Notes: generated from the letters alone by a model not told the origin. A stretch of 63,942 bases of DNA, filler included, from Octopus bimaculoides (GCF_001194135.2; 5 parts of 5 records of this genome joined end to end with filler, not necessarily neighbours in it), one strand, 5' to 3'. Numbered from the whole stretch's first letter, positions 1 to 63,942 are shown. Translations and numbers: made by a program.

Positions 1-42
1 GTGTGTGTGTGTGTATACTTACATACATACATATTTGTACAC

Positions 43-248
43 GAGGTCAGAACAGTAGTGGACGAGTATTTTTCGTTACGGACAAGTGAATTTTGGAAGA
101 GGGGCCTTGCAAGTTTACCAGATAAATGGAAAAGCATTGTAGAAAACGAAAGAGAGTATATTTTTGACTAAAACAGAACTTTGTTTATCTTCATTTTGAA
201 AAATAAAAGAAGTATAAAGAACTCGCATTATTTATGGGATGACCCAAT
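43..248 (+). mobile_element. Mariner transposon 3' end (transposase C-terminus plus right TIR)
   Basis: 43-171 reads EVRTVVDEYFSLRTSEFWKRGLASLPDKWKSIVENEREYIFD*, matching the mariner C-terminal pattern (GI..LP.RW...VE..G.Y). It is followed by a TIR-like end ...GCATTATTTATGGGATGACCCAAT. Confidence 0.85.
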
Positions 249-1128
249 GTGACATATCTACAAACATACATACATGCACAGAAACACGCCTATATGCATG
301 CGTGAGTGTGTGCGTATGCGCGTGTTTTTGTGCATGTTACGTCACAGATATCAAAGTCAGCAATCTCACCAGCCCAGTCTGCTTGAAATACAAGTAGATC
401 AGGACTAATTAACTTGTGTGAAAGGATGGATGTTTCAATCTTTCAAATTTTATGTATTTCCAATTAAGATCGGAGCAAAAAGAAATAAACTCATTTCGTG
501 ATTTATTCGACAAATTTTGTTTGTAAATTTTCTTTTTCTTGGCCTTGGTTGAAATGGGTTTCAAATACAGAATCACGTATAAGGCAAAAGTTAAACCAGC
601 GAAGAAAGATACGACTGTGAGTAATAACAATACAGACGAGAGGTGTTAGACAATGCTTATCCCTTTCACCCTAAAATAAAATATCATTCAGATAGTATTA
701 ACTATTAGTTCAGTTACTCTCCTTTTTTACAGTTTGTTTTTACAGAAAATAGCCCATGTATCTTTTTGAGTGAATTCACTATTTGTATTCTTGGATCTGT
801 GGAAATCGTCACTGTCTATAATTTTGCGCCAGTTGTTTTCAAATTTGGTATATGGGTTAAGTTTTGTATACTAATTATGAAAATGAAAATCATTTTCCCT
901 ATACTCTCAAAATGAAAACGTTATTAGCCTCTAAAATTTGCAAAGTTTGGGTATTTTTAACCAATCAGAAACGAGTATTTTGCCCATCACCATGAAGTTC
1001 TGTTAGCATAGCAAGCAAAGAAGCATCACGTATATCTTAGCTGATTGCAGAGAACTTTGTTTCCACAGTAACCAAAGATGCTGCGCATGCGCACAAGGAG
1101 TGTAAACAAGGACAGCAAATGACACTCA

Positions 1129-1410
1129 GTTCTTCCAGGAACCACTATCTTCACTGACCTGTGGCGAGTTTATAATCATATCTCAGAAATCGTGGGCTAT
1201 GATTTCAAACATAAAATATAGCATTGAATTTATAAACTCAAAAGCTGGGACTCACACTCAACATATTGAGAGTACCTGGGCATCTTTAAAGCGTGGAAAC
1301 AAACACCGGTGTGGGACAACCGTTCCATGGTTGACTCTTATCTTTGTGAATTTATGTGGAGAAGGAGATATGAGAAAGATAATTTATTTTATAAAATCTT
1401 AGAGTGTAAT
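1129..1410 (+). mobile_element. Merlin/ISXO2 (IS1595-like) transposase remnant, frameshifted
   Basis: Across frames: VLPGTTIFTDLWRVYNH..GYDFKH / EFINSKAGTHTQHIESTWASLKR / SMVDSYLCEFMWRRR. These are the ISXO2-like motifs (PGT.I.SD.W..Y, HTQ.IES.W, YL.EFMWR). Confidence 0.85.
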
Positions 1411-1442
1411 TTTTTAAAACTAATAAATGTCTGCTTTAAGCA

Positions 1443-1690
1443 ATGTTTTGACTGTTATTTCTAGCAACTCATGTTGGTTTGCTCGTAGCTTCTAAATATT
1501 TAATTTACTCGTGAATGTTTTAGCGTTTTTCATTATTTTCACTGTTTACTTTGCTCGTGTGCATTTTAGTGTTTTGACTGTTATTTTTAGCAATTCCTGT
1601 TGGTTTGCTCGTAGCTTTTACATATTTGATTTGCTCGCGAATCTTTTAATGTTTTCCACTGTTTACTTTAGCTAGTTTATTGTTTTGACA
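1443..1690. repeat. Imperfect ~127-bp tandem duplication
   Basis: The unit TGTTTTGACTGTTATTT.TAGCAA.TC.TGTTGGTTTGCTCGTAGCTT... occurs at ~1443 and ~1570. Confidence 0.75.
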
Positions 1691-2610
1691 TGCTGGTGTC
1701 TATCCCAAATCCACCGCTTTCTCGCTACTGTGACAGATGATGGAAGAGGCAGCGAACGTGCTGTTTTCTAATTGGCTGAAAATTCTGAAAATTATCAAAC
1801 TTTAAACACCTGTAAACATTTTCGCAAATTGTTTTTAGAATAAATGAATAACAAATTCGGATTCAGCGTCAAAAATTACATCTATATGATACATTAAAAG
1901 AACTTTTTAAAGGTTTCGACATGCAGTGATGATAACCACAACGATTCGTGTTCTTTCGTTAGTCGATGCGATCAATTTTCAGGAATTCTGTTACATGATT
2001 TTCTCCATTTTTCTTTGATCGACTATCTAACTATTCAAATGCACTGAGTCCATAGCCTGTTTAGAAGTAATGCCCATATTGAGTAATAATCTCTTTCATT
2101 TGTGCTCTCGTTCATCTTTAGCCTACTTTTCTCTTTCCTCTCTGCCTTTGTATTCCACTTTCTTTGTGGAGCACAAAAACGAAGCGTTATAATTGTAACA
2201 TAAAATACTTCTTGAAAAAGATTGCATTAATAAATGTTTAATTTCTGTACTTCAATAACGCATATATTGCAATTGGCTGTAAATATTGTAATTTGCTGTA
2301 AATATCTCAATTTGACATTGAAATGAATTGAATGGAAAATTATTCGAAATTGAAGTCAATTTCAAATCAATTTCAAATATTCAGTTAAGGCGTGAGACGA
2401 AAATTTCTGTCCGTAAAACGAAATAAATCCACATTTCGATTTAATGCTTCAAAATAGTCTTTTTCAAATAGTTATTAGAATGAATCTTTTCTGCTGCTAT
2501 CACAGTTTTCAATTCTTTTAATTCGTTCCAATTGTTTTCAAATTTGGGGTACTGATGTAGATTTGTATGGTAATTATGGAAATGAAATTAATTTTTTTGC
2601 TATATCACAC

Positions 2611-3390
2611 GTTGTGATCGGTGGAATCCACTCAAGCCCGGCAAAAGTCACCAGTGGTGTCCCTCAGGGGACTGTCTTGGGTCCGCTCATCTTTATAGTC
2701 TATATAAACAACCTTTCCAGCGTCATGAAACACAGCAAAGTGACTACATGCTGTGAATCAATGGGCAAACAAAACCAAAATGCAACTAAGCGAGGGAAAA
2801 TTTGAGCTGATGCTTTTTGGAAGAAAGACTATGCTAAACAGCCATATTCTCTTCCTTCAAGGGAACCCCTCACAACATCTAATAATATCAGAGACCTAGG
2901 AGTAATTGTTGATAATATTCTCAGCTGGAGTGCCCACATCAACAATAAGGTCGATATAGCTTGTAGGATGAGTTCCTGGATCCTAAGAACCTTCCGGTCA
3001 GGAGATCAAAGTGTTATAATTTCTCTTTTCTCCTCCTTTGTACGGCCATACTTTGAATACTGCTTCCCCTTGTGGTCTTCCCACACAAAACAAAACATTT
3101 CGAAAAGTGAATCACCTCAGTGGTCATTTATTTAAAAGAATTAAGGGCATGACAGATCTCGATTATTGGGACCACCTTAAAGCATTGAAACTCTATTCCC
3201 TCCAGTGCTGCCGTGAGCGATACATCATTTGCACGATGTGAAGAATGTACTAACAGCATTACCGAAACGACTTCAGCATTAGCTTCAAATTTCATCCAAG
3301 AATAGAACCACGGCCATACGTCCCCTACCCAATTCAGGATCACAACATATAAATACACTGCAACACAATTTCTTCACCTCAACAGGAATG
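2611..3390 (+). mobile_element. CR1-group LINE, reverse transcriptase and C-terminal fragment (pseudogenised)
   Basis: SPAKVTSGVPQGTVLGPLIFIVYINNL, then RDLGVIVDNILSWSAHIN, FVRPYFEYCFPLWS and YWDHLKALKLYSLQ.RERY, with stops and frameshifts. Confidence 0.9.
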
Positions 3391-3391
3391 G

Positions 3392-3590
3392 TTCGTGTAA
3401 TGATGTGAGGTGTTGTTCAGTGAAGAATGAAGTGATTTTCTTTGGCATTATAACCATGGGGAAGACGCGTGGGCCTAGTTGTTATTGTGTAGCACGATGT
3501 GCTTTTGAGTAAAAAACCTCATTTCCCGTTGCTCCACTCCACTCAGCTGTAAATGAGTAACCATGGAAACCATCCCTATGAGTTGTAGGA
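3392..3590 (+). mobile_element. Degraded SINE (family C, central-domain type)
   Basis: CGCGTGGGCCTAGT head remnant and TTGCTCCACTCCACTCAGCTGTAAATGAGTA; a related segment is at 27950-27990. Confidence 0.55.
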
Positions 3591-4506
3591 CTCAAAACTG
3601 CATACTTCTGTATTAGGACCATGAAATATTTTCTTTAATAATTAATTAATATTTTAATTTTTGATCAATATTTTAAATTTATTGTAAATGGGATTTGTAT
3701 TATTACAGTGATGTATGTGATTAATTTTAGACTGTATTTTATATACCTTTCAAAACGAAAAGCTAACTTTTTAAAGGAAATTTCTGGAAAGATTTTAAAA
3801 AAAAATTAAGAATTTTTAAAAAAGAATTGAAAAAAAAAATTATTTTAAAGAAGTTTTTTGGAATGGTTTAGACACATTTAAGAATTTTTAGCACAGAATT
3901 TCGCGAATATTTAGCAAATGTTTTATAAAATCATTTAAAAAATTACTTCTAAAACTCTACTCCTTGTCACCAAATCATTTTTACATCAGCAGTACACCTT
4001 AAGAATTACATCTTAACAATTATCCTTCGATAACATTTAAACATTTTTTTAATAATTAGCTTTCGACAAATTTCATAAATTATCTTTCGATAAAACTCGC
4101 ACGTTGAAACGCCTAACAAAGCAATCAACACATCACCATTTTGACATAATCCGGTTAAAAAAAAAAAAAAGAACACATCCCAAATTCTCATTCAGCGATG
4201 ATATCATATCGCAGATTAACCGTCACCTATTTTCAGCAAAATCCACATCTAAAAAGTTTCTAAAATAAAACAAATTTCTGAAATACAGAAGTAAAATAAA
4301 ATAATAAGAACTAAAAAAAAAAAAGCAAAAACAAAAAAAAAAAACTATCTAACATACAGTACATAAAAAAAAATAACAGCAAACCATGGTTAGAAAGAGC
4401 ACTCACTTTGCAATGCATTAAAATATTTTTTAACGATTACATAACAGAATATTTCAAGGTCATTGAAATAATAAAAAAAATCTCATTACTGTTCTCTAAA
4501 CAATAA

Positions 4507-4730
4507 AAATTATTGGTTTCAAATTTTGTCACAAGCCCAGCAATTCCAGAGGTGGGTTTAAGTCGAATACATTGTCCCCAGTACTCAACTGGTACTTATT
4601 TTAACGACTCCCGCCCGAAAGGATGAATGCAAAGTGAACTTCGGCAGAGTTTAAACTCAGAACGCTAGGACAGATAAAATACCTCTAAGCATTTTGCCCT
4701 GCGTCATAACGATTCTGCCAGCTCGCCGCC
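4507..4730 (-). mobile_element. SINE family B (tRNA-derived head GGCGGCGAGCTGGCAGAA)
   Basis: Reverse complement of the family sequence with a B-box-like GAGTTTAAACTC and a TTCATCCTTTCGGG core; many paralogues in the window. Confidence 0.8.
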
Positions 4731-5167
4731 ATACTAAGCTATCCTTCCATCTTGTTCGGATTGTTTTTCCTGGGTTAATAAAAAAAAAAAAAGGAAACAA
4801 AAGCCAGAACAAAAAAGCAAAAAAGCAATCCCCCCCCACCACAAAAAAAAACAAACAAAAAACACGTATACTGATTTGATTTTATTGCTTGACAATATTT
4901 GAAAAAACTAAAAAGGAAGCATCTAATTAATTAATTAATATTTGCTGTTTAAATATAAGAACAGCATTTCTTAGTGAGCTATGGACCATATTTTCGGCAT
5001 TCGTAGCTCATGAGGCGTAATTACGCAGAAATACGTGTCGTAGGGTCCGATGATTGCACGACACTCGCATATATATGTTTTCACATATATACATAGTCTA
5101 TAACTGCCGAGACAATTTTGGCACTGAAGATCTTTTTATGTTTGAGTGTACACAGATTTATTAAGTA

Positions 5168-5468
5168 CAGTAATCCCTCGACTATCGCGGGTGTTACGTT
5201 CCAAAACACACCGCGATAAATGGAAATCCGTGAAGTAGAAATAGTACTGTACTGTATTAAACATTTTTTTTATAATTTGTATATATTTATTTTATTATAA
5301 ATGTAAAACAAAACCACAGAGGAATCGACGTAACCTTAAAAATAAACCGTGATAGGTGAACCGCGATAGGTGAACCGCGATAGGTGAATTGCGATAGGTG
5401 AACCGCGATAGGTGAACCACGATAGGTGAACCGCGATAGGTGAACCGCGATATGGCGACGGATTAATG
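5168..5468. mobile_element. Tigger/pogo-like MITE with TA target duplication
   Basis: Imperfect TIRs CAGTAATCCCTCGACTATCGCGG / CCGCGATATGGCGACGGATTAATG, flanked by TA at 5166-5167 and 5469-5470. Confidence 0.8.
5347..5452 (+). repeat. 14-bp minisatellite (GATAGGTGAACCGC) x~7.5 inside the MITE
   Basis: Units start at 5351, 5365, 5379, 5393, 5407, 5421 and 5435. Confidence 0.95.
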
Positions 5469-5674
5469 TATAACTGAAAATATCTATATTTTAATCGTCA
5501 TGATGTGGTCCTATCATCTAATATGATAAATGCGAAAACTAATTTCTGTGTGTCAGTGTGTCACACGTTTCCTCTTCTGCCATTTATTGTTTACACACAC
5601 ACACATACACACACAGTATGAAAACATCAAATGAAATAGACGTGTGTGTGTTTGTGGGGGGGAGGAGAAGGGTT

Positions 5675-5743
5675 GTGTTGTCATGTATACATACGTACAT
5701 AAGTAAATATGCATACATCATTTTTGTATGTGTGTGCGCGTGT

Positions 5744-5775
<32 letters not shown>

Positions 5776-6110
5776 AAGTGAGAGAGAGAGAGAGAAAGAG
5801 AGAGAGAGATAGAAAGAGAGAGAGAGAGTGAGTGAGTGCCACTTAGACATCACACTCTCCCTCACTATCTCTCTGTTTCTTTCTCTCTATCTCTTTGTCT
5901 GTCTCTCTCTCTCACACACACGCACACATACATACAAAAAAGATGTATGCATATGTATTTATGTATATACGTATACATGGCATCACGCCCCTTGACTGAC
6001 TCACTCTCTCTCTCTTTCTCTCTCACACTCTCTTTCTCTCTCACTCTCTCTTTCACTCTCACTCTTTCACTCTCTCTTTCTCTCTTTCTCTCTCTCTCAC
6101 ACAAACACAC
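5675..6110. repeat. GA/CT microsatellite region with an inverted duplication
   Basis: 5677-5750 is the approximate reverse complement of 5905-5985; the GA and CT tracts lie between them. Confidence 0.75.
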
Positions 6111-6189
6111 ACACATACATAAATGTATACAAACGTACATACAAACACGCAGTGACCATGGCAACCGTAGATCCAACTTCTTTGAGGAC

Positions 6190-6950
6190 GAGAGTCAGAG
6201 AGTGGTTTCCGCAGTGTATAAAGTATGTACCACGAAACATGTCATTTAATCTCTTTTGTATATCTGAAATGTTTCCGCTCATGATAAATGCACCATCAAA
6301 GGCAAAAGCAGCATAATTTTGAGCCAAGCGAAATGTTTAGGTAACAGAAAACATCCAGAATAACTTTAGTCAGTGTCTCGGAAGTATGGCCAGGGGGGTT
6401 AAAAAAGCTGAGAAAATCTTCGTAGACATCCTGGTTTTCAGAAACCTTACGACAATAACTGATTCTTGTTCCATGCCAGAGCAATCACATATAACATCAA
6501 TAAAGATTGCATCTTCAACAATTTTTCTGATCTCATCTAGGGTGTTATGAGCACAAGCATCCAAGATTTCATTTTGTATGGTATCAGGTAGGAATTTAAC
6601 ACATCTTTTTTGAGATTTACAAAGTCTTTCGTAACAAGTGTTAACTTTCTCTTCGAAGATGGAACTAGTAACTTCTTTTATCTTTTACTAAGGATATTCC
6701 TTAATTCTCTTAGCATAAAAGTGCTAACCACAATTCTCTTTCCATAAATTCATTCTTTAATTCCTCGACGAACTGATAACTACTAATATCCTTTATAATA
6801 ATATTTCTTAATCCTTTCTCTCTAAAGACGGTATAGTTGGCTTACATGGAAATCTTTGTCCAATGACATACAATTCACATGCTCAGCTATTCTAGAAACA
6901 ACTGTAAGAAAATTGACGTATTATTTGATAATCCCTTGCTTACTATAACT
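6190..6950 (-). mobile_element. hAT transposase remnant (ZMYM1/DUF4371-like type)
   Basis: Minus-strand fragments EIRKIVEDAIFIDVICD..EQESVIVVRF, VYEDFLSFF...TSETLTKVILD and FDGAFIMSG...IQKRL...YFIHCGNHSLTLVLKE; multiple frameshifts. Confidence 0.85.
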
Positions 6951-7556
6951 ACTCTACAATTATGCTTGAATTATAAATTACATGCTCTAAAGTGATACCA
7001 CATGTTTTACTTGTTCATCTCTCTCTCTAATTTATATCTACCAGTCGAATTATGAACCACTTATAATCATCTTTGATAGGCAGCTTCAACAATACCTTAG
7101 ATTCAGCTGTTATTATCGAACGCGACGCGTCCATTTGCAAGTAAGTTTCAACTGCATATACATATATATACATAAATATACATATATATATATACATATA
7201 CATACATATATATATACATATTTATCATGGAGCTGTCAGGTATACATTCATATTGGGGTGGTCAGTGGGAAAGAAAGCAGTGATGCTTCACTAACTCGAG
7301 TAGTAGTAGAGGTAATGATAGTAGGAGTAGAATAGGATGACAATGGTGATGATGGATCTATAGTGTTACTCTGAGAATTTGAGTGGCCTGACTGTGGAGA
7401 AGAGCTAGGGACCGTGTTGTTCAGCAGGTCATCAATTGTTCCAGTATAGAAGAGTGACTTCCAGTGCTGATCTTGTTGTTGCTATTATTTAGTTGTGTAA
7501 AGGTAGTAGCAGTAGAACATGATGATAATGATGATCATGGGCCAGTTATGGTATTC

Positions 7557-7758
7557 TGTTATAATCCTTAAAATGTTGGATTGTTATAACGCCCTTTTCG
7601 GTATACAGTAAACTCAGTAAAACCAGTAAAGACACGACTATCCCTGACTGTCTACTGCGTACTCTGGTAGTTCACGTACTTCCCGTTACTTATAGTGAGT
7701 AGGTTATTTCATTCGTCACTTGGGAGGGGTGTACCATAATTTCTAATTTCCTAAAACA
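7557..7758 (-). repeat. 3' LTR of the Gypsy element
   Basis: On the minus strand it starts TGTTTTAGG directly after the polypurine tract (7759-7770) and ends TATAACA; homologous to 11302-12010. Confidence 0.9.
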
Positions 7759-7837
7759 TCTCCCCTTTTAGGGTTTTCTTAGGAATTTCAACCATGTTTC
7801 GTGGTCTGCTACCACAACAGCTCCTTNNNNNNNNNNT

Positions 7838-8767
7838 ATACGAGAGTCTGCAGCAATATCAAAAGATCTGGCTTTAAGGATGCTTTCTTGTTCTTTTTAT
7901 GAAGTGTCCTATCCATTATGCCCCAGAGGTGCTCAGTAGGGTTCATATCTGGTGATTGGCTTAGCCATGAAAGCTTTTTAGTGCCATTCTCTTCCAACAA
8001 ATCTGGGGTCATTTTAGCCGTGTGACATTTTAGCCGTCTTCCACAATAAAGAGTCTTCTTTAATTATTTCACCAATTGAGAAGATTGGAAGGAATCCTTT
8101 CTGCAATGTCGATATATATTTATCTGAGTTTATGTTTTCATCACACTCCACCACCTCTGATTCACATTGCTCCAAATTGCTCCCCAGACCATCACAGAAT
8201 AGCTGCCATGTTCCATTGTTGGCTACAATCTTTGCACCTGAAATTCATGATCACAGAGTCTCCAGACCCACACTCGACCACTTTCAGAAAATACAGCAAA
8301 CCTGGACTCATTGGAGAATATAACAGTATCTCAAATTGCTAGTGGTCTCTCCACCATCTCTATGGCCCAATCTTTTCTCCGCTTGATATTGGCTGGTTGT
8401 AGAGGTGGCTTACGTCTTGCTGCTCTGCCATAGCAACCAAGTTTGTAGAGATACCTGACAGCTGTTCTGGGACTGATACCAACTTGTTCTGCTATAGGGC
8501 CCTGGTCAACCTGGACGAGTTGATGTAGACTCCTTCCCCTCTCTGGTGAAGTGCACAATCACTCTATTAATTGTAGAAAGCGGTATCTCAAGGTTTTCTG
8601 CAATTTCAGAATGACCGACAGTACGACCTCTTTGAAATTCAGACAATTGCAAAGTTTCTCTTGTACTTGGCATGATTAAGCAGTCACGTATAGAAGCTGA
8701 AAGATAGAAATGTCAATAAAAAATATAAACCAAGTTGGGGTGTCTATTTACTTCTGTTATGCCTGTG
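7838..8767 (-). mobile_element. Tc1-family transposon (near-complete degraded transposase plus 5' TIR)
   Basis: ATG at 8673; [60 protein letters not shown] and SQSPDMNPTEHLWGIM. TIR-like CAGGCATAACAGAAGTAAATAGACACCCC. Confidence 0.9.
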
Positions 8768-9029
8768 TGCGTGTATATATGCATATATATATATAGTAAC
8801 AAAAAGGGAGGAATTTCGATTATCTCCACGTGGTGAGTTGTAATGCAAAAATATATATATAAAATCAAAGAAAGAAATTGCACCCACTTTACATAGTTTT
8901 AATATATTTTTAAATATATTTTATATTGTTTGTCGACTAGTTTCGCTTTCGCTAATCATAACACTGAAATTATTGTAATTTCGTATTTTCTTAAGAATAT
9001 TTTAATCTGTGTTGTGTGTAAAAAAGTTT

Positions 9030-9635
9030 GTGAATGAATGAATGATTCAGCAAATAGAAAAAATCTAAGGTGTTGGGTGCATGTCTTCTTGGGTGCAGCA
9101 TCAACGAGTGTCAGCGTCCGACTGATCGTCATGTCAAATTCCCCTTTTTATATCTGCTGCTAGGCTCCAGCAGGCAGCCCCAGCTAGTTGTCCCATGACA
9201 CTGTCTAAACGTCCCGCTGCTAGGCTCCAGCATGTAGCCCCAGCAAGTTGTCACATGACACTGTCTGAACCTTAACTGACAATGGAGGGCGCGAAGCCAC
9301 TTCAGTGTCAGCCTGTCTCACCTAGACATGTTATGACTTTCAAGCCATATTCGGTCTTCCCGCTTCACCCATATATAGAAGCTGGCTTTTTCGACCGCCT
9401 CATGTATCCTCCTTATCAGTTTTCTCAGTTCCGAGTTTGAAAACGCAAATCTTCTCTTGAATAGCGTTGTCATTTTTCTTTCAATGAAGCCTCTAGCCCC
9501 CACTGCCAGATGGTAGTACTCGACAGTCCATCCCTGTTCTCTGCACTCTTCGATTAGTTTTTCATATCTCTTCTCCTTTCGTTTCTCTGCATTGTCGATG
9601 TTTTCTTCCCATGGTACTGTCATGTTATTTAGCAA
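9030..9635 (-). mobile_element. 5'-truncated RLE-type non-LTR retrotransposon (HERO-like), endonuclease domain plus 3' UTR
   Basis: MTVPWEENIDNAEKRKEKRYEKLIEECREQGWTVEYYHLAVGARGF...AVEKASFYIWVKR matches the (E)LTVPWE..RK..KY..L..C...GW...EVG.RGF restriction-like endonuclease pattern. Confidence 0.85.
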
Positions 9636-9639
9636 TAAT

Positions 9640-10872
9640 TTTTTTATTCATCGTACATCTATTGTTAAAGTTTTTTCGTACAATTTAATATTTTTTTTGC
9701 GCTTGACATCTAGTTTGCCTTTTTCGTTTGACCTTGAAATGTTACATTACATACGAATTCACCGAAAAAATATAATCTTTTCCCCCTAAGACCATGTACT
9801 ACCTTCTTCGATCTAATCAATTTCGGCTTACCGATCTATTTCCAAGTCTTTTTGTTTATAATGGTGATATCACTACCAATGTTCAACTGCATTTTAACAC
9901 TTGTATTTCTGATTTTTACTTTTACAAATTTCCTCATCGTTATATTACTAATTTCTTCCGATGACATACTACTTTTTTTTTTTCCTTTGTTCTGATGTTT
10001 TGTCGTCTTCGTTCTACAATGCTTCTTTATATGTCCTATATTTCCACAACAAAAGTATTCCGCTTTTTTAAATGGACAATTTTTCCTCAGGTGTATACCT
10101 CTACGTGCACAACATGGATTTATTTTCCTGATTTTTGTCGTGTTTTAGAAAACGCTTTATCTCACTTCTGACTATTTCGCACTTGCTTTACTTGGATACA
10201 ATCTTTACGTTCGATTTCCTCTATGCTGTGACTTAATTTGACTATCCTTTCACACCCTTCTGACACTTGTAGGGTCACATCCTAGTTTTGTTCCAGTTTA
10301 GCGAGAATTCTAGTTCTAACTTCTACGTCATTTTCTGCGTTAATTCGTCCAACTTAAACTTCTCACACACCCTGTTTACTCGACCAGCATGTGATAAAGT
10401 CTTTGTCGTTGTTTTTCTCTATGTTCAGACACTTCCAACGTGTGTTGAACAATGAGCTTTTTTCACTAAAAAGTTTACACAATATATCTATTGTGTTATT
10501 AAAGTTTATATCAGAAGGTTTTCTTGGGAGTACATAATTGCTGTAACACTCACGTTCTCCTGCCGCCAGTTTTCTTAAGATTAAATGCGTTTTCATCTCG
10601 TCGTCCCAATCTTTACATTCTTTATCGAAGGTTTGCTCATATCTTCTGTAGTATACTTTGAAGATAACTCCTTCGTCAGGTTCGTATTTGAACTCTGTTA
10701 TGGAGTTCGTGACATAGTCTGGCGAGAACACTTTTTATCACTTTCCTGACGAATTCAGTAATTATAACATTTGTTGTTGCTTCTGTTGTTGTTCTTGCAG
10801 TTGTATTTGCCGGTGTTGTTGTTCTCTCAGCTGTTTTTGCAACTCGAGTAAACCTGCCAACGATTTTTCCAT
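9640..10872 (-). pseudogene. Gypsy gag and protease remnant
   Basis: MEKSLAGLLELQKQ..QQQ; FSPDYVTNSITEFKYEPDEG...FSEKSSLFNTRWKCL; knuckles C..RGIHLRKNC and YFCCGNIGHIKKHC; protease VKMQLNIGSDITII (catalytic DTG mutated). Confidence 0.9.
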
Positions 10873-10969
10873 ACTTTTACGATTTTTCGTAAAATTCGTA
10901 AACCAACTTTGTGAGCTTATTAACTCCTCTTCGAGTTTCTATTAACTTCACGTGAATTGGTTTACTCTC

Positions 10970-11202
10970 TTATTTCTTTATTGCCCACAGGGGGCTAAAC
11001 GTAGAGGGGACAAACAAGGACATACAAAGGGATTAAATCGATTACACCGATCCCAGTGCGTAAGTGATACTTAATTTATCGACCATGAAAGGATGAAAAG
11101 CAAAGTCGACCTCGGCGGAACTTGAACTCAGAATGTAACGGCAGACGAAATACCGCTAAGCATTTCGCCGACGCGTTAACGTTTCTGCCAGCTCGCCGCC
11201 TT
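10970..11202 (-). mobile_element. SINE family B, full length, in the Gypsy leader
   Basis: 15-bp TSD AATTGGTTTACTCTC at 10955-10969 and 11203-11217. Confidence 0.9.
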
Positions 11203-11290
11203 AATTGGTTTACTCTCGTCGAGTTTGTTATTCCTCGGGAGTTGTTAAGATCCTCGCGAGTTGTAAAAATTCCCGTGAGGTGTTTAAATC

Positions 11291-11301
11291 CTCGTCGCCA
11301 C
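11291..11301 (-). promoter_or_regulatory. Primer-binding site, complementary to a tRNA 3' end ...CCUCGUCGCCA (tRNA-Ser(GCU)-like)
   Basis: TGGCGACGAGG begins one base after the LTR end on the minus strand. Confidence 0.75.
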
Positions 11302-12010
11302 TGTTATAATCCTTAAAATGTTGGATTGTTATAACGCCCACTTCGGCATACAGTATACTTAGCAAGACCAGTAAAGACATGACTATCTCTGACCGCTTGC
11401 TACGTACTCTAGTACTTCACGTACTTCTCTTTACTTATAGTGAGTAGGTCAGAGGTTCCCAAACTATGAGTCGCGACCCACTGATGAGTTGCGAACGGAA
11501 TCCTAGTGGGTCGCAAAAAGTTATAAAATTACTCATTAGCTTTGATTAACTGCTGTCTATCGAGATAATTCAAGACTCATTTTTTCAATACCAGACGGGT
11601 TGTACCCAATCATTTCCACCGAAGCATTAAAAGTACTTCTCCCTTTCGCATGATCTTATAATTGTGAAGCTGGATTTTCAGCAATGGTTGGGATTAAAAG
11701 CAAATTTCGAAATAAACTGCAGCTCTCAAATTCTTTACGGCTGAAATTATCACGCATTGAACTTGATGTTAATTCTATTATTGAGCGTAGCAAGAAACAG
11801 GCTCTTCCTTCTCACAGGCCTCAATGAAAATGTAATCTGAAATAAATATGTTTCTTTCATTAATGTTTGTACCCAGTAGAGTTAAGTGGGTTGCCATAAA
11901 CTGGTGTCATAAATAATGGCTCGCGTCCTAAAAAGTTTGGGAACCACTGGAGTAGGTTATTTCATTGTCACGTGGGAGGGATGTACTATTATTACTGATT
12001 CCCTACAACA
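11302..12010 (-). repeat. 5' LTR of the Gypsy element, interrupted by a hAT insertion
   Basis: Matches 7557-7758 once 11450-11957 is removed. Confidence 0.9.
11450..11949 (+). mobile_element. hAT (Charlie/Buster-like) non-autonomous element
   Basis: TIRs CAGAGGTTCCCAAACT / AGTTTGGGAACCACTG, 8-bp TSD GAGTAGGT, and internal ALKVLLPFA*SYNCEAGFSAMVGIKSKFRNKL...KQALPSH (hAT C-terminal dimerisation region). Confidence 0.92.
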
Positions 12011-12611
12011 TATTCAGATGAAATGAGGAAGTGGATAGGTGAACTGTGAATGGCTCTTGATTGGCGAAGTTTAACGGGCGACCATTTTTTCTAGTAATGA
12101 AGTGTGACTGCCGATGCTGATCTTGTTGATATTGCTATTTAGTTGTGGTAAGGGTAGTAGTAGCAGTAGGACATGATGGCAATGATGTTGATGAGTCACT
12201 TGTGGTATTCAGCAGAAATGAGGAAGTGGATTGCTGAACTGTGACGGGCTCTTGATTATGGAGTTCATCAACTGTGCTAGTACTGATTTTAATTTTAATG
12301 TTGACGATGCTTTAGCTCAGTAATATATCTTTCTAGGGATTTTTTGGGGGTGGGGGGTTCTTTTTATTTTAGTTTTATGTTTATATTTTGGGAAGAAACC
12401 TAACTTTTAAAGCAACTTTTTACAGATAAACTTTTAAACACTATTTTCTAGATACATAGGGGGTGCAATACTGAATTTTGCATACGCACACATAATTTTA
12501 AGCTCGCCCACACACATAATTTTAAGCTCGCCAACACACATATACACACACACTCGCCTCCATTCACAAATACACACCCACACACTATTTTTACATACAC
12601 ACGTATATATG

Positions 12612-12879
12612 TAGAGGGCGCATGGCCTAGTGGTTAGTGTGTTGCTCGTGAGATAGTGGTTTCAATTCCTAGCAAAATACTTAATCTCACGTTGCTCTGC
12701 GATCACTTGGACACCTGACGCGTGGTACGCCGTGCGCCTGTTCGAGTAACGTCGATTTGATGGAGGGAGTAAGCTAGTGTGTAACACTTGCATTTGATCA
12801 CTGTAAAGAAATCATTTGTGCTGGTCATTCAACAAAAAGCTGGAGTTTCAGACGTCGTCTTCTGCGGGAGAGTCCATCA

Positions 12880-12880
<1 letters not shown>
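12612..12880 (+). mobile_element. tRNA-headed SINE ending in (TCTA)n
   Basis: GGCGCATGGCCTAGTGGTTAG A-box-like head and GGTTTCAATTCC B-box remnant. Confidence 0.65.
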
Positions 12881-12932
<52 letters not shown>

Positions 12933-12949
12933 GATCGTATCTAGATAGA

Positions 12950-13169
12950 GTACTGTGTAGGAGAGTAGATAGAGATAGCATAGGGTGTCCACAATTTCAC
13001 ATAGTCAGCTACACGGATCACAAACTTGTGACGTGTACACTAGACTTAGATAAGACACATAGGCAGGGCCCCGGTTACTGGAAACTAAACGCGTCTTTCC
13101 CGTCGAGACAGGTTTTCAGAGACCGGATTAGCACGTTAGTAAAGAGGGCTTTGACGGGAGCTATCATCA
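12950..13169 (+). mobile_element. Tx1/L1-clade LINE ORF2 fragment (end of endonuclease domain)
   Basis: VSYTDHKLVTCTLDLDKTHRQGPGYWKLNAS matches the SDH...GPGYWKLN motif; truncated by a spacer. Confidence 0.8.
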
Positions 13170-13269
13170 NNNNNNNNNNNNNNNNNNNNNNNNNNNNNNN
13201 NNNNNNNNNNNNNTTAATTAATTAANNNNNNNNNNNNNNNNNNNNNNNNNNNNNNNNNNNNNNNNNNNN
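13170..13269. other. Artificial 100-bp scaffold-join spacer
   Basis: N44-TTAATTAATTAA-N44. Confidence 0.95.
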
Positions 13270-13630
13270 ATATATATATAAAAATATGTGTATGTATATA
13301 TGTATATATGTGTGTGTGTATGTGTATTTGTGTGTGTTCTATGGCTGAATCTATAAATTTACTTCGCAACAACGATTATCGTGTTCGATTCCTGCCCGTG
13401 TCATATTGGGACCAGAGGATATTTGTATAAGCTTTCTTGCTTGGTTCAACGCTGTATATATCCAGCACTGTATATATCCAGCACTGTATATATTATTATA
13501 TGTATGTTTGAGCGAATGTCTGTGTATGAGCTAGTGCCTGTGTATGAGCGAGTGTGTGTGTGCGTGAAGAGAGAGAGGAACGCTTGTAATGCAGCGACGA
13601 AGTGATATCGCTTTAATATAAAGGAATAGA

Positions 13631-13828
13631 AGGCTGCGGGCTGAGAGAATCGTTAACACGTCGGTTAAAATGCTTAGCGCCATTTCGCTCGTCTTTACGT
13701 TATGAGATTAATTTACTCTGAGGTTGAGTTTGCCTCTTCCTTTCTGGGGCGATAGGTAAAGTATCAGTTGGCCACCGCTACCATCTTTCCCCGAATTTGT
13801 TGGCTTTGTGGCAAAATTTGAAAACAAT
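13631..13828 (+). mobile_element. SINE family B, degraded
   Basis: AGAATCGTTAACACGTCGG..AAATGCTTAGCG..ATTTCG head region. Confidence 0.65.
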
Positions 13829-13882
13829 ATAAAAGAATACGATTAAGTGCCGATTCATTTTTTCAAATAAATATGTGTATAG

Positions 13883-14032
13883 GCGCAGCCGTGGCCGTGA
13901 GGTAAAAAGTTTGTTTGCCAAGCACATGGTTCCGACAGGGTGTCAGTTTTGGCAGGTGTCTTGTTTTATAGCCTGGAGCCAACCAAGGTCTTGTAAATGG
14001 ATGTGGTTGACATGAACTGAAAGAAGTCTGTC

Positions 14033-14097
<65 letters not shown>

Positions 14098-14280
14098 TGT
14101 GTGTGTCCCCGCTGCTTCACAACCGGTTCTGATGTGCTTATATCCCTGTAACCTAGCGGTTCGGCAAAAGGCTTCGATAGAATACGTACCAGGCTGAAAT
14201 AATTAAGTACTGGACTCGATTCATTCTTCAAGCCGGTGCCCCAGTAGGGCCGCAGTCTAATGGCTGAAAGAGATAAAAGA
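13883..14280 (+). mobile_element. SINE family A with internal (GT)n
   Basis: GGCGCAGCCGTGGCCGTGAGGTAA head, GTAACCTAGCGGTTCGGCAAAAG core and GCCGCAGTCTAATGGCTGAAA..ATAAAAG tail. Confidence 0.85.
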
Positions 14281-16689
14281 TCAAAGATATATTTCATTAA
14301 CCGCACAACAGTTTTCTTCCTGCCTTCATAGATTTATAACACTGCATTTAGTTTTGTTTTTTTCTTTTAAATAATGACATGTATAATTTTTAATTAATGT
14401 TGTTCGTTAATAATTACTTATAAGAAATTTACGAAATATATTGGTTTGTTTTTGAAACTTTTGATACTCCAAGTCTATGATATCAATCATTCTATCAAAA
14501 TATCGAAGTATAGAACTTAAAGTGGCCAATGCTTCTTACCAGACACACTATCTCCTGTCTTTATCATTCCTGATCACCAACCAAACTGATTTTTCCGTCA
14601 TTGTTCTCCTCTAGTCATTGATGTTGGTCAACCACATATTTTTAGTCTTGTTACTTCACTAGATGTTGATAAGACAAATATAAGATTAAAACTGAAAAAT
14701 ACGCCTTCCGAAAAATACGAAAACAATATTACAGGACTTCATTCTCTTACCATATCTGATAACCACGCTCTCTGGCTTTGTTTTTGTTCGTTTTTTTTTT
14801 CTTCCTAGATTTGGTGTAGAATCTTGTTCCGCCCTGATAGATTTCATGCATACAGGAACCTAAACAACGGGAAGTGATACATTTATCCAGTGAATTACGC
14901 ATATATATTTACCACTGCACTAATTTTAAGTGAGTACCGAGCATAGCGTTCTTCATGAAATGGGTTAGAATGACAGCGTTTGAAGCATATTCAATTCACA
15001 TCGCTCTCAAGTTTAGTCCTCCAAGTCTGTAGTTAGTTAGTATTGTCAGCAGCAGATTTTACTAACGTAATTGGACATAGACGGGAAAGCGGCAGTTAAT
15101 GTCATTTCTTACATAATTCCCTTTCAAAGACGTTGGGTTTGTTGTTGCTTTTGAAGATGTTATTGTGTTTGTTGTTGATGCTGATTCTATTGTTCCCGAT
15201 AAGAATACCTCTAACAGTCGAGAAGAGGTCTGATGGAAATTTGGTGGTAACTTTTAACATGTTGATTGACCTCAAACATATCATCAATGACTCGAGTTTC
15301 CACCTCGATTTAAGAAATTTAATAAAAATAACCAGAGGAAACGAGAGTGTGTCTAGTCTGCTTCTTCATGTAAACTTTGTGATGGAATGTTATTTATGTT
15401 GCTTATAGGAAGATCTTGTATTAGTAACTGTTTTGTGATATTGTAAATATTTTGTGTTGTTATAGCAAGATTGAATATGTTCATGGCACGGACCGTCTAG
15501 TTTGGAGCTTGCTAAACTAACAAATGTATTCTATCATATACCCAGGTGTTCTTTTTTCTGATTCCAGTATATTTGCTTCACTCATTGTATGTTGGTGTAG
15601 TCGATGCGCAGACAATGATGATGTCATTTACAATATTTTGTCTGTTTAGTCTCTTATTTGTAGACATATTTCTGGTCTCAGGCTGGAATAAAATAATTCA
15701 TGATGGGTTTGATATATTGTCTGTTCGTGACTGTTCTTATTATTTTATGTTGGTTAAATATGTTACATCTAAACTCTTCATTTGTGCTTGTGCGTCATTC
15801 AACTTTAAGCTTTTTTTTTTAAACTATGTATCATTATATATCACACACGTGCGTAGGTGCGACATTACTGAATGGATCAGCCATTTGATTAGCAATGACG
15901 CAGTTCTATGTTTTATCTCAATACTTGACATCTTTGGCATATGTCTTTTATCTATAGCCTCGGGTCATCCAAAGTCTTTTGAATTAATTTTTTGACACAG
16001 AAACTGTATAAAACACCGACAAGTGGTTTGAACCGCTCATGCAAATGGTACAGCTTTCCCACATATTTTGTAAAGCTGATTGTGCCGAAGAGTCACTTTA
16101 GGTTTATTGGTGTCTGTGAAAGTGTCATCCTTCCACTGACGCCGAGATTCAGGATTCAACTGAAGTTTCATCGTCAAACTAGCGATACTCTCTACCTCTT
16201 GTGCGTGTTCTGGACATTAAAGTCGTTGAAGGAAACTCCAGGTATGTCTGCGCGTGTTATATTTATATTGTTCGTTATTGTTATAGCTATTATCTATATT
16301 GTTGCTAACTATGTAAAGTATATTTCTATTGCGCCACTTTCTTGAGAATCGAGGAATCTATGCTACCTGTCAGGTAACCAGTGATGTACATTAGCAAAGT
16401 ACATTAATGAAAAATCATTACCGAAATACACCATAGGAACCATTGAAGTATCATGGTTTCTAATTTAATCTCAATGCCAAAACCTTTGCGCGATGGTGAA
16501 GGGGCAAGATAATCGATACGATCGTTCCCAGTGTTTGATTGGAGATTTATGTTATCGACCCCAGACGGATGGAAGGCAAGATTGGTCATGGCAGGATCTG
16601 AAGCTAGAATGTAATCTGATAGTGGAAAACATTTTTCGACGATCTAATAATTATGGTAGCTGGCTGCCTTCTTGAGAGCATTGAAGCAT

Positions 16690-16900
16690 AATGTTTTATC
16701 ATTTTGGCACAGGGCCAGCAACTTTGAAGAGAGGAGAAGTCACTTGCCTCGACCCCTATGTTCAAATTGTACTTATATTTTTCGACGTCGAAAGGATGAA
16801 AGGTAAAATTGATCTCTGCGGAATTTCAACTCAGAACGTAAAGAACGGGAAGAAATACCGCTAAGAACTTTATCCGGTAACGATTCCGCCAGTTCTCCGC
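16690..16900 (-). mobile_element. SINE family B
   Basis: GAAAGGATGAAAGGTAAAATTGATCTCTGCGGAATTTCAACTCAGAACG. Confidence 0.75.
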
Positions 16901-17384
16901 ATTAGCATTGAAGTATAATACCAGAAGATACAAGCTGTTTAAGTAACATGAATTTATTAACAATTAAAAACATGTGTTATGTCTCGGATAATCTTAGTTT
17001 TAGACAGAAGTTGCATATTTCGTCATATATTCCAATTGTTAGAATTAATTATCAATTAATTAGGGAAAAAATTCAAAGCTTATTAGTCAATATCTTATTT
17101 CAGCTCACCGCCTCTTTCTCGCCACCCCACCTTCAGTCACCCTAAAACAAACTGTCTGCTGGTGTAACATATAAAGTTATGAACTATAAGAACAAGTGTT
17201 AATGTTTTGGTTAATCTCTCTTTCAGAAAGAATTTGCATATTTCGTCGCCTCAGTTTGGTAAATATACCGACTGGACGACAAAAGTCATTAATTCATTTA
17301 GAAAATAGTATCGAAAATAGTTATTTCTTTTTTAAAAAAATCTCGATGAATTTAATTAACCGAGATACTATTAATATTCTTTAT

Positions 17385-17600
17385 GCTAGAGGCAATGGGG
17401 CCTGATGTGTTGGGGCTACACGATTATATCGACCCCAATGCTTAGAAAGTACTTATATACGGACTCGGAAAGGATGTAAAGGAAAGTCGACTTCGGTGAT
17501 ATTTGAAATCAGAACGCAACGCCAGAAGAGATTCCACAAAGCCTTGTATCCCACTTGGTAATGATTCAACCATTTCGTCACTTTCAGGATTCTAACAATT
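17385..17600 (-). mobile_element. SINE family B, degraded
   Basis: GGAAAGGATGTAAAGGAAAGTCGACTTCGG. Confidence 0.7.
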
Positions 17601-17807
17601 TTGTTGAAAAATGAATATTTTTTTTCTACAAATCTTAAGTTGACGAAACAAAAGCAAGAATGAACATTCGTATTCAAGGAGAAACCTTGAAAGCAGATAC
17701 GCCAGGGTCGGGATTGATCATAGCTGGGATGAGGTAATGCAAGGGAGAAGACGTCAAGTCGTATATTTTAGCAGTCACAGCGACATATTGTTATTATTAA
17801 ACCGCAT

Positions 17808-18247
17808 TAAGGCGGCGAGTTGGTAGAATCGTTAGCGCGCTAGACGATATGCTTAGCGGTATTTCGCCTGTCGCTACGTTCTTAGTTCAAATTCCGCAAA
17901 GGTCGACTTTGCCTTTCATCCTTTAGGGATCAATAAATTAAGTACCAGCTGAGTACTGGGGTCGATATAATCGACTTTCACCACCCGTAAATTTCAGGCC
18001 TTGTGCCTATAGTAGAAAGAATTATTAAGCCTCATTAAGGTGGCAAGCTGGTAGAATCGATAGCGCGCTGGACAAAATGATTAGCGGTATTTCGCACGTC
18101 ACTACGTTCCGACATCCTCCAAGGTCAACTTAGCCTTTCATCCTTCGGAGGCGATAAAATAAGAGCCAGTTAAACACTGGGGTTCGATGTAATCGACTCA
18201 TCTCCTCTCACCAAATTGCCGCCCTTTTAGCAAAACTTGAAACCATT
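17808..18247 (+). mobile_element. Two tandem SINE family B copies (~17808-18025 and ~18036-18247)
   Basis: Each begins AAGG(C/T)GGC(G/A)AG(T/C)TGGTAGAATCG and carries the GCCTTTCATCCTT core. Confidence 0.85.
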
Positions 18248-18874
18248 ACTGACTCTCACTATTAGAGCATTATTTGTCACGTATCTCTAAGACTAATGAG
18301 GTAGACGAATATGTATGCAAGTTCAATGGCGGTACTCATGCAATTACTTGCCACGATTTTGCTCCGTAGGGTATTATACAGGGGATCATAAAATCAACGG
18401 GCAGAGGAAAAGGGAGATATTATTTGCTAAGGATAGACATATCTATAACGCTATATTGTTTAGATTCCCTCTTCTTAAATTAATATGTAAATGTATAACG
18501 AATGTCCTCGGTTCACCGTTACTGAGATATGAAAAGGGAAATTAATGATGCTAAATATAAAGCTTTGCTGGTCATCTTTTCGTACACATGCTGGATTCAC
18601 ATTGGTCGTATTAGTTATTTCATTCTTCTAGAGAACGATGACTTTGCAGAGTTTTGTATGATTAGTTAATATTATTTGTACTCTTCTTGCTATATAATCC
18701 CAATTGGTACATGTGTACAGGATCGACTGACTGTGTGCGTAAAGATCAATAGGATGAAGGCTCCAGATGTACATACATGTTTATGAGTGTGTGTGCATAT
18801 GTGTGTGTGTTTGTGTATGAGTGTTTTTGTGTGTGTGCATATGCACGTGCGTGTGTGTGTGTGTGTGTGTGTGA

Positions 18875-18928
<54 letters not shown>

Positions 18929-21299
18929 ACATTCTCATGAGAAATATACTGTACACTCGGATAGGTAGAAGTATGTCACTCGACATGCAGTGTGACACCA
19001 CGAGTATCTCAACAGCATTCTGTTTTTGAAGGTCAGTATATTCTGATTATAACCATTGTGGAGACGTGCATCTTCGAATCATGTAGACGGCTTCGGTTTC
19101 AATCTACGTGAAGCTAAGTACGATAATTGAGAATATTGAAGTTATTGCTGTTGTTAACCTGTAGCTATATTTTTAAGTGACTGTTTTATTTCAATTTATT
19201 ACACTTTTGTGTTATTTGTGTGGTAAATGGAGACTGATTTTTATCAAGCTGTGAGTAGCAAAATAATATTTGTTTGGTTTTGTGCTTACTTTTAAATCTT
19301 CAAAAACCCAATGAGAGACCTTCAAAATATGTTAGTGAACCAATTTCCAAACTAGCCAGTTATGCAATTCTCAAGACAACTCGATGCTATTATCACAAAT
19401 GTAAATTCTGTATTAATAAATTCAACAAAAGTTTTGTGAAGGAATGACGTTGAAAAGGGAATTAAAGATATGATAAAACAAAATATAAACGATTGGAAAA
19501 CTGATTTTTCTACTTTCTATGGCACCAAACGATTTGCCTTGGTATCATTTTTCCAATAAAATACTTGCTAGGTGAAAACGTTATCCTTATTCCTCGCTCT
19601 ATTTATACAATTTTCCAGATAACGTTCAAGGTGGAATATGAAGAATACATTTTCTCACTAATACTATTTGCAAATTAATGAAACTGTCCAATCGTGCTTT
19701 AACTTTGCTATTCAGTGACGACAAGGTTTTGAATTACGAAGGACATTTCTAAAAAGGCAAATTTAGTTGTTTGCCGGTTTCTAAATCAATTTCAATAATG
19801 AACTTTTCATTGCTGTTTATCTTTCTTCTGTAAACTCAATTTTAGATCCAACAATATTGGTAGCATATAATTTTGTTTTAATTAAAAGATGCGTCTTACT
19901 GTGTGTTCGGTTGAAAGGAAATGAAATGATAACGATTGCAGTTCTTCTAAAACCAGTGACATTGATGAAGTTTACAACCATGTTGTTTTGTTGATGGTGG
20001 TAAAGAACGAACGTGGCTGGGAAGGAATTACCAGATATCAGAGAGATGACATTTTGGAGAGACTAAGCTCTTGGAACCATAATTAGAGCTTGTGCTATGG
20101 AAAGACATAATTTGGAAAACTAGAGAAGGATATACATTTCGATAGGCGTACAGGAGTAGAGACAGTTATATCCAAGGGATTATAGATTGGTATGACTGTA
20201 GTACAAATGGTAGACAAGGGAAAAACACATGTGTGGCGGAGTGATGCAAACATGCCTATATATTTAGTTGTAGCCATATCCCTGATGTGATAATATTCTT
20301 CTATAATGTTTGCACATTAATTTTCCTATAGTTTGTAGAGATTCGTTGGCAGTTAGTAGTCTCTATAGACTGAATTATATTTGTTATAGGTGAGATAATG
20401 CAGTTTTTGTGGTCCCAACACGATAAAATGTCTAATTTCCTTGAAAGTGCTTATACATTATGCTTGTTATTTGTGATGATTGCATGTTCATAAAGAACAT
20501 GTAGTCATATGCAAAACCGTCATGTTTGTAGACAATCGGAAAACTATACGCAGAGAAGTTTGAACGATGAAACTGAAATGCCTTTCATTTAACAAAAGAG
20601 CAATGACATCAATTTCCAAATATGTCAGAATTTATTATCTCTGTATGAAGATTCGCAGTACTAAATGCCATTTACTGATGAAAATAACACAAGCCAATAC
20701 AACTATGTTATAGAATTAGAAGCGAAGATATTTTGTATAACCAAGCTGAATTACTAGAGTTAATTGTGCAAGCTTTCAAATTACCATGGGTAGCATTTAG
20801 TAAGAAATAGCAAATTGTACTCGCGATAATGCATTATAATTCGATAGGAGTACTTTCATGTTTCCAATAGTTTTTATAGAGTGTATATAAGTTTTAGAAA
20901 GTTAAGATGGTCTATTATACAGTAACATTTATTTTATATGCAGCTTGTAAGAAATATAAACAATGTCCATTAATTGTTTATTATGGCATTACAATTCCTT
21001 CAATAAGGTCTTTAATGTTTGATTTTCCAATAAATTCTTTCTCAATATAATCACATAATGTAAATGCGATTCCGCTCGCAAGTAGTTTTGCATTGAAACT
21101 CAATGAAACCAACAATTATATTTGAAATATTATGTAAAGATTACTATCCAATATTTAGTTATAATAATCTATCTTAAATGATGGATGTATTATGAGAACC
21201 AATTATCTAAATATGATACACAAACATTTATATCAGTGTATGTAACTGCATAGAATATATGTTTCTATTTGTTTCACACTGTTTCTCTTGTTACAGACA

Positions 21300-21331
<32 letters not shown>

Positions 21332-21495
21332 CTCAAGAGAAAGACAAAGAGACAAGTCGATAGTTATAATTATATATATGCGTATGGCGTATGAGCGTGT
21401 ATGTGTGTGCATGTGTCTGTCTGTCTCCCTTTGTGTGTGGGAGGTGCATATGTGTTTCTAAGTGTGTATGTGAGTACGCACACACACACGCACAT

Positions 21496-21546
<51 letters not shown>

Positions 21547-23125
21547 TTATAAATGTAAGGAAACAACACGTTGTTGTAGAATTTATATTTCTGTCAAATA
21601 CGTTAATGATTGTTTCCATTACTGTTTACACAGAGCAATAGTCGCTGTATAATCGCTCAGGAAATTTTAAATAAAATAGCTGAGTCCACAGCGCAACAGT
21701 AAACCTGGTTCTTATTGGGCGAGGTGCGTCATATAATCACTTGTATAAATGGAAGGAATATTATCTTTGCTGATTCGAGTGCAACTTTATTAGAGAAATG
21801 AAGCGGCCAGATAGATGAGAGACAAGAAACTCCATGCTACAGCATCATCAGATGTTCCATCACTGAACCATTTAATGATTGTGGCGATACAGAATAAATA
21901 TGTTATACTCGTATGGAGAGTAAGGCGAAAGAGCCTCGTGTAGCATATGATATTTGTGCGACAGTTAAATTATTAGAATGTTGTCAATTTTCATGCAGGA
22001 TATTATATTTCAAGCAAGTTGACAGAATCGTTATAGCTCCGGATAAACGTTTCGGACTAAGGGTCTTGTAGTATGCATTCCGAATACTGAAAGGTAATTA
22101 GTCTGAAACATTTATCTGAAGCTAATCCGATTTAAAATCTTAAGAATTGAAATCTGCCTTCCCTTCATCCAGAGTCGATAACACAAAAGTACGAATCAAG
22201 AACTGATGTCAATGTTTTGAATATCCCTTCCCCTTAGCATCAGAACTGCAGTTATGATTTTTGAAAAAGTATATGTAGACACCTTCGTGATTCGAAAACA
22301 TGCACTTCAATAAAAACACTTAATCTCTTTTAAGTCATCTGTATGATCTTCATTATCAAGATATTTCACTCCGTTAACTCATTCTCATCTGGACTATTCC
22401 ATTTTTTGGATTCATTACCACGAGAATGCTGTGTCATACCAGGCTAGTAAGTGATATCTACTCACCTCAGTTCAATGATTTCCCAACATTCCATACTCCA
22501 TATTGCTATTTTACGTTTCAGTATTCTGAACGTGGTCTCTTGTTTTTCAATTTTAATTCTATCTGCAGACAATCAGATTTTACATGATGACTACATGACA
22601 CATTTCTCATGTACAACATTGTTGACAGTTTGTCGGTAACGTTCAAGAAACCATTAAGAATTTGCTTACAGTTATGTCTTCTCCCGACACAAACTATATC
22701 AGAGCTATGGTTAAAAATAATCGATATCAAGCAGAGATAGGAAGACCTACTGAATTTGTATTATATTGTCAGATTCATTGTTCTGATGTTTTGATGTACG
22801 CAAAATTGTATTAAACAAAAATCACAAAGAAAACGATTGCTAACAATTTTTTTTCTTCTCAGAAATAATATTATTACAAAATATTTCTATCAAAAGTTTT
22901 ACTGATGAAAAGTGATTTCATGGAATGTCTTTCAATGAAAACGACATTACATGAAAATTAGTAGCACTTATATACATATTCTAACATTTATCAATCTATT
23001 TGTCTATTTATCTATGAATCATTCGATCTATCTCTCTGTCTATCTATCTAACACACTCTCTTAATTATATATATGTATGTGTGTGTGTGTGCATGTATAT
23101 CTATCTATTTCTTTCTCGCTCTCTC

Positions 23126-23170
<45 letters not shown>

Positions 23171-23998
23171 TCTCTGACGCAAAATACTGGAATTGAAAGA
23201 GGCGTGATTGAATTTTACACAGTATAAACATGAACATATCCCCAACAACACACACACACGCTTCATCAAGCAATCCTCCTTAAAATTAAATGTTTGAAGG
23301 TAAAGTGGAGAATTTGAATTACTTATTCCAAATGTGGCTCGTGTCAACAACTGTTCATATATATATATATATACAAATAATACAGAATGGGACAAGGACG
23401 TAATTTCGATTAAATATCATGCAGGACCTTGGAATGGCCGACGTTCAAGTTTACTTTACATAACAATTCTATTGACCGACACTACGCCACGGTAAATGCT
23501 TGAAGTTTTCATTACTGGTTTAGGCATAAAGCTAGCAGTATTGAAGGGGATCCTCTGGATTCTATCTCCTCAGTATTTGACTGGAACATATATGTTATCG
23601 CTTCTGGAGGAATAAAAGTCAAATTTATCAAAGTTAACCTTGGATGGATTTGAACTCCGAACCAAAAGCGTGGAACATGTACTGCAATATAATTTATCTG
23701 ACCCAGTAACCAATGTACCAAGTCAAATGAAATATGATATCCTATATAGCGAGCGAAACGACGCTATCAATTTAACGCACGAACAAATATCTTTTGAGTT
23801 TATGTCATTCTGGGAGAAAACTTCCTTGATAACAGAGCTTGCTGATCTTCGTCTCCATTCATCCATGTGGGGAAAAGTTTTCATTCCCGGCCCTCATAAA
23901 CATTTGCTAAGCTTCAAATTCTTTAGTTATTTTCAGCGAGATTTATTGAGTGACATCAAGAAAAGGAGTTCATATATTGTTTATGCTTAAATAAATAA

Positions 23999-24033
<35 letters not shown>

Positions 24034-24179
24034 TATAAGAAGGGATGACTATGTAATACAATTTTTCAGAATTTGCAGATGTTTTTATATGTCATGCTAC
24101 AGGTTTTAAATTGACGTTAATTAAATTAATATTCAATTTATCACCCTCAGTATATAAATATTCATATATATATATTCAT

Positions 24180-24370
24180 TTATTCTTTTATTGTTTCAGT
24201 CATTTGACTGCGGCTATACTGGAGCACCGCCTTTAGTCGAGCAAATCGACCCTAAGACTTATTCTTTGTAAGTCTAGTATTTTTCTATCCGGCTCTTTCG
24301 CCGAACCGCTACGTTACGGGGACGTAAACACACAAACATCGGTTCTCAGGTGATTGTGGGGTGATAATCA
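24180..24370 (-). mobile_element. SINE family A, 3' half
   Basis: TTTCAGTCATTTGACTGCGGC...GCCGAACCGCTACGTTACGGGGACG. Confidence 0.85.
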
Positions 24371-24539
24371 CAGCCATGCAAACATACAAACACAAACACA
24401 CACACATACACACACACATACACACACACACACACACACACATATTCTATATTTATTTTATTTATATTTATAACATTGTTTTGACCATAGTTTTTATACC
24501 GCAAATCTTAAATCTTTTATTTGTTAGTTGGTATTTATT

Positions 24540-25970
24540 TCTAGCCATGTTTATGGCTACACAGCCCTAGGTCTCCCATGGAGTAAAATTTGGCCAGCCA
24601 TTAAAGTGGACGTAAAAAAATATATATTATCTTTTTTGCATCCAGCTTATTACCTATACCCACCTCCCATTTGATACCCAGCTTTGTAGATCCGGCGTCT
24701 GCTTTATTTTATTTCCTCCCTTATCTGTCCGTCTTTACATTTGCCCCACCCACTTAATTTCTTTGGATAGGAATACACTTTACTAGTCCTTACACTCACT
24801 CTCTTTAATTTCCCTAAATAAGAATACCCCTCACTATCCTTATTAGCATATATCTACTACAATGCACTTATTTCTTTATCTACCTATCTTTCTCACACCA
24901 GATTGTATTAATTATTTTTCCCCAATTTCTATGAACTGAATACCCCTCATTATACTGAATAACACATATCTAGTACAAAGCTCTCATCTAACTATCTATC
25001 TTTCTCTCACCAGAGTGTATTATTTATTCCTCTTCTCAATATTTGTACGGCTGTAGAACAGTTAGCATTCATTTTCCCTCACTGCCATTCTTTTCTTTTG
25101 TTTCACCATGGTGATCATGGATTTACCGAAAGAATACCTGACCTAACTGGATTTTATTTGATCCTTCCTTCCTCTTGGACATAATGAATACACAACAAAT
25201 AACATTCATGAGAAACTTTCTTCCACTGGCTAACCCATGCCACTCCGATGACGGAACACCCAACTTCGATCCATACTATGTTCCAATACCTGAAATATCC
25301 CCAAAACTTTTGTCAGAGACTAATTTTTTACCATTCGTTATGTAGCTAAATTAGATTAAATTAAGTTAAATTAAATGTCTTTGTCAAGTCTTGCTTAATT
25401 GTTTGCCTTTCCTCACTTCTTTAACCTATACCTACTGACTCAAAGTGAAGCCACAACTGTCCGTTTTGAACAAAGCGATCATATAACCACGAATTCAACT
25501 GCTGTTCAAACTGGGATTTTTGTGTTGCACCTATTTAAGCACTCCCCACTCTCTCTCTCAAATATATGTATATGTATAATTATAAAAACTAAAATCTAAA
25601 AAGTCAAAAGGAAGCGTAAGTATGGTTAGGCAAGAGAAGAAGCCATGATGTTGTAGCATGGAAATGTAGACTTACGGTTGGTAACTGAGTATCGCCTGAG
25701 GAGATGCATATAGATCTTCTTATATAGGTAAATCCTTATATGATTTAATTTAAACTTAACTTTAAATCCTGTATATACGAGGATCTGTATGTATCGAAAC
25801 ATTTGTAGCGATTAAAAAGCTGCCTAACCGTACTTACTCTAACTTTTTACTCTTTTACTTTCACACACGAGGAATACCTAAGGCTGGAATTGGTAGCATA
25901 CCATAAGAATACTACAAGTTGTTTCGGAATTCGTACACTTATTCGTTCTTAACAGAATACACCTCAACTN
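24540..25970. mobile_element. Probable Penelope-like pLTR remnant(s) carrying hammerhead motifs
   Basis: One intact and two degenerate hammerhead-like motifs; no ORF recognised. The assignment is inferred from the known link between Penelope-like elements and hammerheads. Confidence 0.35.
25691..25812 (+). ncRNA. Type I hammerhead ribozyme
   Basis: Stem I ATCGC/GCGAT; core CTGAGGA (25696-25702); stem II GATGCATA/TATGTATC, extendable; GAAAC (25796-25800); minimal stem III AC-attt-GT; cleavage triplet GTA (25805-25807). Confidence 0.75.
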
Positions 25971-27667
25971 NNNNNNNNNNNNNNNNNNNNNNNNNNNNNN
26001 NNNNNNNNNNNNNNNNNNNNNNNNNNNNNNNNNNNNNNNNNNNNNNNNNNNNNNNNNNNNNNNNNNNNNNNNNNNNNNNNNNNNNNNNNNNNNNNNNNNN
26101 NNNNNNNNNNNNNNNNNNNNNNNNNNNNNNNNNNNNNNNNNNNNNNNNNNNNNNNNNNNNNNNNNNNNNNNNNNNNNNNNNNNNNNNNNNNNNNNNNNNN
26201 NNNNNNNNNNNNNNNNNNNNNNNNNNNNNNNNNNNNNNNNNNNNNNNNNNNNNNNNNNNNNNNNNNNNNNNNNNNNNNNNNNNNNNNNNNNNNNNNNNNN
26301 NNNNNNNNNNNNNNNNNNNNNNNNNNNNNNNNNNNNNNNNNNNNNNNNNNNNNNNNNNNNNNNNNNNNNNNNNNNNNNNNNNNNNNNNNNNNNNNNNNNN
26401 NNNNNNNNNNNNNNNNNNNNNNNNNNNNNNNNNNNNNNNNNNNNNNNNNNNNNNNNNNNNNNNNNNNNNNNNNNNNNNNNNNNNNNNNNNNNNNNNNNNN
26501 NNNNNNNNNNNNNNNNNNNNNNNNNNNNNNNNNNNNNNNNNNNNNNNNNNNNNNNNNNNNNNNNNNNNNNNNNNNNNNNNNNNNNNNNNNNNNNNNNNNN
26601 NNNNNNNNNNNNNNNNNNNNNNNNNNNNNNNNNNNNNNNNNNNNNNNNNNNNNNNNNNNNNNNNNNNNNNNNNNNNNNNNNNNNNNNNNNNNNNNNNNNN
26701 NNNNNNNNNNNNNNNNGAGGTACTGGCAGAAGACAGTTGCCCAAGTTGCCACTCAGTGGGACTGAACCTGGAACCACACTGTTGGAAAACAAATACAGTT
26801 TAATAAATACCGAAACTTAATACAAATCCTTCGTTTTGGCTTTTGGTTCCTTCGATAAGTGTGATTTAACAATGAATATACAATTAGAGTCAAATGATTT
26901 AAAGCACCTTATAAAAGTCATTTAATACTCGCAAATGTATATGTTATTAGGTGTAGCCGTGGTCAAAATCGTCGTATATAGGTATATCAGATATAGCAAT
27001 GTAACTGATCAAGGAAAACAAAATGGGTAGAGAATAAGAAGTTAATGGGGAAAGTTTAGATAAGAAGAATGATGTTGGAAGAAGAAAGAAAAGATAATAC
27101 TACAGAAAAATTAAATGTGAACAATATGTATCGATTAAAAAAGCATCTAAATCAAAAGATGTAGATATGATTGGAAGATAACCAAAAGTAGCGGGCATGA
27201 GTAATATAGAAAGAATTTATTGTGTAATATGTTGTTTAAAAGAGAACTTATATAACGGTCTGTTTACAAAATAGCGATTAATAGTGAGATAACAAAAATA
27301 AGTTAAAGAGGAGGTGAAGAAATAAAAGAATTATTAAGAAAGTAACACTATAATATATGGTGTCTGGAAGATATGGAAAAGTTAATTGCAAAGTTTTTAA
27401 TGTGATGTTATCAATTAATTGTAAAACATTATTTATATTTATGAGTCTAGATTTTATACTTCGATAGAAATACAATGGGTTGACTGAGTGGCTATGCGGC
27501 TACGAGTGTAAATCTATTGGCCTTTTTTTTTTTTTTTGATGATATAAAATACATAATTAGATAATGCTAAGATACTCACTGATACTTAAGTAGAAACGTA
27601 AGTTTATAGCGGTAGATATAAATTTACTTCTAAACATCTTTTAAGCATCTATCTGTCTGTCTATCCA

Positions 27668-27815
27668 GATGTGGCTCTGCAATAAGAATTTGCTTCGCAA
27701 CCACAGGGCTGTGGGTTCATTCACGCTATGTGGCACCTTGGGAAAGTGTGTTCCACTATAACCTCTGGCCGACCAAAGCCTTGGGTGAGTCGATTTGCTA
27801 GACGAAAACTGAAAT
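27668..27815 (+). mobile_element. SINE family A, 5' half
   Basis: TGTGGCACCTTGGGAAAGTG..CTATAACCTCTGGCCGACCAAAGCCTTG. Confidence 0.75.
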
Positions 27816-27839
27816 ATACGTATGTATATGTAGGTACGT

Positions 27840-28085
27840 CGAGGCGCGTGGCTTTGTGGTTAAGGGTGTCATCATCATGATCGTAGGATTGTGGTTTTGA
27901 TTCCTAGACCGGGCGACGCGTTGTGTTCTTGAGCAAAACATTTCATTTCACGTTGCTCCACTCGACTCATCTGGCAAAAATGAGTAAGGATGCGATGGAT
28001 TGGCGTCCCATGCAGCTGGGGTACACATACACCATTGAAACCGGGAAACCGGTCCCATGAGACTGGCTAGGCTTTAAAAGGGCGT
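27840..28085 (+). mobile_element. SINE family C
   Basis: GAGGCGCGTGGCTTTGTGGTTAAG head, TTGCTCCACTCGACTCATCTG and GCGATGGATTGGCGTCCCAT. Confidence 0.75.
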
Positions 28086-28129
28086 ATTTATATATTTTTT
28101 ATATGTAGGCACAGACGAGGCTGTGTGGA

Positions 28130-28645
<516 letters not shown>

Positions 28646-28654
28646 ATATAATAG

Positions 28655-28820
28655 TTCCAAGTTTTGGCATCAACCACGAAATTTAAGTGTGGGGGTGAGG
28701 GACTAGTCGATAATTTTATCAACCGCAGAAAGATGACAGACAAAGTTCAACGGAAAGACGAACGAAATTCCGCTAAGTATTTTTCTAGTCGTCCCAACGA
28801 TATTACCAGCACGCCGCCTT
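28655..28820 (-). mobile_element. SINE family B, internally deleted
   Basis: GTTCCAAGTTTTGGCA...ACCAGCACGCCGCCTT. Confidence 0.65.
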
Positions 28821-28982
28821 ATGCGTGTGTATGTATGTATATATATATAAAATATATAGTTTTAGGGAAAATAACCAAGTTTCAAGAACTCATCGATGAA
28901 AATCCACTATCACATATAGAAAAATTAACAATTAAAAGCACAATAAATGAGTATAATATAAAACAAAGTAAATACCATATAT

Positions 28983-29290
28983 ATGCGTATAAGAAAGGAT
29001 GACCACTAAGTAGACATCCGATGTGCTAGAAAGAGGTTATCAACGACACAACAAACAAAAAAAATTATTCTCCAGAAAAAATTCAGTAAACACTAGAACA
29101 TAAGCGGGCAAGACAAATGAAAAATATACAAAATAAAGAATTAATCGTATACCAGTATACCAAATTAACCGTATACTTTCTTATACGCATGTAATACAAT
29201 TTTTCTGAATTTTCAGATTTTTTTATATGCTAGGCCACTGGTTTTAGTTGATGTCAATTAAATTAATATTCAATTTATCACCCTCAGTAT
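28983..29290. repeat. Unclassified interspersed repeat, partly shared with 24028-24155; has a 15-bp inverted repeat
   Basis: ATGCGTATAAGAAAG (28983) / CTTTCTTATACGCAT (29176-29190); shared tail AATTAAATTAATATTCAATTTATCACCCTCAGTAT. Confidence 0.6.
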
Positions 29291-29819
29291 NNNNNNNNNN
29301 NNNNNNNNNNNNNNNNNNNNNNNNNNNNNNNNNNNNNNNNNNNNNNNNNNNNNNNNNNNNNNNNNNNNNNNNNNNNNNNNNNNNNNNNNNNNNNNNNNNN
29401 NNNNNNNNNNNNNNNNNNNNNNNNNNNNNNNNNNNNNNNNNNNNNNNNNNNNNNNNNNNNNNNNNNNNNNNNNNNNNNNNNNNNNNNNNNNNNNNNNNNN
29501 NNNNNNNNNNNNNNNNNNNNNNNNNNNNNNNNNNNNNNNNNNNNNNNNNNNNNNNNNNNNNNNNNNNNNNNNNNNNNNNNNNNNNNNNNNNNNNNNNNNN
29601 NNNNNNNNNNNNNNNNNNNNNNNNNNNNNNNNNNNNNNNNNNNNNNNNNNNNNNNNNNNNNNNNNTTTATAATTATATATATATATATATATATAATATA
29701 TATATATATATATCTATATATATATATATATATAGTGTTTTTAAATTTTGGTACCAGGCCGCCTTCTTACCAGTCAGCAGACCTGCGCCTCCACACGGCC
29801 AAGCCTGTATCTACATATA

Positions 29820-30100
29820 CATATGTATATTTCAGTTTTCGTCTAGCGAGTCGACTCCCACAAGGCTTTGGTCAGCCAGAAGTTATTGTTTAAATTTTGG
29901 TACCAAGCGAGCAATTTCCGAGAAGGGGATAAGTCGATTACTTTCACCCTAGTGAACAACGGTTACCTATTTCATCGACTTCGAAAGAATGAAATGCAAA
30001 TTTGACCTCGACGGAATTTGAACTCAGAGCGGAAAGACGAACGGAATGCCGGTATGCATTTCGCCCGGCGTTCTAACGATACTACCAGCTCGATCCCTTA
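29820..30100 (-). mobile_element. Adjacent SINE family A fragment and SINE family B copy
   Basis: CACAAGGCTTTGGTCAGCC, followed by GAAAGAATGAAATGCAAATTTGACCTCGACGGAATTTGAACTCAG. Confidence 0.75.
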
Positions 30101-31663
30101 TGAAAATATGTATATAGATAGAAAAAGGTAAGAAAAAATGAGAGAGAATATCTAAGCAATCTGAAGTATTGGGGAGTATATTACTTGCGTTCCTTAGAGG
30201 AAACCAAACTGCATTATACATAAGCTATATTTTACAGATGATTATTGTATCAAATGTCTAATGATGGCGACATTTAAAAGGAAACTTCAAAAACAAACGA
30301 GTGCATATCACATAACATACCATGCAATTCTTGTTATTTATTTAACATTGGAATGTTTGATATCGAAGTAGATAAAAATCTTCCGTTCACTGAATTTTAT
30401 ATATTCACATGTAATATGGAAAGGTTAAACATTGACTATTGTTGTCTATCAGCTAGCGTTTGATGCCTGGAAAAAGAAACCTGACGACAAGCTGGCAAAA
30501 GCGTATCTATGAATGTATGGATGTGTGTATATATATATATATATATATATNNNNNNNNNNNNNNNNNNNNNNNNNNNNNNNNNNNNNNNNNNNNNNNNNN
30601 NNNNNNNNNNNNNNNNNNNNNNNNNNNNNNNNNNNNNNNNNNNNNNNNNNNNNNNNNNNNNNNNNNNNNNNNNNNNNNNNNNNNNNNNNNNNNNNNNNNN
30701 NNNNNNNNNNNNNNNNNNNNNNNNNNNNNNNNNNNNNNNNNNNNNNNNNNNNNNNNNNNNNNNNNNNNNNNNNNNNNNNNNNNNNNNNNNNNNNNNNNNN
30801 NNNNNNNNNNNNNNNNNNNNNNNNNNNNNNNNNNNNNNNNNNNNNNNNNNNNNNNNNNNNNNNNNNNNNNNNNNNNNNNNNNNNNNNNNNNNNNNNNNNN
30901 NNNNNNNNNNNNNNNNNNNNNNNNNNNNNNNNNNNNNNNNNNNNNNNNNNNNNNNNNNNNNNNNNNNNNNNNNNNNNNNNNNNNNNNNNNNNNNNNNNNN
31001 NNNNNNNNNNNNNNNNNNNNNNNNNNNNNNNNNNNNNNNNNNNNNNNNNNNNNNNNNNNNNNNNNNNNNNNNNNNNNNNNNNNNNNNNNNNNNNNNNNNN
31101 NNNNNNNNNNNNNNNNNNNNNNNNNNNNNNNNNNNNNNNNNNNCGGCAGCTTTCGTCCTAATTTTGGGACTGCCATGTTGGCTTGGCGATAACTATATAT
31201 AGAGAGTTATCGTCCTAATTTTGGGACTGCCATGTTGGCTTGGCGATAACTATTAATATATATATATATATATATGAGAAGTTTCAAATAGTGAATGTGT
31301 AGCAAAGCTAACGGCAGTATCCCAGCATGGTAGCGGCTCTCGAGATATATAATTGCTTGTGTGTGTGTGTATGTGTGTCTCTGTGTGTGTGTGTGCGTGT
31401 GCGTGTGTGTATGTGTGTGAGCGCGTGCGTTTGGACAAAGAAATGAACAGGATGGTCATACAAGTAGTATATCTCTTTACAGTTAGATGTTGGCACAAAT
31501 TGATGACTGCTCAATATATTCTCTGAAGTAGATATTATAAAAATGTTAACCTCGATTATGTTACCATTACGGTATTTCTCGGTTATGAGAATAAATCGCC
31601 TAAAATTGTATCAACTAATAAATATTTTGAAACTGATAGAATTTGTTAAATTTAATGCCTCAA

Positions 31664-31722
31664 GGCTACGACACGTAAAGCTACGACACGTAACAATACG
31701 ACACGTAACAATACGACACTTA
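31664..31722 (+). repeat. 15-bp minisatellite (TACGACACGTAA-core) x4
   Basis: gctacgacacgtaaa gctacgacacgtaac aatacgacacgtaac aatacgacactt. Confidence 0.9.
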
Positions 31723-32110
31723 AATTTTCCTTTGGTTCTAATATTTATGTTTTGATATCTCTATCCTGACCTATTTAACTCTTCTAATTTTCTACATAGA
31801 ATTCTTTCCTATGACTGCATTTTGAGATTATCTCTATCTTTCAGTTTAAGGTGTATATAATTCCTTATATCCATATTCTTTCACATGCTATATTACAATG
31901 CCCTTACAATTATATCGCGAGGTGCCGCCAGACGTACAATTCGGATTCGAAGTACAATCTCTTATTGCCACTCAGCTATCTTTCGTTGCTTAATTTTCTA
32001 TTTTTGCTTTTCCTTGCTTCCTTGTTAAAGTAAATCTGCTTTTTTCTCTCAATAATTTAATGTTTTATATTTTTTATTTTTTTATTTCTTTTCTTCCTTT
32101 CATTCCTTTA

Positions 32111-32155
32111 GGAGGAGGAGGAGGAGGAGGAGGAGGAGGAGGAGGAGGAGGAGGA
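32111..32155 (+). repeat. (GGA)n microsatellite
   Basis: Direct observation. Confidence 0.95.
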
Positions 32156-32712
32156 ATTACTAGGAGACGTGAAAGGCAACTATATCGACCTCAACTCTGA
32201 CTGCAAGGATAAAAAAAGGGGGCGTTGACATCGTTGAGTCTTGAGCTCAGAACGTAAGAGAGCCAATTATTAAAGTAGAGAATTCAATACTAAACTATTA
32301 TGGGACAATAAGTAGACGTGTCTAACTATATGTTCTAATTTCGACTTCAATTAAAAATGGTTCAAAGTCAGTAAAGATTTAATAATATAAAAGTGATGGA
32401 TGAAAGGAACAACAAACACAAACATTACAGAGAAATTAAGCAAATTATGAATATACGTTTCCATATGCGCTACTTAAAATATTTTGAAAATATAGGTAGC
32501 TTAATGTTTTTTCTGTGATGTTCCACTTAATAGTCTTAAAGAATTATGACCACTTGAGTCACTCAAATTAAAATGCAGTTGTCAATGAATATTTAAATCC
32601 CCCTTGAAGTTCAAACAAAATCAATTTATTTGAAAAATCTGTGATTTCACGATAAGAGCTGGTTAGTAGCATGTGAGTATATATATATATACACACATAT
32701 ATATACATATGT

Positions 32713-32750
<38 letters not shown>

Positions 32751-33760
32751 TTATTTATTTATTTATTTATATATATGTATCTATGTATGTATATACATAT
32801 ATATAAGTATAGGGAGGTAAATATGCATATGCATGAATGTGTGCAGTTTCATACACACATGCGATGATATGTACGTCTGTCTGTACATATATATAGAGAG
32901 ATATGTATGTGTAGGTATATNNNNNNNNNNNNNNNNNNNNNNNNNNNNNNNNNNNNNNNNTATATATATATATAGATAGATAGATAGATAGATAGATAGT
33001 GAGATAATGAGATAGATAGATAGATAGATAGATATGTGGATAAATGTGTGCGTATGTATGTGTGTTGTGTGTTTATGTGTGCGTATGTATGTGTGTTGTG
33101 TGCTTATGCGTGTCTGTTGTATGTGTATGTCAATTGATAGCTGATAAAATATGAAATAGTGAAAGAGACAAAGGAAGACAAATAAAGGAACATTGATATA
33201 TAGGGCCTTGAACTGTTGGAAGTTTTTAACACCACCTTAATTTAGGATATTAGTAAGATATTTCTGATAGATAATGCGAAATTTAGGATTATTATCATTT
33301 GTTTCTCTCGAAACAAGGAAAATTTAAAACTTTATACGTCATTTTACAAAATAACTTCAGTATGCCGACTTCTTCCAAAAAAAAAGAAAAAACATAACTA
33401 AATGAATATTTAAGTTTAGATAATCAGTTGTGGATTCAAAAGTCTCGTGAAATCATGTGGGAATTCGGTAGACGCTGTGAGAATATGTCTACTTCAAAGC
33501 AATAATTTATGTACGTTTGCTTTGTTATTGCTGTTGTTGTTGTTAGTTCTTATGTTATTATTTTTAAATTGATGCATATTTCTTCCATGCTTGAATTTAT
33601 GAAACGAAACAAAAGAGATGTTATCATAAGTGGAAAAACGATTTACAAGTTGATTATGAAAAATTCAACCATAAATCGGAATTTAATACACAGGAAAAAA
33701 CATAGAGGAGAGCGTTCCTATTGAATCATGAAGAATATAAGGCAGATTTCTACTATTGTA

Positions 33761-34642
33761 CGAGATGGTACACAGATTTTCCCGAACCATTTCTGTAGCT
33801 CGGCAACAGATGACAGCACACGGTTGCGTGCGCAATGTGTGCTAGCATTGACGACTTTCGTGAGGCAGTGTGCCGAGTGAAATTGTTGTGTTTACCTTGC
33901 AAGATGTGAAATTTGTGTTTTTGTGATTACATGTATGCTGTAGCCCGCGATTGTATCATGGACAGGTACAAAGAGCCAACATGAAAGTTTGCGATAAACT
34001 TGGGAAGTCTGCTACAAACATCGGCGGCAAGCTTATGACGACAAAGCAATGGGTTGTACGCTATATTTCGAATGGCACGTGTGCTTCAAAACCGGAAGAA
34101 CGTCCCTGGAAGACGATGAGCAATATGGAAGATCTACCACGAGAGTCACTCCCGCTATTGTACATCGAGAATTCGTCCTCCAGGCCAGACCGACAATCGA
34201 GAGTTCTGCTTCGACGTTTGAAATGTTTGACGGAGTTCATTCAGCAAAAGCGACAGGATCTGTTGAGAGCAAAGTATTGGTTTCTTCACAACAACAAAGC
34301 AAACTGTCATTAAGCTCTTCTCACCCGTAAGTTTCTCGCAGAAAACAAGACGGCAACACTTCCGCAATCTCCCTATTCGACAGATTTAGCACCTGTTTCC
34401 CAAGATGCAAACGCAACACAAAGGTTACCGTTTTAATATTGCTGTATGGCGAATCGCTGAAGGTCCTCAACTCGCTTATGGAAATGACTTCCAGGCCAAA
34501 TTCGAAACGTGGTAGGAACGCTGGAACCGGTATATCACTGTGCTTGGTGATAATTTCGAAGAAAACTATGTCAAAACTTTAGGTAAATAAGTTATATTTT
34601 ATTAATCATAACTAGTCCTGGAGCATTTTTGATACCACCTTG
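33761..34642 (+). mobile_element. Mariner transposon, internally deleted and degraded
   Basis: QRANMKVCDKLGKSAT, FEWHVCFKTGRTSLEDDE..GRSTT, HREFV and PQSPYSTDLAP; diverged TIRs, each flanked by TA. Confidence 0.88.
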
Positions 34643-35782
34643 TATGTTCATATTTTAAATACATGAAACAAAGTTGTATGAATGCAGTGTGGTCGGATGG
34701 TGTTAGGGAGTGCAAGAATAGAAATTATGACTCGCATACTAATTCTTAATACTTTACGGCAGGTTCGAACATAAATATCGCTGCTGTGTTTCATCTTCGG
34801 AGAACAATTTCTCCTTGCAAACAAATATTTGCTCACGACACACTTCATCTATTATCAGTTTGCATCAGCAACTAATTTGTTTGCTGAAGTTATAAACAAG
34901 AGACACGAATTCGTATTAGATTCATTAAATCAAATCATACAATGATGGTATCTTTGTTGACGCTTTAAGGGAGATGGTTTAACAGGTTCAGATCGTCCCT
35001 TGCAAAACTCGGTATGTGTTTTTAAATTAGGTTTTAATAATATATCTAAAAAACGCCGCTGAGTCTGTCTGCTTCACAGTTTGAACCTGCTACATTTGCT
35101 CTAATTTTTTGGTCTGTGGGCTGTTGTATGTTTAAATCATTTGAAGTTGATTCTTTACAGGTAACCTTAATGGTTTGGTTCTTATGAAATTTTGGGAAAG
35201 CGTAGAACTAGCAACCAAAATGAATTAGGTAGTTACGATGTTTGATTGTTAAGCTAGTCTGATGTCGGTGAATGGGTGTGTTCGGGTTTATCATAGTTTT
35301 TAATATCTGGTAATTGTTCAGCTGTTCGTAATAGGCCGTATCTTGCAGTAGAAATAATATAGCACCATATACATACATATATATATATATATATATCGAC
35401 CCACGATAAACAGTTATGTGGCTATTACAATCCACAATTGAATATGTATAAAATGTGGAAGACTGTGCCTCTCAACCTGAGATCTGAAGAGACAGGATAA
35501 GAGACTGCATATGGTGGTACCTGTTTCTCCTAGCAGCCAGAACAGCTGCGTAGTATGTAATAAAATGTGTAAAACCTTGGCTGGGCTTAAAAGTCATATA
35601 AGGGCATCAATAAGGGCATCAATAAGGGCATCAATAATGAATCATTTCAGTAAGTCGTTTTGACAATGGCTTTTTGTCATGTAATGAGGGTGCAGCTACG
35701 ATAAACATGTGTGTATATATACATGTGTGTAATATATACATGTGTGTATATATACATGTGCATGTGTGTGTGTATGCGACAG

Positions 35783-35930
35783 GCTTCTTTTAGTTTCCGC
35801 CTGCCAAATCCACTGTCAATGCTTTGGTCGGCCCGAGGCTATAGTGGAAGAAAATCGCCCAAAGTGCCACGCAGTGAGACTGAACTCGGAAGCATGTAGT
35901 TAGGAAGCAGGTTTCTTACCTCACAGCGAC
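35783..35930 (-). mobile_element. SINE family A, 5' half
   Basis: GGCTTCTTTTAGTTTCCGCCTGCCAAATCCAC...GTGCCACGCAGTGAGACTGAAC. Confidence 0.8.
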
Positions 35931-37079
35931 ACACACACACACACACGTGTGTGTGTGTGTGTATGTGTGTGTATGTGTGTGTTTATACATATACAAATGG
36001 ATATGCTTATATATTGCTTGCATTTAATGTTATGGAATATACTGTATACATTAAATGAAACAGAATACTATAGTATCACGTAGCGAATCGACTTTTCACT
36101 CAAAGAGATATAGATTTGACAGCATATGTCTCTTTAATAATGCGACATTTGCTTCCAAACTTACGATTGAAATTTGGCCTTTTCTGTTCGGAAGATATTA
36201 TTTTGCACCTAAAGTTATATTCATTTTCTCATTTGCTAACCGATCTGTTTCCCAAAGATTATGTACTATGATACGCCTAGCCTGTATTAGTACATACAAT
36301 ATTGTCTCTACCAGAGTGTTACAAATGGTAAGCGAAGTCATTGTTTGTCACTACGTATAATACCAAATAATTTGGCATAGTTACAATGCTACCTCTGTCT
36401 TTCTTTCTTCCTTTCTTTCTTTCTAAAATTGTATGTTGTTTACACAGAATAATGAAATGAATACTAGTTTTTAAATTAAAATTGGTAATTAAATTATAGA
36501 AAAAATTAATACAATATTTTTTCTTTGTATATGCGTTAGATGATACAATTAACAATATTACTGTTTAACTATCAATTAATATAGTACAATTGTTGCTTGT
36601 ATGTAGCCTGACCTAATATTAACCACACTGGCAAATGTATATTATACTATTATAAGAAACGTTAAAGTTTTGTAAACAAAAGCGGTGAAACACCAGTGGC
36701 GAATCAGTTCCATCTCAAAGTTAAGACTGAAATTTACTCAGTTAACAGGCCTGAGCCGTTGTAGTAGACACGGGGGTAGTAGGAGATAGTAAATTAGTAA
36801 TAGTAAAGGATTAATAGGGTTAAACAGTTATTAGGCGGTAAGCTGGAAAAATCATTACCACGTCGTACAATATAATCAGTGCCGAGGTCCGTTTTCCTTT
36901 TCAACGGATCGGGATCGATAAAATAAAGTACCAGTCAAGTACTTAAGTCTATGTAATTCAGTTATCCCTTCACCTTAAAATTATTGGCTGTCACCCAGTA
37001 ATGGACCGTCGTTCTCAACAAGCGGGATGTGGGCGGGGGTGTGGGTGTGGGTAGGAATGGTGTATTGTCGGATTTTATT

Positions 37080-37490
37080 ATTTTATTCTTTTACTTGTTT
37101 CAGTCATTTGACTGTGGCCATGCCGGAGCACCGCCTTTAGTCGAGAAAATCGACCCCAGAACTTATTCTTTGGAAGCCTAGTACTTATTCTGTCGGACTC
37201 TTTTGCCTAACCACTAAATTACGGGGACGTTAACACACCAGCATCGGTTGTCAAGCGATGTTGTGGGGACAAACACACAAAGATATACACACACACACAC
37301 ATACATACATATATATATATATATATACATGTACAACGGGCTTCTTTCAGTTGCCATCTACCAAATCCACTCACAAGGCTTTGGTCGGCCCGCGGCTATA
37401 GTAGAAGACACTTGCCCAAGGTGCCACACAGTAAGACTGTACCCGGAACCATGTGGTTCGTAAGCAAGCTACTTACTACACACCCACTCA
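37080..37490 (-). mobile_element. SINE family A, full length
   Basis: Tail TTTCAGTCATTTGACTGTGGCC through head GGAACCATGTGGTTCGTAAGCAAGCT. Confidence 0.9.
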
Positions 37491-37544
37491 AAACATGGAA
37501 AACTGACGTGTACTGGGGCTCCAGAAAAGAATCTTAATAATAGG

Positions 37545-38048
37545 CGTGCCGTTACTGAAGTATCGAAAAATTAAGACCAGTTTTTTTTTATACGTATTTA
37601 AACTTATTTGGATTTTATAGAAATATAGAAACACCATAAAATCTTTCAATCAGACGAAGAAAATACCTGAAGATGAGGAAACCCTGAAGGAGTTTTCTTC
37701 TCTCATGCTCATATATATTTAAATGATAAACTTCTGGGAAATTTCTACAGATTTTTACAGCTCCAGTGATGGATTGGATTTGTAGTCTTCGAATTAGGTT
37801 TCTCCTTTCTGGTTTTGAGAAGCCTAATTCCTCAAGATTGCTACTTAGGCAGTATGTTACATATCCCAGGGCCCCAATAATTACAAGTATAAACCTGAAC
37901 TTGTAACTTAGATAGAGTAACTGCAGATTTCTCAATAATTCAGCATAGGTGTTCTGTTTCTGACTTACCTTCGCCTTTATGTTAAGATCCACTGGAAAGC
38001 TAATTTCCACAATTGTGCACAGTTTCTCTTCCCTATCCCAAATCATTA
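37545..38048 (-). mobile_element. 5'-truncated RLE-type non-LTR retrotransposon (R4/Dong or NeSL-like)
   Basis: IWDREEKLCTIVEISFPVDLNI...KQNTYAELLRNLQ...FILVIIGALG...LQIQSITGAVKICR is a restriction-like endonuclease C-terminus. Confidence 0.8.
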
Positions 38049-38130
38049 TGTATGTATGTATGTATGTATGTATGTATGTATGAATGTATGTATGTATGTG
38101 TGTATGTATGTATGTATGTATGTATGTATG
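38047..38130 (+). repeat. (TATG)n microsatellite
   Basis: Direct observation. Confidence 0.95.
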
Positions 38131-39639
38131 TGTGAGGTGTGTGCATTTGTTTGCGTAAGGATTCACTGTTTTTCTGCAATCGTTGAATATAGCATCGCTT
38201 TCAAATATCAAGGAGTGATACCATTTTTAAGCCATAATGTACTAAGCGAATGATGTGATTTAGGATCTCTTCAGACCTCATTAACGTCAAATTTGGACTC
38301 TGATGTATTTTGACCATGTCGAGTCTTCCACCTCGCTTTCATAATCGGATTATTAATATCTCCATTAGCATTAGGCACAAGTTTTTAAACAGTAAGCATG
38401 AAACAATTTATCAATAAAACAAATACTTTAGTCATACTTTTTCCTCTCCATCTATTTTTCTCTATTTCTTTATATTTCTAGTTTGTTTTTCTCCATTTTT
38501 CTCAACCCTTTTTTGTATATCCATGTATGAATACAAAGACTATATTGATAAGAAAGGGAAAGCATAAATAAAATAAAACCTATTGGATGAATGATTAGGT
38601 GTAATTTAGAAGAGGCTAAATGTTCGTATAAATAAGATTCATAATTGAAAAAAATGATGATGCTCTTGATAACGGTGTAGTTTTTGCTGGAGTGAGGTGC
38701 TTTGAGATTCAGGCGAAACGGTTGGTTCCATTTTTCTGCACTGTGTTATTCGATAGACATTGAAAGAAGTGCGTGCATAAAATATGCGCTGCGGCATGTA
38801 AAGTGTTTATGGCTTTCTCATAGATGGTGCATTTATCGTAAAGCTGCAAATATGTGATAATGTTTGCTGTTATCAAATATACATATATATATATCTCATT
38901 CTGCATATCTTGCTTCTTGCTTAACGTAGATATGCTGTAGAAAGTCTGAAAACTACAGTATTACAGTATTGTTACAGATAAATATCTCGTATTGGCGTGT
39001 GTATGTGTGTGTGTATGTGTGTGTGCGATATTGTGCGTTATTTTCTACAATTAATTATTTGAATCCTTCCTGTAAAGACTGAACTGCTTTCTAAGCAAGA
39101 TACAAAGCTCCGTCTTTGGAATGTAGATAACAAACATGTCACATGCTGAACTTGACAAAAGTTTTGCATATTTTCAACTGTTCCACACGCGTGTAAGCAG
39201 GTTGGTCTGTTTCTTCCTCTTTTTTCTTCTTCCTCCAAGCCCTATCTTTTTCTGAATTTTGTTATAACCATTCATTACAGGAATCGGTTCTTTTCTGGAT
39301 TTTATTCAAAGAAATTTTATTGATCCACTTAAAAATATTACTGACATGGTTTTCAAAACTATAAGCGGGTTACAACAACAATTATTAAGAGACGACGTTG
39401 CTTCTTCAGTTGATGTACAATAAAGTTTCTACTAGTATGGACCGAATCTAGTCTTCCGTCTAAGAAACTTACGATTTTATGTTTAGTAGTAACGGTTATT
39501 TTTAGGCCAAAAAGCTGAAAAAGATTAATAAGGGATTTAATAAATGTTTCTTATATATGACTACTTACGTATCTTGAGGCAACTGACACATCAATTTCAA
39601 AATTTCAAAATTCTCATACTGTTTTTTTTTTTATCGTTT

Positions 39640-39830
39640 GCTTGCTTCATTCATTAGACTGCAGCCGCGCTGGGGCACCGCCGTGAAAAAACTTTAGTCG
39701 AATGCATCAACACCAGCTGTTTATTTTTAAGCCTGGTAGATTTTGCCGAACTGCTAAGTTACGTGGACGGAAACACAACAGTATCGATTGTCAAGCAGTG
39801 GGAGTGACAAACACACAAACACACACACAT
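39640..39830 (-). mobile_element. SINE family A, 3' half
   Basis: GACTGCAGCCGCGCTGGGGCACCGCC...TTTGCCGAACTGCTAAGTTACGTGGAC. Confidence 0.75.
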
Positions 39831-39866
39831 GCACACACACATATATCGTGAAGTATATTTGCCACT

Positions 39867-40187
39867 TAAATGTGGGTTTCCCATATGGGACGATGCTACT
39901 GTAGTTTATAGCCTCAGAAAGACATCTCCTCCAGCTGGTTAACGACACACTGCCGGTACCTGATCGGTTTTCGCGAAGGGCAATCATCGTTCCCATCTCT
40001 AGCCTGATTGTCACATGGCGATAACGGGTTACTACCCAGAATCCCGGGTTCGTGTGTATCACGTAAGGCTAGAGATGCGAACGATGATTTCACTTCGCAA
40101 AAACTGATCGGGCACAGAGAGTATGCCGTTAGCCAGCTGGGGCTATAAACGACAGTAGCATCGTCCCCTATGGATCAGGCACATTTA
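39867..40187. mobile_element. Foldback MITE with ~140-bp inverted arms
   Basis: TAAATGTG..GGGACGATGCTACTGTAGTTTATAGCC..CATCTCTAGCCT versus AGGCTAGAGATG..GGCTATAAACGACAGTAGCATCGTCCC..CACATTTA. Confidence 0.85.
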
Positions 40188-40267
40188 GGTGGAAAGTATA
40201 CTTCACGATGTCGTGCTGCTACTGTTTAATTCTCACTCAGAGATTTATTATTACTTATATATACATA

Positions 40268-40425
40268 TGCGACGGGCTTCTTTCAGTTTCTGTCTTCAGG
40301 ACTCACTCAGAAAGCTTTGGTCGCCGCGAGGCTGTTGTAGCAGAAGACACCTGCCCAAGGTGCCACGCAGTAGGACTGAACCCGGAACCACGTAATTGTG
40401 AAGCAGTAGCTTACCACACAGCTAT
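40268..40425 (-). mobile_element. SINE family A, 5' half
   Basis: GACGGGCTTCTTTCAGTTTC...CCCAAGGTGCCACGCAGTAGGACTGAACCCGGAACC. Confidence 0.8.
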
Positions 40426-41781
40426 TTCTGTCATTTTTTACCCCAAAGTGGTCGTTCCCAGCGCTTAAAATCCATCGGAAATTTTCCAAATGTTTATGAC
40501 TTTACATTCAGGCAATGTCGAAACCGCTTAAGAAATCAATGAAATAAATGTAACGATGTCAAACCGAGTGAACTTAGACTTGTGTTTAAGCTATTATAAT
40601 GGACTACATAATTCTATTGGACTATAAAATGATTAGACTGATATTATTCCTTCGCTTCAGTCTCATCTTTTTCATAACGTTTTTATTAATTTTTCTTGAG
40701 AAAGCAGAGGATATAATTAAGTGCATTCGATAGAAAGCAGTCTTCCGCAAATTTGATATCACGGAAATAACCACAGTACCTCTAGCGTATTAAACACGAG
40801 CAAGAGTGCAGGGGATTAAACAAATTAAACCTTTCAAATGTGACCTCTTAGACATGTTAGCTAACACACGCTTCCGTGCGCCCATTAACTCTTTCGACAA
40901 CGACGTTAGCGCAGACAAAAATAATCCTAAAACTATTTGCGGACAGTTAGATACATAAATAGATAGCAGTGAATATCATAAAATATTCTCTTTCTAAAGA
41001 AAGATAGCACATATATACAATACTTAATGACATCTCCCAATATTCAAAAACGGCTATTGTCAAAAAAATTAGCTAAAATTGAAATTGGATAAAATCTCAG
41101 TAACATAGAGAATTATATTATGAGATTGGTTTACAAAGATAACTTTTCTTCGATATCAAATATAAATTAATTGCATCAGTTAGAAGTAATATCTAAAGAA
41201 AATTAATTATAATATTAGAAATGCAACCAAACACAAGCTATAGAATAATGGTGGTATAGTAATTAGTCGGTTCAATAGAATTAAAACGAATATTACGAAT
41301 AATATTTGCTATGATTCTACGATCACTCAAGTTGAATTCGTTGAATATAATCTTTTAACTTTGAAATCAATACAGATAACCGCCCTTGGCATCCCTAGAG
41401 CGCATATTCATTTGGATGTTAATGATATTAATTATACTTTGCATGAGAGAATGACACTGGTCTTCGACAAAGAATAGGGCGATGGTTAATAAACAGCATG
41501 GTGAATGTCGTAGACATCACCTACAATTCCAGTACAAATATAACGCAGCTTGATAATAAACCCAATGAAAAAAACTATCATGTATCAGTTATGGTGTTCA
41601 TATACATGTTCATATACATGTTCATATACATGTTCATATACATGTGCAATTCACAAGAAACAGAATGTGTATGAGGATTACCAATCTCTCACGTAAGAAA
41701 ACACATCTTCCTGAAAGTGGTTCCTTATTGCATTAGTTATTTGCGGTTACAGGATTTAAACATTACTACATTCCACTCTGT

Positions 41782-42078
41782 GGAGGCACATGGTCTAGTG
41801 GTTAGAGCAGTGAACTCGCGGTTGAGAAATCGCGCGTTCGAATCCCAGACCGAGCGTTGTGTGTGCTTATGAGCGAAACACCTAAGCTTCACGCGGCTCC
41901 GGCAGAAGGTAATGGTGAACTTCTGCTGACCGTTTCACCATAACTTTCTCTCACTCTTTTCTCCTGCATCTAGCAGCTAACCTGCAACGGACCGGCGTCC
42001 CGTCCAGGTAGGGAACTTATACCCCAATGAAACAGGAAACCGGTCCTTATGAACCAGGTATGGCTCGAGAAGGAACAA
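41782..42078 (+). mobile_element. SINE family C, full length
   Basis: GGAGGCACATGGTCTAGTGGTTAGAGCAG A-box, GTTCGAATCCC B-box and CTGCAACGGACCGGCGTCCCGTCCAGG central motif. Confidence 0.85.
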
Positions 42079-42439
42079 ATTACATCATTCAACTCCCAAA
42101 TCCTGATTGTTATACCTCGCACCCCATTATTCCCTTCATTCTGAATGAATTTTCTCCACAATACTCCATACGTGTTTGCCTTACTATCTCACAAACATGA
42201 ACCCTACGATGGCCATCCCTAGGATCAGTGAGTAAGTGTCACATGCCATGCAGCTTGAGTGAAATGGTGGAGCGCCGTTGTAACATAGGGTATGTCATAG
42301 CCAATTTTTATCGCTGATAAAGTCCATCCGTCTTCGAGTCAAGTCACGAAACGGATAATTTTTATTACAGAAAGTGGGAGATAGAATGAAAGACAAAAGT
42401 GAAGCACTAAAAGAAATACGGCAGGGAGAGTGACACACT

Positions 42440-42618
42440 GACAGAGAGAGACTGAGAGAGAGAGAGAGAGACAGAGAGAGAGAGAGACAGAGACAGACAG
42501 ACAGACAGACAGACAGAGACAGAGACAGACAGACAGAGACAGAGACAGACAGACAGAGACAGACAGACAGGCAGAGACAGGAAGTCAGACAGGCAGACAG
42601 ACAGAGACAGACAGAGAC

Positions 42619-42655
<37 letters not shown>

Positions 42656-42696
42656 GACAGACAGACAGACAGACAGAGACAGACAGAGACAGACAG
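42440..42696 (+). repeat. (GA)n/(CAGA)n compound microsatellite
   Basis: Direct observation. Confidence 0.95.
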
Positions 42697-43152
42697 AGGA
42701 AGGGGTATAAATGCAATGCAGTTCAGATTATACACTTATCGGCGCTAAAAGAATTAAAGTAACATCAGACTTAGTGTTATCTGAACTCAGACGTGTGCGG
42801 AAAATTCACTGCAAAAATGTTGCTGAATAGGAAAATTTGCCGGAAGACAAATTCGCAGAAGGAACAATAATAAGCGTACTATATCATAATTTTTTTTTAA
42901 ATAATAAAAAAAGAATGATTTAAGGTTTTGTAAATGCATTAGACAGACAAATCCTTATTTAACGTCTAAGTTTCAAAAAACAAAAACCTCATGAGGTCAA
43001 TTAAATCGAAATTTCTTGGGGTGAAATTCCCTAGAACCGAATTCAGAATGCAAAGCATCGGAATGAAGATCGCATGGCAATTCATCAGACATCCTATCAC
43101 TTCACCAAACACGCACACCTAATCATAGACACGCAGGAATACACACACACTT

Positions 43153-43229
<77 letters not shown>

Positions 43230-44352
43230 NNNNNNNNNNNNNNNNNNNNNNNNNNNNNNNNNNNNNNNNNNNNNNNNNNNNNNNNNNNNNNNNNNNNNNN
43301 NNNNNNNNNNNNNNNNNNNNNNNNNNNNNNNNNNNNNNNNNNNNNNNNNNNNNNNNNNNNNNNNNNNNNNNNNNNNNNNNNNNNNNNNNNNNNNNNNNNN
43401 NNNNNNNNNNNNNNNNNNNNNNNNNNNNNNNNNNNNNNNNNNNNNNNNNNNNNNNNNNNNNNNNNNNNNNNNNNNNNNNNNNNNNNNNNNNNNNNNNNNN
43501 NNNNNNNNNNNNNNNNNNNNNNNNNNNNNNNNNNNNNNNNNNNNNNNNNNNNNNNNNNNNNNNNNNNNNNNNNNNNNNNNNNNNNNNNNNNNNNNNNNNN
43601 NNNNNNNNNNNNNNNNNNNNNNNNNNNNNNNNNNNNNNNNNNNNNNNNNNNNNNNNNNNNNNNNNNNNNNNNNNNNNNNNNNNNNNNNNNNNNNNNNNNN
43701 NNNNNNNNNNNNNNNNNNNNNNNNNNNNNNNNNNNNNNNNNNNNNNNNNNNNNNNNNNNNNNNNNNNNNNNNNNNNNNNNNNNNNNNNNNNNNNNNNNNN
43801 NNNNNNNNNNNNNNNNNNNNNNNNNNNNNNNNNNNNNNNNNNNNNNNNNNNNNNNNNNNNNNNNNNNNNNNNNNNNNNNNNNNNNNNNNNNNNNNNNNNN
43901 NNNNNNNNNNNNNNNNNNNNNNNNNNNATCATTCGTTATAATAAATTTGTAAAAGGAATATGAATTTTATTACAAATTTTTAAATTCCTACTTACATTTT
44001 ATCCACCCTGTGTATATCTCTTTGCGTCACTTGCGGAAGCGTTTAATTATTATGGCCACACCCTCCAAGCAAAATGTAATAAAATACTTACCAACTCACT
44101 GCATGATGATACAACACTACCTCAGTGTCTGCAACATAACATTGTACATACAAGCAACAGGAGACACCCCACCCCGTGCAACTTAAAACAACATCACACA
44201 TTAACGCCAAACATCATCGTTTCCATACTAACCACCTCTTTCTTGGGTAACCAATCCTACGTGTTGTTACATATGCGTGCCTCCAACTTACTGCGAAATT
44301 ATCGATCCACTATGTTCAACACATGCACATAAATACACACGCATATATATAT

Positions 44353-44389
<37 letters not shown>

Positions 44390-44489
44390 NNNNNNNNNNN
44401 NNNNNNNNNNNNNNNNNNNNNNNNNNNNNNNNNTTAATTAATTAANNNNNNNNNNNNNNNNNNNNNNNNNNNNNNNNNNNNNNNNNNNN
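44390..44489. other. Artificial 100-bp scaffold-join spacer
   Basis: N44-TTAATTAATTAA-N44. Confidence 0.95.
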
Positions 44490-44546
<57 letters not shown>

Positions 44547-45707
44547 CATGTGCATATATATATATATTTCAAATTTTAGCACAAGGCCAGCAATTTCAAG
44601 GAGGGGATCAGTCGATTATGTTGACACGACCAGTGCTCAGCTGGTACTTATTTTAAGATGGCAGGGTGCGGTTTGAGGGAGTTTGGCTGCTATTTCCCTG
44701 TCCATTAAGTCTCCTCGTAGACGGTCTCTATTGTGTTGGTGGTAGCTGTGGTGTATAGCTGGTTATTGTTCGCGTTGTAGTAGCTGTAGTTGGTGATGTT
44801 GGTGGCGATGATGATGGTGTTTGCTATTAATGGTGGTGGTGGGTTTGGTGGTGATAATGATGATGATGGCTGTGGTAGAGAAAGTGTTTGTGGTGGTGGT
44901 AGTGCTGTTATTGTTGATGGTGGTGTAATGTCAGTGATGAAAGTGGGGTAGGTGGTGCCGGCCGTGTGGCTGGTGTGCTGGTGGTGGTAGTGGAGATGTC
45001 AGTATGTGTAACTGCATGTGTATGTTGAGAGGGAGGAAAACGCAAGGGCATGACAAAATAGCCAAAGGGCAGACAATTCTGGTGGTAGAAGAATGGGAAT
45101 GAAAAGAAAAAGAAAGGAGAGAGAAAAACAACAGGGAAAAGAAAGAAGAAATATTGGTATTGTTGTTAGTGGTGGTGTTGGTGGTGGGTGATAAAAAGTA
45201 TGGACGTTTTAAGGTAAGCTATGAAGTTAGAAAGAAGTTTGAAAGGAAGGAAAGAAGGGGATAGGATGGGGAGGAAGTGATAGTGGTGGTATCGGGGAAG
45301 GAGGAGAAGGAGGTGAGAGTTAGTAAATGTGGAAGTGAGAGATGGAAAAGAAAGGTTAACAGTTTGTGAGAAAGGAGGATGAGAGGGTCCCGTTTGTGGA
45401 GAACGTTGGCGTGTTGATCTACAACAACAACAATTGCGAACTACGAAAACAACAGCCACAGCAATACCAAGTAACATCACCATTTGTGACAATCACAAAA
45501 ATTGAAATTAAAGACAAAAACATAAAACAGCCAAAAAGACAAGAGCGACAACAACAACAGTAGCAACAACAAAAATAACTATTATAGCAACAACAACAGC
45601 AAAAATAGCAACCCTAACATGACCAACATTACCGATCAAACAATAGTATCAATTTCGTTTTGTATTTGGTTTGCAAGATTCTTTCTGTGAATTCGTGTGT
45701 TGAAGCA

Positions 45708-45824
45708 TATTTTATTGTGTCTGGGGTGAGTCATTCTGTCTTACTGCCTTATTAATCGAACCGGTGAGTATGTTAATTAATAAGGCGTTAAAACAGAATG
45801 ACACTCCCCAGACACAATAAAATA
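45708..45824. mobile_element. Small hairpin MITE (~50-bp inverted arms)
   Basis: TATTTTATTGTGTCTGGGG..GTCATTCTG..GCCTTATTAAT / ATTAATAAGGC..CAGAATGAC..CCCCAGACACAATAAAATA. Confidence 0.75.
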
Positions 45825-46519
45825 GTACCAATGACAACAACAAAAAACAACAATAGTTTTTTCTCTTTTTTGTTTCCATTCTACTATAGGCACAAAGTCT
45901 GAAATTTTTGGTTAGGAGGGGGTCTAATCAATTATATGGTTTCCAATTTTGGCACGGTTTTTAAGGGGAGGGAGCTAGTCGTTTACATCGACCCCGAAAG
46001 AATGAATGGCAAGGTCGACCTCAGCAGTCTATCGTGTGACCGTTCATATTGCTTGAAATCATCTCTGTACGGGGCCATCATCTCAGTACATTCCATCATC
46101 TCTGTACAGGGCCGATCTGTGGGATTGTGTGCTCTTTTTAGGGTATCCAAGATAAATAATCCAACCTCGTCGAGTTATTTATCAGCACCGTTGTAGCTCG
46201 CCGAAGATATATCGAACAGATGGTCGCTTTCTACTTTAACCCATGAGTAACTTTTTAGCATTCATTTTTATTGTAATATCAGAGTCTTTAATTCTGGTAC
46301 ATTGTCTACTGAAATCTAAGGCATTCAACAGGACAAGCTACGATATTGAAAAGTAAAAAAAAAAAAAACACGATAGCAAACTGGGTGAAATTACCGGCTG
46401 CTTTAATTTCGATGTCGCGGGACCAGTTGATTGTTGTAATGCTAAGTCAACTCTGAAGCCCTTCTGATATCGGTACTGATGGCATCAAGAATGCGCTTAC
46501 TTACAATGTCTATATCGTA

Positions 46520-46925
46520 TTTAGCGAGGTAGGGTAGCTTGCATTTAAAATTGGAAAAGCAAGTTGGACATATGGTCCTTAAGTGTGATATAGGGAGAGT
46601 GCTGTGGGTGGTTAACACAATCTTTAATCTTAGGAGAGTGGCTAGATTTTTCGCGAGCTTTCTTGTCCATTTCGATGATTGCGTTTGTAAGTTGTTTTGA
46701 GCTTGGAGATGTTTGCCTCACATATGTTCTTTACTTTGTTAGAGAGACTGTGTACATTAGATGATTGTTTAAAGTGTTTCATATATCTCTGGAAGAAACT
46801 TAGAAGTGATTAGAACAATGCTGATATCTTAGCTACTTGATAATTCTCATAAAATCAGCTTTGAAATACTCAAGTTGCTTTATCGGAAGAGAGTACTTTC
46901 GGGATTTGAAACCGAATTTATCTGT
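46520..46925 (-). mobile_element. Penelope-like element, N-terminal RT-region remnant
   Basis: DKFGFKSRK..PIKQLEYFKADF..II, KQLTNAI and SPYITLKDHMSN resemble the Penelope YGFKS..L..FE.DL and FITLKDHK.NF motifs. Confidence 0.7.
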
Positions 46926-47009
46926 GGAGGTGCAGGCGGTCGGATTATCGAAGGCAACAGACTTTTGATTACACTTTTATTCTTTCTATTTTTTTTCGAT
47001 AAGGCATTC

Positions 47010-47421
47010 ATTTATTTTTTTTTATCCGTTTACTTGTTTCAGTCATTTGACTGCGGCCATGCTGGAGAACCACCTTGAAGGGTGTTAGTCGAAGAAATCG
47101 ACCCCAAAACTTATTCTTTGTCAGCCTAATACTTATTCTATCGGTGTCTTTCGCCGAACCGCTAGGTTACGGAGACATAAACACACCAGTATCGGTTGTC
47201 AAGCGATGGCGCGGGAACACACACACACGCACGCACGCACACACACACGCTAATTCGATTACATCGACCTCAGTGTCCAACTGATACTTAATTTATCGAC
47301 CTCGAAAGGATGAAAGGCAAAGTCGACCTCAGCGGAATTTGAACTCAGATCTTAAAGACGGATGAAATGTCGCTAAGCATTTCGCCCGGCGTGCTAACGA
47401 TTCTACCATGTCACCGCCTTA
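47010..47421 (-). mobile_element. SINE family A 3' half (~47010-47230) followed by SINE family B (~47255-47421)
   Basis: TTTCGCCGAACCGCTAGGTTACGGAGAC; GAAAGGATGAAAGGCAAAGTCGACCTCAGCGGAATTTGAACTCAG. Confidence 0.85.
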
Positions 47422-47629
47422 AAACAGCTCATAATTATTGAGAATAAATTAAGTAGAAAGAACTATTTATATGCACGCATATAAATATACATACATATAC
47501 ACACGCGCGCGTGCACGAATACTCACACACACATACAAACATACATACAAATATACATACATACACACATATGTATACATACAAACATACAAACATATGT
47601 GTGTATGTGTGTGTATGTGTGTGTGTCTT

Positions 47630-47845
47630 TATGTTTGTGTGTGTCTCCCACCATTGCTTGACAACCGGTGTTGGTTTGTTTACGTTTCCGTAACTTAGCG
47701 GTTCGCCGGCAACGGACACGGATAGGATAAGTATCAGGCTTTAAAAGAAAATAAGTGTTGGGTTCAATTCGTTCGTCTAAAATCCTTCAAGGCGGTGCCC
47801 CAGCATGGCCGCAGTCTAATGACTGAAACAATTAAAAGATAAAGT
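47630..47845 (+). mobile_element. SINE family A, 3' half
   Basis: GTAACTTAGCGGTTCG...GGCCGCAGTCTAATGACTGAAAC. Confidence 0.85.
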
Positions 47846-48315
47846 ATATGATACTGTAATAAAGAATGCTGCTTATTAATTAGTAGTGAGTATGTAACTT
47901 TTACTAAATGAAAACAATTTCTAAGTCTATACCGTCTAGAGAGGAGTTGGGTGGTTTAGAGGTTAGGGTGTTGATCGCATGATCGTAAGATTGTGGCATA
48001 GGGTCGTATAATATATAATAATGAAGCAATACCAAATAATGATATTTTGAATGCATTTAATGCATACATTTCAGACAGCTCTCTATTTTCCTCTCTATAA
48101 ATATCCTTCCCCTTCTGGCGACTTCCTCTCCTCTTCTAATAGACGACTTAAACAGACCTGAAAGGGCGACTTCCATCAATTTTCACTGAGGCAGAGCTTG
48201 CATAAAAGATGAATTTCTGTTTGTTTTTTATCTATTACGCAATGTTCTGGAACGCATGTATTAAATGCATTCGAAATATCATTACTTGGTTGACACGTAA
48301 AATACACCATTTCGA

Positions 48316-48545
48316 GCGTGGCCGTCGCCAGTTCCGCCTGACTGGCCCTTGTGCCGATGGCACGTAAAAGCACCCACTACACTCTCGGAGTGGTTGGCGT
48401 TAAGAAGGGCATCCAGCTAACTCTGCCAAATCAGATTGGAGCCTGGTGTCGCCTCCTGGTCCACCAGTCCTCAGTCAAATCGTCCAACCCATGCTAGCAT
48501 GGAAAGCGGACGTTAAACGACGATGATGATGATGATGATGATGAT
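48316..48545 (+). mobile_element. SINE family D, 3' part with (GAT)n tail
   Basis: GTGGTTGGCGTTAAGAAGGGCATCCAGC...CCAACCCATGCTAGCATGGAAAGCGGACGTTAAACGACGATGATGAT. Confidence 0.75.
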
Positions 48546-48552
48546 ATATATA

Positions 48553-48652
48553 NNNNNNNNNNNNNNNNNNNNNNNNNNNNNNNNNNNNNNNNNNNNTTAA
48601 TTAATTAANNNNNNNNNNNNNNNNNNNNNNNNNNNNNNNNNNNNNNNNNNNN
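48553..48652. other. Artificial 100-bp scaffold-join spacer
   Basis: N44-TTAATTAATTAA-N44. Confidence 0.95.
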
Positions 48653-48849
48653 GAGGGAGAGATGAAAGGAGGGGAGAGCAGAGGATGGGACAGCAGAGGA
48701 GAGGGATAGCGGAGGAAGGGAAGAACAGAGGAGGGGGAGAGCAGAGGAGGGGGAGAGCAGAGAAGGGGGTGAGAGCGGAGGACGGGGAGAGCAGAGGAGG
48801 GAGAGGGCGGAGAACGGGGAGAGCAGAGGAGGCTCTCCCAGTAATGCCC

Positions 48850-49115
48850 CCTCCCAGTAATTTAGAGGTTCGGCAATGGAGATTTATTAAATGTGCCCCA
48901 TGACTTAGCGGTTCGGCAATGGATTTCGATAAAATTCCGCCCCCTCCGTAATCTAGCATTTCGGCAATGGAGATCGATAAAAGGCCCCCCCGCCGCCGGG
49001 GTCTAGCGGATGGGCAATGGAGATCAATATAATACACCCACCTCTGTAACCTAAGAATTCGGAAAATGGAGATCGTTAAGATGCCCACCCCTCACGCAAC
49101 CTAACGGTTAGGCAA
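48850..49115 (-). repeat. Degenerate reverse-oriented copies (~6) of the 42-bp satellite
   Basis: Repeated TAGCGGTTCGGCAATGGAGATCGATAAAA. Confidence 0.85.
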
Positions 49116-50320
49116 TGGACATTTTATCGAACTTCATTGCCGAACCGCTAGTTCACGGGGAGATTTTATCGATATCTATTGCCGAACCGCTAATTCACGG
49201 GGACATTTTATCGATCTCCATTGCCGAACCACTAGATCACGATGATATTTTAGCGATCTCCATTGCCGAAGCGCTAATTCACAGGGACATTTTATCGATC
49301 AGCATTGCCGAACCGCTAAGACACGGGGACATTTTATCAATCTCCAAGGCCGAACAGCTAGTTCACGGGGACATTTTATCGAACTCCATTGCCGAACCGC
49401 TAATTCACGGGAACATTTTATTGATCTCTATTGCCGAACCACTAATTCACGGGGACATTTTATCGATCACCATTGCCGAACCGCTAGATCACGGGGACAT
49501 TTTATCGAACACCATTGCCAAACCGCTAAGTCAAGGGGACATTTTGTCGATCTACATTGCCAAACCGCTAGTCTCACGGGGACATTTTATCGATCTCCAT
49601 TGCTGAACCGCCTAGATCACGGGGACATTTTATCAATCAACATTACCGAACCGCTAGTTCACGGGGTCATTTTATCGAACTCCATTGCCGAACCGCTAGT
49701 TCACGGGGACACTTTATCGATATTCATTGCCGAACCGCTATGTTACGGGGACATTTTATCGAACACCATTGCCGAATCGCTAATGCATGGGGACATTTTA
49801 TCGAAATCCATTGCCGAATCGCTAGTTCACGGGGACATTTTATCGTTATCACTGCTGAACCGCTAAGTCACGGGGACAATTTATCGATCTTCATTGCCGA
49901 ACCGCTAATGCACGGGGACATTTTATCGAACTCCATTGCCGAACCGCTAAGTCACGGGGACATTTTATCGACCATCATTGCCGAACCGCTAGTCACAGGG
50001 AGACATTTTATCGATATCCATTGCTGAACCGCCTAGATCACGGGGACATTTTATCAATCTCCATTGCCGAACCGCTATGTTACGGGGACATTTTATCGAA
50101 CACCATTGCCGAATCGCTAATGCATGGGGACATTTTATCGAAATCCATTGCCGAATCGCTACGTCACGGGGACATTTTATCGATCTTTATTGCCGAACCG
50201 CTATATCACGGGGACATTTTATCGATCTCATTGCCGTACCGCTAAGTCATGGGGACATTTTATCGATCTCATTGCCGTACCGCTAAGTCACGGGGACATT
50301 TTATCGATCCCCATTGCCGT
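49116..50320 (+). repeat. 42-bp tandem satellite, ~29 copies
   Basis: Consensus approx. CATTGCCGAACCGCTAGTTCACGGGGACATTTTATCGATCTC; period 41-43 bp. Confidence 0.95.
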
Positions 50321-50743
50321 AGCTATTGGCTCTCGAACGAACGAACGTACATACGTTCAGGCCAAGAGCAACGAACGAAGTTCCGTAACTCCTGGTTCCA
50401 ACGAACGTACGTACGTTCAGGCCAAGAGCAACGAACGAAGTTCCGTGGCTCTTGGTTCGAACGAACGTATGTACGTTCGTCTGAAGAGCAACGAACGAAG
50501 TTCCGTAGCTCTTGGCTCGAACGAACGTACGTACGTTCGGGCCAAGAGCAACGATCGAAGTTCCGCTGCTCTTGGTTCGAATGAATGTACGTACGTTCGG
50601 TCCAAGAGCAATGAACGAAGTTCCGTAGCTCTTCGCCCGAATGAACGTACGTACGTTCAGGCCAAGAGCAACGAACGAAGTTCCTTAACTCCTGGCTCCA
50701 ACGAACGTACGTACGTTCGGGCCAAGAGCAACGAACGAAGTTC
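50319..50743 (+). repeat. 60-bp tandem repeat, 7 copies
   Basis: ACGAACGTACGTACGTTCGGGCCAAGAGCAACGAACGAAGTTCCGTAGCTCTTGGCTCGA; units start at 50341, 50401, 50461, 50521, 50581, 50641 and 50701. Confidence 0.97.
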
Positions 50744-50884
50744 TGAGTATGGGATACGTACTTCCGGAAAATACCGAGGTGGTCCTGGAAAGTTCCGAGG
50801 ATCGGATAGGTACTTCCTGGAAAATTTGAGGACTTCCTGTGAAGTTCCGAGGATTTCATGGAAAGGTCCTAGGATGAGAAACGT

Positions 50885-50965
50885 TCACGTAACTTAGCGG
50901 TTCGGTAATGGAGGTCGTTAAAATGTCCTCGTAAATTAGCGGTTCGGCAATGGAGTATTGAAAAT
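50885..50965 (-). repeat. Two reverse-oriented 42-bp satellite units
   Basis: GTAACTTAGCGGTTCGGTAATGG...AAATTAGCGGTTCGGCAATGG. Confidence 0.85.
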
Positions 50966-52671
50966 GTCTGTTAAAAATGTTTGACGATGTTTGTTAAAAT
51001 GTATCATGACGAATTTTTAGTGCTAATGATGTCACAAGATGTTTGACGAGGTTTGAAAGGAAATGTTTGATGAAAATGTTTGGTTTGGGGAAAATATTTT
51101 CATCAAACATCTATCAATCATCTTTATCAAACACGTTTAATGAAGATGTTTGATAAAAATGTTTGATGAAAATATTTCATGAAAATGTTTGAAGAAAATG
51201 TTTGATGGAAATATTTGATGAAAATGTTTGAAGATGTTTGGCAAAAACATTTGATGCTTCAAATTGTTTGATGAAGGTGTTTGATGGATGTCGATGTTCC
51301 ATGACATTTGACGATGATGTTTGATGAAAATGTTTGATGACGATGTTTGTTAAAAATGTTTCATGACGAATTTTTAGTGCTTATGGAGATGCTTCCTGAA
51401 GATGATTGAAGGTGTTTCAAGGAAGATAGATGTTTGATAAAAATGTTTGGTTTCTGGAAAATATTTTAATCAAACATCCATAACTCTTCTTCATCAAACA
51501 CGTTTGATGAAAATGTTTGATAAAAATTTTTGATGAAATTTTTGATGGAAATGTTTGATGAAAATGTTGGTAGAAGTTTGGCAAAATCATTTGCTGCTTG
51601 AAAGTGTTCGGTGTTTCATGATATTTGACGTTGATGTTTGATAAAAATGTTTGTTAAAAATGTTTGACAATGTTTTATAAAATGTTTCATGACAATTTTT
51701 AGTGCTAATGAACATGTTTCATGAAGATTTTGAAGACGTTTGAAGGAAAATGTTTGATAAAAATGTTTGGTTTGGGGAAAATATTTTCATCAAACATCCA
51801 TAAATCTTCTTTATCAAACACGTTTGATGAAGATGTTTGATAAAAATGTTTGATGAAAATATTTGATGAAAATGTTTCATTAAAATGTTTGATGGAAACA
51901 TTTGATGAAAGCGTTTGAAGATGTTTGATGAAAACATTTGATGCTTCAAAGTGTTTGATGAAGATGTTTGATGGATGTCGGTGTTTCATGACATTTGAAG
52001 ATGATGATGTTTGATGAAAATGTTTGAAGATGTTTGGTGAAAATGTTTGATGACGATGTTTGTCAAAAATGTTACATGATGAATTTTTAGTGCTAATGAA
52101 GATATTTCATTAAGATGTTTGAAGACGTTTGATGGAAGATGATTGATGATAATGTTTGATAACAATGCTTGAAACCTTATCAAATGTTTGTAGATGTATG
52201 ATGATGATGTTTGATGAAAATGTTTGACAAATTACTTTGATGTTTCAAAATGTTTGAGGAAAATGTTCTATTATCTTATGTCTGATGAAAATATTTTATG
52301 CCGATCTTTGATGTTTGATGGATGTCGGTGTTTTATGACATTTAATGATGATGTTTGATGAAAAGGTTTCAAGTTGTTTGATGAAAATGTTTGATGACGA
52401 TGTTAAAAATGTTTCATGGCGATTTTTATTGCTAACGAAGATGTTAAATGAAGATGTTTGAAGACGTTTGAAGGAAGATGTTTGATGATAATGTTTGATG
52501 AAAATGTTTGGTTTGGGGAAAATATTTTCATCAAACATCCATCAATTATCATTATCAAACAGGTATGATGAAGATGTTTGATAAAAATGTTTGATGAAAA
52601 TATTTGATGAAAATGTTTCATTAAAATGTTTGATGGAAATATTTGATGAAAATGTTTGAAGATGTTTGATG
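50966..52671 (+). repeat. ~13-bp degenerate satellite (GATGAAAATGTTT) with a ~325-390-bp higher-order period
   Basis: Landmark ATTTTTAGTGCTAATGA at ~51013, 51370, 51695, 52083 and 52422. Confidence 0.92.
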
Positions 52672-53241
52672 ATAACGGAAACTAACGGGAACTAACGGAA
52701 ACTAACGGAAAATAACGGAAATTAACGGAAACTAACGGAAAATAAAGGAAACTAACTCTTTCTCGCCCTCTCTGTCTGTCTGTCTGTCTCTCTCTCAGTC
52801 TCTCTCTCTCTTTCGCTCAATCGCTGTCTCTCTGTCTCTGTCTCTCTGTATTTCTTTCTCTCTGTCTCCCTCTCTCGAGAGAGAGATGGATGTGCGTACG
52901 TGCCTACGTTAATAAGTATGCTCCTCTCTCTTGCTCTTCTCTGTCTCTCGCTCCACTCTCTTTCGCTGCGCTCTCTCTCTCCCTCTTCTCTCTCTCTCCC
53001 TCTTCTCTCTCTCTCCCTCTTCTCTCTCTCTCCCTCTTCTCTCTCTCTCCCTCCTCTCGCTTCTCTCTCTCTCACACTTCTCTCTCTCTCGCTCTGCTCT
53101 CCCTCTATCGTTCCTCTTTCTCTCGCTCCTCTCTCTCTTGTTCCTCTCTCTCTCGCTCATCTCTCTCTCTCTCGTTCCTCTCTCTCTCGCTCCTCTCTCT
53201 CTCTCGCCCCTCTCTCTCCCACTCTACTCTCTCTCTCACTC

Positions 53242-53279
<38 letters not shown>

Positions 53280-54679
53280 CCTCTCTTTCTCTCGATCTTT
53301 TCTCTCTCTCGTTCTACACTCTCTCTCGCTCCACTCTCCCCTTGCTTCTCTCTCTCGCTCCTCTCTCTCTCGCTCCACACTCTCTCTCGCTCCTCTCTTT
53401 CCCTTGCTCCTCTTTCTCTCTCTCGCTTCTCTTTCTCTCTCTCGCTCCTCTTTCTCTCTCTCGCTCCTCTCTCTCCTCTTTCTCTTTTTCTCCTCTCCCT
53501 CTTCCTCCTCACTCTCTTGCTCCTATCTCGTTCCTCTCTCTATCTTGCTCCTATCATTTTTGCTCCTCTCTCTGTTGCTCCTCTCTCTCTACCGCTAACG
53601 AGAAGTAACGGAATCTAACGGAAACTAACGGGAACTAACGGAAACTAACGGAAAGTAACGGAAACTAAAGGACACTAACGGAATGTATCGGCAACTAACG
53701 GAAAGTAACTGAAAGTAACAATTTCTCTCCCTGTCTGTCTCTCTCTATCTCTGTGTTTCTCTCTCGCTCTATCTCTGTCCCTCTGTCTCTCTCTATCTCT
53801 TTCTCTCTTTCTCTGCCTCTCTGCCTCTCTGTCTCTCTGTCTCTTTGTCTCTCTCTCTCTCTTTCTTTCTCTCTCTGTCTCTCACTCCCTCTCGCCCACT
53901 CCCTTTCTGTCGCACTCTCTCTCTCTCTCTCGCCCTATCACTGTCTCTCTCTCTATCTATCTCTTGCTCTCTCTCCCTCTCTCTCCCTCTCTCGCTGTCT
54001 CTCTCGCTGTCTCTCTCGCTCCGCTCTCTCTCTCTCTCTCTTGCACCTCTCTCTCTCGTATGTATGGATGTACTTACGTGCCTAACTTAGTATGTATGGA
54101 TATACATACGTGTCTACGTACGTATGTATGGATGTACGTATGTATGGATGTACGTGTGTACCTATGAACGTATGTATGGATGTACCTACGTACCTACGTA
54201 AATATGTATGGGGTATGTACGTACCTGCCTAATTATGTATGGATGTACGTACGTAACTGCGTACGTATGTATGTATGTACGTACGTATCTACGTACGTAT
54301 GGATGGATGTACGTACGTACCTACGTACGTATCTATGGATGTACGTACGTGTCTACGTTAGTATTATGATCCTATCTCTTGCTCCACTGTCTCTCTCTCG
54401 CTCTTCTCTCTCTCTCTCTCGCTCCTCTCCTTCTCTCGCTCCTCTCCTTCTCTCGCTCCACTCTTTCTCTCGCACTTCTCTCGCTCCTCTCTCTCTCGGT
54501 CCTCTGTCTCTCTGGCTCCTCTTTCTCTCGTTCGTCTCTCTCTCTCTCTCTCTCCTGTCTCTCTCTCGCTCCTGTCTCTCTCTCGCTCCTGTCTCTCTCT
54601 CGCTCCTGTCTCTCTCTCTCGCTCCTGTCTCTCTCTCGCTCCTGTCTCTCTCTCGCTCCTGTCTCTCTCTCCTCTCTCG
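52672..54679 (+). repeat. Two tandem copies of a ~1-kb composite module: (AACGGAAACT)n, CT-rich, GTAC-rich, (CTCGCTCCTCT)n
   Basis: Copy 1 is ~52672-53595. Copy 2 is ~53596-54679 and runs into a gap. The sub-blocks occur in the same order in both. Confidence 0.8.
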
Positions 54680-55667
54680 NNNNNNNNNNNNNNNNNNNNN
54701 NNNNNNNNNNNNNNNNNNNNNNNNNNNNNNNNNNNNNNNNNNNNNNNNNNNNNNNNNNNNNNNNNNNNNNNNNNNNNNNNNNNNNNNNNNNNNNNNNNNN
54801 NNNNNNNNNNNNNNNNNNNNNNNNNNNNNNNNNNNNNNNNNNNNNNNNNNNNNNNNNNNNNNNNNNNNNNNNNNNNNNNNNNNNNNNNNNNNNNNNNNNN
54901 NNNNNNNNNNNNNNNNNNNNNNNNNNNNNNNNNNNNNNNNNNNNNNNNNNNNNNNNNNNNNNNNNNNNNNNNNNNNNNNNNNNNNNNNNNNNNNNNNNNN
55001 NNNNNNNNNNNNNNNNNNNNNNNNNNNNNNNNNNNNNNNNNNNNNNNNNNNNNNNNNNNNNNNNNNNNNNNNNNNNNNNNNNNNNNNNNNNNNNNNNNNN
55101 NNNNNNNNNNNNNNNNNNNNNNNNNNNNNNNNNNNNNNNNNNNNNNNNNNNNNNNNNNNNNNNNNNNNNNNNNNNNNNNNNNNNNNNNNNNNNNNNNNNN
55201 NNNNNNNNNNNNNNNNNNNNNNNNNNNNNNNNNNNNNNNNNNNNNNNNNNNNNNNNNNNNNNNNNNNNNNNNNNNNNNNNNNNNNNNNNNNNNNNNNNNN
55301 NNNNNNNNNNNNNNNNNNNNNNNNNNNNNNNNNNNNNNNNNNNNNNNNNNNNNNNNNNNNNNNNNNNNNNNNNNNNNNNNNNNNNNNNNNNNNNNNNNNN
55401 NNNNNNNNNNNNNNNNNNNNNNNNNNNNNNNNNNNNNNNNNNNNNNNNNNNNNNNNNNNNNNNNNNNNNNNNNNNNNNNNNNNNNNNNNNNNNNNNNNNN
55501 NNNNNNNNNNNNNNNNNNNNNNNNNNNNNNNNNNNNNNNNNNNNNNNNNNNNNNNNNNNNNNNNNNNNNNNNNNNNNNNNNNNNNNNNNNNNNNNNNNNN
55601 NNNNNNNNNNNNNNNNNNNNNNNNNNNNNNNNNNNNNNNNNNNNNNNNNNNNNNNNNNNNNNNNNNN

Positions 55668-55827
55668 TTTATCAAATGTTTGTAGATGTATGATGATGAT
55701 GTTTGATGAAAATACTTGATGACGATGTTTGATGAAAATGTTTGACAAAGACATTTGATGCCTCAAAGTGTTTGATGAAGTTGTTCTCTTATATTATGTC
55801 TCAGGAAAATGTTTGATGACGATGTTT
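55668..55827 (+). repeat. 13-bp satellite fragment
   Basis: Matches 52176-52290 (TTATCAAATGTTTGTAGATGTATGATGATGATG). Confidence 0.85.
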
Positions 55828-55877
55828 GAGAGACAGAGAGTCAGAGATTGAAAGAGAGACAGATAGGGAGAGAAAGA

Positions 55878-57674
55878 GTTACTTTCCGCAAGTTTCCGTT
55901 AGTTTCCGTTACATTCCGTTAGTTTCCGTTACTTTCCGTCATTTTCCGTTATTTTCCGTTGCCTTCCGTTCTTTTCCGTTACTTTCCGTTAGTTTCGGTT
56001 ACTTTCAGTACGTTTCCGTTAGTTTCCGTTAGTTTCAGTTACTTTACGCTAGTTTCTGTTAGTTTCCGTTACTTTCCATTAGTTTTCGTTACTTTCCGTT
56101 ACTTTCCGTTGCTTTCCGTTAGTATCGGTTAGTTTCCGTTATTTTCGTTAGTTTCCGTTAGTTTCCGTTACTTTCCGTTAGTTCCCGTTAGTTTCCGTTA
56201 CTTTCCGTTAGTTCCCGCTAGTTTCCGTTACTTTCCGTTAGTATCCGTTAGTTCCCGTTAGTTTCCGTTACTTTATGTTAGTTTCCGTTAGTTTCCGTTA
56301 CTTTTCGTTAGTTTCCGTTAGTTTCCGTTACTTTCCATTAGTTTCCGTTGCTTTCCGATAGTTTCCATTACTTTCCGTTACCTGCCGTTAGTTTCCTTTA
56401 TTTCCGTTAGTTCCCGTTAGTTTCCGTTAGTTTCCGTTACTTTTCATTCGTTTCCGCTAATTTCCGTTAGTTTCCGTTACTTTCCGTTAGTTTCCGTTAG
56501 TTTCCGTTATTTCCGTTAGTTCCCGTTAGTTTCCGTTAGTTTCCGTTACTTTTCGTTAGTTTCCCATAGTTTCCGTTAGTTTCCGTTAATTCCCGTTAGT
56601 TTCCTTTCTTTCCGTTAGTTCCCGTTACTTTCCGTTAGGTTCCGATTGTTTCCGTTAGTTTCCGTTAGATTCCGTTACTTTCCGTTACTTTCCGTTAGAT
56701 TACGTTACTTTCCGTTAGTTTCCATTACTTTCTGTTAGTTCCCTTTACTTTCCGTTAGTTTCTGTTAGATTCCGTTACTTTCCGTTAGTTTCCGTTTGTT
56801 TCCGTTACATTCAGTTACTTTCCGTTAGTTTCCGTTATTTTTCGTTAATTTCTATTAGATTCCGTTAGTTTCCTTTACTTTCCGTTACTTTGCGTTAGTT
56901 TCCGTTACATTCTGTTACTTTCCTTTATTTTCCGTTATTTTCCGTTGCTTTTCGTTAGTTTCGGTTAGTTTCCGTTATTTTCGTTAGTTTCCGCTAATTT
57001 ACGTCAGTTTCCGTTACATTCCGTTGCTTTCCGTTAGTTTCGGTTATTTCCGTTAGTTCCCGTTAGTTTCCGTTAGTTTCCGTTACTTTTCGTTAGTTCC
57101 CCATAGTTTCCGTTAGTTTCCGTTAATTTCCGTTAGTTTTGCGTTACTTCTCGATAGTTTCCGATAGTTTCCGTTACCTTCCGTTAGTTTCCGTTATTTC
57201 CGTTAATTCCCGTTAGTTTCCTTTCTTTCCGTTAGTTCCCGTTACTTTCCGTTAGGTTCCGTTTGTTTCCGTTAGTTTCCGTTACTTTCCGTTAGATTAC
57301 GTTACTTTCCGTTACTTTCCATTACTTTATGTTAGTTCCCTTTACTTTCCGTTAGTTTCCGTAAGTTTCTGTTAGATTCCGTTACTTTCCCTTACTTTCC
57401 GTTTGTTTCCGTTACATTCAGTTACTTTGCGTTAGCTTCCGTTACATTCTGTTACTTTCCTTTATTTTCCGTTGTTTTCCGTTGCTTTTCGTTAGTTTCG
57501 GTTAGTTTCCGTTATTTTCGTTAGTTTCCGTTACTTTCCTTTACTTTCCGTTAGTTCCCGTTAGTTTCCGTTACTTTCCGTTAGTTCCCGCTAGTTTCCG
57601 TTACTCTCCGTTAGCATCCGTTAGTTGCCGTTAGTTTCCGTTACTTTATGTTATTTTCCGTTGCTTTTCGTTAG
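55878..57674 (-). repeat. ~1.8-kb 10-bp satellite (TTTCCGTTAG/TTTCCGTTAC on the + strand)
   Basis: Roughly 180 units; reverse complement of the short arrays at 52672-52757 and 53596-53718. Confidence 0.97.
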
Positions 57675-57885
57675 TAAGAGCGGTAGAGAGAGAGGAGCAA
57701 AAATGATAGGAGCAAGCTAGAGAGAGGAACGAGATAGGAGGAAGAGAGTGTGGAGGAAGAAGGAGAGGAGCAAGAGAGAATGACGAGCGAGAGAGGTGCG
57801 AGAGAGAGAAAGAGGAGCGAGAGAGACAAAGAGGAGCGAGAGAGAGAGAGGAGCAAGGGAAAGAGAGGAGCGAGAGAGAGAAAAG

Positions 57886-57985
57886 NNNNNNNNNNNNNNN
57901 NNNNNNNNNNNNNNNNNNNNNNNNNNNNNTTAATTAATTAANNNNNNNNNNNNNNNNNNNNNNNNNNNNNNNNNNNNNNNNNNNN
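57886..57985. other. Artificial 100-bp scaffold-join spacer
   Basis: N44-TTAATTAATTAA-N44. Confidence 0.95.
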
Positions 57986-58400
57986 ATATATATATATATA
58001 TATATAAGGCACTGATCTATAATTTCCTACACATATTACACCCTAACAAACGAAGACAGTTTTAATTAATATGTCAGTGCTTGAAAAAAAAAAAAAGAAA
58101 AAAAAGCCACAACAAAAACAGGTGACAATGACATTCACCTCTTGTGTGTTTGATATCAGAAGGGTGACGCGATTGTGTGGCGATCGAGAATCACTGATAT
58201 GTGTGTTTGTGTGTGTGAGTGTGTATAAGAATTCACTCTGGGGTGGCGTGCATCTCCCTTAAATGATGTGACATCACGAATGATACCATATGAATGGTAT
58301 TCGCAGTCATAACATATATAATGAACATTGATTTTATCAAATGCTGCTAATACCTATCCTAAAATAACAAGTGATTACTAATTATCATATACATACATAC

Positions 58401-58439
<39 letters not shown>

Positions 58440-60365
58440 NNNNNNNNNNNNNNNNNNNNNNNNNNNNNNNNNNNNNNNNNNNNNNNNNNNNNNNNNNNNN
58501 NNNNNNNNNNNNNNNNNNNNNNNNNNNNNNNNNNNNNNNNNNNNNNNNNNNNNNNNNNNNNNNNNNNNNNNNNNNNNNNNNNNNNNNNNNNNNNNNNNNN
58601 NNNNNNNNNNNNNNNNNNNNNNNNNNNNNNNNNNNNNNNNNNNNNNNNNNNNNNNNNNNNNNNNNNNNNNNNNNNNNNNNNNNNNNNNNNNNNNNNNNNN
58701 NNNNNNNNNNNNNNNNNNNNNNNNNNNNNNNNNNNNNNNNNNNNNNNNNNNNNNNNNNNNNNNNNNNNNNNNNNNNNNNNNNNNNNNNNNNNNNNNNNNN
58801 NNNNNNNNNNNNNNNNNNNNNNNNNNNNNNNNNNNNNNNNNNNNNNNNNNNNNNNNNNNNNNNNNNNNNNNNNNNNNNNNNNNNNNNNNNNNNNNNNNNA
58901 TATATATATATATATACATGTTCCATAATTTGCAGGTAAACTGCATAATTTCGTACTGGGATTACCCATACACACATATAAAATATGATTGTATGATGAA
59001 TTATTTCAAAAGTTGGCGTGGTGTCATCATCCTATTGCATGCTCTGCCATCCTTATAGGATTAGCATGAACAATGTTTGAGAATTCAGTGGTTATATTTG
59101 TTACTCAACTGTAAACGATCTCCTCTTGGAGGGTAAATCTGTTTCACCACAGATCTCTCTATCTCTCGCTCTCTCTCCACACTCATCACATCGTTTGATG
59201 ACAACCTTCCCTCCATCATCATTTTGTAGATGTCACCTCCCACAAGACATTTTTGCTCTCTCTATCTACACACGCACATTATATATGTCATCGTTTTCTG
59301 TATGTGTCTCTACGTCTATCTCTTCATCTGTCTTCCTCTGCTTCTCATTGTGTCTGTCTCTGCTTTTCTTTCTTTCTTTCTTTCTCTGACGCTATCCGTT
59401 TCTTCCCGTTTGTCTCTCTCCGTTTCTTTAATTCTCTCTGCATGTCTTGTTACTTCTCTCTCTGGCTCTCTCTGCCTTCCACCGCTCTGTCTGTCTCTCC
59501 TCTCTCTCTCTGACCGTTCTCAGTCTCTCTGTTTCATTCACAATGCTGCCAGTGCCTGCTACACACAAACCCACCCACTATCTCAGTTTAAAAGTGTTGC
59601 GATGTGTTGAGTTTAGGAGGAAGATTAGAGAGAAAGAGAGTGAAAGAGAGCGTACCAACGCAAGTGCCTGATGCAGTTGTCAACCTGCTAGAGTACCTAG
59701 TGTGTGTATGTGTATCTTGACAAAAAAACGTCTGCTTAGTTAAACATTCTGTTGGTCTACTTTAACCAGTATTGGGTGGTACAATTCCCTGGGTGTGTCC
59801 CATAGTGGCTGTATCCACCGACTGTCGTTTTGGACATATTAATGTATAAATGAGTGTTGCTGTGTGAATATGCTAAATGTTGCTGTGTCGTGTGAATGTG
59901 TTGAATATTGATATATAGTTGCGTTAATGTGTTTAATGCGGCTGATAATGTAAGCATGATGGAGTGTTAATATAGACTGGTTTGTATGCATGTGTGTTTA
60001 GTTATAAGTGTGGCAGTGTGAGTACAGCTGTGTTAAATATATGTTGGTGTAGTTGTGTTAGTACAGCTGGTTTGTGTGAGTTAGTGAAGTTGTTGTTAGT
60101 AAGGTGTGCTAATTTCCGTGTCTATGTTAATACATGTTTAGTGTGACTGGGGTAATGTGTGTATTTTCAAGGCATATATCGTACGTATTAGTATGCAGGG
60201 GAAAATGTCCCTATTTCTCATATATATATATATATATATANNNNNNNNNNNNNNNNNNNNNNNNNNNNNNNNNNNNNNNNNNNNNNNNNNNNNNNNNNNN
60301 NNNNNNNNNNNNNNNNNNNNNNNNNNNNNNNNNNNNNNNNNNNNNNNNNNNNNNNNNNNNNNNNN

Positions 60366-60396
<31 letters not shown>

Positions 60397-60487
60397 ATAT
60401 CAATATCGGAATGCATATACATATATTGGCTTAATGTGTATTGATATGTACCTGTAAATATATGCATAAATTCATGTACATATGCAT

Positions 60488-60525
<38 letters not shown>

Positions 60526-61722
60526 TCACACACATACATATATACGTGTCAATGTATGTGATGTGTGTAACTGTATATTTACACACACACACACACACAG
60601 CTAACTAGCGTGATCCCTACAAATATCAGAGGCTGCTTAGAATATGGTACGCATGTCTGATGACCCTCTGCTGTTTCGCATCTCCGCAGAAATGTACAGA
60701 TCCCTAATAACACCTAATTTATAAGGCACTTCGACAGTCTTGAGAGACCTCGACGACTTTAATAAACTGAGAATATACAGGTATCCAATAGAAATTTAGG
60801 CTAGGATTTACTTAGATTTGTACTTACTGCCTATGTACCTACCTACTTCCTCGCATTCTCGGGGCTACTTAGAACTGCACAGGTATTTATTTTAGGAAGG
60901 CGGTGGGGAGACTACCTGATAAATACACAGCCATATCTCACGCTCCAAAAATACAAACTAGGGGTTTCTTTAGGCTACAATTATACCTTCTGTCAGCTTC
61001 TTCGTATAATGTAAAATAATCTTGCTTTCCTATGTCTCGCTTAATACCGCAAACACTAGGGGACTAATTGGCCCACTCAGTGGTTGTTTGAAAGGTTAGA
61101 AATAGAATCAAAATCTCCATCTAATCACACTGTACCTTCTTAAACAAAGCAGGATTCATTGTTTTATGTAGTCATAAATATGACTGAAAAAAAAAACAGT
61201 ATTAAAATAAAATAAAACAGGCAGTTAACAGGAGTGCATTTGCTCCGTTACTGCTAATTTGGGGAGCGACATCATCCTAGAAACTTTGAGCTAATGTGGT
61301 CGCTCATCGTATTAGAAATGGCAGTTAGATCTCCCTCATATCGCACACTACTGTCTTAGAAGTGAGAGGGAAACATTGTCCACTATAAACAAAAAGACAG
61401 GATGTTTTTGATCGTAGTTCTGCTCTATCTGCCCTGACATACTTCTGCTTGATCAGCCCTGACAACAGCTGTATATAAATATTTATCCTCATTAGGGTAT
61501 GTGTGTGTGGTGGTGGTGGTGGGGCACCTGATAGTGTACGTGTAGTCAGCCAAACGTCACGGAACTAATTGTACACAAGAAAAGATTTAGCAATATGGTT
61601 TTTCTCCTTATTTGTTAGAGAAGAGATTAACGTTCCACCATGCTCATGCTGTCTTGTTCCCTCTGTGTATAGGGATTGTGTTTATAGTGACACAGACACA
61701 CACACACACACACACTTTCTCC

Positions 61723-61755
<33 letters not shown>

Positions 61756-62954
61756 CACACATTGTCTTTGTGTACTGTGTGTGATTTCTTTAAAGTTCAG
61801 CCTGTTGTCAGTTGATATGATTCTAGGTCAGGAAAATGTCTTTCTGATTTAGTCTCTCAGTGTCTAAATATTCCTGTTTCTTTTAATAGGTACGAGCACC
61901 TCGCTCATACATATATGTGTAGGTATATTTTTAGTGACAGTATATCAATTTTGTTGTTAGCTTTATAGCGTTACCACCGAAGATGGGTTATTTTGCATTC
62001 GCGTGCACCACTATAATTGTTAGCAAGTAAACATTAACCAATACTTCTTTAAATTCACGCTAGAGAAAGTAGTTAGGGTTAAAAAACAAACAAAACTATT
62101 AGTGATTGAGGAGCTGTTCATTACTGACCGAGATGACCTCTGATTAAAGACATTTTGGTCATACCCAGGACTAATACACACACAATTTGTGTGTGTATGT
62201 GTATATTTATTGTGTATGTGTGTATAACGCATATGTATATATGTAGGTTTGTATATACATGTGTGTTTAAGTGTGAATATATATTTATATAAGTCTATAT
62301 TTATGTATATGTGCATATACGTAGATTTTTCATTTATTTACTAGGTCTTGAAGAAGGGGAAAGATTTGTTATTAGTGTTCCTCTTGAATCTTTATAAGTT
62401 AACATTTATAGAAAAGATAGGAACAGAAAGGAAATTCCTGAGGGTTGACATTCTAGGGTGGAAGAAATGGGTGTAGTGAGTTGTGTCGGGCCTAAGGAGT
62501 CGGACACTAAAGGATGAGGTTGAAGAGAAACATTTAGGACGGGAGTATTTAAGTTGAGGTGGCATGAACACAGCTACATTTATGGAGCAGGGGTCGTTTA
62601 AAACAGTAGAATAGGCAGTGAAAAGAAACAACATACTTGTGGGTCAGTGGCTGGAGATTGTTTGTGTGTGACTTTATGTCAGTCATATGACTGACTATTT
62701 TCTGGATACAGTCAAGGACAGGGTTCCACACGACTCTTGCAGGGTTCATATTTTGTTGTGAAAAATTGTGTATTCAATTGGTTATATTTCTACAATACAC
62801 AAAATATTTCGACAAATCTTTTATACAATTGCTAATATTTGATTATAAAAATATAATAATAGCAATTTTTAAACATTGAATGGTTATGAGAATCCATCCA
62901 AGAAAAATTGAAATCAAAGGTGCCCATAAGTAAAAATGGTTGAGAACCACTGGT

Positions 62955-63720
62955 CTAGGATGTCTGTTGTGTGCAGCAGCTGCAGCATTATCCAAGATCT
63001 GAGAGCAACGCTCCATTGAGGGCTTCACCTGAGTTTTGTAGGGTGTCATCAATTAATAGGGTTGAAGTATTCATAGCTCTGAAGAAAAGGGTTTTATATT
63101 GGGATGTGGTCCTAGCTATGTTAATGATGTGATTTTACCATGAGAGATACTTTGTGATTTTGAGATACAAAAATTGGAGCAATTCAACCCTTTAGTATAC
63201 TTCCGTCATTAGTTTTGTTTTTAATTAATTATGCATTACCTTGTAGCTTTGAGATTTTGATGATGTGATTGTTTATTTTTGGAATGACATTGTAGGGTAT
63301 GTGTGAGAAGCCAGATCTGAGAATAAAACGAAGAATATTTGGGCTGGGTATGCCCAGTTTAAATGCTAAAGGGCTAAGGGCTCTAGCTGAGTGTTGTTCA
63401 TAATCAGGGGAAGTGTGTGTGTGTGTGNNNNNNNNNNNNNNNNNNNNNNNNNNNNNNNGGGGGGGGGGGGGTCAGGAGATATTTTTTAATGAGTAGTACT
63501 CAAGATTCCTACATATTGAAAGAGACAAGATTGGCAATTGCACCGTTGAAGGTTGTTTTCCAGGTCTCTTGTCATGGAATCAGTATGAGTTTGGCATGTG
63601 GTGTCTAGATTGCTAATGGATGATGCATGTTTGGGTAATGTTAGACAGGAATGAAGGCTTGTGTCAACTGGATAAGCGTGGGAGTTTGTGTGAATATGGT
63701 GACATGTCATCCATGTAAAG
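62955..63720 (-). mobile_element. LINE (Jockey/CR1 group) RT remnant
   Basis: HAYPVDTSLHS (degenerate YADD), TRDLENNLQ, LKITKYLSW.NHI and YKTQVKPSMERCSQILD. Confidence 0.7.
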
Positions 63721-63772
63721 AAGGAAAGGAACTTGTAAACAGATAATCATACACACACACATGTACATATAT

Positions 63773-63856
<84 letters not shown>

Positions 63857-63942
63857 GTGTATATGTATGTATGTATGTATGTATATATATATATGTATAT
63901 ATATATATACATATATATATGTATATATGTGTGTAGATATAT

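What the first reader, a model, noticed from the sequence alone, without database searches (positions are those of the whole stretch)
48653..57885. 9.2-kb composite satellite block made of at least five ordered, partly inverted repeat families
Seen: apart from a ~1-kb gap, almost the whole scaffold between two spacers is tandem repeat. The order is GA tract, 42-bp (reverse), 42-bp (forward), 60-bp, 42-bp (reverse), 13-bp, module, module, gap, 13-bp, inverted module. This ordered, inverted layout is not a random microsatellite pile. Established: foldback-type elements (Drosophila FB, sea-urchin TU) have arms built from short tandem units. Inference: this may be an uncharacterised foldback-like element or a modular heterochromatic (centromeric or subtelomeric) satellite unit.
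Basis: partly seen in the sequence, partly recalled or inferred. Interest (0 to 1): 0.75.

Follow-up and report, generated by a model that had tools for sequence, protein, structure and literature searches.

The report
Composite satellite DNA block with inversions
This 9.2-kb scaffold piece is non-coding satellite DNA: nine tandem-repeat families joined without spacers, including a roughly 1-kb four-part cassette present twice forward and once inverted, which is a known kind of repeat architecture and not a demonstrable transposon.

Summary
Tandem Repeats Finder (TRF) covers 85.5% of the 8,245 read bases, against 0.02% in resampled sequence, and the listed order of blocks is correct.

Corrections:
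- There are nine families, not five.
- The "13-bp" family is really five copies of a 325-390-bp complex monomer.
- The left "reverse 42-bp" block is a 48-50-bp variant.
- The "module" is a four-part cassette: 10-bp array, then CT-B, then a 32-bp ACGT-rich array, then CT-A.

The cassette's internal junctions are conserved at 78-85% identity. This holds in two direct copies and one partial inverted copy, while the 10-bp array varies from 8 to 12 to 181 units.

Orientation switches recur at four scales:
- 19-bp hairpins in each 350-bp monomer
- a 25-nt-arm palindrome in each 60-bp unit
- head-to-head 42-bp arrays
- the kb-scale inverted cassette

Nothing is coding. There is no codon periodicity, no Pfam family above cut-off, no protein homologue, no Rfam family above its gathering score and no tRNA.

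Foldback-transposon membership cannot be shown, because the piece contains no outer termini and no target-site duplications. The closest known kind is satellite DNA organised in dyad-symmetric cassettes, as in Tribolium.

Junctions, the gap and copy number therefore could not be checked against reads, and the source organism could not be verified.

The parts
48653..48832 (+). GA16: purine-rich 16-bp array (AGGAGGGGGAGAGCAG, 10.4 copies, 66-bp higher order). It runs to the left end of the piece.
   Evidence: TRF; BLAST of consensus; no significant relation to the other GA/CT blocks
48833..49116 (-). S42 variant in reverse orientation: six degenerate copies with a 48-50-bp period and a C-rich linker.
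   Evidence: Unit walk; BLAST; about 68% identity to the forward array
49117..50319 (+). S42 forward array: 28.6 copies of a 42-bp unit, 83% matches. It has two near-invariant boxes (GGACATTTTATCGA and CATTGCCGAACCGCTA) separated by variable linkers, and contains a 100-bp exact internal duplication.
50320..50743 (.). S60 array: about 7 copies of a 60-bp unit that is itself a palindrome (25-nt arms, 88% complementary, no spacer) plus a short spacer.
   Evidence: TRF; inverted repeats; DNA fold of a dimer -38.2 kcal/mol, z -6.9
50738..50854 (+). S52: 52-bp unit, 2.2 copies.
   Evidence: TRF; no other copy in the piece
50888..50968 (-). Two S42 copies in reverse orientation.
   Evidence: 36/41 and 36/38 matches to the consensus
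50959..52672 (+). S13/350: five copies of a 325-390-bp complex monomer built from 13-bp subrepeats (GTTTGATGAAAAT). Each monomer carries a 19-bp-stem hairpin.
   Evidence: shifts of 353 and 683; 83-91% identity; z -5.7
52673..53594 (+). Cassette 1: S10 array (TAACGGAAAC, 8.4 copies, 52673-52756), CT-B (52757-52885), a single S32-like unit (52886-52920) and CT-A with a 17-bp period (52920-53590).
   Evidence: (52886-53233 against 54335-54678, 78%)
53595..54679 (+). Cassette 2: S10 array (12.5 copies, 53595-53719), CT-B (53724-54057), S32 array (32-bp ACGT-rich unit, about 10 copies, 54052-54358) and CT-A (54359-54679). It is cut by the gap.
54680..55667 (.). Assembly gap: 988 N, length estimated. 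It hides at least one junction between families.
55668..55826 (+). Fragment of an S13/350 monomer in forward orientation. Its first 45 bases are identical to 52177-52221.
55827..57885 (-). Partial inverted cassette: reverse complement of CT-B (55827-55877), S10 inverted (181 units, 55878-57675) and reverse complement of CT-A (57676-57885). It runs to the right end of the piece.

Best explanation
This is a real, non-coding composite satellite-DNA block of the kind found in heterochromatin. Nine tandem-repeat families follow each other with abrupt, spacer-less junctions.

Part of the block is organised as a cassette of about 1 kb (10-bp array, CT-B, 32-bp ACGT-rich array, CT-A). The transition zones of this cassette are conserved, while the copy number of each internal array is free to change: 8, 12 or 181 units of the 10-bp repeat, and 1 or 10 units of the 32-bp repeat.

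Inferred from what is known of satellite DNA, not shown here: the arrays grow and shrink by replication slippage and unequal exchange. The orientation switches come from fold-back or template-switch events, or from inversions by ectopic exchange inside the repeat field. These switches are seen at four scales: hairpin in each 350-bp monomer, palindromic 60-bp unit, head-to-head 42-bp arrays, kb-scale inverted cassette.

The block encodes no protein or known RNA. Any role would be structural, through non-B DNA or protein-binding boxes in chromatin, and that is unproven.
For: Repeat content and order.

The cassette is real. All four internal junctions are conserved between copies (52886-53233 against 54335-54678). 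The same three 10-mer variants and the same 30-bp higher-order pattern occur in the forward and inverted 10-bp arrays.

The inverted copies are diverged paralogues, not mirror-image artefacts: 81-85% identity with different copy numbers for the cassette, and about 68% with a different unit length for S42.

The relative inversion does not depend on scaffolding. The left contig has S13(+) with cassette(+), while the right contig has S13(+) joined to cassette(-) within one contig.

Non-coding status:
- Variability in the 42-bp unit falls in two linker patches (72 of 114 substitutions in 10 positions) and shows no third-position pattern (0.084/0.092/0.115).
- Frames are open on both strands and are broken by indels.
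- No Pfam family reaches its cut-off.
- Two protein searches found no homologue.
- Rfam gave only sub-threshold miRNA-family hits on palindromic repeats, and there are no tRNAs.

Dyad symmetry.

Against: No external evidence of any kind could be obtained.
- Scans of public collections gave only chance or unrelated matches.
- Chromosomal location is unknown.
- The structure of the inverted arms also fits the schematic of a foldback element.
- Derivation of one family from its neighbour is not supported at consensus level, except that S60 and S32 share an ACGT core (p about 0.003).
- The hairpin at the head-to-head S42 junction is not significantly more stable than shuffles (z -1.8).
Confidence: 0.62

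Rival explanations
1. Foldback-type DNA transposon, or a rearranged remnant of one. The arms would be CT-A / 10-bp array / CT-B, corresponding to flanking domain, variable tandem repeats and inner domain. They lie in inverted orientation around a middle domain made of the 32-bp array, CT-A, the gap and the 13-bp fragment.
For: The inverted arms 52920-54057 and 55827-57885 have the same domain order from outside to inside and different repeat numbers. [quoted passage not shown] The 10-bp base unit with a 30-bp higher order recalls, from my own knowledge, the 10/20/31-bp repeats of Drosophila FB arms.
Against: No outer terminus is visible. The left arm is preceded by another direct copy of the cassette, which is a tandem arrangement and not a bounded one. 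The right arm runs off the piece. There are no target-site duplications and no ORF with a transposase domain. No other copy was found anywhere. The rest of the piece (S42, S60, S52, S13/350, GA16) lies outside any such element.
Confidence: 0.12
2. Assembly chimera. The individual arrays exist in the genome, but their order, orientation or copy numbers in this short gapped scaffold were created by the assembler or scaffolder.
For: The piece begins and ends inside low-complexity arrays and holds a 988-N gap. The first 45 bases right of the gap are identical to 52177-52221, as expected where an assembly graph breaks at a shared repeat. Exact repeats of up to 100 bp lie inside the arrays. No reads could be laid on the sequence.
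Against: The cassette junctions recur three times with 78-85% identity, not 100%, so they were not copied from one locus. Arrays carry many distinguishing variants and higher-order patterns. The S13-to-inverted-cassette junction lies inside one contig.
Confidence: 0.15
3. Spacer of a multigene cluster, such as the rDNA intergenic spacer, or a subtelomeric minisatellite stack.
For: Ordered stacks of different sub-repeat families are typical of such regions (my own knowledge).
Against: There is no rRNA or other Rfam family above its gathering score, no tRNA and no TTAGGG repeat. Nothing in the piece anchors it to either kind of region.
Confidence: 0.05
4. Coding tandem-repeat protein, with 14-aa repeats from the 42-bp array and 20-aa repeats from the 60-bp array.
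For: ORFs of 163 and 257 aa run through the arrays because 42 and 60 are multiples of three.
Against: Frames are open in several phases and on both strands and are interrupted by indels. There is no third-position excess of variation. No Pfam family reaches its cut-off; one weak sub-threshold hit only. Two searches found no homologue, and no called gene with these products is on record.
Confidence: 0.01

Closest known systems
Macro-dyad-symmetric satellite 'cassettes' of Tribolium madens, T. freemani and T. castaneum (PMC13081366)
   Same: Different satellite families are intermingled without foreign sequence. Subarrays occur in direct and inverted orientation. Inversion sites and transition zones are conserved and frame a variable number of repeats. 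Satellites are joined directly to microsatellite-like arrays (here).
   Different: In Tribolium there are thousands of copies over megabases on all chromosomes, verified on HiFi reads, with two related satellites of about 110-bp origin. Here there are three cassette copies in 9 kb, nine families with much shorter units, and abundance, location and read support are unknown.
Foldback transposons (Drosophila FB, Tetris of D. virilis, sea-urchin TU; PMC4079207)
   Same: Inverted arms are built from tandem repeats of variable number between a flanking and an inner domain, with a non-coding middle domain. Satellites can be seeded from the arm repeats.
   Different: Here no termini, no 8-10-bp target-site duplications, no dispersed copies and no transposase partner could be shown. 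The left arm is part of a direct tandem of cassettes.
Tandem-repeat-containing MITEs and Helentron-borne satellite-like arrays of bivalves (DTC84/pearl family, PMC3879986; Crassostrea gigas Helentrons, PMC7492417)
   Same: These are mollusc elements that combine a short tandem array with a microsatellite in a fixed modular order (abstracts).
   Different: Those elements have unique left and right arms and at most about six monomers. This piece has no unique arm sequence at all and has arrays of up to 181 units.
Dyad-symmetric (non-B-form) centromeric satellites (PMC5889037) and cichlid centromeres organised around inverted elements (PMC13652916)
   Same: Satellite units carry short dyad symmetries predicted to form cruciforms, and blocks of satellite occur in alternating orientation (here).
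   Different: Centromeric identity is established in those systems (CENP-A data or methylation dip). Nothing here links the piece to a centromere.

Membership tests
Satellite DNA | Head-to-tail tandem arrays of a monomer | tested here: met
   TRF: 28.6 x 42 bp, 6.8 x 60 bp, 180.6 x 10 bp and others. Coverage is 85.5% against 0.02% in resamples.
Satellite DNA | Non-coding | tested here: met
   No codon periodicity. No Pfam family above cut-off. No homologues. No Rfam family above gathering score.
Satellite DNA | Higher-order structure or local homogenisation within arrays | tested here: met
   S42 shows a lag-8 identity peak and a 100-bp exact duplicate. S10 has 30-bp and about 530-bp higher orders. 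S13 is organised in roughly 350-bp monomers.
Satellite DNA | High genomic abundance and long arrays in heterochromatin | not testable with these tools
No genome of the source organism is available. Collection scans gave nothing related.
Dyad-symmetric satellite cassette organisation (Tribolium type) | Direct and inverted subarrays of the same satellite side by side | tested here: met
   S42 reverse 48857-49122 abuts S42 forward 49117-50319. The S10 cassette occurs forward at 52673-54679 and inverted at 55827-57885.
Dyad-symmetric satellite cassette organisation (Tribolium type) | Conserved transition zones and inversion sites framing a variable number of repeats | tested here: inconclusive
   Transition zones are conserved among the three cassette copies in the piece, with 8, 12 and 181 units. 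Three copies in one scaffold cannot show genome-wide conservation, and each inversion site is seen only once.
Dyad-symmetric satellite cassette organisation (Tribolium type) | Multi-kb to Mb regions at (peri)centromeres | not testable with these tools
   No chromosome-level context and no reads.
Foldback transposon | Long inverted arms made of tandem repeats of variable number | tested here: met
   52920-54057 against 55827-57885. Junction pairs are 85% and 81% identical in inverted orientation. The 10-bp array has 12.5 units in one arm and 181 in the other.
Foldback transposon | The arms are terminal: defined outer ends shared by both arms | tested here: inconclusive
   The right arm runs off the piece at 57885. 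The left arm is preceded by another direct cassette (52673-52920), not by unrelated flanking DNA.
Foldback transposon | Target-site duplications of about 8-10 bp | not testable with these tools
   The outer ends are not contained in the piece.
Foldback transposon | Multiple dispersed copies, with or without an autonomous partner encoding a transposase | not testable with these tools
   No genome or reads are available. Within the piece no ORF has a transposase domain.
Tandem-repeat-containing MITE / Helentron-borne array (bivalve type) | Short central array flanked by unique left and right arms | tested here: not met
   No unique sequence longer than a few tens of bases exists in the piece. 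Arrays reach 29 and 181 units.

The most novel reading that the evidence does not exclude
The four-part cassette (10-bp array / CT-B / 32-bp array / CT-A) would be a self-propagating unit, spread by foldback-type transposition or through extrachromosomal circles. If so, the Tribolium-type 'macro-dyad cassette' organisation would extend to a second, very distant animal phylum, with much shorter units. The two invariant boxes of the 42-bp unit would then be candidate protein-binding sites.
Probability: 0.12. Interest if true: 0.6.

Novelty: new member of a known kind. Interest (0 to 1): 0.3.

Why it matters
If the junctions are real, the piece is a compact, fully readable example of how several satellite families are stitched together. 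It shows fixed transition zones, free copy number and repeated orientation switches. Such blocks are usually missing from assemblies, so this one could serve as a probe set (42-bp, 60-bp, 10-bp and ~350-bp units) for locating heterochromatin or centromeres in the source species. Taken alone it is ordinary repeat DNA. It carries no gene or known RNA and does not demonstrate a new mechanism.

Tried and rejected
- **Read support:** Nothing else was tried in its place.
- **Exact-product look-ups** of four repeat ORFs in public assemblies: none on record.
- **Homology searches** with the 257-aa ORF (spanning S42/S60/S52) and the 163-aa S42 ORF: no hit.
- **Full-text search** for six exact motif strings in papers: no paper.
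- **Collection scans:**
  - The S42 pattern gave 0 matches in metagenome contigs.
  - The 10-bp pattern gave 0 matches in viral contigs.
  - It gave one chance five-copy match in an Opitutaceae MAG.
  - It gave two unrelated metagenome contigs.
- **Rfam at permissive threshold:** only miRNA-family and snoRNA hits far below their gathering scores, nearly all on palindromic or repeat sequence. Rejected as RNA genes.
- **Coding reading of the 14-aa and 20-aa repeats:** rejected.
- **Idea that neighbouring families derive from one another** (S13 from the A/T box of S42, S52 from S60, GA16 from CT-A): consensus-level similarity is no better than shuffles, except for S60 and S32. It stays an unsupported impression from the junction sequences.
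- **Head-to-head S42 junction as a stable hairpin:** z of only -1.8.
- **CpG-decay test on S42:** no excess substitution rate at CpG sites.
- **Telomere repeat:** absent.
- **Bacterial-type promoter and terminator scan:** at chance level and irrelevant here.
- **Cephalopod repeat literature**: no description of these units.


Full report
**What is there**

The piece 48653-57885 holds 8,245 read bases and one run of 988 N at 54680-55667. TRF reports 43 rows of arrays. Their union covers 85.5% of the read bases, against 0.02% in first-order Markov resamples. Most of the remainder is still repeat that TRF scores poorly.

Mapping the family consensuses back on both strands and a self-comparison give this order:

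| Coordinates | Block |
|---|---|
| 48653-48832 | GA16, purine-rich 16-mer |
| 48833-49116 | Six degenerate reverse copies of a 48-50-bp variant of the 42-bp family |
| 49117-50319 | 28.6 forward copies of the 42-bp unit S42 |
| about 50320-50743 | About 7 copies of a 60-bp unit, S60 |
| 50738-50854 | 2.2 copies of a 52-bp unit, S52 |
| 50888-50968 | Two reverse S42 copies |
| 50959-52672 | Five copies of a 325-390-bp complex monomer made of 13-bp subrepeats, 83-91% identical |
| 52673-53594 | Cassette 1 |
| 53595-54679 | Cassette 2 |
| 54680-55667 | Gap |
| 55668-55826 | Forward fragment of the 13-bp-type monomer |
| 55827-57885 | Partial inverted cassette |

**The gap**

- Left of it is CT-A, a 17-bp pyrimidine-rich period.
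- Right of it is the interior of a 13-bp-type monomer.
- The two edges share no overlap, so at least one family junction is hidden in the gap.
- No reading frame matters here, because nothing is coding. The ORFs that cross the gap are N read as X.
- The first 45 bases right of the gap are identical to 52177-52221. That is what one expects where an assembly graph breaks at a shared repeat.

One conclusion survives any error in scaffolding. The left contig joins the 13-bp-type array and the cassette in the same orientation. The right contig joins them in opposite orientations within a single contig. If the right contig were flipped, the picture would be three direct cassettes flanked by inverted 13-bp-type arrays. 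Either way an inversion is present.

**The cassette**

Each module consists of four parts:
1. A 10-bp array (TAACGGAAAC).
2. A pyrimidine-rich stretch, CT-B.
3. A 32-bp ACGT-rich array, S32.
4. A second pyrimidine-rich array with a 17-bp period, CT-A.

The junctions are conserved between copies.
- S10 to CT-B is present in both forward cassettes and in the inverted one (78% mean column identity).
- CT-A to S10 is present forward and inverted (85%), including non-repetitive landmarks.
- S32 to CT-A is present in cassettes 1 and 2 (52886-53233 against 54335-54678, 78%).

The inverted BLAST pairs 53380-53718/57880-57541 (85% over 345 bp) and 53603-53765/55994-55830 (81%) say the same.

Copy numbers differ widely. 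The 10-bp array has 8.4, 12.5 and 181 units, and the 32-bp array has 1 and about 10 units. The 181-unit array uses the same three main variants as the forward arrays. It has a 30-bp higher-order pattern and a further periodicity of about 530 bp.

The identities are 78-85% and not about 100%, and copy numbers differ. The inverted copy is therefore a diverged paralogue and not a mirror-image sequencing or assembly artefact.

**Inversions at several scales**

- Each ~350-bp monomer holds a 19-bp-stem hairpin (DNA fold -14.4 kcal/mol, z -5.7; arms listed).
- Each 60-bp unit is a palindrome with 25-nt arms, 88% complementary, with no spacer. A dimer folds at -38.2 kcal/mol, z -6.9.
- The 42-bp family switches orientation head-to-head at 49117. 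The two sides are only about 68% alike and differ in unit length. The junction hairpin is not significantly stable (z -1.8). This is therefore an old juxtaposition and not a fresh fold-back.
- The cassette is inverted at kb scale.

**Not coding and no known RNA**

ORFs of up to 257 aa run through the 42-bp and 60-bp arrays because both periods are multiples of three. They occur in several frames and on both strands and are broken by indels.

Variation among the 28 full S42 copies is concentrated in two linker patches (72 of 114 substitutions in 10 of 42 positions; chi-square p about 4e-24, overstated because copies share ancestry). It shows no third-position excess.

Further negative results:
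- No Pfam family reaches its cut-off.
- Two protein searches found nothing.
- Four exact-product look-ups found nothing.
- Rfam gives only hits far below the gathering scores, nearly all miRNA-family matches on palindromic or repeat sequence.
- There are no tRNAs and no TTAGGG repeat.

**Relations between families**

Reading the junctions suggests shared motifs, such as GAAAATGT at the S42-reverse/13-bp junction, GAAGTTCCG in S60 and S52, and CCG at the S42/S60 junction. In a consensus-against-shuffle test, only S60 and S32 (a shared ACGT core) are more alike than chance (p about 0.003). The idea that each family was born from its neighbour is therefore left as an unsupported impression. All junctions are abrupt and lack foreign spacer sequence. 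This matches what has been described for mollusc satellites (PMC5139131).

**External evidence**

None could be obtained.
- No paper in the library contains the motif strings.
- Cephalopod repeat papers found do not describe these units.
- Scans of metagenome, prokaryote-genome and viral collections gave no match for S42. For the 10-mer they gave only chance or unrelated arrays.

**Interpretation**

The best-supported reading is a composite satellite block with a cassette organisation and repeated orientation switches. Slippage and unequal exchange would change copy numbers. Fold-back or template-switch events, or ectopic exchange, would produce the inversions. These mechanisms are inferred from general knowledge of satellite DNA and are not shown here.

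The closest described architecture is that of Tribolium satellites. [quoted passage not shown] Related ideas are non-B-form dyad symmetries in centromeric satellites (PMC5889037) and cichlid centromeres with satellite blocks in alternating orientation (PMC13652916).

The foldback-transposon reading is not excluded. The inverted arms match the published schematic of flanking domain, variable tandem repeats, inner domain and middle domain (PMC4079207). The defining features that would make it an element could not be tested, and the left arm sits in a direct tandem of cassettes. Those features are terminal position of the arms, target-site duplications and dispersed copies.

**Verdict**

This is a new member of a known kind, ordinary in mechanism, and of modest interest unless genome-wide data show that the cassette is a propagating or centromere-defining unit.

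Noticed in passing
window 55669-55713 and 52177-52221: The first 45 bases right of the assembly gap are an exact copy of an interior stretch of the fourth ~350-bp monomer. Identity then drops to 83%. This looks like a contig break at a shared repeat node.
   Followed up: partly
window 49725-49824 and 50062-50161: A 100-bp exact duplicate lies inside the 42-bp array, at a shift of 337 bp (eight units). It is the longest exact repeat in the piece and a sign of a recent segmental duplication within the array.
   Followed up: partly
window 49117-50319: The 42-bp unit has two near-invariant boxes (GGACATTTTATCGA and CATTGCCGAACCGCTA) separated by hypervariable linkers of 4-6 bp. The boxes are also recognisable in the older reverse 48-50-bp variant. 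This could reflect protein binding or merely linker instability.
   Followed up: partly
window 48833-49116 and 48653-48832: The C-rich linker that lengthens the reverse S42 variant (for example GCCCCCTCCC) is the reverse complement of the GGAGGGGG core of the adjoining GA16 array. This could be chance in biased sequence.
   Followed up: no
window 54090-54358: The 32-bp ACGT-rich array draws a cluster of sub-threshold Rfam miRNA-family hits (mir-297, mir-5014, mir-466 and others; best 41.8 bits against a gathering score of 90). These are low-complexity palindrome matches, not miRNA genes.
   Followed up: yes
window 49117-50319: Substitutions at the four CpG sites of the 42-bp unit are mostly transitions (15 against 3). 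Their rate per site (0.080) is no higher than at other positions (0.086 and 0.101), so there is no clear sign of methylation-driven decay.
   Followed up: partly
L003 1-720 (metagenome contig Ga0065721_10106210): This eukaryote-looking contig has a (GAAAGTAACG)n array grading into (GAAACGGAAAA)n, next to sequence that by eye looks like tRNA genes (not checked with the tRNA tool). It shares only the 10-mer motif with the window, with no other similarity.
   Followed up: partly
L001 2648-2697 and L002 1107-1194: Two bacterial contigs (an Opitutaceae MAG and a high-GC metagenome contig) carry 5 and 8.8 copies of the same 10-mer in intergenic or terminal positions. These are chance convergence of a short repeat and unrelated to the window.
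   Followed up: yes
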